Assembly: GCA_003644925.1 (NCBI GenBank)
Contig: QNDS01000002.1
Location: 1-40,684, forward strand
Direction of reading: 5' to 3'
Length of the DNA: 40,684 nt
Source of the DNA: Candidatus Fermentibacterota bacterium
GTDB taxonomy: Bacteria; Fermentibacterota; Fermentibacteria; Fermentibacterales; JCC-6
The position numbers and the translations under genes are program-made. Position 1 is the stretch's first letter. Each line of letters starts with the position of its first letter. The notes under the pieces were generated by a model that saw only the letters and a program-made list of their open reading frames with translations, did no database searches and was not told where the DNA came from. Shown here one piece after another: positions 1 through 40,684 of this stretch.

Positions 1-89
1 GAAGCAGGAACTATATTCGGCAAAACCTCAACTCCATAATTGAATTTGCCGTTGGAAGCCCACGAACTTTAGTCGTGGGAGGATGTCAC
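1..89 (+). mobile_element. tnpB: Right end of a second IS200/IS605-family (TnpB-only) copy, truncated by the window edge. Contains the last 12 tnpB codons (1..39) and the RE terminal hairpin.
   Basis: nt 1-60 are the reverse complement of about 14141-14207 (3' end of the complete tnpB). The only difference is one extra A in an A-run (ggcaaaacc vs ggcaaacc), which changes the C-terminus (...EAGTIFGKTSTP* vs ...EAGTIFGKPQLHN*). Both copies end in gggaggatgtcac (77-89 here). Confidence 0.8.
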
Positions 90-311
90 TCCTTTGGGGA
101 GCCACAAGCTGATGCGATAGTGGGGGTCTGCCAACACAGGGGCATGAAAACAAAAAAGGAAGAAATCAAAGAGATCCCAACGAAAGCACTAATAGATGCC
201 ACACTACTGGAAGAGATATCTAAAGCAAACAAGATATGTGCATTCTCCGGTTTTGATACGCCAGAGTCAAAAGCCATCTGCATGTCAGGGATAATCGCGA
301 GAAAATCGTGA
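75..311 (+). CDS. Hypothetical small protein; the likely true start is the ATG at 144 (55 aa).
   Basis: ORF track. The first 15 nt lie inside the IS right end, so the upstream alternative start is doubtful. The in-frame ATG at 144 gives MKTKKEEIKE... No recognisable motif. Confidence 0.25.
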   Translation: MGGCHSFGEPQADAIVGVCQHRGMKTKKEEIKEIPTKALIDATLLEEISKANKICAFSGFDTPESKAICMSGIIARKS

Positions 312-327
312 CAAATTTGGCAAAAAC

Positions 328-504
328 ATGGAATTATCTGAAGTACACGATTGCAACCAATGCCATGGGAAAATCGTCTGCATAGCAGTAGATGTCCTAG
401 GGAACGCCTACTGTAGCTACTGCGGAGAGCGAGTGGATTATTCTGGATATTTCAGCCAACAACTAAGGAAAACAGCAGGCATTCCAACCACCACCTCTCC
501 CTGA
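328..504 (+). CDS. Small zinc-ribbon-like protein (58 aa), below the ORF-track cutoff.
   Basis: Hand translation: MELSEVHDCNQCHGKIVCIAVDVLGNAYCSYCGERVDYSGYFSQQLRKTAGIPTTTSP*. It has two CxxC pairs (CNQC, CSYC). Confidence 0.35.
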   Translation: MELSEVHDCNQCHGKIVCIAVDVLGNAYCSYCGERVDYSGYFSQQLRKTAGIPTTTSP

Positions 505-560
505 CTGCACCCTACTCCTCTATAAATTCGCACCCATCCATCAATGGTGTAAACTGCCAC

Positions 561-613
561 TTACGACATGTGAGCGGGAAAGCCCACGAACTTTAGCTGT
601 GGGAGTATGTCAG
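561..613 (+). repeat. IS-end-derived mini-element with one hairpin flanked by an LE-like left arm and an RE-like right arm (MITE/PATE-like).
   Basis: ttacgacatgtgagcgggaaagcccac matches the LE of the full IS (reverse complement of 15441-15470). cccacgaactttagctgtgggagtatgtcag matches the RE hairpin and terminus seen at 59-89. Confidence 0.6.
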
Positions 614-943
614 CTTCCTCAATTTAGTTGGATGACTCAATTTATAATCAAGTTCTAACGGCTTCCAAACATCCTCACGGTATCCCTTGTATCCTTTCAC
701 ATATCTCTTAACCCTTGCATCGAATTCAACCTGATCACCCTCCTTCAAATCAAGAGCAGCGAATCCTTTAGTGAGATTGAACCAGAGATGTTCTGCGACT
801 AATCGATTGGTTGAGACATCCTCAACATATTTGAGGAGGATTGTTCGTTCCAACCCTTTATATCCCTTCTTTGTTCCAAAACGAACAAAGTAAGCACGGA
901 ATCTTTTTCTTTTACCTTCGAAATTCTTCAGACCTTCCCTCAT
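593..943 (-). CDS. Hypothetical protein (116 aa from the ATG at 943; the track ORF extends to an alternative start at 967), basic and beta-rich.
   Basis: ORF track. The sequence ...RFRAYFVRFGTKKGYKG..HLWFNLTKGF..LKEGDQVEFDARVKRYVKGYKG... looks like a real conserved-type protein, but I cannot name a family. The last ~6 codons and the stop lie inside the 561-613 hairpin element. Confidence 0.5.
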   Translation of the reverse strand: MREGLKNFEGKRKRFRAYFVRFGTKKGYKGLERTILLKYVEDVSTNRLVAEHLWFNLTKGFAALDLKEGDQVEFDARVKRYVKGYKGYREDVWKPLELDYKLSHPTKLRKLTYSHS

Positions 944-956
944 CTTATTTGTGCTA

Positions 957-990
957 GGGAAACCCACGGCTGCTAGTCGTGGGAGAGACC
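957..990 (+). repeat. Degenerate IS-end-like hairpin copy.
   Basis: gggaaacccacggctgctagtcgtgggagagacc resembles gggaaagcccacgaactttagctgtgggagtatgtc (577-611). It sits 14 nt upstream of the ATG at 943 of the minus-strand CDS. Confidence 0.45.
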
Positions 991-1121
991 CGCACGTATC
1001 ACCTCCATACCATATTTAATAATACTCCAATAAGAAGCAAAAACCAGATGGGTAGTTTTACGTCTAACACCCTCCTGTCTTCGGATAGTGTAACTTCCAA
1101 CACACTCTTGTCTTCGTCCAT

Positions 1122-1568
1122 TCATATCACCCTCACTTTTTTGTCAAGTATTAAGTGAGTTATGAATCCAAGCAATGCATATACTACATACACGCCTTCA
1201 AATAACATAAGGGGCAATGATATGATGTATCCGAAAAACAATGTATGGAACGTGCCCCGATGCCTCTGAGTCCATACAAACAATAACATGCCTGCGAAAA
1301 ACATGCTAACCAACGCACCCTGCCAGAGAAGCACATAGTTCTGCGACATCGCGTAGCTTGACAGAAGTATGCAACACAAAGCAAAAATCTCAAAATACTT
1401 CCTAATCCTGCTGTTCGGGTGATCTAGGTCAGGGATAAGCGAATACAGAACACACAAGGGTATGCCCCACAACCAATGCAGGTTCTCAAATAACCCAAAG
1501 AAATACAACACGGCAGTTACTACAACGGCCGTTAAGAAACCCCCCGCTAAATGCCCCCCAAAATTCAT
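1122..1568 (-). CDS. Membrane-bound metal-dependent hydrolase-like protein (YdjM/DUF457-like).
   Basis: Polytopic membrane protein carrying GGH near the N-terminus, SLIPDLDHPNS, HRGTFHT and THLILD. These His/Asp motifs are arranged as in the YdjM/DUF457 family. By-eye call. Confidence 0.5.
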   Translation of the reverse strand: MNFGGHLAGGFLTAVVVTAVLYFFGLFENLHWLWGIPLCVLYSLIPDLDHPNSRIRKYFEIFALCCILLSSYAMSQNYVLLWQGALVSMFFAGMLLFVWTQRHRGTFHTLFFGYIISLPLMLFEGVYVVYALLGFITHLILDKKVRVI

Positions 1569-1978
1569 TCCTCCACCTCATCTATCCCCCTGAATCCTTC
1601 CCCACATCCTATTTCTTTACTATCGTTCTCCGGGGCATTTAGCAGCATAGTCCCATTACTCCAACGAATCTCTCTCGACTGTGAACAACTGCATCCACCT
1701 TCATCGAAACGGTAGCAGAGGTAGTGATGTGTCTTGCAACAGTTTCTACAGTATTCTTCATCCACTTCAGGGCACACTGGGGGGTGGGGGCAAGGTACTG
1801 CTTCCGTTATGCACTCTTGCGAACACGTGTATTGTGCAATCTCCGTCGGAAGCGAACTACATTGATTGCATGAGTGCCCCCCATATCTCTGCTGGTGGGA
1901 TGTCTCTATTATGGAAATGTAAACAGCAACAAGAATCACCACAACCAACAAAACCAACCTATAATCCTTAGATTCCAT
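1565..1978 (-). CDS. Cysteine-rich single-pass membrane protein.
   Basis: ORF track with the start trimmed to the internal ATG (MESKDYRLVLLVVVILVAVY...). One N-terminal TM helix, then about 20 Cys. An ATGA stop/start overlap with the downstream gene (1565-1568) indicates an operon. Confidence 0.4.
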   Translation of the reverse strand: MESKDYRLVLLVVVILVAVYISIIETSHQQRYGGHSCNQCSSLPTEIAQYTCSQECITEAVPCPHPPVCPEVDEEYCRNCCKTHHYLCYRFDEGGCSCSQSREIRWSNGTMLLNAPENDSKEIGCGEGFRGIDEVEE

Positions 1979-2459
1979 TGTTGACGCACAGATATCCTCT
2001 GAATTTTTCAGCACCGCACTGTATCATGTGAAACGGCATATCCTCCTCATCGCACATGCTTCTCCAGAAGAGGATGTCTTCCTGTGAGGGGCTACAGTTT
2101 CCGGAGTGGTGGGGGTGGAGCGTGCCAACACAATCACTGTAGTTGCATGGTGTCTCATACATGAACACAGCATACGGGCACGAAAACACATCCTTTTCCT
2201 CGACTATATCTGCAATCATAATCTCTCTATTAGATATCTGCCCTCTCAGGCAGTAGAGGTACTCCACATCTCTGTGGGTGTACTCTCCCTCCAACTTATC
2301 GAATAGGCTTTTATTTATTGAAATCTCCAATGCGTCGGGTGCTTGGATTTCATATGTGACTATAATATCTTGTGTATCCCTTTCTCCCGCATAATACGCG
2401 ACAGTTAAGCTAAGCAGCACCACCGTCAACCAAAAAAACAGGATAGTCCAGATTCTCAT
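1968..2459 (-). CDS. Membrane-anchored JAB/MPN+ (JAMM) metalloprotease-like protein.
   Basis: Exact JAMM signature H-x-H-x7-S-x2-D (H115-P-H117-HSGNCSP-S125-QE-D128; nt 2076-2117). An upstream Glu sits in E66-YLYCLRG. N-terminal hydrophobic anchor MRIWTILFFWLTVVLLSLTVAYYAG. Confidence 0.55.
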   Translation of the reverse strand: MRIWTILFFWLTVVLLSLTVAYYAGERDTQDIIVTYEIQAPDALEISINKSLFDKLEGEYTHRDVEYLYCLRGQISNREIMIADIVEEKDVFSCPYAVFMYETPCNYSDCVGTLHPHHSGNCSPSQEDILFWRSMCDEEDMPFHMIQCGAEKFRGYLCVNNGI

Positions 2460-2462
2460 ATT

Positions 2463-2741
2463 TCACCTGTAGGCTGGGTTTTTTTCTCCAGTCTCTAATC
2501 GGGGGGTGTTCTCTGGATAAACTCCTTCTTCGAAATCCTCCACGTCCTCCAAGAACCCGCAGTCTTCTTCAAAGTCATCATCAATCTCTTCACCCAAGCC
2601 AATAAGCTCTATCTTTTTTTCCATTGCGTTCATATAACTATTGAAGCGATCCACGGTTTTCTTGATCTCATATAGTATCCAGTATCCATAGATCACCCAG
2701 GCTGAGAGCATCACGAAAAACACCACCTCTAACCAATCCAT
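2463..2741 (-). CDS. Small membrane protein with an acidic C-terminal tail.
   Basis: ORF track. One N-terminal TM helix, then a D/E-rich tail. First gene of the minus-strand operon. Confidence 0.4.
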   Translation of the reverse strand: MDWLEVVFFVMLSAWVIYGYWILYEIKKTVDRFNSYMNAMEKKIELIGLGEEIDDDFEEDCGFLEDVEDFEEGVYPENTPRLETGEKNPAYR

Positions 2742-2759
2742 GTATTCTATTTTGTTTTC

Positions 2760-2776
2760 AAGGTTTATAAATGATA
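2760..2776. promoter_or_regulatory. TATA-like box in the divergent intergenic region.
   Basis: aaggtttataaatgata lies between the divergent genes ending at 2741 (-) and starting at 2865 (+). Confidence 0.3.
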
Positions 2777-2864
2777 ATCTTCGTTATCCCTGAATTTATG
2801 CGGGTTTCCTTTTTAAACAATGAAATGAATATAATAACATGGATAAGCTTGGGGGTGCTGGATA

Positions 2865-3344
2865 ATGGAACGGAAGTCATTAGTCCTTGGTGGGGCGACA
2901 GTAGCACTTATCCTGGTGATATACCTCACAGCCACTTTCATGTCCCCAATCTCTGATAAGCCCTCCTGTGTTGAATTAAAGAACGGGAAATTCAGGTACT
3001 ACTCTATCGCATGCATACTTGAGGAGAGTGAGCCAATAATATCTGTGGGCTGTAAGTGGGATATATCCAATGACACAAACACAAACTGTAGCCTCACGGA
3101 GCTATATACCCTCCTGAACGTTACCACCCCCCTGCTCTATGACTGTGTGAGCTACAACAACATCAGCATAGAACGGGGACTCTACCTAGCCTCCGACTGT
3201 CTGCTGGACGGATTCAGTAGAGAACACCGGGATAAAATAGGCATCACACTCACACCATACCTGAACAACTCACCAACACAACATGTATATTCAGAACTAC
3301 AGAAAAAACAGGATGCAGTGGAGGACGGCTATGGCAGCACATAA
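2865..3344 (+). CDS. Membrane-anchored or secreted Cys-containing protein with N-x-S/T sequons.
   Basis: ORF track. N-terminal TM/signal anchor (LVLGGATVALILVIYLTATF), SD-like ggggtg upstream. Confidence 0.45.
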   Translation: MERKSLVLGGATVALILVIYLTATFMSPISDKPSCVELKNGKFRYYSIACILEESEPIISVGCKWDISNDTNTNCSLTELYTLLNVTTPLLYDCVSYNNISIERGLYLASDCLLDGFSREHRDKIGITLTPYLNNSPTQHVYSELQKKQDAVEDGYGST

Positions 3345-3388
3345 CAAAGAGGGGGTTTATCTGGAATCAAGAAAAACAGGGGATACTC

Positions 3389-3745
3389 TTGCGTGGACTG
3401 TTGGTATACGGGAAAGAGAGTGTCACATTCAAGGACGAAGAAAACGCACACACATACCTGAAACTGCTAGACGTCGAAAAGAGAATCAAACAATTGGAGG
3501 AAACTATGGCGGAGGAGATAGATGGTAAGCTACCCACGACTAAAAGCCGTGGGTCTCATTGGCACCAACGTAAGATGATTGATACGCACGTGATTAAACG
3601 GCTTCGTGTGAGTCGTGTGTTGGGTGTTGAGGAAATCGAAGGGGTTTCGGTGGATGTTATTTTCAAGGCAGAAGAGGGTGGGAAGTATGTTATCGATACC
3701 TTATCACTCAAGCGTTTGCTGAAAGATGTTGATGATGGAACTTAG
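3389..3745 (+). CDS. Hypothetical protein; possibly two ORFs fused in frame through an IS-end remnant.
   Basis: ORF track (TTG start). Residues GKLPTTKSRGSHWHQRK are encoded by the LE-like remnant at 3525-3574. An in-frame ATG at 3575 follows the remnant exactly as the ATG at 15471 follows the LE of the complete IS. Confidence 0.35.
   Translation: MRGLLVYGKESVTFKDEENAHTYLKLLDVEKRIKQLEETMAEEIDGKLPTTKSRGSHWHQRKMIDTHVIKRLRVSRVLGVEEIEGVSVDVIFKAEEGGKYVIDTLSLKRLLKDVDDGT
3525..3574 (-). repeat. Solo, degenerate IS left-end-like remnant.
   Basis: gtaagctacccacgactaaaagccgtggg...cgtaag parallels 22897-22949 (gtaagctaccctaggcttaaagctcgtggg...cgtaaa) and 15431-15470. Confidence 0.5.
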
Positions 3746-4505
3746 GGCGGAGATACTTCAGGGGAGGCTGTTGGAGTTTTTTAATGCGGCGGCGTATTGT
3801 GGTAACAAGATAGAGTTGCGGATGGATAAGGGAGGGATTGGGTTTTCACAGGTTTGCGTGGATGATCGGGGGTTGGGGGTAATGGATCTCTTCTCTGAGG
3901 ACTTCAATGAATACGTGTTCATCTCCCGATCTGGTGAATGCAGTGTTTGTTTATCTATCCATCCTATTTTAACAGCACTTAGTATGGTGGGGGATGATGA
4001 TTATGTCACGTTGAAGATAAACCGCCATGGGCTGTGGCTGAAATCCGAACACATGAAGCATTCCATGAATCTGGAGGAGGATATACTCTCCAGAACAAAT
4101 CACTTGCCTTCTGATTATGTGGCACAGGTTGAACTTGGTATAAACCAACTGCGTGAGTTGCTGTCTGGCATTAGATTGGACGACAAAGCAGATAATGTAT
4201 CTTTCATAACCACCCCCTTCATAACCAAACAGCAGGTGTTCCTGATAAGCTACGGAGAAATAGGGGGTCATTTCTTAACGGAGGTGGAAACGGGATTCAA
4301 GGTACTCTCTATGGGTGCTGGAGTGAGCACGAAATCAAGATACGATATTAATGACTTACTGCACTTCCTTGAGGCATTCCCTGATCATGATGCGATAATC
4401 TACTTAGGTAAAAAAGACTATCCCCTGCTTATTGAGGTTCTGCTTGGAACAGGTGTACTGAAATACTATCTTAGTCCAACAATCAAGGAGGAAAAAAATG
4501 TCTAA
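3726..4505 (+). CDS. PCNA-like sliding clamp (candidate).
   Basis: About 255 aa, the typical PCNA length. The C-terminus ...DYPLLIEVLLGTGVLKYYLSPTIKEE resembles the conserved archaeal PCNA end (PL.l.y.i..G.l.fyLAPkiEE). Regular beta-strand periodicity throughout. By-eye only. Confidence 0.5.
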   Translation: MLMMELRAEILQGRLLEFFNAAAYCGNKIELRMDKGGIGFSQVCVDDRGLGVMDLFSEDFNEYVFISRSGECSVCLSIHPILTALSMVGDDDYVTLKINRHGLWLKSEHMKHSMNLEEDILSRTNHLPSDYVAQVELGINQLRELLSGIRLDDKADNVSFITTPFITKQQVFLISYGEIGGHFLTEVETGFKVLSMGAGVSTKSRYDINDLLHFLEAFPDHDAIIYLGKKDYPLLIEVLLGTGVLKYYLSPTIKEEKNV

Positions 4506-4827
4506 GAACGAAGAAGAGAAACAGGAAATCAAGCACATCAATTTTGTGGTGGCAAGAGAGGTTGACGAAAAATTCACGGAAAAACTACGACGGGCGAACA
4601 GCAGACGACGCATAAAAAAACTACCTCCCCTAAACAAGCAGGATGTGTTAAGCCAACACTTCGCGAAGATGGCGGAGGTGGGAATCCTAGACGAATCCTA
4701 CGTGGATTCCATCATACGAGACAAAGCCGAAATACTACGGAAGGTGGCGAAAACCCTCTCAAAACAAGTCTTCAACGAGACAGGATACCCCACCGGCGTT
4801 GAGGAAATCATCCGAAAAACAAGATGA
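4498..4827 (+). CDS. Hypothetical protein, possibly a ribbon-helix-helix DNA binder.
   Basis: ORF track. Strong SD aggagg 7 nt upstream. The N-terminal INFVVAREVDEKFTEKLRR fits a beta-strand plus helix RHH pattern (weak). Confidence 0.45.
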   Translation: MSKNEEEKQEIKHINFVVAREVDEKFTEKLRRANSRRRIKKLPPLNKQDVLSQHFAKMAEVGILDESYVDSIIRDKAEILRKVAKTLSKQVFNETGYPTGVEEIIRKTR

Positions 4828-5036
4828 GAGTTCGGCTACATGAAGACAAGGGAGGGGTATACCTTAAGGCTCCCACAGACGCACACAAGGTTATTGTAAT
4901 ATTAGTTAACCACAGAAATTTGGAGGGAACTGAATTCAGTGCAGAAGCAAATGACGGAAAAATATATGTGCCAGAGTGTGTGGCGAAGTCGCTGGATTTC
5001 CGGGCAGGGGACACCTGCAAACTAATGTTGAGGTAG
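4824..5036 (+). CDS. AbrB/SpoVT-like small DNA-binding protein (candidate).
   Basis: KIYVPECVAKSLDFRAGDTCKL resembles the swapped-hairpin motif (i.iP..v...l.l..GD.v.l). ATGA overlap with the upstream gene. Confidence 0.4.
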   Translation: MRVRLHEDKGGVYLKAPTDAHKVIVILVNHRNLEGTEFSAEANDGKIYVPECVAKSLDFRAGDTCKLMLR

Positions 5037-5041
5037 AACAC

Positions 5042-5335
5042 GTGGAAAGAAGCATAACCCAAGATTACAAGGATATCCTATCCATCCTCCGCTCGGAGGT
5101 GGAGCAGGTGGATCGGAGAATGAATGAGCTATACTCTAAAAAGAGGGAGACAACAGATTATATGCGTGCGATAACAGAACACATCAACAAGAGAGATAAG
5201 CAGGAACTAAGGAAACAATATACTCCTCTTATAACCTCACTCAAAACAATAATAGACAAGATCCAGGAAGAAATAGATTCCACCTCCCGATACAGGCGGG
5301 ATCTCCAGGAGGGAATCGAAAAAATAGAAGTTTGA
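5042..5335 (+). CDS. Coiled-coil protein.
   Basis: Track ORF 4976..5335 trimmed to the GTG at 5042, which is preceded by SD tgaggta and follows the upstream stop at 5036. Confidence 0.4.
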   Translation: MERSITQDYKDILSILRSEVEQVDRRMNELYSKKRETTDYMRAITEHINKRDKQELRKQYTPLITSLKTIIDKIQEEIDSTSRYRRDLQEGIEKIEV

Positions 5336-5339
5336 CAAG

Positions 5340-5627
5340 ATGGAACTAAAAATCGACCACCGTGAACGGACGGTGCATGAGGCGTTGGGCATAAGTAGTG
5401 AGCGAAGAACAGAGTTGTTGGCTACTCTGGAGAAAAAAATGATGGACGCTACAGCATCCGGAGATATGAACCTATCCCAAACCATAGAGTTCATATTAAC
5501 CCGTTTCGAGAATCCGCTGGAGCAGGCGTGGCTTATATTCATCCTGGGGGTGGGGGAGGGAATATCCCGTGAAAGGAAAAAAAAGATAGTCCCTATCTGG
5601 GGGTTGGGTGGTGCTAGTGGACGGTAA
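5340..5627 (+). CDS. Hypothetical protein.
   Basis: ORF track; tight packing with its neighbours. Confidence 0.4.
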   Translation: MELKIDHRERTVHEALGISSERRTELLATLEKKMMDATASGDMNLSQTIEFILTRFENPLEQAWLIFILGVGEGISRERKKKIVPIWGLGGASGR

Positions 5628-6492
5628 GGGTCAGGGTGCTGTGGATTGTCTGATGACCTATGGATGGGCGATTATGGTTATGATGGTTGTTGGATTACTT
5701 CTCTGGCAGATGGGGGCATTTGGACACCCGCCCACGCGTCCAACTGATGCAGACTGTCTTGAAGCATGTAGGGTCAACCATCCCGAAACAGATTATGCTG
5801 TAGTTCTTGACAAACCAAAATGTGTATGTCTTTGTTATTTAGCAGAGAGGTGTTTTAATAGAAGCAACTTCGAATACTGTGAAAAAGACGATCTCCTCCA
5901 GGAACTATCGTGTTCTGAGTGCAAGACAGAACCCGAAAACCCCTACGGGTATGAGAGCAGGAAAATCACGAGACGTACCTTCTACATCGACAACAGAACC
6001 GGCGAAATACTTGATAAAAAAGTTGAGAAAATCAGGCGGAATGCCTCCACTCCTTATGAGGGTGATTGGGCGGTTTATACTCTGGTTGATGCCTGCGAAT
6101 TTAATCCCAACTCTGAAGATTGCGTGTGCGTGGAATGGGAACTCCACGGAAAGCAAATCAACTATTTTAATAGAGACGCTCCTTATTGGGAAGACAACGA
6201 TAGCATTACCGTTACCTATGGCAACTATGGACGCCTTAAAGAGGGAGATGAATTCGCACCCACCCCAACAAACACAACATTCACTACACCCTACATAATC
6301 TATTATAAAAATCAAACAATCGGTGGTGGCTATGCGGGGAACATGACTAATTTGACTGTTGAATATTTTGTAGTCGAAATACTTAGGAGGAGATGCGTCC
6401 GTGCCATCCCCGCAAGCGAAACAAAAACAACCCCCCTACCCCCCGCAATTGTCTCAAAGACACAAAACAAATCGTTGGAGGGTGTGCATTAG
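5608..6492 (+). CDS. Class III signal peptide (archaeal type IV pilin-like) protein with a Cys-rich, sequon-rich extracellular part.
   Basis: The N-terminus ...DGKG/QGAVDCLMTYGWAIMVMMVVGLLLW matches the archaeal prepilin pattern ([KR]G/Q..[ED].L.TYGWA plus a hydrophobic helix). Confidence 0.6.
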   Translation: MVLVDGKGQGAVDCLMTYGWAIMVMMVVGLLLWQMGAFGHPPTRPTDADCLEACRVNHPETDYAVVLDKPKCVCLCYLAERCFNRSNFEYCEKDDLLQELSCSECKTEPENPYGYESRKITRRTFYIDNRTGEILDKKVEKIRRNASTPYEGDWAVYTLVDACEFNPNSEDCVCVEWELHGKQINYFNRDAPYWEDNDSITVTYGNYGRLKEGDEFAPTPTNTTFTTPYIIYYKNQTIGGGYAGNMTNLTVEYFVVEILRRRCVRAIPASETKTTPLPPAIVSKTQNKSLEGVH

Positions 6493-6497
6493 AAAAA

Positions 6498-6713
6498 ATG
6501 GATAATACTTATTCCTACCTCAATGCGAAGGAGTTCACGGCGGTAAGTGCTGGACTATTGTTTAGCGGTTATTTCTTATATCTTTTGATAAAAATGGCGT
6601 TGTTCGGAGAAATACCCCTCGGGGAGCCCAACCCCCTAATTCTCTACACTGAGATACTTGGGATGGTGGTGTCTACTGTTCTCTGTGCGGGGGTCTTTTG
6701 GAATAATCTCTAG
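6498..6713 (+). CDS. Small two-TM membrane protein.
   Basis: Track ORF 6393..6713 trimmed to the ATG at 6498, just after the upstream stop at 6492. Confidence 0.45.
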   Translation: MDNTYSYLNAKEFTAVSAGLLFSGYFLYLLIKMALFGEIPLGEPNPLILYTEILGMVVSTVLCAGVFWNNL

Positions 6714-6728
6714 TTTTGAGGTCAATAA

Positions 6729-7199
6729 ATGGTTGGAAACGAAAAAAAAGATAAGGACAAAGAAAAAAAGGACAGAAGAGAAAAGAAGGAAGAGGCTAAG
6801 ACACTGAAGGAACGGTTGGCTGGCGGAGATGCTGGTGAAGCGGTTGCTGGTGAAGTGGATAAGACAGCATCCCCTCAGGAGGATGTGGAGAGATTAAGCT
6901 CTCTCGAGTTTGACTTCAGCAGGTTTTCAGAGGCAGTCACCCGGAAGGTTGAGGAGGTTGATAAGGCAATACTTGCTATCAATGAGAGACTACGCACCTT
7001 GGAGGGTGAGGATGTATTGGTAGACGAAGATGCTGGATTGCCTAAAGAGTATGTTGACTTGAAGGTGAGAATAGAGAAAAATTTTGCTGGGACGAGCATG
7101 AAATTTGAGTTGTTGGGTGCATCCAACAATCTGAGTACTCGCTTTTTGGATGAGGTTTATGAGACTTATGGGTTTGAGATCACTAAAGGGGAGTCATAA
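6729..7199 (+). CDS. K/E-rich coiled-coil protein.
   Basis: ORF track; low-complexity KDKEKKDRREKKEE N-terminus followed by heptad-like segments. Confidence 0.5.
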   Translation: MVGNEKKDKDKEKKDRREKKEEAKTLKERLAGGDAGEAVAGEVDKTASPQEDVERLSSLEFDFSRFSEAVTRKVEEVDKAILAINERLRTLEGEDVLVDEDAGLPKEYVDLKVRIEKNFAGTSMKFELLGASNNLSTRFLDEVYETYGFEITKGES

Positions 7200-7768
7200 T
7201 GGAAAACAAAGAGATTGGTGTGGGGGCTAAGAGGATAACGGATTATTTGAAGCCGCGGTTGGTTCCATCTAATCTGGAGCAGCATCAACGTGTTGTTTTG
7301 GATGTGCTTTTGAGGCATTCTGGGGAGTTTGCTTTTGGTGTTGTTCGTGGTTTGCGGGAGGAGTTCAGAATATGTACTGGTTCAGCATATAACCTCCTCC
7401 GGAAACTAAGCGGAGTGGGTGTGATATCTTATGTGCCGAGGGAGCCCATTGGTTTCGCTAAATTATTTAGTGTTCCCTCCAGGTATGTCTCTATTGATGT
7501 GGATGCTGTGATGAGGTTACCTAAGACGTTGGGTGGTTTAGCGTGGGCTAAAAACATCAAGGTCGATATGGTATCACCAGGTATTGTGCGGTGGGTTTAT
7601 GAGGGTGCACGGAAGGATGGTAAGAAACCTCCTGTGTTGTTCATAATGGGGGATGGGATCTATGAGAACCCTCGCTTGAATTCACAGTTGGATGTTCCGC
7701 AGAGGGCGGGTATCGCTGAGAGGGCGGTATTTCGCATACTAAGGCAATATAATTGTTTGAGTATTTGA
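7199..7768 (+). CDS. Winged-helix DNA-binding protein (candidate).
   Basis: QRVVLDVLLRHSGEFAFGVVRGLREEFRICTGSAYNLLRKLSGVGVISYV fits an HTH plus wing pattern. The upstream stop TAA shares one base (7199) with this gene's ATG. Confidence 0.45.
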   Translation: MENKEIGVGAKRITDYLKPRLVPSNLEQHQRVVLDVLLRHSGEFAFGVVRGLREEFRICTGSAYNLLRKLSGVGVISYVPREPIGFAKLFSVPSRYVSIDVDAVMRLPKTLGGLAWAKNIKVDMVSPGIVRWVYEGARKDGKKPPVLFIMGDGIYENPRLNSQLDVPQRAGIAERAVFRILRQYNCLSI

Positions 7769-7992
7769 GGGAAAGAATGGACTTGGATTTGAATTCCGAT
7801 GATGATGGGGCGTTATTTGATGTTGGGTTGATTGAGGCTTTGCTGGATGCTGGATTCTGGAGCATACTACATATGGTGTTGTTGATGTTGTTTGTTGTAA
7901 CTGTATACCCTTTCTATTTGGTTGCGGAAAAAGTTGAGAAGCTGAGGGGGTGGTGGACATCCCAGAGGGAAAGAAGATCCGCTGAAAGATAA
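7753..7992 (+). CDS. Small membrane protein.
   Basis: ORF track; one TM helix (FWSILHMVLLMLFVVTVYPFYLV). Confidence 0.3.
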   Translation: MFEYLRERMDLDLNSDDDGALFDVGLIEALLDAGFWSILHMVLLMLFVVTVYPFYLVAEKVEKLRGWWTSQRERRSAER

Positions 7993-8022
7993 AATATAAA
8001 TGCTAAAGGTGATAATTTTACT

Positions 8023-9294
8023 ATGCCACACTCTAATTCTCGTTTGAAGGATGTGATTGATTTGATCACGGATCCTGTTTCTGGGTTGTTGGGTTCTGAG
8101 CCTATGTATGTGCGTGAGTTAGCGAGGCGGGCGGCGGATATGCGGGAGTATGATAGTCCAACAATTGGACGGTATTTCTCTTGCAGTAAACAGAATCGGG
8201 GGGATACGTTAATTAGGCGGGCTCCGGTTGGGTGGACTGAGTGTGTGGCTGCTCTTAAGACGTTGAATAATTCAACTCGAACGTTGAGGCATGCTCCACG
8301 GGAGCTTGTGAATCTTTTGTCGGGTATTTATGTGGGGCGTTCTTTTGTGAGGGGGAGCATTGTTCCTGTTGCGATTTTTATCAGGTATGATCAGGCGTCT
8401 TTCCCTGATACGGGGGGGATTAATTACGTCCCCAATCACATATATCTTCTAACTGGGCGGTTTGAGGATGATGTCCGGTATAGGCGGGCTTTGCAGAGGA
8501 AGATCACTGCAATTGGGCGGGCATCTTCTGCTGGTTTCAGGAATGCGAGGAATTGGGAGATCATGGCGGCGGATGTTGTGTCCCGGAAGGCTTTCCCGCA
8601 GGTTCCCTCTGTTTTATCTCATTTCAACAGCCCTGAGCCGGATATCCTGGTTGATCGTAAGATGCTGGCTATTGAGATCACAACCAGGAGCACTAATCCC
8701 TTGGATGAGGACTATCTCGCGGTTAAGCTGGCTAATATCCCTCCGTTCTATGATATGTTCCTTCTTACAACAACACGGTTGACTGAAACCGCCGAGAAAT
8801 TCATCCCACGGATCATGCTTGGGGGTTATCTTGTGGAGGGGGCGGTTCATGTGCGGTATTTCCCCTCGAAGGCTGTTGTGGAGTCTCAGAGACAGGATGT
8901 TGGGATAATAAGCGGCTCTGTGGTGGGGGGTCAACTACATGGTACTGCGGTAATAACTCCGTCAAGTAATCGGGATGCGAGAGCGATAAGATCCTTGCAC
9001 AGATCTGTGCGACAGTACACTCGGGCGGAGATGGAGGGGTGGTTGTATAGGGCTATACGGGATATGTTCTACCGGTTGAGCACAAACATTTACGTGATAT
9101 ATCGGAGACTCTATTATCTAAAGGAACATAGTAAACCAAGGAAGGTGTTGTATCGGCAGGCGGAGGCATTCCTCTATCACACGCTTGAGATGACACCAGA
9201 TAGGGTGGAGAAACAAATGATGCGACTGAAAAATAACGGGTGGATACAGTATAAAGACAAGAGACATGCGATAGAATTCATGAGGCAATTGTGA
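8023..9294 (+). CDS. Hypothetical 423-aa Arg-rich protein; possible nuclease-like core plus C-terminal wHTH (speculative).
   Basis: Long ORF with consistent G/T-ending codon usage. EPDILVDRKMLAIEITTR is loosely PD-(D/E)xK-like. No family recognised. Confidence 0.55.
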   Translation: MPHSNSRLKDVIDLITDPVSGLLGSEPMYVRELARRAADMREYDSPTIGRYFSCSKQNRGDTLIRRAPVGWTECVAALKTLNNSTRTLRHAPRELVNLLSGIYVGRSFVRGSIVPVAIFIRYDQASFPDTGGINYVPNHIYLLTGRFEDDVRYRRALQRKITAIGRASSAGFRNARNWEIMAADVVSRKAFPQVPSVLSHFNSPEPDILVDRKMLAIEITTRSTNPLDEDYLAVKLANIPPFYDMFLLTTTRLTETAEKFIPRIMLGGYLVEGAVHVRYFPSKAVVESQRQDVGIISGSVVGGQLHGTAVITPSSNRDARAIRSLHRSVRQYTRAEMEGWLYRAIRDMFYRLSTNIYVIYRRLYYLKEHSKPRKVLYRQAEAFLYHTLEMTPDRVEKQMMRLKNNGWIQYKDKRHAIEFMRQL

Positions 9295-9347
9295 CATCCT
9301 CTCTCCCGGACACCCTTCTTTTATTCAATCCCGTAGAATAAATAACT

Positions 9348-11027
9348 ATGAGAAAAATAATACTCACCTGCTGGCTTCTTTTATTGTTCTCAGGGATAGC
9401 GACAGCAACAGTGGATTTCACAACCTTCACGGAGGTTGATCCAAACGAACACATAACTGCAACATCATCCAAGGTCTCATTCAACTGCACTAACGATGAG
9501 ATAGCATACATATATCGTGACTATGGGTTGACGTATTTCAGTAGTTGGGAGATTAATCTGACATTCAACATAGAAGCTATGGATGCGATAATGGATGGCT
9601 TAAATCTCATAGCATTATCCTCTGAAACATCAAACATTTCATCGTTAGGAAGCCAAGATTTCAGATTATTCGTAACCCCTCCCGCGGGAAGTTATTATAT
9701 ATCCCTTGAAAGCGGAGATGGGGAGGAATTATCCGAACTTTTTGATGAATTAAACGACTCACAAAACTATTATCTCACCCTCGTGGGAACGGATACAAAT
9801 GTCACGGTTAGTATCTACGCAGATCCAAATAGAACAATAGGGTCTCTTGTTGGAACACTATCCATCCCTGTAGCAACCCAATATCGTTACATGATCCTAT
9901 CCTCCTCAATTTTTTATGGTGATGAAGGAGACAGTGGATGGTGGCAGGGCTATATAACTAACATGTCCATTGAAACAGAAGCAGTCCCTACAGCAAGGCA
10001 AAATATCGAAGTAACATCTGAAAAGAGGGTACAAACGATTTTTACCGAACAATTTACTGGAATGAGCACGCCCCAAGACCTATTAACTGCGGGATGGAAA
10101 ACCACAAATGAAATCAATCTGCTTGCATATGGTTCAATCGGAACATCACTTGCTGGAAAATATGTTCACCTGGCAGGATGGGTTGATATCTATCGAAGCA
10201 CCCCCCCAGCAAACCCAGACTATCTAACAACTAACATTAGAATATCACCTTATCTAGTCATAGGAAAAATATGGCTTGATGATTGTACTCTCGTGATAAA
10301 ACTGACAGACGCTGTAGGAGATCAATGCAACTGGAGTTTCCAAACCCCAGCAGGAGTTAACCTACAGAAAGTGGAAGAGGGAACATGGTACCCCTTAAGC
10401 ATACGCAAAGATGCTACAACCTGCTACGTGAAAATAGGTGAAAACAAATACCAATACCCTATTGGATCTCCTCGATTTACCTACGGATTTTCTAATGCAG
10501 ATTTAGCATGTTTCGACATATCTTATGTCGCTCTAGGAAAAACAATAACGAACGTGGGCGACCCTACAAAATTCTGTGAGGAGGGTTACGAATTATTCGG
10601 CGATTTATGTTGTCCGATAGGGACAATAGCAATGGGCGATTTATGTTGTCCTCCTTGGGCGATAGCATCTCACGGGTTATGCTGCCCCGAGGGCACGATA
10701 GGAATCTCCAGCGAAGGCATCTGCTGTCCTGAGGAGAGAACAATAGGGGATGGCGAGGAATGCTGCCCGGAAGGCTCAGTAGTCCGGGACACGGAATGCT
10801 GCCCTAACACAGGATTCGCTGCACAGGAGTTTTTTGCAGTCATGGAATCCTCAGCGAAAGGGCAGATGAATATCGTGGAAGCCCTCTTATATCTCCTCTT
10901 GGGTGGGGAAGAATGCCGGATATGTCCTGAATATGATATACATATCTACGGATACTGCGTCCCAGCAATAGTGATGTTCCTCACCCTAATAGCAGCATCG
11001 ATCATACTGCTAGACATGTGGCTCTGA
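9348..11027 (+). CDS. Secreted protein with a C-terminal CCP-repeat array and a C-terminal TM anchor.
   Basis: Signal peptide MRKIILTCWLLLLFSGIATA, many N-x-S/T sequons, six CCP motifs, terminal TM helix IVMFLTLIAASIILL. Confidence 0.65.
   Translation: MRKIILTCWLLLLFSGIATATVDFTTFTEVDPNEHITATSSKVSFNCTNDEIAYIYRDYGLTYFSSWEINLTFNIEAMDAIMDGLNLIALSSETSNISSLGSQDFRLFVTPPAGSYYISLESGDGEELSELFDELNDSQNYYLTLVGTDTNVTVSIYADPNRTIGSLVGTLSIPVATQYRYMILSSSIFYGDEGDSGWWQGYITNMSIETEAVPTARQNIEVTSEKRVQTIFTEQFTGMSTPQDLLTAGWKTTNEINLLAYGSIGTSLAGKYVHLAGWVDIYRSTPPANPDYLTTNIRISPYLVIGKIWLDDCTLVIKLTDAVGDQCNWSFQTPAGVNLQKVEEGTWYPLSIRKDATTCYVKIGENKYQYPIGSPRFTYGFSNADLACFDISYVALGKTITNVGDPTKFCEEGYELFGDLCCPIGTIAMGDLCCPPWAIASHGLCCPEGTIGISSEGICCPEERTIGDGEECCPEGSVVRDTECCPNTGFAAQEFFAVMESSAKGQMNIVEALLYLLLGGEECRICPEYDIHIYGYCVPAIVMFLTLIAASIILLDMWL
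10608..10805 (+). repeat. Protein-level array of six CC-P motifs spaced 11-13 aa apart.
   Basis: LCCPIG..LCCPPW..LCCPEG..ICCPEE..ECCPEG..ECCPNT. Confidence 0.6.
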
Positions 11028-11045
11028 AAGATAGAATTACTTTCT

Positions 11046-11074
11046 TTAATCATCAGTAATAATCTTTTATGTGG
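11046..11074 (+). promoter_or_regulatory. Conserved promoter block (upstream element plus TATA box cttttatgt).
   Basis: ttaatcatcagtaataatcttttatgtg is 27/28 identical to 17501-17528. The TATA box lies about 30 nt upstream of the ATG at 11097. Confidence 0.45.
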
Positions 11075-11096
11075 TGTTGTTCTATTCTTTATTATT

Positions 11097-12224
11097 ATGG
11101 ATTTGGATGATCGAACTAAGAATTTTCTCAAGATATTGGCGGTTGTTTTGGTTATCGGGTTAGCTGTTTGGTGGACTACTCCTCAGACTATTGTTGTGTG
11201 GGTTTATGATAAGACTACTGGAGAGCCTATTAGTGGGATTAATGTCGCTTTTAGGGGTTCTGGTACTGAGGATCGAACCTATAAAACAACAGGATCAAGT
11301 GGGCGGGTGGTGTTCGACGGGAAACAGGGCTCATCCTACGGTATTGATGTGAACTATGGTGGCTTTGGAGGATATAGCAGTGAGCATTTAACCGCTGGCG
11401 AATACGGTGGGAGCATGGTTAACACTAAAAAAGTTTACCTGGTTCCTGGTGGTGGAGAGCATCCCGCGTGCACCGTTGGACAAATGCAGTGCCAGGTTAA
11501 TAAAGTCAAGAGATGCCAGGTGGTTGGTAGCGTTCCCGCATGGGTTACGGTATCTACTTGTGATAGTGAAGGTGGTGTGTGCTCCTGCTCAAGCTCAACA
11601 AACTGTTACTGTAGCACGGCACAATGCCCTGCTGGGTGGGCATGTAAGGACAGATACCATAAAGGGATGTTGAAGTCAGACTGCACCTGGTCTAATGTGG
11701 CATTCTGTGGTGCGGGCAAGAAATGCGTGAGCGGGGAATGTGTTCAGGAATACGCATGCACCGCTGCGTGGAGATGTAAAGACGCCAACACTAGGGGATA
11801 TCAAACCCAAACCTGTGCGTGGACTAATGTCGTACACTGTCCATATGGTTGCGTAAGCGGAAGCTGCAAGAACGCTCCAACAACAACCACAACCACAACA
11901 ACAACCACAACCACAACAACCCCTCCAACACCCCCCCTCCATGAGACAACAACTACGACAACCACACCAACCACTGTAACCTTGCCCCCGGAGATTGCAC
12001 CCTACTTCCCCACACCCGGCGTCCCGGGCATAGTGGAGGAACCTGAAGCACCCGCTCCGCCGGTGGAAGAAAAACTTAAAGCAACCGACTACCTGATGAT
12101 AGCTGTCGCAGCATGCGTTATACTCATAGTGCTGGCGTTATTGCTTAAGAAAAAGAAGCCGCAGACGCCACTAATCATGTTACCGGAATCGTTGATGCGT
12201 AGACCTCCAGAGGGTGGGGTGTGA
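11097..12224 (+). CDS. Surface protein: N-terminal TM, carboxypeptidase-regulatory-like beta domain, three Cys modules, poly-Thr/Pro stalk, C-terminal TM plus KKKK.
   Basis: VVWVYDKTTGEPISGINVAF...; CPAGWACKD..CTWSNVAFCGAGKKCVSGEC and CTAAWRCKD..CAWTNVVHCPYGCVSGSC; T14 run; LMIAVAACVILIVLALLLKKKK. Confidence 0.7.
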   Translation: MDLDDRTKNFLKILAVVLVIGLAVWWTTPQTIVVWVYDKTTGEPISGINVAFRGSGTEDRTYKTTGSSGRVVFDGKQGSSYGIDVNYGGFGGYSSEHLTAGEYGGSMVNTKKVYLVPGGGEHPACTVGQMQCQVNKVKRCQVVGSVPAWVTVSTCDSEGGVCSCSSSTNCYCSTAQCPAGWACKDRYHKGMLKSDCTWSNVAFCGAGKKCVSGECVQEYACTAAWRCKDANTRGYQTQTCAWTNVVHCPYGCVSGSCKNAPTTTTTTTTTTTTTTPPTPPLHETTTTTTTPTTVTLPPEIAPYFPTPGVPGIVEEPEAPAPPVEEKLKATDYLMIAVAACVILIVLALLLKKKKPQTPLIMLPESLMRRPPEGGV

Positions 12225-12598
12225 ATATGAGGGAGATATCCAAGTGTTTGGCAACAAACCATGTTTGTACTGGGGAAGATCTTAAGGAGGAGATAAATCG
12301 ATTGCTTTTCCAACCACCTTCACGGGCTAGAGATAAGGAGGAGCTTACAATCATAGTTCCTAAGGGGAAAGAGCATCACTATGACTTCCTTAAAGCCTAC
12401 ACAAAATATGATGTGTTAGGCAGTTGGAGGAACTTGAGAGAAAAGAACACCGCAATAAATATTCAATTTCATGACACAAAAGAGGAGGAAGTAGGCATAG
12501 CGGTAATAGAACTAATAAAGCAATATAATGCTGCGGTGGTTGGCGAGGAGGTTCCCTATGCCTTCACCTCACCCATAGAAGAGAGCACAATAGAATAA
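12221..12598 (+). CDS. Hypothetical cytoplasmic protein.
   Basis: ORF track; overlaps the upstream stop. Confidence 0.45.
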   Translation: MNMREISKCLATNHVCTGEDLKEEINRLLFQPPSRARDKEELTIIVPKGKEHHYDFLKAYTKYDVLGSWRNLREKNTAINIQFHDTKEEEVGIAVIELIKQYNAAVVGEEVPYAFTSPIEESTIE

Positions 12599-12599
12599 A

Positions 12600-13718
12600 G
12601 TGGATCGGCTGGAAATTGTGAGCGGGATAGCCTGTAGGAAGCAGGGGTATAATTTCACATGTGATATTGAGTTGAAGGATGGTTCTAAGGTAACTAAAAG
12701 ACGGATTGAGTCTGTGGTGATAGATCATATCCCTGAGGATAGCTCTTTCTCGGAGGATGGTTCATTTGCATGTGCTATTAGCAAAGGTCACAGGGTGCAT
12801 CCTGTGCAGAAAACACTTACGGGCGGAACTGTGAGGGAGTATCTTGAGAAGATATCATGTACCTCTATCGGGGATGTTGAGGACTTCTATTCGAAACTGG
12901 ATGCTAAAAAAGCCATACCGGTTATACGATCAGATAAAGAGGAGGAGATAGAGAAAGCATATCTGTCTTTCTTCAAAAATAATAGGGCATATTTTGGTGT
13001 GGACTGGACTCCAGACAGTAACATAAGTGACTGGGAAGAGAGAATACGATACGATATTGAAAACAAGATTGCTGAACCCCTATTTGATGGTGAATCAATG
13101 ACTTCAGAGGACGTTAAGAAGATGTTGAAGGCGGTGGGAGAGGAAGCATCATCGCTTGTTGAATATGATCTGGATGAACCAGCGGCGACAGTAATATTCA
13201 AGAACACCGATTACTGGGAGGACGACCAACCTTATCTCATAGGACACTACCAGAACATGACGGAAGGTGAATTTAAGCCGAAATGGCATCGCACTGATCC
13301 ATGGAGAGGCTACTACGATATTGAGTCAGAGGATTGGAGCGAGGCATGGAGCGATAACATATTATCCTATAGTGAAGACGCACAAGACCTGGAGAAATTC
13401 GATAAGGATATGATGGAAATACTGGATGAGGAAATGATACCCTACGCCAGAGCCTTCACCAGAAGCAGCAACCTATTCTCGAACGGGTACTCTCTATTCG
13501 TCAAGAAAAAGGATGAGGAAAAAGTCAAGGCTGTTGCAGAGATTCTAGCACTCAAATACCGTGATCCAGGGCGATATGCATTCACCGCCTTAACTGGGAA
13601 GGATCCGTCTGAGGCAACGCCTGAAGATTATCTATTCGTGGACGCCGCTAAGAGAATATTCGCAGGAGAAGATGCTGATAAGATCATGGCAGAAATCAAG
13701 AAAAAAGCAAACGGGTGA
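12600..13718 (+). CDS. Hypothetical acidic protein (372 aa).
   Basis: ORF track; GTG start 1 nt after the upstream stop; no family recognised. Confidence 0.55.
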   Translation: MDRLEIVSGIACRKQGYNFTCDIELKDGSKVTKRRIESVVIDHIPEDSSFSEDGSFACAISKGHRVHPVQKTLTGGTVREYLEKISCTSIGDVEDFYSKLDAKKAIPVIRSDKEEEIEKAYLSFFKNNRAYFGVDWTPDSNISDWEERIRYDIENKIAEPLFDGESMTSEDVKKMLKAVGEEASSLVEYDLDEPAATVIFKNTDYWEDDQPYLIGHYQNMTEGEFKPKWHRTDPWRGYYDIESEDWSEAWSDNILSYSEDAQDLEKFDKDMMEILDEEMIPYARAFTRSSNLFSNGYSLFVKKKDEEKVKAVAEILALKYRDPGRYAFTALTGKDPSEATPEDYLFVDAAKRIFAGEDADKIMAEIKKKANG

Positions 13719-13725
13719 GAAAGAA

Positions 13726-14088
13726 ATGGTGAACGTAAATCAGATATTTAGGAAGGATTGTAGTGTGCTCGGAGGAAAGATGAGACTCACCGCCAAAGGC
13801 ACGGTGTGTGTGTTGCCCGATGAAGTCAGTAGAAATAACTTAGAGAAGCGAGGTTTCTTCAACGCCCTTAAAGGGGTGAGCAAGAATTATGTGGAGCTTG
13901 TGGAGGATGCGGGTTGGCAAGGAAAGAGGCTCCACCTCATTAGCAAAGAAGATGTAGATAACTACTATCACACTGATTGGGACATGTCGGGTATGCGGGA
14001 GGTAGGAACTCTTGCTGGAGATTGGAGACCTGTAGACAACCTAGCATCCTTCCTAAAACACGTGTTCGAGCCTGAAGAGGAAGATTGA
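13726..14088 (+). CDS. Hypothetical protein.
   Basis: Track ORF 13672..14088 trimmed to the ATG at 13726, after the upstream stop at 13718. Confidence 0.5.
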   Translation: MVNVNQIFRKDCSVLGGKMRLTAKGTVCVLPDEVSRNNLEKRGFFNALKGVSKNYVELVEDAGWQGKRLHLISKEDVDNYYHTDWDMSGMREVGTLAGDWRPVDNLASFLKHVFEPEEED

Positions 14089-14098
14089 TGAATGGCAG

Positions 14099-15469
<1,371 letters not shown>

Positions 15470-15470
15470 A

Positions 15471-16205
15471 ATGCAAGATGAGGGGCGTATCATCCTATTA
15501 TCGGGGGTTGTTTTGTGTTTGTTGTTTGTTGGAGTCTTGAGTTTTTCATGCAGTCCTCTTTTTGCTTCTTGTCAGGGCGGTTCTTTTCTGTGTGTTGGTA
15601 AGGATGCTGGTTATCGTGTCTGCGATAGGTGCAGTGATTTGTTTGGGAGTTATTGGAAGGTTATGGAGTGTCGGGGTGGTGAATACACGCCTCAGGGGTG
15701 GCAGCAGAAGTCGCCGGTAACTGTGATGAAGTGTTTGTATGGTTGCAAGGATGGTGCGTGTTTCGGGGAGTGTAAGAGCAATAGTGATTGTCCTGATGTC
15801 AGATTCAGTAGCCCCTTCTGTAAGGGCGGGGATGTGTACCGGCATAGGATAAGGTATAGGTGTAGTGATTACTTATGTGAGGAGAGGCGGAGCTATAGTA
15901 AGGTGATGGATTGTCCGGCTGGGTGTTCTGGGGGTGTGTGTTTGGCTGCTCCGATAACAACAACATCAACAACATCAACATCAACAACACCCCCAACAAC
16001 CCGCTCATCCACCACAACAACCATTCAGATAATCGTGCCCCCGCCCACGGTGAGATATTTTGAGCCCCATCCTATTGTCGTTGATCATGGGATCACGCCA
16101 GCGTATGCTCCGAAGAAGGTTGAGTTAACTGATGAGATTGTTTTCGCTATTACGGTAGCGGCGGTTCTTCTAACATTATTTATTCTCTACAAAATCAGCG
16201 ATTAG
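15471..16205 (+). CDS. Surface protein paralog: signal/TM, Cys modules, Thr/Ser stalk, C-terminal TM.
   Basis: ...VMKCLYGCKDGAC and ...VMDCPAGCSGGVC modules; TTSTTSTSTTPPTT stalk; VFAITVAAVLLTLFILY anchor. Confidence 0.65.
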   Translation: MQDEGRIILLSGVVLCLLFVGVLSFSCSPLFASCQGGSFLCVGKDAGYRVCDRCSDLFGSYWKVMECRGGEYTPQGWQQKSPVTVMKCLYGCKDGACFGECKSNSDCPDVRFSSPFCKGGDVYRHRIRYRCSDYLCEERRSYSKVMDCPAGCSGGVCLAAPITTTSTTSTSTTPPTTRSSTTTTIQIIVPPPTVRYFEPHPIVVDHGITPAYAPKKVELTDEIVFAITVAAVLLTLFILYKISD

Positions 16206-16210
16206 TGGTG

Positions 16211-16238
16211 GCAATCATCAGCAATAACCTTAAATATC
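16211..16238 (+). promoter_or_regulatory. Promoter block related to 11046-11074 and 17501-17528.
   Basis: gcaatcatcagcaataaccttaaatatc matches about 20/28 positions of the conserved block. A 30-codon leaderless micro-ORF (16262..16354) starts about 25 nt downstream. Confidence 0.35.
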
Positions 16239-16376
16239 TATCTGCACCATATACTTATACTATGTCAGTAGCTGTCCTGACTCTCAACCTCCAAGTAACC
16301 TGCATGGGTTTTTTCATTAAGGGGCGGCGAAAAGGTGAAGGCGAGGAGGTATAAACGAAATAGAGGGTGACTTGAA

Positions 16377-17459
16377 ATGGAAGAAAAAACAAAAAGAACT
16401 GGAATACAGGCGTTGGCTGTTCTGCTTGTAGCAGGTCTGTTGGTTTTTTACGGTATCCCCCAGCTCACAAAAGAGCAGGCGGTTACTGTCGGAACCTGCT
16501 ATGATGGAATAAAGAACTGTCACGATGGAGCATGTGAAGAAGGAAAAGACTGTGGTGGAGTCTGCCCACCCTGTGCGAGTGCACCTCCAGCAACTGGGGA
16601 TGTAGCACCTGCTGAGGGCGGCACTGAACCAGAACCCGAAGAAGCTATTTTGTGTCCAGGAACCCTGGAAACAAAGATGCTGACTGCGGTATACGATTCC
16701 TTATCTGAGGACGCCTTTGATCAGTTGAAGGTCAAGTATAAGGCATTCGACGCTGAGACAGGGAAGTATCTGCGGATTGCTGGATTGACTTCAACATCAG
16801 CGGATGTAACAGAGTACGTCCCCTGCGGTAAGAGGCTGAAGGTGATCTACCACCTGGATAACGGATCTACCAGCGACATATATCCTGTATCTGAGTACAT
16901 ATTCCCAACGGGATCACAGATACCAACCTCTGCGGAGGCTAAAGTACAGGGAAGCATAAAAACAGTGATCTGGGATACAACCGGCACAGAGTCAGACAAC
17001 AACATAACAATGGGTAAGGGTCAAACCTACACCTTCTTGAAGCTTAAGGTGCAGGAGAACTCAAGCGATGCAGCAGCACAGGATCTCGTGGAACTAGTCG
17101 ACTACAACACATCAGCGTTCCAGTCTATAACTGTCGTTGGAGCAACCAAACTACCGGGCGTACCAACCGTCTTCAACACATACGACGTAGCATATGATTT
17201 GGGTGTGAGCCTAGACACATATGACTCAGCAGTATACGATGTTGTAATCAAAGCATTGACGGGAGTGAACCCAGGACACGTAGGAAGTGAAGAGAACATA
17301 ACCTTTAAGACCGTGGACAAATGTGGCTACTTCGCACAGGATCAGGCAACCTTCATAAGTCCCATACCGGGATCTATTGTAGGACTTCAGAGCGATCTGA
17401 ATGCTGACGTAGGCATAACCGGAGCGAAACAAGGAACAGCGATACTGCATGTGGAATAA
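16377..17459 (+). CDS. Membrane-anchored secreted protein, probably abundant: N-terminal TM, small Cys knot, acidic/Pro linker, ~270-aa beta-rich domain.
   Basis: Near-consensus SD gagggtga 6 nt upstream of the ATG. CYDGIKNCHDGACEEGKDCGGVCPPC motif. Followed by the strongest T-rich terminator in the window. Confidence 0.65.
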   Translation: MEEKTKRTGIQALAVLLVAGLLVFYGIPQLTKEQAVTVGTCYDGIKNCHDGACEEGKDCGGVCPPCASAPPATGDVAPAEGGTEPEPEEAILCPGTLETKMLTAVYDSLSEDAFDQLKVKYKAFDAETGKYLRIAGLTSTSADVTEYVPCGKRLKVIYHLDNGSTSDIYPVSEYIFPTGSQIPTSAEAKVQGSIKTVIWDTTGTESDNNITMGKGQTYTFLKLKVQENSSDAAAQDLVELVDYNTSAFQSITVVGATKLPGVPTVFNTYDVAYDLGVSLDTYDSAVYDVVIKALTGVNPGHVGSEENITFKTVDKCGYFAQDQATFISPIPGSIVGLQSDLNADVGITGAKQGTAILHVE

Positions 17460-17467
17460 ACCCCACA

Positions 17468-17494
17468 TCTTTTTTTATTTTTTTTTATTTTTTA
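17468..17494 (+). terminator. Oligo-T archaeal-type terminator.
   Basis: tctttttttatttttttttatttttt lies immediately after the stop at 17459. Confidence 0.5.
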
Positions 17495-17500
17495 CTCTCC

Positions 17501-17528
17501 TTAATCATCACTAATAATCTTTTATGTG
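17501..17528 (+). promoter_or_regulatory. Conserved promoter block (upstream element plus TATA box cttttatgt).
   Basis: ttaatcatcactaataatcttttatgtg; the TATA box lies 30 nt upstream of the ATG at 17549. Confidence 0.45.
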
Positions 17529-17548
17529 CTATTATCTTAATCTCTATT

Positions 17549-18313
17549 ATGGACTTATCTAATTTCACCAAGTTTTTCGCAGCGTTTTGGACGTACCTCC
17601 CTAAACTAAACTTGTTGATTGGAACAGCCACATCAACGTATGTGCTATCCAGCTTCATGGGATTAATCCAGAAACCTTATGCTGTGACCTTCAGTACAGA
17701 GCACCTAGCAGGCATCCCCAACATGGGTTTACTACTCATCTTCTCGCTCACCCTCTTATATATAATAAAATACGATGAACTGAGGACGGGAATAGATCAT
17801 AAAGTGCTGAATGCCCTATCCTTTGCCACAATGCTCCTTGCCATGGGAACTGTCCTCTCTCCCTCCCTGCTACAATACATCCCCCTCGTCTACGAGAACA
17901 TAGACTCAGACGCCATAACGCGGGGGGTTGTTGTAACCTGCTCATGCTATCTCGGAAGCCCAGACAACTACGCACTCTGCGTGGTCGGGCAGATCGCGGA
18001 CTGTAACAACATCATGTGTGCAAAAACAGGAGACGCGAAATGCAACCAGAGATTCCTGTGGATGTGCGGAGACGACAACAAACTACACCTAACAACCTGC
18101 GAGAAAGGATGTAATGATGAAGGAACCTCATGCACCCAAATACCCGAAGAACCAGCATACCAGGACTGCGAGAAAGGAACTAAATGCATAGAAGACACAC
18201 TATACGTCTGCGACAACCACAAGTGGACGCCCTACAAACAATGCCCCGCAGGATGCAACTACGCACAAACAAACTGCGTGCTAGAACCGATAATAATCTC
18301 AACACACATATAG
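17549..18313 (+). CDS. Polytopic membrane protein with C-terminal Cys modules (paralog family).
   Basis: Several N-terminal TM helices; CEKGCNDEGTSC and CPAGCNYAQTNC module ends. Confidence 0.6.
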   Translation: MDLSNFTKFFAAFWTYLPKLNLLIGTATSTYVLSSFMGLIQKPYAVTFSTEHLAGIPNMGLLLIFSLTLLYIIKYDELRTGIDHKVLNALSFATMLLAMGTVLSPSLLQYIPLVYENIDSDAITRGVVVTCSCYLGSPDNYALCVVGQIADCNNIMCAKTGDAKCNQRFLWMCGDDNKLHLTTCEKGCNDEGTSCTQIPEEPAYQDCEKGTKCIEDTLYVCDNHKWTPYKQCPAGCNYAQTNCVLEPIIISTHI

Positions 18314-18319
18314 AAAAAG

Positions 18320-18529
18320 ATGGATGCCACAGATGTTTTTTACTCCGGCGTGGAATGCAGCGAAGAAGAAGGCAGATGCGAGGTCTACTGGCTTATCACC
18401 CAACCCGGAGGCGTGGTTGAAGCCACATTGGAAATCCCGATAGAGGATGTCGGGGGAGACGCCATAGAAAAAGACGAGATACTAGAAGACATGCTACATA
18501 ACTCAAAGATAGGCATCAGCACACAATAA
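18320..18529 (+). CDS. Small acidic hypothetical protein.
   Basis: ORF track. Confidence 0.4.
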   Translation: MDATDVFYSGVECSEEEGRCEVYWLITQPGGVVEATLEIPIEDVGGDAIEKDEILEDMLHNSKIGISTQ

Positions 18530-18543
18530 TATCAAAAAAAAAA

Positions 18544-18831
18544 ATGACAGCAAGAACACAGAACTGTGCGAGACGTGCATTGGAAGTAGACGACTCATTA
18601 GACAAACTCAAACTCAACTTATTCGGAGTCAATAATATCTCACGCAAAATGGAGGAATTCAGTAACGCATGCAATGTACCCTCCCACGATACACGTGTCT
18701 TGCGGAGAGTTATTGACGACGGAATCAAGAGTTATGATGATGCGAACAGAGAGCCAAGCAGACACACCTTCTCCGCCGCACAACGGATGGTTCTGGTAAC
18801 TGCATTAGAACAAATATATGGGATGATGTGA
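18544..18831 (+). CDS. Small hypothetical protein.
   Basis: ORF track; preceded by an A11 run (18534-18544). Confidence 0.4.
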   Translation: MTARTQNCARRALEVDDSLDKLKLNLFGVNNISRKMEEFSNACNVPSHDTRVLRRVIDDGIKSYDDANREPSRHTFSAAQRMVLVTALEQIYGMM

Positions 18832-18838
18832 CAAAAAA

Positions 18839-20455
18839 ATGGTTAGGTTATCTAATATTTGGGCTAGGTTCGAGAAACTCCCTAGTTGGCAGAAGTGGGC
18901 ACTTTATGGTTTGTTGTTTGGTGCATTGACCTCTTTATCATACTCATATGTGAATGAATTGAATTTCATCACTCTTCCCCTGATTTCAATCCCAATCATC
19001 CTCCTGGTTGGAACACTCATTTTTGATGTGGCGGTGTTGGTGTCTGCTTTTTTTGCACCTATTTTTTCCACGGCAGTGTTTTACATGTTTGTTGGCGGAT
19101 TCCTTGGATTGCTTTATGGAAGGGGGTATTTGACGGCGAAGAATGTTGTTGGGTTTTCAATTATCGGAGTTATGGGATTTGTGATCCTCCAGTTTCTTCC
19201 AATGTTCCAGGTTTCTGTGGGTGTTGTGTCGTCGCCGGGTTCAACGTGTGATCAATTCTGTCAATCGTGTGGTGCTGTGGCTGTTCAAACATGTGGTGTT
19301 CTCCCTCCTCAAGCCGTCCCTAGTGCGTGTTGGTGTGATATGAGTGCTTCACCTGATTATTTGCCTGATACTTACTCAAGCTTATGTTGTATATGTAGAC
19401 CCAAATGTTCTATAGAGCTTCAGTTGATTGATTCGGACACGAAGCAACCGTTGCCTGGCGTGAATGTTGGGATTGATCAGGGGATGTTGTCGCTGACTGA
19501 ATCAACGAATTCCGCGGGCAAGGTTTCAGCGTATGTTGCCTGCGATAAGGACGTGGACGTAACAGTTGCTAAAGGTGCGAGGGGGGAGGGGGGTATTGTG
19601 GTTGGTTCAGAAACCACTTTCACAATCCGATCCGGTCTATTGACGGAGGATGTTGTCCGGAGGGTGCAGATTGAAGTCCCCGCCGGTGGCTTGCCTGAGC
19701 CTACAACAACCACGACCACACAACCAGCATGCGTGGACACGGATGGGGGTAATGTAGCATACTATGAGAAGGGAACTGTTAGGGATCGGCATGGGAGAGT
19801 GTTCTCTGATTTCTGCTACGGTGAGCTCTTAAGGGAACACTACTGCAAAACGGATGAAACAGCGGGATATAAATTACACACCTGCCCCTACGGGTGTGTG
19901 GACGGGCGGTGCATACCCCGATCAGAGACCACAACCACAACGAGACCCTCATTTACTACAACCACAACCACCACATTATATCAGACGGTTACAACATCTT
20001 CCACAACCTCAACAACACGCAAAACCTGCGTGGAGGGGTGGGTATGCAAGGAATCCTACAGAACCTATGTGAGCCAAGACTGCAAGGACGTTACGAAACA
20101 ATACTGTCCGCTAGGGTGCTTGAGCGGGGAATGCCTGACAGAAACAACAACCACAACATCATCCATCACAACAACGACAGAGAAACACACCCTGGGAGAG
20201 ATAAAACCCTGCCTAACCTCTGAGGGGGAAATAGGTCAAACAACATGGATTGATGGACGATGGAGCCCATGCACGGTAAGTTGCACCACAGGTGATGTGA
20301 GATCCTGTGTAACAGCCTCAGGGGAGACAGGAACACAGACATGCGTTGGCGGAGTGTGGAAAGAATGCAGCAAGGAAGAAATACCTCTCTGGATGATCAT
20401 ACTAGGAGCAACCGTCATATTAATCACCATACTAATAATCGTATTGAGGCAATAA
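18839..20455 (+). CDS. Surface protein paralog: 4-5 N-terminal TM helices, carboxypeptidase-regulatory-like domain, three Cys modules separated by poly-Thr linkers, C-terminal TM.
   Basis: CVDTDGGNVAYYEKGTV..DFCYGELLREHYC..HTCPYGCVDGRC; CVEGWVCKE..QYCPLGCLSGEC; TTTTT linkers; IPLWMIILGATVILITILIIVL. Confidence 0.65.
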   Translation: MVRLSNIWARFEKLPSWQKWALYGLLFGALTSLSYSYVNELNFITLPLISIPIILLVGTLIFDVAVLVSAFFAPIFSTAVFYMFVGGFLGLLYGRGYLTAKNVVGFSIIGVMGFVILQFLPMFQVSVGVVSSPGSTCDQFCQSCGAVAVQTCGVLPPQAVPSACWCDMSASPDYLPDTYSSLCCICRPKCSIELQLIDSDTKQPLPGVNVGIDQGMLSLTESTNSAGKVSAYVACDKDVDVTVAKGARGEGGIVVGSETTFTIRSGLLTEDVVRRVQIEVPAGGLPEPTTTTTTQPACVDTDGGNVAYYEKGTVRDRHGRVFSDFCYGELLREHYCKTDETAGYKLHTCPYGCVDGRCIPRSETTTTTRPSFTTTTTTTLYQTVTTSSTTSTTRKTCVEGWVCKESYRTYVSQDCKDVTKQYCPLGCLSGECLTETTTTTSSITTTTEKHTLGEIKPCLTSEGEIGQTTWIDGRWSPCTVSCTTGDVRSCVTASGETGTQTCVGGVWKECSKEEIPLWMIILGATVILITILIIVLRQ

Positions 20456-20457
20456 CG

Positions 20458-20718
20458 GTGTTCGAGAAAAAATCAAAATGTGTCGGAGGTGGAGGGAAAT
20501 GGTTTGACGAACCCTTGCAGATGTGCCTATACGGCTCGAAAGGGAAATCAGAGATGGAAGCCGGATGCGACGAACTGCTATGCGTCTGCGAAGAACTAGG
20601 CGGGCTGGAAGAGAACATGAGGGGGGATCGATGCGTCTGTTTCATCAGGGATAAGCTGAAAAAAAGAGGGGAAATTCTCACAGGAAAACTAACAATGAGA
20701 CCTATATGGGGTGGATGA
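20458..20718 (+). CDS. Small Cys-containing hypothetical protein.
   Basis: Track ORF 20341..20718 trimmed to the GTG at 20458, after the upstream stop at 20455. Weak. Confidence 0.3.
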   Translation: MFEKKSKCVGGGGKWFDEPLQMCLYGSKGKSEMEAGCDELLCVCEELGGLEENMRGDRCVCFIRDKLKKRGEILTGKLTMRPIWGG

Positions 20719-22880
20719 TGGATTCATGGAATAATCTCGGAAAGACTGGGAAGGTGTTGTTGTTTCTTGTGTTGGGGGCTATTCTATATGCTGCGGTTTC
20801 ATGCTTCCTCCCGTTTGATGTCTCTCAGATGGCTGTTCTCTCTTTGAGTAATGTGAATTATCTCACCGATGATCCCGCATTCCATGGGAAAAGTGCGTGG
20901 TTGGTTAATTTCGTGGTATTTGGCGGGGGGCAGTATCTTAAGGGAACAACCAGTTACGTCACCCCCGAGGCAATAGCCTCTGAGGTGGGTCATGCAAGGA
21001 AGGGGTTCACGTTCACCGTGGAGAACATGTATGACTTCTGCGATTACAGGTTCGAGAAATCCGCTCAACTGAATCAATATACTATCCTATGGAAGAAACT
21101 TCCAACGGATTTTCTGTTCACTCCCGGGGGTGCTACTGGAGCGTGTGCGAATGATGGGGGGGGCTATATCCTGGTAGCAAATGACTTGCATGTGTGGTGC
21201 ATACGGAAAGAGATTGTTGGATACGTTGGTTCAATACCCACTCCCAGAGAAAGATGGAGCACGCAGATGACGTTGAAGGTGGATGGGAGAAGCCCGATAA
21301 CAGAAACAATATCCTCAGCAGACGAAACCTCCGCAACATTCGGGAACATAGGGCACGTCTCCTGGGTGGGAAGCCTCTGGACTGGAATGCAATGCCCCGT
21401 ATTCGGGGATAAAATCCCAGTATTCCATGATGTGTGGAGGATAGCAAACAAGGACACGTACAGGGATTATCTATTCTACTGGAATCAGGTGGAACGCGAT
21501 ATACGGGAGTGCGGGCATCTTGACGTATCCCCCTTACCTGCATTCTGCAACGCCGGCACACTAGCGAGAGACATAAATGAGGCGAACAAGAAAGCTAGGG
21601 TTCTCACATGCTCCGACGAGAAGATACACGGCACCCAAAGAATCGTTGGAGACACGGCAACCATAGCAGTAACCCAGCCGATAGCCGCTCCATCCTTCAC
21701 CCTACGGCTTCTGGCGGATGAGTTAGGCATAGCCTACCACCTCCCGGAGCCCGAGATCATAAAAGACAAAACCTACTGTGACCCGGACAATACGGAAGCC
21801 AGCGGAGGAACACTATATGTTGGGGTTCGGAATAAAGCATCTCAGGCAGGAGCTATAACAACAGTGGTATCATGTGAAGACACGGAGATTGCAGGATACA
21901 CTCCACGGCAGATGTATGACGCAAAAGAAATGAAGATACTATCTATCCCCCTCACACTCACAGAAACCATAAAAGAGGACATAGAAACCAAATGCACGGT
22001 GACAGCCTACGCCTCCGAGAAATCAGACGTATTGGATAAGTACACCTTCTACTGCGGCTGGAAGAATTTCGTAGGATGCACGCCCAAAGCAAGAATGTGC
22101 TCTGAAGACAACAAATACGTGGTCGAATGCAGCATGGACGGGAAGGGGTGGGCTCCCATCGAATCATGCAGATATGGTTGCGTGAACGGAGTATGTGGGA
22201 CAGAACCCACCAAATGCAGCATAATGACGCACGAACCCTGCGAAGGCGATGAAACATGCATCATGGACAGCATGCTCAACACCTACTGCAAGCAACTGAA
22301 ATGCAGACCAAACCAGGTAGCCAGAGACCATGAGTGCACAACGAAACCAACAATAGACCTCCCAATACTCTGGATGATGATATTCGCAGCAACAGGATTC
22401 CTCCTGGGGAAATACCTGATAGAATCCATGAACCTCACCGAAGCAAGACGCAGGATGGCACTAATCCTCATCGCAGCCATCTTCGCACTAATACCTGTCG
22501 GCATGGATCTTGCTGGAATGGAACTACCAGACATACAATCCGGATTCCTAACCTGTGAAGCAACAGAATCATTCCCCTTCCAGATTGCAGCAATGCTTGG
22601 GCTGCCCCTAGGAACATTCATGTGGTTCCTATCCCTCGGTCTTGGATTAATCTCCGGACTGGTAGCCTTCAGCACCACACGAAACATGAACTTAGGTAGA
22701 ACAACACAAGCAACAATATCCAGTATTGTAGCAGTAATAACCTGGAAGACGATATGCACAACATTCTGGATCGGGATCCTGTTCGGAGGCATAATCGCAG
22801 TCGTAGGCGTACTGTTGCTAGCATTCTTCCCTGAAGCAGTGGCAGGATGGGGACTACGGTTCGCGAAGGGGATGAAATAA
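20706..22880 (+). CDS. Large membrane protein: N-terminal TM, ~500-aa ectodomain ending in Cys modules, ~6 C-terminal TM helices.
   Basis: ORF track; CSEDNKYVVECSMDGKGWAPIESCRYGCVNGVC module; multiple hydrophobic helices from about residue 555 onward. Confidence 0.65.
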   Translation: MGWMMDSWNNLGKTGKVLLFLVLGAILYAAVSCFLPFDVSQMAVLSLSNVNYLTDDPAFHGKSAWLVNFVVFGGGQYLKGTTSYVTPEAIASEVGHARKGFTFTVENMYDFCDYRFEKSAQLNQYTILWKKLPTDFLFTPGGATGACANDGGGYILVANDLHVWCIRKEIVGYVGSIPTPRERWSTQMTLKVDGRSPITETISSADETSATFGNIGHVSWVGSLWTGMQCPVFGDKIPVFHDVWRIANKDTYRDYLFYWNQVERDIRECGHLDVSPLPAFCNAGTLARDINEANKKARVLTCSDEKIHGTQRIVGDTATIAVTQPIAAPSFTLRLLADELGIAYHLPEPEIIKDKTYCDPDNTEASGGTLYVGVRNKASQAGAITTVVSCEDTEIAGYTPRQMYDAKEMKILSIPLTLTETIKEDIETKCTVTAYASEKSDVLDKYTFYCGWKNFVGCTPKARMCSEDNKYVVECSMDGKGWAPIESCRYGCVNGVCGTEPTKCSIMTHEPCEGDETCIMDSMLNTYCKQLKCRPNQVARDHECTTKPTIDLPILWMMIFAATGFLLGKYLIESMNLTEARRRMALILIAAIFALIPVGMDLAGMELPDIQSGFLTCEATESFPFQIAAMLGLPLGTFMWFLSLGLGLISGLVAFSTTRNMNLGRTTQATISSIVAVITWKTICTTFWIGILFGGIIAVVGVLLLAFFPEAVAGWGLRFAKGMK

Positions 22881-22896
22881 TCGAAGAGGAAGAAAA

Positions 22897-22949
22897 GTAA
22901 GCTACCCTAGGCTTAAAGCTCGTGGGCTTTCCCACCCACATGTCGTAAA
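22897..22949 (-). repeat. Solo IS left-end-like remnant.
   Basis: The reverse complement tttacgacatgtgggtgggaaagcccacgagctttaagcctagggtagcttac matches the LE of the complete IS. Confidence 0.55.
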
Positions 22950-22980
22950 CATATCACTCACCCCCTCTGACACTATCCTG

Positions 22981-22990
22981 CTTTTTATGT
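22981..22990 (+). promoter_or_regulatory. TATA box of the giant gene.
   Basis: ctttttatgt lies 34 nt upstream of the ATG at 23015. Same core as 11064-11072 and 17519-17527. Confidence 0.4.
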
Positions 22991-23014
22991 ATTTTACATA
23001 TAATATAATGTAGA

Positions 23015-26000
23015 ATGAAATCAAATCATAGAATCTGTTTTCTAGTTATGAGTATGCTTTGTGTTTCCTTAGTTCCGACTGCAAGTGCGTGGTGGAACCT
23101 CTCGTATGCTTATGAATATCAGTTAAATATTTCGTATGCTGGAAGCTATGCAACGCATACGTTGCAGCCGATAACCGTAAATATATCTAATTTGAATGGA
23201 TCAAACACCCCCGCGTTAGCAGTGCTTTATAATAATTCTGGAACATGGGTTGAGCAGGATTGGGAATGGCATTTCGAGAGAGACGGTTCACAATCAGTTA
23301 AGTCGTATGTTAATGATACAATTCGTTTCCTGGTGAACCTGACAAACAATACAGTTAATAGAGATTATTTTATCTACACCACCGATGACGGAAGCATTAA
23401 TGCAAAAAATACAAGTGTGTTTCTATGGTATGACGGCTTCGAGTTAGGGCACATTACAGGGTATGAGAATGAATACTTAACTCCCTCGGATGCAATAGAA
23501 TCTGGGGAAAAATATTTGGGTAGCTACTCAATTAAATCAGGTATTGGTGTAGCCCGTGTTAGATTTCCAGAAGCCTTTGATTCTGAACACATCTATTTCG
23601 GTGTTGCTATGAGGAGGAGTTCCACAACAAATCTCGTTTCTGTTGCGTATCTCGAAGATAATGCTAGAACAAACGCTTTTAGATTATTTATTGATGGAAT
23701 CTCTTACTCAACAGAAATGATAAAATGGAAGGAGGATGATGTGAGTCACCCAGTGAAGCCAGCGGTAAGAGAACAGTGGTATTATATCATGCTGAAGGGA
23801 TGTGATACAACAGGTTCTGATACGGTTTGCGATGGATTTTATGTTGACGGAGTCTTAAATGATACCTCCATAGGAACAACGGGAACAGTAACAGATGTGG
23901 AATATTTTGCGATATATAAAAATACAGGTTCAGGAGCGGAAACTTTTGATGAGATATATATCTCAGATAACAACTTTAACGTTTATCCAAACCTCCCCAC
24001 GATAAACGTTGAATCGGAGGACACGCAAGGTTTAAATCCAGGCATCTCAATCACCTTAAATTCACCCGTAGAGGGATATAATTCAACTGTGCAAACAATA
24101 ACATTTAACTGCTCATATTCCTGCACTGATTCCTCGATAGTTAACGTAAGCCTGTGGGGTAACTGGAGTGGATGGCATAGAAACGAGACTAATTCAACCC
24201 TTACTGGTTCAACGGGAACGGTTAAGTTTACAAAATCCCTCCCAAACGGGGAATATAAGTGGAATTGCTATGGCTGTAATAATGAAACAAACTGTAGTTT
24301 CGCCGCAAATAACCACACTTTCAGTGTAGATGCTGATATTATTGAACCAACAATTGTTTTGAACCATCCACCAAACGCTTCATCTGGAAACTTATCTTAC
24401 ATATTAAATGCAACAATAACAGATGATAAATCTAATTCACTTGACGTATATTTCTATGTTAATACCAGCCTTTTATCTCTCTCCTTAAACAGAATAAATG
24501 ATACTACGATATCACTAAACATCTCAGCTATGCCTATCTCTAATGCTTTAGATGGGTTGCAATTCCTTTTCCACTTCGATAACCTTTCCAAGTACGGCGA
24601 AACAAACACGCATGTCTATGACTTCTCTGGAAATGGAAACAACGGCACAGTATCTGGAGCAGTCTGGGATAATTTAGGTTGTAAATTTGGGGGATGTTAT
24701 GTTTTCGATGGAACCGATGACTACATTAATGCTGGGACATCAAATTTAACACTGACAGAAAATTTCACAGTCATGGCTTGGGTTAATGGTTCAAAGAATC
24801 AAGCAATAGAAACTCTTATCGCTAAATGGAACATCCAAGACAACTTTAGTAGCTTACCGTTTGAAGCCTTTAATGCTTCTAACATAAGCGGATATAACCT
24901 TGGTTCAATGTATAGCGGAACGAAGGGGTATCCCCACCCCATTTTTGATGGTAGGTATGTGTATTGGACACCTAATGTATGGGATTATCAACACTTCCAC
25001 ACATTAGCTATACGATATGATACCACCCTGCCATACAAGAATCTTTCTTCTTGGGAGGTTTTTAATATTTCTACAGCCACAGCATATTCAATCGGAGCAT
25101 ATAGGGATATGGTTTATGATGGGAGATATATCTATTACACTCCATATTTCGAAGCATATATTGCAAGATATGATACAACTGGTTCGTTCAATGAAACAAG
25201 TTCGTGGTATGTTTTTGATGCAAAAAACGTATCTAACTGCAATAATCAATGTTACGGATTTAATGGTGCAACTTTCGATGGTGAGTTTATTTACTATAAT
25301 CCATATAAAAGAAACGGTTCAGTTGTTCATTTTGATTTCATCAGATACAATACATCAAAACAATTTAACTTAAGTTCAAGTTGGGATTATGTTAACCTGA
25401 CTGGGAATATAGACGGAGTTTCACAGCCAACATATGGGTATTATGAAACCATTTACGTGAATGGGTATGTATATTATTCAACCATTCTTGATGATGAATT
25501 TTTGAGGTTTAATACATCCGGTGTATTTAATGACACTGGAAACTGGGATTTAAGAAGTGGAGGACAAGACGGTTGTGGGATTAGTGCGACAACAGATGGT
25601 AGATACATATATTTTCTTCCATACCGAACTGCTGGAGTTACATGGCACGGAAGAATCCAGAGGTATGACACATTCGGAGATTTTAATACAGGTGGGAACT
25701 GGGTGATTTACGATGCTGGTTCAGAAGACGGGATAACGATACGAGACTTACAGGGTGGAATATACGACGGTAAATATATCTATTTTATAGAGTATCATGA
25801 TGGTACCGATTCACAGCCACATATACTCCGGTATGATACCACAAAAGATTATACTTTATCTTCTTCATGGGATGCCATTAATTATGGTAGTGTGGATGGA
25901 TTACCAACTGAAGGGTACAAGGGGGGGTGTTACGATGGTCGATACATCTATTTTGGTCATACGGCAACTAAAAACCCTGGAATTAATGGAGGAAAAGATC

Positions 26001-29000
26001 TTGCACACGGTATGGCGTTAAGGTATGATACAGTTAAAGGAAACAATGCTTCATTTAGACTGCAGATTAATGCACCTATGGGAGAAAATGAGATGATGGG
26101 GCTTGTAAAAGGTGTTATGTTCACTATTTCAGGGACAAATAAAAGCTATTCAGTTATAGGGAACAACACATTCGATGACTCTGAATTACACCACATAGCT
26201 GTCACCTATAACGGGACAAATCTTATCATGTACATAGATGGAGTCAAGGAAGATGAAAGAGTGGTATCTCCTGCGATGTCTATTTCAAGCAGTTTAGAAG
26301 ATATTGTTATTGGAGCATCAACAAGTGATTCAAATGATTTTTTTAACGGCACCATAGACGAGTTAGGTATATTGAATAGAACTTTATCCGCATCAGAGGT
26401 TCTGGATAGTTATAGGATTAAAAACGGGACATATAGTTGGTATGTGAACGCAAGCGATGGAACAAACGTAAATAAGTCAGAAGTGAGAGTGTTTACAATA
26501 GGCTCAATAAATACCGCCCCCCAAATAACCCTTGTGTCCCCCGCAGACAACTCTACAAGCGTAAGCCTTAATGCAGTCATAAATTACACCTATACAGATG
26601 TCGATAATGAAGCAGGAAACTGTGTGCTTTATAATAACTCAGATAATACTGCAATCTGCACGAACAACTCAGTTGCAAACGGCACAACAATACACTGCAA
26701 TTCAGGTGTGGGAGCTTATTCCACAACATTCACCTATTATGTCAATTGCACGGACGGAACTGATATGACTAAGTCGAGTGTGTGGAATTTTACAACAGAA
26801 GCAGCCAAAATCTCATTATCCTACCATCTCCCCACCGAAACAAATGGCACCACAATCTCAACAAACCACACAGAAATAAACCACTCAATCACAATATCGG
26901 ACACCAGCAACAGCCTCGACACATTCAGATTCAATATTAGCGGGGCACGGAATGTCAGCTCAATAATCTACGACGACGACTTGGTTCTGGCTTTGAACTT
27001 CAACAATAATTCAGCCATCGGCGACAACGAAACCCACGTCATGGACATCAGCCAATACGGAAACAACGGCACGATGCATAACGGAACCCAAATCTGCGGG
27101 AACCACTCAAGCTGCCCGCATTATGTGGCGGGGAGGTTCGGGCAGGGGATGAGTTTCGACGGAGTGAATGATTACGTGGACTGCGGGAATGATAGTAGTT
27201 TGAATATTACTGATGCTGTTACGATTGAGGCATGGATAAAATCATCTTTTTCGGGTAGACGCTGGATTGTGTCAAAGGGCGGTTTTGATCAGTACTGGAT
27301 AGAAGTGTCAGACAGTGGTGATAAATCAAGGTTCTATATTAGGGATGGGGATGATGCATTCCACTCTTGTTTGGGAACAACTGATGTTACGGATGGGTTA
27401 TGGCATCAGGTTGTAGGAACTTATGATTATTCTGAGGGGTATGCAAGGGTTTACGTTGATGGGAAGAAACAAGCCACATGTGATTTTTCGGGAAAAAAGA
27501 TGAAGAATAATCCTACTAAAAAGGTCACAGTAGGAGCTGCGTCTTCGGGTGCACAAAATTTCAACGGCTCAATCGACGAAGTCCGCATCTATGATCGTGC
27601 TTTATCCGCTGATGAAGTCTGGCTTCATTACCAGAGTGAGTTCCAGAAATATAATGCTACGGAGTATCGGTTCTATGATAATCTCACGAATTTGGCGGAT
27701 GGGGAGTATCAGCATTATGGTTGGGCTAATGACTCAGCGGGGGGTGAGGACACCAGCGAAACAAGGTTTTTCACGGTGGATGTTCCCGCATTTTCTGTGT
27801 CACTGAATTCACCGCTTGATGACTCTTCCTTGGGTGATGTGATCCCTGATTTTAATTTCAGTGTGTCGGGGGATAGAAGCACATACACGTGTGAGTTGTT
27901 TATTAATGATTCGGGGTATGGTAGGGTGGAGAATTGGTGTTATCAGGAGTCAGCTAATGAGTCGACTGCGTGTGGTGGCTTGAACACTGGAACGTATGTG
28001 AATACAAGCGGGTGGGGTGCGGGTGTCGTTAATGTTACTGATGGTGATTGGTCGACTGCGGGTTATGGTAGTATCTTGGGGGATTATCTCTACATTAATT
28101 ACTCTAAGCCCGCGGGTTCGACGAGTAATTCTTTATGGCAGGTTAAGCGGGCTGTGGGTGCGGCATATAATCTCAGCTTATCTGCTGGCTGTTGGAACCA
28201 GAATCCTCTCCAGCTTAGGGTGTATGATAATAGTGCTGATGCGGGGAGCTGGTCTTTCTCATGTTTTGATGGTGTGGGCTGGAGTGTATTGAGTTCTGGA
28301 GTGACTAAGGGTGTTGCGGAGGAGGCTATGTGGTGGTCGATTGCTGATGGTAACACATCCAATAACACAGATACTGTAATAACTGCTAACACCACACTAT
28401 CTGATGGACACTATAACTGGTACATCAACTGCACGGTGGATGGGCGTACAAATCAATCCGTGGCAAGAACGTTTATGGTGGATACAACCCCTCCTGTTTG
28501 CACGATCATCTCACAAACTCCTGGAGATTTGAATCACAGCTCAAATGGTTCTTTTGTAGTGAAAGTCCACTGTGAAGATGCGACAGGATTTAATCTTAGT
28601 GCTTTGGGTATTGGATTAACATTAAACCATTCTGGATGCATGAATGCTTCCTGGAGATTCCCGTCAAACACTAAAGCAGACGGGTATTTAGACATGCAAC
28701 GTGCAGAGCATAGAAATGAGGGCGAGTGGTATGAGGGCTTATTCTCTAATATCTGGGAGTGGAGTTTTCACGATATTGGCTGTTGCCACATGAACATGAC
28801 TTATAATGGCACGTGTGCGGCAGGATATTGTGTGAATTTCACCTTCACAAAACAGGATATTCATAGTTTATTCCACTCCTTCTGGGCTCTGGATAAAAAT
28901 AGCTTAGAACATAGTGAAATGAATTATTTGGATGTTTACACGGGGAATCACGTTATCAGCAAAATATATCTGCCTAAATTGGAAGCGAATGCTACGCTGA

Positions 29001-31474
29001 TAATACACACCTACATAAACGACACGGGGGCGGTTAGAGATACATTAGGATATTTATGCAATAGCAGCAAAGAAACCGACGGAGTAACTACGGGATCCTC
29101 TCCAAACTGTGTATATTTCGGTAGTGTTGACAGAGATGACAGTTTTACATATTGCAAAGGGAATGCATGCTATCATGGCTTTTCTATGTTTATTGATGAA
29201 AATATGACTGTTGGTGGAGTAAAAGTTGAAGAAGAAATGTTTGTAATTTGGAGAAGCAGTGCAAATTTAGCTAACGCCTGGAAATTAGGATACAGCGATA
29301 ATACAACATTAATAGGGAATATTTCATTCAATAATTCAGGGCTACTTTATACTAGCTCTGATCATGGAATAACTTTCACCGCTCATAATGGGACAGGAGT
29401 AGTATGGGCTGCTGCCGTCCATGATGCTGTGGATATTTTAACTTATCAAATTTATTCTATAGATAATAGTACAGCGAAAACAGGCGGATGGAGTGGATTA
29501 ACAAAAGATTCTATTGGTGTGGTGCCTGAAGCTCCAGGAACTCCTGCAATAAATCATATTGACGGAGACACAAATAAAAACGGGACTTATTCCGGGGTGT
29601 TTGACATTGGATGTTTACTTGGAGAAGACCCAAACGGGGAACCTGTCACAGGAAATTTAAGTTTAAGGAATACTGACGGAAGCTTTAATTACACAATAAA
29701 CGGAAGCTTCAGCGATAATGGATCAATGATTAACGTCTCATTCAATAGCAGCCTCGTCGCAGACGGAACGTACAGGATGAACCTTACGAACTGCGATAAC
29801 ACAAGCAGGTGCTCCTCAACATTAATAGGTAATTTCACCATAGACAACACACCTCCCTACATAGCGTTCAACACATCAACCACGGCAGCAGGCAACCACC
29901 CTCAAAGCTTCATCCAAGTCAACATAACCGCACATGATATTGGGAGCGGCATAGATCTCATAAACATATCACTGTATAACTCCACAGGCGGGTTAGTGGA
30001 CAGCAACACCTCAGGCAGCTCACCCTTCCTAACGAACTTCACCGGGCTGTCGGATGGAGTATACTACTTGAATGCAACAGTCAACGACAGTGCAGGGAAC
30101 CTGAACCACACACCCACCAGAACAATAGAGTTAAATACTCTACCCTCATCAATAACCTTAATATCTCCAGCAGACAATAACTGGACACTCGACAACCCAA
30201 TCAACTTCACATTCAAATACACCGGCGGAGACGCGACAGAAAACTGTAAACTATACATCGACAACGTGCTCGCAGACACAAATGCATCAACAAAAAACAA
30301 CACCAACACCCTCCTACAGGCTGCGGGAGTCGCTGAAGGAAACCACACATGGAACGTTAACTGCACAAACAACGCCGGAAACCAGAACACCTCACTAACA
30401 CGGAACATATATGTAGACCGAACCAAACCAAGAATACCGCTGAATTCACCCCCCAACAACACATACGCCCCCAGCAACACACCAACCTTCAACTTCACCG
30501 TAATCGACATGGACACAAACCTATCATGTGAACTACTGATCGGCGGAGCAGGATACGGCGAAACAACCGCCTTAAACAACACTCCAACAACCATAACAGC
30601 AAACCACAGCCTCCCTAACGGAGTGCACTACTGGAACATAACCTGCTCAGACGAACTCCAAACCAACACCTCAAAAACATGGAACCTAACCGTGGACACA
30701 ATCAAACCACACATCCAACTCAACCTACCAAACGGCACATCAACAAACAACCAGACGCCCACATTCAACTTCACGGTAACAGACAACATAGACACAAACA
30801 TGCTCTGCGAACTAACCGTGGACGGAATAACCTACGGTCAAATCTACGCAGACAACAACACAATCACCAACATCACAGCCAACGCAACACTATCCTACGG
30901 CACACTGCACTGGAACATCACCTGCACAGACAACGCAACAAACCAGAACACCTCCCTAACCTACCTAATACAGATACTATCACCCACGGTCTCCATGCCA
31001 GCTGGATGGAACATCATAGGCTTAACAAGAAACCGAACCTACACCGCAGAAACAATATGCCAGAACATAACCGGCTGCACGGTAACATCCAACTACTCCG
31101 GCGGAAACTACCACAGCCACATAAAAGGACTCCCCTTCAACATATTCCCAATAAAATTCGGATACGGATACTTCATCCACCTCTCACAGGCAACAACATT
31201 CCTGCAAACAGGCGACGCACTAGTATCTCCCACAAAAAACATAACCGTGGAACTGGAGGAAGGATGGAACATCATAGCATGGGCTAATGAAGTAACAAAC
31301 ACAACAGCAGAAGCCGTCTGCATCGACATCCCCTCATCATACATCAGCAAATACGAGCCAGCAACAGGATTCACAACCCACCTCAAAGGAAATCCATTGA
31401 ACAACTTCACCGTGGTGGGAGGTAAAGGATATTTCGTTTGGCTCAATCAAACAAGGAATTGGACGCATAACTGA
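23015..31474 (+). CDS. Giant (2819 aa) secreted, heavily sequon-decorated adhesin-like protein with two LamG domains, a 7-repeat propeller-like insert and Ig-like repeats.
   Basis: Single uninterrupted ORF. Signal peptide MKSNHRICFLVMSMLCVSLVPTASA. Nine N-x-S/T sequons in the first ~135 residues. No C-terminal TM helix. Confidence 0.85.
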   Translation: MKSNHRICFLVMSMLCVSLVPTASAWWNLSYAYEYQLNISYAGSYATHTLQPITVNISNLNGSNTPALAVLYNNSGTWVEQDWEWHFERDGSQSVKSYVNDTIRFLVNLTNNTVNRDYFIYTTDDGSINAKNTSVFLWYDGFELGHITGYENEYLTPSDAIESGEKYLGSYSIKSGIGVARVRFPEAFDSEHIYFGVAMRRSSTTNLVSVAYLEDNARTNAFRLFIDGISYSTEMIKWKEDDVSHPVKPAVREQWYYIMLKGCDTTGSDTVCDGFYVDGVLNDTSIGTTGTVTDVEYFAIYKNTGSGAETFDEIYISDNNFNVYPNLPTINVESEDTQGLNPGISITLNSPVEGYNSTVQTITFNCSYSCTDSSIVNVSLWGNWSGWHRNETNSTLTGSTGTVKFTKSLPNGEYKWNCYGCNNETNCSFAANNHTFSVDADIIEPTIVLNHPPNASSGNLSYILNATITDDKSNSLDVYFYVNTSLLSLSLNRINDTTISLNISAMPISNALDGLQFLFHFDNLSKYGETNTHVYDFSGNGNNGTVSGAVWDNLGCKFGGCYVFDGTDDYINAGTSNLTLTENFTVMAWVNGSKNQAIETLIAKWNIQDNFSSLPFEAFNASNISGYNLGSMYSGTKGYPHPIFDGRYVYWTPNVWDYQHFHTLAIRYDTTLPYKNLSSWEVFNISTATAYSIGAYRDMVYDGRYIYYTPYFEAYIARYDTTGSFNETSSWYVFDAKNVSNCNNQCYGFNGATFDGEFIYYNPYKRNGSVVHFDFIRYNTSKQFNLSSSWDYVNLTGNIDGVSQPTYGYYETIYVNGYVYYSTILDDEFLRFNTSGVFNDTGNWDLRSGGQDGCGISATTDGRYIYFLPYRTAGVTWHGRIQRYDTFGDFNTGGNWVIYDAGSEDGITIRDLQGGIYDGKYIYFIEYHDGTDSQPHILRYDTTKDYTLSSSWDAINYGSVDGLPTEGYKGGCYDGRYIYFGHTATKNPGINGGKDLAHGMALRYDTVKGNNASFRLQINAPMGENEMMGLVKGVMFTISGTNKSYSVIGNNTFDDSELHHIAVTYNGTNLIMYIDGVKEDERVVSPAMSISSSLEDIVIGASTSDSNDFFNGTIDELGILNRTLSASEVLDSYRIKNGTYSWYVNASDGTNVNKSEVRVFTIGSINTAPQITLVSPADNSTSVSLNAVINYTYTDVDNEAGNCVLYNNSDNTAICTNNSVANGTTIHCNSGVGAYSTTFTYYVNCTDGTDMTKSSVWNFTTEAAKISLSYHLPTETNGTTISTNHTEINHSITISDTSNSLDTFRFNISGARNVSSIIYDDDLVLALNFNNNSAIGDNETHVMDISQYGNNGTMHNGTQICGNHSSCPHYVAGRFGQGMSFDGVNDYVDCGNDSSLNITDAVTIEAWIKSSFSGRRWIVSKGGFDQYWIEVSDSGDKSRFYIRDGDDAFHSCLGTTDVTDGLWHQVVGTYDYSEGYARVYVDGKKQATCDFSGKKMKNNPTKKVTVGAASSGAQNFNGSIDEVRIYDRALSADEVWLHYQSEFQKYNATEYRFYDNLTNLADGEYQHYGWANDSAGGEDTSETRFFTVDVPAFSVSLNSPLDDSSLGDVIPDFNFSVSGDRSTYTCELFINDSGYGRVENWCYQESANESTACGGLNTGTYVNTSGWGAGVVNVTDGDWSTAGYGSILGDYLYINYSKPAGSTSNSLWQVKRAVGAAYNLSLSAGCWNQNPLQLRVYDNSADAGSWSFSCFDGVGWSVLSSGVTKGVAEEAMWWSIADGNTSNNTDTVITANTTLSDGHYNWYINCTVDGRTNQSVARTFMVDTTPPVCTIISQTPGDLNHSSNGSFVVKVHCEDATGFNLSALGIGLTLNHSGCMNASWRFPSNTKADGYLDMQRAEHRNEGEWYEGLFSNIWEWSFHDIGCCHMNMTYNGTCAAGYCVNFTFTKQDIHSLFHSFWALDKNSLEHSEMNYLDVYTGNHVISKIYLPKLEANATLIIHTYINDTGAVRDTLGYLCNSSKETDGVTTGSSPNCVYFGSVDRDDSFTYCKGNACYHGFSMFIDENMTVGGVKVEEEMFVIWRSSANLANAWKLGYSDNTTLIGNISFNNSGLLYTSSDHGITFTAHNGTGVVWAAAVHDAVDILTYQIYSIDNSTAKTGGWSGLTKDSIGVVPEAPGTPAINHIDGDTNKNGTYSGVFDIGCLLGEDPNGEPVTGNLSLRNTDGSFNYTINGSFSDNGSMINVSFNSSLVADGTYRMNLTNCDNTSRCSSTLIGNFTIDNTPPYIAFNTSTTAAGNHPQSFIQVNITAHDIGSGIDLINISLYNSTGGLVDSNTSGSSPFLTNFTGLSDGVYYLNATVNDSAGNLNHTPTRTIELNTLPSSITLISPADNNWTLDNPINFTFKYTGGDATENCKLYIDNVLADTNASTKNNTNTLLQAAGVAEGNHTWNVNCTNNAGNQNTSLTRNIYVDRTKPRIPLNSPPNNTYAPSNTPTFNFTVIDMDTNLSCELLIGGAGYGETTALNNTPTTITANHSLPNGVHYWNITCSDELQTNTSKTWNLTVDTIKPHIQLNLPNGTSTNNQTPTFNFTVTDNIDTNMLCELTVDGITYGQIYADNNTITNITANATLSYGTLHWNITCTDNATNQNTSLTYLIQILSPTVSMPAGWNIIGLTRNRTYTAETICQNITGCTVTSNYSGGNYHSHIKGLPFNIFPIKFGYGYFIHLSQATTFLQTGDALVSPTKNITVELEEGWNIIAWANEVTNTTAEAVCIDIPSSYISKYEPATGFTTHLKGNPLNNFTVVGGKGYFVWLNQTRNWTHN
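24548..26416 (+). other. LamG (Laminin_G_3 / concanavalin-A-like) domain 1, apparently split by a ~400-aa insertion.
   Basis: N-terminal half: LFHFDN..THVYDFSGNGNNGTVSGAVW..GGCYVFDGTDDYINAG..FTVMAWVN. C-terminal half: ..HHIAVTYNGTNLIMYIDGV..FFNGTIDELGILNRTLSASEVLDSY. Coordinates are approximate. Confidence 0.6.
24840..26045 (+). other. Seven tandem ~55-aa repeats ([FY]DG[RK]Y[IV]Y[FYW]...R[YF][DN]T...SW), a probable 7-bladed beta-propeller.
   Basis: FDGRYVYWTP, YDGRYIYYTPY, FDGEFIYYNPY, VNGYVYYST, TDGRYIYFLPY, YDGKYIYFIEY, YDGRYIYFGH. Each is followed by an (I/L)RY(D/N)T-type strand. Confidence 0.5.
26981..27633 (+). other. LamG (Laminin_G_3-like) domain 2, contiguous.
   Basis: LALNFNN..THVMDISQYGNNGTMHNG..GQGMSFDGVNDYVDCGN..VTIEAWIK..WHQVVGTYD..VYVDGKK..FNGSIDEVRIYDRALSADEVWLHY. 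Confidence 0.7.
30143..31471 (+). other. Three Ig-like ~90-aa repeats, then two terminal ~75-aa GWNII modules.
   Basis: Repeats have the form ..SP.DN.....P.F.F.......C.L.......................H.WN..C.D...N.N.S.......D. They are followed by AGWNIIGL...GYGYFIHL and EGWNIIAW...GKGYFVWL. Confidence 0.45.
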
Positions 31475-31481
31475 AAAAAAA

Positions 31482-32108
31482 ATGGAAAACACATATCAAA
31501 AAATATTAATACTCACATGCTTAATAGCTATAGTAATCCCATCAACATCAGCGTTAAACCTACCTCACCCAATGACGGGAATAGTCTACCAACCCAACGG
31601 GAGAGATTACGTCGTGGGAGCCCCTGTGTTGGCAACAAACCAACGCACCGGGGAAGCGATAATGGATGTGGTAGCGACATCAGGCTACTATGAGAACATC
31701 GACGCAGGAAACTTCCCATCAGGATACAAGACAGGAGATCAGATACTGATACAGATCACGTGGGCGGACGCAAGATATGAGGGGGAGGCTGATGTGCGGA
31801 TCGACACATCCCCCGTGCAAATAATCAGACCAATCACCTTGAGGCTAGCGTATGTTCCAGAAGCTGTCTACGTACCCCTACCAACCCCCATAGAACCTGA
31901 ACCCGTTGTCGAAGCCCCACCCCCTAACGCAACCCCTGTAACATATGCCTCGATGGAGCCGGTGTACTTCATAGGCGGAGAACCTGTGACAACCACCACC
32001 CTGATAAACATTACCACCCCCCCCACAACCCAACCAACAATAATGATCCATAAACAGAAATCATTGATCGATAAAATAATAGACTGGTTTACCATTTTCC
32101 ACCTTTAG
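31482..32108 (+). CDS. Secreted protein with a carboxypeptidase-regulatory-like N-domain and a Pro/Thr-rich tail.
   Basis: Signal peptide. GIVYQPNGRDYVVGAPVLATNQRTGE...GDQILIQ parallels the N-domain of 35638..38235. Confidence 0.6.
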   Translation: MENTYQKILILTCLIAIVIPSTSALNLPHPMTGIVYQPNGRDYVVGAPVLATNQRTGEAIMDVVATSGYYENIDAGNFPSGYKTGDQILIQITWADARYEGEADVRIDTSPVQIIRPITLRLAYVPEAVYVPLPTPIEPEPVVEAPPPNATPVTYASMEPVYFIGGEPVTTTTLINITTPPTTQPTIMIHKQKSLIDKIIDWFTIFHL

Positions 32109-32165
32109 TGTTAGTCATCCTCACCAATCATTTTTTATTCTATCCTATCTTAATTTTTAAACGAT

Positions 32166-33323
32166 ATGAAAAACAGTTCTTATCTCATTGGGGTATTGTT
32201 TTTTTCGCTGTTACTCATAAGTACGGCTTCCGCCAGCATGAATTTGACTGTCACCACCCCCGTTGAGGGTGGGAATTACACATCTCCCATAACTATTAGC
32301 GGGATCACGAATGAATCCTCTAACATAACCTGGGAGTTCGATGCGAACGGTACGATATATAAATCAACAAACGCCACGGGTATCACCTCCTTCTCTAATA
32401 CCAGCACCGCACTAGCAGACGGAAGCCATAATATCACAATCTTTGCATATAACTTCACCAGTGCAGGAGTTAATTCATCTATTGTATTAAACTTCACCAT
32501 AGACAACATATATCCTAACGTAACAATCAATCTACCTACTGCAACATCATTTTCCGTGAACAATATAACAATCAACACCACCATAAACGATACCAACAAC
32601 ATGGTGTGCGTTTACTCCCTAGATGGGTGGGTGACTAACGTATCATATGACTGTAATTACACAACCTTCGTTACAACAGATGGTAATAAAGTGTTGCGAA
32701 TCTCTGCGAAAGACATAGCAGGCAACAATAATAACACAGAAACACACTCTTTTGTGGTGGATACCACACCCCCCACCCTATCAATCACAGAGCCTGTAGC
32801 GGGACATAGATACTATACGCGGAGAATATCCGTTGAGAGCACAGCGGCGGATGCTACATCAAGCATCACATGTGTCTACTCCCTAGACGGCTTCGTAACC
32901 AACACATCATTCACCTGCTCAGAAACCCAAGAAATTGAATTTGAGGAAAGTGAAAACACCCTCTCAATCGGAGTCAAGGATGCACTGGGGTGGGTGACAC
33001 AAAGAACATCAACATTCGACGTGAACACAGCACTAGTCCAGACCCACATCTGCGGAGATCACTACTGCACCGAAATAGAACTACAAAGGCAGGGGATAAC
33101 CCCAACAACACAACCCAGATACGGCAGCCAAAAAGACACAGGATTCATACCCCTCCTAGACATAACCACACCAACAATACCCTACATGGACATCAACATA
33201 AACCTACCATTCCTCGGAGACGCTCCACTGTGGCTTATCGCAACAACACTAACAACAATCCTCCTACTATTTTACATACGAACCGTGCAAGAAGACAGCA
33301 ATCTAAAATTGAAATTTTGGTAA
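32166..33323 (+). CDS. Secreted Ig-like-repeat glycoprotein with a C-terminal TM anchor.
   Basis: Signal peptide ending ASA. Repeated ..VDTTPPTLSITEP / IDNIYPNVTINLP boundaries. Many sequons. LWLIATTLTTILLLFYI anchor. Confidence 0.65.
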   Translation: MKNSSYLIGVLFFSLLLISTASASMNLTVTTPVEGGNYTSPITISGITNESSNITWEFDANGTIYKSTNATGITSFSNTSTALADGSHNITIFAYNFTSAGVNSSIVLNFTIDNIYPNVTINLPTATSFSVNNITINTTINDTNNMVCVYSLDGWVTNVSYDCNYTTFVTTDGNKVLRISAKDIAGNNNNTETHSFVVDTTPPTLSITEPVAGHRYYTRRISVESTAADATSSITCVYSLDGFVTNTSFTCSETQEIEFEESENTLSIGVKDALGWVTQRTSTFDVNTALVQTHICGDHYCTEIELQRQGITPTTQPRYGSQKDTGFIPLLDITTPTIPYMDININLPFLGDAPLWLIATTLTTILLLFYIRTVQEDSNLKLKFW

Positions 33324-33351
33324 AAAAGAACAAAATATAGAGGGAAAAAAG

Positions 33352-34536
33352 ATGATAAACAAACTAGCGGAGTATTGGGATAAAGCAAACCAACTACAGA
33401 AAGCGACACTACTTGGTTTATTCGCCAGTGGCATGATCCTCTTCATCAACGGAATAACCGTAGACTCTATGCTACTCTCCCTGGCAGTATGCCTCATAGG
33501 GGGAAGTGCAGCCCTCTTAATAGGCAGAGAAACAACCACAAACCGCTTCCTAGTCGGAGCAACCATAGGAGTCGCCCTAGCACTCATCCTATCTCTCACA
33601 GGGCAAATAACCCTCCTGAACCCAATAACCCTGGCAATAGTTGCTGTTTCAGGACTAGCAAGCCTAGCATCCTATGAACTACTTAAAACATGGAGCGACT
33701 GGAACATCGGATTAGGGGCAGCAATCACCTCCGCAATATTTGCCCTATCCTTCACGGGAATAATGCCAATATCCACCTGGACACTCTACGCATCCATCCT
33801 ACTAACCACCACAGCAACAGCATACATACTATTACGACTCCAAACCCAGCTACTAAACCACATACCCCAACTAAACCTCGGCAACCTCAACGCAGCATAC
33901 TACCCCGTCATAGCCTTCCTAGCAGGCGTAGCAGCCCTGCAACTAATGGCAATAATACCCATCACACCCACAGCATACACAATAACAACCGCAATAGACA
34001 CACCAATAGACTGGATATCAAGCAGCCTATACACCCTAATCATGCCAGCAATGAACTGGGTGGGACTAGGAGGCATAAACGCAATGCCCATGCAAGCAAC
34101 AACAAACTTCGAAGGAACAATATTCACAACACTAGAATTCGAAAAAGACACAAGAGGATTCACATACAACCCAGCCACAACCCAATCCACAACCAACATA
34201 CAACTAATCTCACCCCAATCCATGGCAATAACCCCCACAGAATACGTTGGCAACCCCATATGGATCTCCACAACCAAACCCCACGCAATCAAAAAAATAA
34301 GCATAAACCTCAAAACAGACAACATGCAAGTACCAGTGGACATACTATTCAACAAACAACAAGCAACAATATCCTCACGATACCTCCGACCCACAGCAAC
34401 CGCACTAACAGAAGGAGAAACCAGCCAACAAATACTCGTCAAAATGCCCAAAGGAACATTCAAAGTACGATTCACAGCAGTGAGCCTCAGCAACGAAGAC
34501 GCAAAAATATACGCATCCAAACTAACTCCCGCATAA
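33352..34536 (+). CDS. Polytopic membrane protein (~7 TM helices) with a C-terminal extracellular domain.
   Basis: ORF track; chosen over the two overlapping low-complexity shadow ORFs. Confidence 0.6.
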   Translation: MINKLAEYWDKANQLQKATLLGLFASGMILFINGITVDSMLLSLAVCLIGGSAALLIGRETTTNRFLVGATIGVALALILSLTGQITLLNPITLAIVAVSGLASLASYELLKTWSDWNIGLGAAITSAIFALSFTGIMPISTWTLYASILLTTTATAYILLRLQTQLLNHIPQLNLGNLNAAYYPVIAFLAGVAALQLMAIIPITPTAYTITTAIDTPIDWISSSLYTLIMPAMNWVGLGGINAMPMQATTNFEGTIFTTLEFEKDTRGFTYNPATTQSTTNIQLISPQSMAITPTEYVGNPIWISTTKPHAIKKISINLKTDNMQVPVDILFNKQQATISSRYLRPTATALTEGETSQQILVKMPKGTFKVRFTAVSLSNEDAKIYASKLTPA

Positions 34537-34549
34537 AATCCATAACTTC

Positions 34550-34710
34550 GGTGTTGTCGCATCCGCCACCAACGTTCTCCTAGCTGAACATCAGCCAAAA
34601 GGATGCGGCAACACCCACCCTACAATAACCCAAACGACACGGTGGGGGGAGGCAACCACCTATAAGCCGATGAATGCCCTGAGCCAGCACAAGGCAAAAC
34701 CCCCCACACC
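34550..34710 (+). ncRNA. Candidate structured RNA (unclassified).
   Basis: A 15-bp stem pairs 34550-34564 with 34601-34615. It includes one G-U pair, which would be an A-C mismatch on the other strand. An inner hairpin gctga-aca-tcagc lies inside it. A second stem pairs gtgggggg (34642-34649) with ccccccac (34700-34707). GC is elevated relative to the flanks. Confidence 0.25.
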
Positions 34711-34752
34711 AGCGAAACCCGTCTTTTATATCTCCTTTGGCTAATAACTAAT

Positions 34753-35238
34753 ATGATTCGAACGAAGAGATTTAGAATCGAGCATAACGGGGATGTGACT
34801 GGTGTGGGCTTCCGTCCTACGCTCTGCGGCAGAGGCATATCCGATTACGGTCTCCATGTATGCCCTCGAAATATCGGTGCGGGATTAGTTGAAGTAATCC
34901 TTAAAGGGGAGGAAGAAGATATTAAGCGATTTCATAGGGATGTTGCGAATCTTAAAATCAGACCAGAAGGCGTCAGGGAGTACTTAACCAATGAACTGGA
35001 GGGATATGAAGGAGAAGTCGACTTCAATCTATGCTCCACCGGATTGATTTTAGAGCAGATGGGAACGTTCGTAGATAGTGCAAAAGAATTGACGCAGGTT
35101 ACACGAACGGGGTTTGAAAACCAGGGCAGAAAATTCGATGACTTAGGCAGAAAATTCGATGACTTAGGCAGAAAATTCGATGACTTAGGCAGAAAATTCG
35201 ATGAATTAGCGAAAGCAATCAAGAAAGCACTACGATAA
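34753..35238 (+). CDS. Acylphosphatase-like domain protein with a C-terminal GRKFDDL heptad repeat.
   Basis: NGDVTGVGFR matches acylphosphatase signature 1 (G.VQGVGFR), followed by a ...RN...G.VEVILKGEEEDI second motif. TATA box cttttatat lies about 30 nt upstream. Confidence 0.55.
   Translation: MIRTKRFRIEHNGDVTGVGFRPTLCGRGISDYGLHVCPRNIGAGLVEVILKGEEEDIKRFHRDVANLKIRPEGVREYLTNELEGYEGEVDFNLCSTGLILEQMGTFVDSAKELTQVTRTGFENQGRKFDDLGRKFDDLGRKFDDLGRKFDELAKAIKKALR
35125..35208 (+). repeat. 21-bp tandem repeat x4 (three perfect units, the last with 1 mismatch), in frame.
   Basis: ggcagaaaattcgatgactta x3 plus ggcagaaaattcgatgaatta, encoding GRKFDDL x3 plus GRKFDEL. Confidence 0.9.
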
Positions 35239-35242
35239 CCCC

Positions 35243-35548
35243 CTATAAACTGCCCACACCCAAAAACATTGCACTTATAATGTAGAGAACAACCACAAAC
35301 AACCCGAATTTTATGATTGAGTTGAAGGTGTGCAAGAATCTTTCAGCGAGCAAAAACCACGATGTTGTGGATATGATCCACATCGTGAGTCCAAGCCCGA
35401 GCTGTATCTCTGGGTGTCCATACCATCCAGCTAGTTTTTCAGCGACTGCCAGATGACCTGTCCACAGTGCTGGGATAGCGGTTGTGAACAGGAAGATAAT
35501 TGTTTTTTCGATGAGACCCATAAAATCTGGATTGATTGTTGGCATCAT
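35243..35548 (-). CDS. Small three-TM membrane protein.
   Basis: ORF track; the only minus-strand gene in the island. Confidence 0.5.
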   Translation of the reverse strand: MMPTINPDFMGLIEKTIIFLFTTAIPALWTGHLAVAEKLAGWYGHPEIQLGLGLTMWIISTTSWFLLAERFLHTFNSIIKFGLFVVVLYIISAMFLGVGSL

Positions 35549-35637
35549 AAATCCTTGATTTTTTTAGTTACATCCACCATCACTATTTATACACACGTGA
35601 TAAAATATTAACAGGATCCATTAAATATCAAAAAAAA

Positions 35638-38235
35638 ATGAAAAATAAACTAGCTATTTTTGCAGGGCTTTGTATGTTGGTTTTGTTGTCTGTTGTTTGT
35701 GCTCAACCGTGTGGGGTTTTTGGCACAGTGTATGAAGGTGATGGTTCTACTCCTGCGGTTGGGGCGTTAGTTACTGCCGAAAACAAGAGGACTGATGAAA
35801 TCAAAGAGTATACTACTCTCTCTGATGGTTCTTACGGTATCGACTTCCAAGAACTTTGTGAGGGTGGGGATCTAATTTTCATCCAAGCAAGTAAAGAGGG
35901 GCATAGTGGCTCAAGAACAGGATACCTTCCTGCCGATCCCCATTTTTTAACTGATTTTGATATTGTCTTGGGCGGGGGTTCAACTTCTACCACTACTACA
36001 ACTACTTCAACTTCATCAACTACGACAACCACCCACTCCTCTGGTGGTTTGTCGATATCTCCCTCATCTCTTGAGATTTCACAGAAGGCTGGTGAGGAGT
36101 CATCTTATTATCTTACTATTTTAAATAATGGGGGTGGAACGATGATAACGGCGTTCGTTTCAGGCATCCCTACTGATTGGGTGTCCCTCAGCCCACAGAC
36201 ATTTTATCTTAATAGCGGAGAAACACGAGTAATCCAAGTGGAAGTGGACATCCCGGATGATGAGAGCGACGAAGAAGCAGGCTATATTCTAGTTAACTCC
36301 CAACAGATACCAATTACCATCGAGATCGAGAAGGAATACTATGAGATCATTGACAGGGAATGGTTTGATGAGGATGAAAGCATATACCTTGACGACTATG
36401 AGTTTTTTATCACGAAAATAAGTTCATCCTACATCAAGGTGGATTTATACGAAGATGATGATGAAATTGAAGAGAATGTGCGGTGTGATGAGGACGAGGA
36501 AACAGAGATAGGATCACACTTTAAGATAGAAGTACACGACATTAAAAGTAGTGATGAGGTGAAACTTTCATTATACGCTGATGAGGAATTAGAGGATGAG
36601 CGGAAAAGCTATGAATACACTCTATTCGATGATGCAACAGTTAACACGGGCACATGGCTTAACTTCGAGTACGGTCAATTCTATCTCTACTTCAACACTG
36701 TAGCGGACACTGGAGCCAGAATCGACTACTATGAGACAGCACAACCCCAAACAATAAGCTGTTTCATAGGATCTGATTGCAAGATAGGGGACAACATACT
36801 CCTAAAAGTAACATCAATAACCCGAGGAACCAGCTTCGGAACAGGAATGCTGACAGTAACTCTGAAATCAAAAAACCAGTACATGGTCTACCAAAGCAAC
36901 ACCCCCTTCCAGGGCAGCCAACAAAACACCCCCTTCCCGGGCAGCCAACAAAACACCCCCTTCCCGGGCAGCCAACAAAACAACCCCTTCCAACCAAGCC
37001 AACAGCAACAAACACTAACACAAGGAAACATATACATTTCCATAGCCGGCGGGAAAATAGCACCCAACCACAAAGTGATATTCTACATAAAAGACTACAA
37101 CAACATGCCCGTGAGAACTGGTACACTCACTGTGGATGTGGATGAACCCATATCGGCAGACATCAACGAAGGGCTTGCCACCGTAAGATTCCCCCAAACA
37201 ATTGAGTGCCCGATACTAATCACAGCAACATCAGCAGGATATCAGACAACCCCGCAAGTATTCACCTCCTGCAATGAAGAGGAAGGAGAAGATGGGATAT
37301 GGTACTCAACCACCGGAGGCAAAGAGGAGGGCGGTGAAACCGAAACAGAAGATAAGTTAACAATCACCAAATCCAAGCCAAAATACTACCTCGACGACAC
37401 AATAGAACTGATAATAACCTGCGACAACAAAGGAGTTGATGATGCAACCGTTACAGTGGAGTTTCCCGATGATGATGAGAAAGAATACACCACAGACTCA
37501 GACGGAAAAATCGAATTCGACGCAAACGAATACGGGACATACAAAATAACAGCCGAGAAAGAAGACTACGATAAAACAAAAGAGGAGATAACAATAAAAG
37601 AGAAAACAATGTCGATATCAATCAACCCAAAAAAACCAAAAATAGGGGATACTGTCTCAATCGCTGTCGGAGCAAGTGATGGAAGCTCAATAAAACCCAA
37701 AATAACAGTGAACGGACTATCCCTGCCCACCAATGCAATAACCCTATCAAGTGCGGGACAATATGACATACAAGCAGAACTAGAAGGATATGAGACAGCA
37801 ACCTACACGTTCACCATCGAAAGCCCAGCCACCGTAATCCACCAACCAGAGAACCTAGCTCTAAACGAACCCTACACAATATTACTGGATAAGCCAGCAC
37901 TATGGACAGTGCAAAGAGACGAAGAAATAATTGAATCAGGAACACGAGCAGAGATAACCTTCACACCCACAGAACCCGGACTATACAGTATCATAGTGGA
38001 CGGAAAAACAACAACACAATATGAGGTGGGTGGGGGAACCAACATCCTATCCACCGCGGTGATAGTATTCATCGTCATCGCCGTAATAGCAGTGCTCATC
38101 CTAGCGAAAAGAAAACAAGCAACAACAGTGAAAGAAGCGGGCGGGCTAAGAGACAAGAAAAAAATGACGGACGTGGACAAAATCGCAGAAAAAATAGCGA
38201 AAGGCAAAGACCTAGACGTAACACCCTACTCCTAG
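35638..38235 (+). CDS. Secreted 865-aa surface protein: carboxypeptidase-regulatory-like N-domain, Thr/Ser stalk, acidic region, NTPFPGSQQ repeats, Ig-like domains, C-terminal TM.
   Basis: Signal peptide; FGTVYEGDGSTPAVGALVTAENKRTDE; STSTTTTTTSTSSTTTTT; TAVIVFIVIAVIAVLILAKRK. Confidence 0.7.
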   Translation: MKNKLAIFAGLCMLVLLSVVCAQPCGVFGTVYEGDGSTPAVGALVTAENKRTDEIKEYTTLSDGSYGIDFQELCEGGDLIFIQASKEGHSGSRTGYLPADPHFLTDFDIVLGGGSTSTTTTTTSTSSTTTTTHSSGGLSISPSSLEISQKAGEESSYYLTILNNGGGTMITAFVSGIPTDWVSLSPQTFYLNSGETRVIQVEVDIPDDESDEEAGYILVNSQQIPITIEIEKEYYEIIDREWFDEDESIYLDDYEFFITKISSSYIKVDLYEDDDEIEENVRCDEDEETEIGSHFKIEVHDIKSSDEVKLSLYADEELEDERKSYEYTLFDDATVNTGTWLNFEYGQFYLYFNTVADTGARIDYYETAQPQTISCFIGSDCKIGDNILLKVTSITRGTSFGTGMLTVTLKSKNQYMVYQSNTPFQGSQQNTPFPGSQQNTPFPGSQQNNPFQPSQQQQTLTQGNIYISIAGGKIAPNHKVIFYIKDYNNMPVRTGTLTVDVDEPISADINEGLATVRFPQTIECPILITATSAGYQTTPQVFTSCNEEEGEDGIWYSTTGGKEEGGETETEDKLTITKSKPKYYLDDTIELIITCDNKGVDDATVTVEFPDDDEKEYTTDSDGKIEFDANEYGTYKITAEKEDYDKTKEEITIKEKTMSISINPKKPKIGDTVSIAVGASDGSSIKPKITVNGLSLPTNAITLSSAGQYDIQAELEGYETATYTFTIESPATVIHQPENLALNEPYTILLDKPALWTVQRDEEIIESGTRAEITFTPTEPGLYSIIVDGKTTTQYEVGGGTNILSTAVIVFIVIAVIAVLILAKRKQATTVKEAGGLRDKKKMTDVDKIAEKIAKGKDLDVTPYS
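36898..37005 (+). repeat. 27-bp tandem repeat, 3 near-perfect units plus 1 degenerate unit, in frame.
   Basis: aacacccccttcc(a/c)gggcagccaacaa x3, then aacaaccccttccaaccaagccaacag. Encodes NTPFQGSQQ NTPFPGSQQ NTPFPGSQQ NNPFQPSQQ. Confidence 0.85.
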
Positions 38236-38241
38236 ACCAAA

Positions 38242-38709
38242 ATGCAGAAAATAGAATCCAAACAGGCGATCGCCATCGGAGCAGGAGCTGTCGGAACAGC
38301 ATTCATGTGGAAAATACTCAAAAAAAAATTCAGGAAAAAAAGAGAAGGACTATACGTTGACTTTGACGGCACAATATGCAAAAACAAATTCCCAGATGTG
38401 GGAGAGCCAGAACCCTACGTCAGGGAAGCCCTCACAAAAATGATAAAAAAATATGATATTGTCATACACAGTTGCAGGACAGCAAAATACTGGACGGAGT
38501 TCTTCAAAGACCATAAGCCAGAAGAGCAGGTTACAGTCATAGAAAAATTCATGGAAAAATACAAGATACCCTACACCCGCATAGAAACAGACCACGACAA
38601 ACCCTTCGCCCACAGATACATCGGCGACGAAGCCATCAACTACAACAACAACTGGGAGGAAATAGCATCCAAACTCTTGGAGGCGGGAAAAAGTGATCAA
38701 AAAAGCTGA
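38242..38709 (+). CDS. HAD-superfamily phosphatase-like protein with an N-terminal hydrophobic segment.
   Basis: The motif YVDFDGTI is the DxDGT nucleophile motif. ...VIHSCRT is motif II-like and KPFAHRYIGDEA is motif III/IV-like. Confidence 0.5.
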   Translation: MQKIESKQAIAIGAGAVGTAFMWKILKKKFRKKREGLYVDFDGTICKNKFPDVGEPEPYVREALTKMIKKYDIVIHSCRTAKYWTEFFKDHKPEEQVTVIEKFMEKYKIPYTRIETDHDKPFAHRYIGDEAINYNNNWEEIASKLLEAGKSDQKS

Positions 38710-40177
38710 CTTGGTGCTTACAGAAAGATGTAATCTGAACTGCGTTCATTGTCAAAGTAGAGATGCACGTATCACAACATCCACCGGTATCAAAGAGATA
38801 AAAGACGTTGAGGTAGGGGATGAGGTATTAACCCTCTCTGGCAAGTTTGCTAAAGTAGAAAAAATATTCTCCCACCATCAGAGTCCAGCAATACTTTCTA
38901 TAAAACCCCATCACCTCCCCTCTGGGAAGATGACAAGCAATCATGAAGTTCTTGTAATGGAGGGAGGTCTAACGACAAAAATAGAAGCAGGCAAACTAAC
39001 TTTAAATCATTATCTCATAGCCCCTAAATCCAAAAAAAATAAATTAAATGAACTAAAACAATCCGAATTCTCAACGGAATTTGAAAACTATTGGGCAATA
39101 AAAGTGCAGGAACTCAAGTCAGTTCCCTACTCAGGGGAGGTATTTAATCTACAAGTCGATGATCCAAACCATAGCTATGTTGCAAACGGAATTGCTGTTG
39201 GAAATTGTTTCATGTACGACGCAGGCAATAATCGCACCATCCGGGAACCCTCCCAAAAACAAGTGCTTGATACTTTTGAAACTCTCGCATCTAATGGGAT
39301 TACTAAATTGAATATGTGGGGTGGTGAGGTTCATCTACGCCAGGATTTCTATGAGATTCTCAAGGTTGCATTGGATATGTTCTCCCAAGTGAGCATACAG
39401 ACTCATGGGGCGATTGAGACCTATCTGGGGTTCATCCACAAAGACTATCCTACTCTTGGTGTTCATGTGAGCTTGGAGGGGTGGGGTAAAGATGATGAAG
39501 TAATACGTGGGCGGGGGCATTTCCTGAGAGCCAAACGCAATATTGAGATATTGGCTCAACAATTAGGGGAAGCTCTGACGATAAGAACCACCATATTCAA
39601 TGGAAACAACGTCATCCCCCTCATACAGGTGGCGTTGGATTTAGGTTGCTCTTGGGTTGGTGTCAGATTCAAACCAGTGGGGCGGGGGCAGAAACTCCTG
39701 AAGCTACAGCCGTCTCAGGAACGGCTTGCTGACTTATACCGGCTTGTTGCATCAATACGGAAGTCCCACAAGAACATTCTGCTGGAGGAAACCCCCTTCT
39801 ACCTCTATGATGAGTACCTCTCCCAGAAATACCAGAATTATTTCCTGAGGAAAGGGTTCGCCTGTGAGTGGGGTAGGCGGATAGTGGTTGACGTGGACGG
39901 TAGGGCTTTTCCATGTCCATACGCTATGACGGATTCATTAGGTCTCGGTTCAATACTTGAAGATGACTTCAAGGTTATCGAAGAAAACTACAGAACACTC
40001 ATAAAACAACGCCAGAACACGGAATTAATAAGCCAATGTAACATCTGCCCACTACGTGATGCCTGTTTCGGGGGTTGCTCGATTTATTCATTATTTAATG
40101 AGGATAAGCGGCTGGGTGATCCATTATGCCCAATTCCCTCACTACTTAGTGGAAACGGAAGCCAAAAACAAAAATAG
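38693..40177 (+). CDS. Radical SAM / SPASM-domain enzyme carrying a mini-intein.
   Basis: CNLNCVHC (CX3CX2C); GGE motif (WGGEVHL). The C-terminal SPASM pattern is CEWGRRIVVDVDGRAFPC ... CNICPLRDACFGGC ... C. GTG start overlapping the HAD gene end by 17 nt. Confidence 0.85.
   Translation: MIKKADLVLTERCNLNCVHCQSRDARITTSTGIKEIKDVEVGDEVLTLSGKFAKVEKIFSHHQSPAILSIKPHHLPSGKMTSNHEVLVMEGGLTTKIEAGKLTLNHYLIAPKSKKNKLNELKQSEFSTEFENYWAIKVQELKSVPYSGEVFNLQVDDPNHSYVANGIAVGNCFMYDAGNNRTIREPSQKQVLDTFETLASNGITKLNMWGGEVHLRQDFYEILKVALDMFSQVSIQTHGAIETYLGFIHKDYPTLGVHVSLEGWGKDDEVIRGRGHFLRAKRNIEILAQQLGEALTIRTTIFNGNNVIPLIQVALDLGCSWVGVRFKPVGRGQKLLKLQPSQERLADLYRLVASIRKSHKNILLEETPFYLYDEYLSQKYQNYFLRKGFACEWGRRIVVDVDGRAFPCPYAMTDSLGLGSILEDDFKVIEENYRTLIKQRQNTELISQCNICPLRDACFGGCSIYSLFNEDKRLGDPLCPIPSLLSGNGSQKQK
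38750..39205 (+). other. Mini-intein (152 aa, residues 20-171), no homing-endonuclease domain.
   Basis: Block A CQSRDARITTSTG..VGDEVLT. Block B MTSNHEVLV (TxxH). Blocks F/G VFNLQVDDPNHSYVANGIAVGN, followed by the +1 Cys. Excision rebuilds CNLNCVH-CFMYDAG. Confidence 0.75.
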
Positions 40178-40188
40178 GTGATATCAAA

Positions 40189-40542
40189 ATGCGTGAAGAA
40201 TTAACAAAACACAAAGTAAAAATAGAACAACAAAAAGACGGCAAAACCTACGGTTGCATACTGGATGAAAACGACCCACGGGGGGACGCAGTATGTTTTG
40301 TTGAGGGTGAGGGCATAGAACGGATTAGCGGAACCTTCAAGACGATAGAGGATGAGAGCACCATAAGAACAATTCCAATGACCTCGATAACTGGCACACA
40401 ATCTCAGGTAGAGAAGATGGATTTGCATGATTTTGTCGCCGATAACCTGCCCATCTGGCAGAGACAATTAGAGTCCAAACGGAGGCGGGGGCTTGGCTCG
40501 GAGGTTGTTGATAAACTTAAGAACATGGTGGGGGGTGACTGA
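40189..40542 (+). CDS. Hypothetical protein (117 aa).
   Basis: ORF track; ATG 11 nt after the radical SAM stop. Confidence 0.45.
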   Translation: MREELTKHKVKIEQQKDGKTYGCILDENDPRGDAVCFVEGEGIERISGTFKTIEDESTIRTIPMTSITGTQSQVEKMDLHDFVADNLPIWQRQLESKRRRGLGSEVVDKLKNMVGGD

Positions 40543-40550
40543 AATGGCAG

Positions 40551-40684
40551 GTCAATCACCCCTCCCTAACCCCTCTTGAGGGGGTGAGGAAGGGGCTTGT
40601 TCCGTGAGGGGCGAGGGCAACTGGTTGATTAGGGGGTACAAAAAAAGAGAAGATGGAAAATGTGCAGAAGTTAGTTGGGAGAGA
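40551..40684 (-). mobile_element. Probable right end of a third, divergent TnpB-family IS running off the window.
   Basis: The minus strand ...ggaacaagccccttcc-hairpin-gggaggggtgattgac/ctgccatt parallels the RE of the complete IS (...ggaagccccttcc-hairpin-gggaggatgtcac/ctgccatt). Both share the flank ctgccatt. Confidence 0.3.

Follow-up and report, generated by a model that had tools for sequence, protein, structure and literature searches.

Among the inteins described so far, that of Pyrococcus abyssi MoaA is reported in the accounts given by PMC3922620 and PMC10663303 to contain a disulfide between the Cys at position -3 and Cys1, which acts as a redox trap (Callahan 2011, as cited there). 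Oxidation-sensitive splicing that operates through active-site cysteines is described in PMC3922620 also for the Mtu SufB and Msm DnaB inteins and for the Pab and Mma PolII inteins. According to the references in PMC4031507 (Chen, Benner & Perler 2000 and the Ssp DnaE structure), splicing in the absence of the penultimate His is documented as well.

The window, i.e. the whole stretch of 40,684 nt from a Candidatus Fermentibacterota bacterium (contig QNDS01000002.1), contains an intein inserted exactly before the third Cys of the CX3CX2C cluster motif of a radical-SAM/SPASM enzyme. The features discussed below are:

38679..38683, + strand: Shine-Dalgarno-like GGAGG, read from the sequence, 9 nt upstream of the GTG at 38693.
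38693..40177, + strand: precursor ORF of the radical-SAM/SPASM enzyme with the intein inside, 494 aa plus stop, GTG start.
38693..38749, + strand: N-extein, residues 1-19, with His19 as the -1 residue; holds C13 and C17, ligands 1 and 2 of the radical-SAM cluster.
38750..39205, + strand: class-1 mini-intein, residues C20-N171, 152 aa, no homing endonuclease (PF14890, TIGR01443, HINT fold, absence from homologues).
38933..38944, + strand: intein block B, sequence motif T81-S-N-H84 (TxxH).
39140..39205, + strand: intein blocks F and G, sequence motif V150-F-N152...H160-SYVANGIAV-G170-N171.
39206..40177, + strand: C-extein, residues 172-494, starting with C172; includes WGGE and the core of the TIM barrel.
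39863..40129, + strand: SPASM seven-Cys motif C391-x11-G-x4-C408 ... C449-x2-C452-x5-C458-x3-C462 ... C479 (PF13186, TIGR04085).
40189..40542, + strand: conserved 117-aa gene after the radical-SAM gene, in the same order in related contigs.

The GTG start at 38693 is supported by the GGAGG 9 nt upstream, and the N-terminus of the precursor (MIKKADLVLT) is colinear with the homologue N-termini MTMIKKVDVVLT and MAMFKKADLVLT. The exteins match the Pfam Radical_SAM model (PF04055; 41.5 bits, cut-off 29.5) as well as the SPASM models (PF13186, 23.8 bits, cut-off 21.5; TIGR04085, 42.5 bits, cut-off 27), and the N-extein aligns to the cluster loop of SkfB, LTNACNLSCSFC. The CX3CX2C motif (C13, C17, C172) is complete only once the intein has been removed in silico, and the resulting protein, in which WGGE is present, aligns over its full length with SkfB, PqqE, GDGT-MAS and MoaA, cluster loop included. 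By its position C172 has a double role, as the +1 nucleophile of the intein and as the third CX3CX2C ligand. The extein has lost none of its ten cluster cysteines and still contains GGE, and the SPASM cysteines are all conserved in homologues. None of the named radical-SAM equivalogs in NCBIfam (MftC, PqqE, Tes, MoaA) scored above its curated cut-off, the best match being mycofactocin MftC (85.9 bits vs a cut-off of 265), with the others further below. The extein represents an orphan radical-SAM/SPASM family, which is very rare: only about six members were found, it was detected neither in GTDB species genomes nor in IMG/VR, metagenomes gave only three loci, and tblastn against INPHARED phages gave no match. 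In every related contig a small gene lies 3' of the radical-SAM gene (106 aa in L001, 106 aa in L002, 116 aa in L004); its 117-aa counterpart in the window, which has no Pfam match, is a possible partner or substrate of the enzyme. A reading of the window as a tailed virus was also considered and found no support, the 30 neighbouring ORFs giving almost no Pfam or PHROGs matches.

The sequence-only reading had recognised a Hint-type mini-intein in this ORF, and its boundaries (residues 20-171), its blocks (Cys1, TSNH, VFNLQV, the GN end and the +1 Cys) and its lack of an endonuclease domain all hold up. The 152-aa segment scores above the cut-offs of both intein models, Intein_splicing (PF14890; 42.2 bits, cut-off 35.8, E 9e-11) and TIGR01443 intein_Cterm (24.1 bits, cut-off 15.6), while Pfam and NCBIfam profile scans of the precursor detected no endonuclease domain. 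An AlphaFold2 model (pLDDT 83, pTM 0.79), used as a Foldseek query, retrieved the gp41-1, PhoCDC21-1, Ssp DnaB and Npu DnaB mini-inteins with E ~2e-8 and probability 1.00. The 456-nt intein frame is intact and every catalytic residue is present: VFNLQV occupies residues 150-155, HSYVANGIAVGN/C occupies residues 160-172 (here and below the slash marks the splice junction), and the C-terminus, VFNLQVDDPNHSYVANGIAVGN/C, ends in the terminal Asn followed by the +1 Cys, as required for blocks F/G. Two typical but non-obligatory assisting residues are missing, namely the penultimate His (G:6), replaced by G170, and the Asp at F:4, a position identified by visual comparison with canonical block F, replaced by N152. 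The features of the other classes are absent, as the first residue is Cys1 rather than Ala1, F:4 is Asn rather than Cys, and there is no Trp-Cys-Thr motif; the last observation rules out a class-3 intein. Eight aligned mini-inteins inserted at CX3CX2/C show no variation at C1, at the T and H of block B, at the F-block N, at the terminal N or at the +1 C. The precursor itself reads C13-x3-C17-x2-C20, with Cys1 of the intein in the third position, so the mimicry of the cluster motif proposed earlier is indeed there. The intein differs from its host gene in base composition, with 38.8% GC vs 45.9% in the exteins and a GC3 of 32% vs 49% (Fisher p = 6e-4 for GC3), which suggests that it is probably of mobile origin. 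A word-indexed homology search with the intein alone found no relative, a profile built from eight inteins matched only fragments, IMG/VR contained no close relative, and the copy in the window is the only one found.

Four homologues, 43-69% identical, lack the 152-aa segment and carry an unbroken CNxxCxHC. The segment is missing from P0002, P0005 and P0006 and from re-called ORFs in two related contigs (L002, 9914..10948; L001, 4254..5861), with the exteins colinear; the sequences at the junction are CNLRCSHCMVY, CQSRCIHCFFY and CQCRCIHCFAY. The junction was compared by protein alignment, a DNA-level MAFFT alignment being uninformative; so precise a pattern of presence and absence lies far beyond chance. 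The placement directly before the third Cys, with the +1 Cys as a cluster ligand, is thereby borne out, and splicing would rebuild CX3CX2C, because the intein-free homologues read the motif without a break. The L001 homologue has a different intein at the SPASM GX4/C site, and P0016 and P0125 have inteins at three Fe-S ligand cysteine sites. The automatic gene calls of two homologues (P0003, P0004) begin downstream of the cluster motif, a truncation of relevance for annotation.

A survey of the insertion site, which had been suggested together with the impression that inteins are not commonly described there, leads to a different picture. We found inteins exactly at CX3CX2/C in about 26 of the 150 top database relatives (representative matches) and the same junction in nine further proteins; named GTDB species genomes with an intein at exactly this site, from archaea as well as bacteria, number at least 40. 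The hosts belong to the AmmeMemoRadiSam, NrdG/PflA-like, B12-binding and CXXX-repeat maturase radical-SAM subfamilies, in a survey whose query included the extein flanks and is thus enriched for radical-SAM hosts. CX3CX2/C serves inteins as a recurrent "home" throughout the radical-SAM superfamily; the site is invariant and essential, and it offers the obligatory +1 Cys. Our literature searches found no paper on inteins with the CxxxCxxC motif and none on inteins with tetraether lipid synthase. That this site and other SPASM Fe-S ligand cysteines are recurrent targets in archaea and bacteria is apparently not explicit in the searchable open literature. The intein in the window is in itself unremarkable, a class-1 mini-intein whose insertion site is occupied in many genomes and for which experimental precedent exists.

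Taken together, the element is very probably a class-1 mini-intein that was probably acquired horizontally and has since lost its endonuclease, that separates His19 from the third cluster Cys without breaking the frame, and on whose splicing the function of the enzyme depends. We infer that it is competent to splice and that it would do so in the canonical order of steps: an N-to-S acyl shift at Cys20, assisted by T81 and H84; attack on the thioester by Cys172; cyclisation of Asn171 with release of the intein; and an S-to-N shift joining His19 to Cys172. Only at this point would C172 join C13 and C17 in the CX3CX2C loop beside the TIM-barrel core, where the [4Fe-4S]/SAM site could assemble, and the enzyme would therefore be inactive until spliced.

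The same reading is compatible with a conditional switch, in which the decoy C13-x3-C17-x2-C20 is either oxidised to a Cys17-Cys20 disulfide or binds an Fe-S cluster. Either event would sequester the thiol of Cys1, and splicing, and with it maturation of the enzyme, would have to await a reducing or anaerobic environment replete in Fe-S. Oxidative trapping is chemically plausible here, because the precursor has Cys17-x-x-Cys20, i.e. the Cys-3/Cys1 spacing attributed in PMC3922620 and PMC10663303 to the disulfide trap of P. abyssi MoaA, and redox gating of the intein in the window is plausible as well; the idea that splicing is coupled to Fe-S or redox state has its published forerunner in the MoaA intein. 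The enzyme class is moreover oxygen-labile, and inteins lie repeatedly at Fe-S ligand cysteines (the L001, P0016 and P0125 cases above). However, the geometry is automatic for any Cys1 intein inserted before the third Cys, so selection need not be invoked to explain the pattern, and homing to conserved motifs that offer a +1 Cys accounts equally well for the recurrence. The flanking residues are also disordered in the AlphaFold2 model (pLDDT <50 for residues 1-8). We consider the switch possible but somewhat doubtful. Decidedly more speculative, and in our view improbable, is its generalisation, according to which CX3CX2/C inteins would constitute a widespread class, so far unrecognised, of switches that control the maturation of oxygen-labile radical-SAM enzymes, acting via the decoy CX3CX2C (as a disulfide or a transient Fe-S cluster), and the different inteins at two Fe-S ligand cysteines in one small family would reflect selection and not homing alone. 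If true, the genuine third ligand would be committed only in a reducing, Fe-S-replete cell.

Against the view that the intein splices it could be argued that it is degenerate, with GN where HN is usual, an Asn at position F:4 and no endonuclease, and that the radical-SAM gene is effectively inactivated. A penultimate Gly is said, in work by Wang and Liu from 1997, to have impaired the Ceu ClpP intein, whose splicing was reportedly blocked in E. coli, and only one copy of the intein in the window was found. The intact frame and full set of catalytic residues speak against decay, as do the ten cluster cysteines and the GGE kept by the extein. Moreover, the relatives at CX3CX2/C have S, G, C, A or H as the penultimate residue, with GN in 10 GTDB species genomes; GN, SN, CN and AN endings together with Asn at F:4 are the norm at this site, including in full-length inteins in 40 species genomes. 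Judged from these sequences, the penultimate Gly is a lineage trait and carries no sign of decay. Its earlier interpretation as evidence of impaired splicing thus loses its force, also in view of the non-His inteins that splice according to the references in PMC4031507, and we regard loss of splicing as very unlikely. That the 152 aa might be an integral enzyme domain or a non-splicing bacterial intein-like (BIL) domain is scarcely credible: BIL and Hedgehog Hint domains also occur among the fold-search matches, but intein models are the best HMM matches, the segment has a canonical Asn at its end and an equally canonical +1 Cys after it, an essential metal site would be broken up if the insertion stayed in place, and the homologues that are contiguous across the junction, entirely without the segment, effectively refute this reading.

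The mini-intein in the window can be compared with four known systems or groups of systems. The first comprises the inteins at CX3CX2/C of other radical-SAM proteins from metagenomes and MAGs (e.g. P0021, P0041, P0065, P0047, P0125; loci L008-L058), whose junction is identical on both sides. They share with it the blocks TPNH/TSNH, VYNLEV/VFNLQV and (D)HSYxAxxxAVxN/C, frequently with a non-His penultimate residue, at 31-35% identity over the intein; most of them are 400-470 aa long, with room for an endonuclease domain, whereas that of the window has 152 aa and resides in another extein family. The second is the NCBIfam model NF045703 ("tetraether lipid synthase Tes, intein-containing"), a curated radical-SAM model with an intein at the same C-junction. 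Its alignment crosses from the C-terminal part of the intein into the extein without interruption (residues 114-239 vs model positions 550-681), and the C-junctions can be equated because the alignment of the intein-free Tes model NF045702 begins at residue 171. With 63 bits vs a cut-off of 1700 the protein from the window is not Tes, and the Tes intein is longer, ~500 aa by model coordinates.

The third group comprises redox- or stress-responsive inteins in other hosts. Mtu SufB, as presented in PMC3922620, likewise ties an intein to Fe-S metabolism, but the Mtu SufB, Msm DnaB and Pab/Mma PolII inteins, unlike the one described here, do not lie at a cluster-ligating Cys of a radical-SAM motif. 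In the fourth, the P. abyssi MoaA intein, the native disulfide makes splicing redox-dependent according to the cited accounts. The hosts differ, i.e. MoaA vs an orphan SPASM enzyme, the latter with V and H between the cysteines, and no MoaA-like C-junction was present among the retrieved matches. The Cys-3/Cys1 spacing in MoaA is what an intein placed in front of the third CX3CX2C Cys would be expected to show, the identity of the site being deduced from the description in PMC3922620 and PMC10663303 rather than from an alignment. The Cys at -3 that characterises redox-trap inteins is present in the window (C17-V-H-C20). With 152 aa, no endonuclease and a natural host, this intein offers a convenient test system for redox or Fe-S gating of splicing at a radical-SAM cluster Cys, and it has in common with the MoaA intein, as the latter is described in these sources, both a radical-SAM host and a Cys1 three residues after an N-extein Cys.

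The precursor gene, with GGAGG 9 nt 5' of its GTG start as read from the sequence and overlapped on the minus strand by short, unsupported ORFs only, is organized as follows:

38693..40177, plus strand: precursor ORF, radical-SAM/SPASM enzyme, GTG start, 494 aa
38750..39205, plus strand: intein, residues 20-171, opening CQSRDARITT, TSNH at 81-84, then VFNLQVDDPNHSYVANGIAVGN

Precursor residues 1-20 read MIKKADLVLTERCNLNCVHC, i.e. C13-x3-C17-x2-C20, and the residue after the intein is C172, with which the C-extein opens (C172-FMYDAG). On re-reading of ORF residues and nucleotides, the coordinates and motifs of the sequence-only reading proved exact, as did its remark that the precursor mimics CX3CX2C through the intein Cys1 (C13, C17 and C20 are present in the ORF).

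For the isolated 152-aa segment the Pfam Intein_splicing profile yields 42.2 bits (cut-off 35.8, E 9e-11) and TIGR01443 (intein C-terminal region) 24.1 bits vs a cut-off of 15.6, Hint_2 lies slightly under its cut-off, and profile scans of the intein were negative for endonuclease domains (LAGLIDADG, HNH or others), in agreement with the earlier assignment to the Hint type without endonuclease. An AlphaFold2 model of the segment with 12-aa flanks, calculated on an alignment of relatives, is confident and all-beta (pLDDT 83, pTM 0.79). Its Foldseek matches in the PDB are nearly all inteins, with a few BIL and Hedgehog Hint domains; gp41-1, PhoCDC21-1, Ssp DnaB and Npu DnaB, all mini-inteins, rank highest (E ~2e-8, probability 1.00). 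As anticipated, the 152 aa are missing from homologues, namely the database proteins P0002 (341 aa, 69% identity), P0005 (363 aa) and P0006 (344 aa), in which the junction reads CNLRCSHCMVY, CNMRCKHCFIG and CSLCCKHCMVS, respectively, and from the full ORFs obtained from re-read DNA of two related contigs, L002 9914..10948 (MAMFKKADLVLTTQCQSRCIHCFFYADG) and L001 4254..5861 (MTMFKKADLVLTNQCQCRCIHCFAYADG), both intein-free at CX3CX2C. The intein-free homologues, together with the profile and fold evidence, argue that the segment is a precise, in-frame, dispensable insertion bearing every intein hallmark, and on these sequence comparisons we regard it as confirmed that a radical-SAM/SPASM enzyme here carries, at its third cluster cysteine, a genuine class-1 mini-intein.

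The extein exceeds the curated cut-offs of Radical_SAM (41.5 bits vs 29.5), SPASM (23.8 vs 21.5) and TIGR04085 (42.5 vs 27), and possesses a complete C-terminal seven-Cys SPASM motif (C391-x11-G-x4-C408 ... C449-x2-C452-x5-C458-x3-C462 ... C479). Spliced in silico, the protein aligns to the structures of SkfB, PqqE, GDGT-MAS (Tes), anSME and MoaA; in the one alignment displayed, its LTERCNLNCVHC falls on the SkfB cluster loop LTNACNLSCSFC. No named equivalog cut-off of NCBIfam was reached, the best being that of the mycofactocin maturase (86 bits vs 265). The family is small: a search with the spliced sequence found ~6 members among 5.8 billion proteins, none was found in GTDB species genomes or IMG/VR, and metagenomes contain three loci, one on the same contig as L001. 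The database gene calls P0004 (L001 4377..5861) and P0003 (L002 10001..10948) begin 3' of CX3CX2C, the true starts being L001 4254 and L002 9914; these truncated calls are an annotation artefact that conceals the cluster motif.

The interpretation offered by the sequence-only reading is supported in part only. That reading was not aware that inteins are commonly described at the insertion site, which the searches show not to be unusual. An exhaustive HMMER search with query residues 1-200 gave 1951 matches at E up to 1e-3, and ~26 among the 150 matches listed are radical-SAM proteins interrupted by an intein at precisely CX3CX2|C, with Cys as the +1 residue (e.g. CNLRCVF|CMPPDT...AVSN|CQNYEVSQ and CNLRCKY|CLSGDT...VHN|CYQINKG), a count biased toward such matches by the extein flanks in the query. 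When the retrieved set was re-scored with the intein alone, radical-SAM-site inteins accounted for six of the eight best domains (in proteins P0021, P0065, P0047, P0103, P0163 and P0041), and a word-indexed search added nine CX3CX2|C examples. A scan of GTDB species genomes with one C-junction pattern, [SGC]N|CQN.., revealed 54 loci, in Chloroflexota, Bipolaricaulota, Patescibacteria and Rhodothermus as well as in Nitrososphaerales, Thermoplasmata, Methanomassiliicoccales, Micrarchaeota, Woesearchaeota and Bathyarchaeota. The N-junction CX3CX2|C is found in the same ORF at 40 of them (implied intein length 176-470 aa), while most of the others are interrupted by contig ends or the edge of the retrieved flank. 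Hosts after in-silico splicing include an AmmeMemoRadiSam enzyme (258 bits vs cut-off 220), an NrdG/PflA-like activase, a B12-binding radical-SAM protein and a CXXX-repeat peptide maturase. The mini-intein is a new case, in a new rare host family, of a known widespread kind.

Nor is the penultimate Gly, noted in that reading as a variant that impairs at least one described intein, peculiar here or a sign that splicing is impaired. Among the matches listed, inteins at CX3CX2|C end in SN, GN, CN, AN, KN or HN, and GN recurs in ten GTDB species genomes, the search pattern having allowed only S, G or C there. N152 occupies the usual Asp F:4 position, set by eye against canonical block F, and is invariant in eight mini-inteins of this site. 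His G:6 and F:4 are given only as assisting residues in a review that also cites, besides the Ceu ClpP case, studies of splicing in which the penultimate His is lacking (PMC4031507). Because relatives at the site share these endings and N152, and both positions only assist, the penultimate Gly and Asn F:4 are to be read as marks of lineage, not decay.

The intein DNA has a GC content of 38.8% and GC3 of 32%, vs 45.9% and 49% in the exteins (Fisher p = 6e-4 for GC3), and its GC lies at the 7th percentile of 456-nt windows over the contig; these low values are consistent with a foreign origin. No close relative was found by a word-indexed homology search with the intein alone or in IMG/VR, and an HMM of the intein detected no second intein in the window. 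The L001 gene (4254..5861, plus strand) contains a different, ~190-aa intein directly before the second SPASM cysteine, equivalent to C408 (VDVDGAVYP|CFPAGTQ ... FIVHN|CPYAMT), i.e. two distinct inteins are found at two Fe-S ligand cysteines inside one small extein family. Two unrelated CXXX-repeat/anSME-like radical-SAM/SPASM maturases, P0016 and P0125, are each interrupted by three inteins: one at CX3CX2|C, one preceding the 'CGG' SPASM cysteine and one preceding the final Cys of CX2CX5CX3C. The +1 Cys is an Fe-S ligand at all three sites. Thus, Fe-S ligand cysteines are generally favoured as intein sites.

Most ORFs of the contig remained without annotation in Pfam/PHROGs-type scans of the neighbouring ORFs; the exceptions and the immediate neighbours are:

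3726..4505, plus strand: archaeal-type PCNA, 259 aa (end-to-end NF002222 alignment, E 7.8e-6; weak PHROG processivity-factor match)
20706..22880, plus strand: fusexin-1-like protein, 724 aa (NCBIfam NF053506 E 4.8e-16; PDB 7P4L, Fsx1, E 1e-3)
23015..31474, plus strand: Laminin_G_3 and Big_13 surface protein, 2819 aa
34753..35238: acylphosphatase-domain ORF, 161 aa
35638..38235, plus strand: anchored surface protein, 865 aa (signal-peptide-like N-terminus, poly-Thr linker, CarboxypepD_reg/PEGA, C-terminal transmembrane anchor)
38242..38709, plus strand: BT0820-type HAD phosphatase, 155 aa (NF046079 E 7e-8; PDB 2obb E 1e-3)
40189..40542, plus strand: member of a group of 106-117-aa proteins 3' of the radical-SAM/SPASM gene (also L001 5869..6189, L002 10956..11276, L004 11042..11392)

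The PCNA-like protein is suggestive of a replicon or mobile element from archaea. The 'fusexin 1' match covers residues 162-527 vs model 133-508 of 610, with a score far under the cut-off, and the protein is possibly a divergent member of the archaeal HAP2-like fusogens; archaeal fusexins have been reported in integrated mobile elements (PMC9259645). From this gene content and that report, the window probably belongs to a mobile element of archaea or to a small archaeal genome. The order ~870-aa anchored surface protein, radical-SAM gene, ~110-aa protein is kept in the related loci L001, L002 and L004. The HAD phosphatase gene, which in the window lies between the first two and shares 17 nt with the start of the radical-SAM gene, is missing at this position in all three. 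The 106-117-aa protein, which has no family match, shows a conserved G-C...V-C-F pattern. Its gene is invariably the one after the radical-SAM/SPASM gene, and the protein could be a substrate or partner of the enzyme. On L004, a 225-kb scaffold, a gene for ribosomal protein S27e lies 3 kb upstream of the cluster, so at least this copy may be chromosomal and archaeal. TnpB-like genes (Cas12f1-like_TNB domain) are present in L001 (9745..11034) and L002 (17630..18841). The elements are intein-rich: at L002 12885..14381 (plus strand) and L003 4047..5543, a 498-aa protein that combines Intein_splicing with LAGLIDADG_3 is encoded where L001 (7800..8111) and L004 (13027..13344) have a 103-105-aa gene, so a very small host protein appears to carry a full-length intein.

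By the canonical class-1 route, splicing would link His19 with Cys172 and give a functional CX3CX2C beside the barrel; in the unspliced precursor, C13, C17 and C20 would imitate the motif, but the intein would separate them from the SAM-binding core. As for the choice of site, homing endonucleases would aim at invariant DNA, the essential Cys would serve as the +1 nucleophile, and imprecise intein loss would be lethal to the enzyme; this standard account is sufficient. Plausibly, and without excluding that account, splicing could be redox-dependent as in Pab MoaA, through either a disulfide between Cys17 and Cys20 or ligation of a metal by Cys1, although the C-x-x-Cys1 geometry is automatic for any Cys1 intein at CX3CX2|C.

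Two known systems bear comparison. For Tes, NCBIfam curates NF045703, 'tetraether lipid synthase Tes, intein-containing', to which precursor residues 114-239 align unbroken (model positions 550-681), crossing from the C-terminal part of the intein to the extein, while the alignment of the intein-free Tes model begins at residue 171; in Tes, therefore, the intein terminates at this same cysteine. MoaA, too, is a radical-SAM enzyme. Reviews describe its P. abyssi intein as having a native disulfide that links Cys-3 of the N-extein with Cys1 and stops splicing until reduced (PMC3922620, PMC10663303). An intein placed ahead of the third CX3CX2C cysteine gives just this Cys-3/Cys1 spacing, and, judging from the reviews' description of these cysteines rather than from sequence, the MoaA intein would occupy the same site as that of the window. 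For the hypothesis that redox state or Fe-S gates splicing, P. abyssi MoaA is a precedent already in print.
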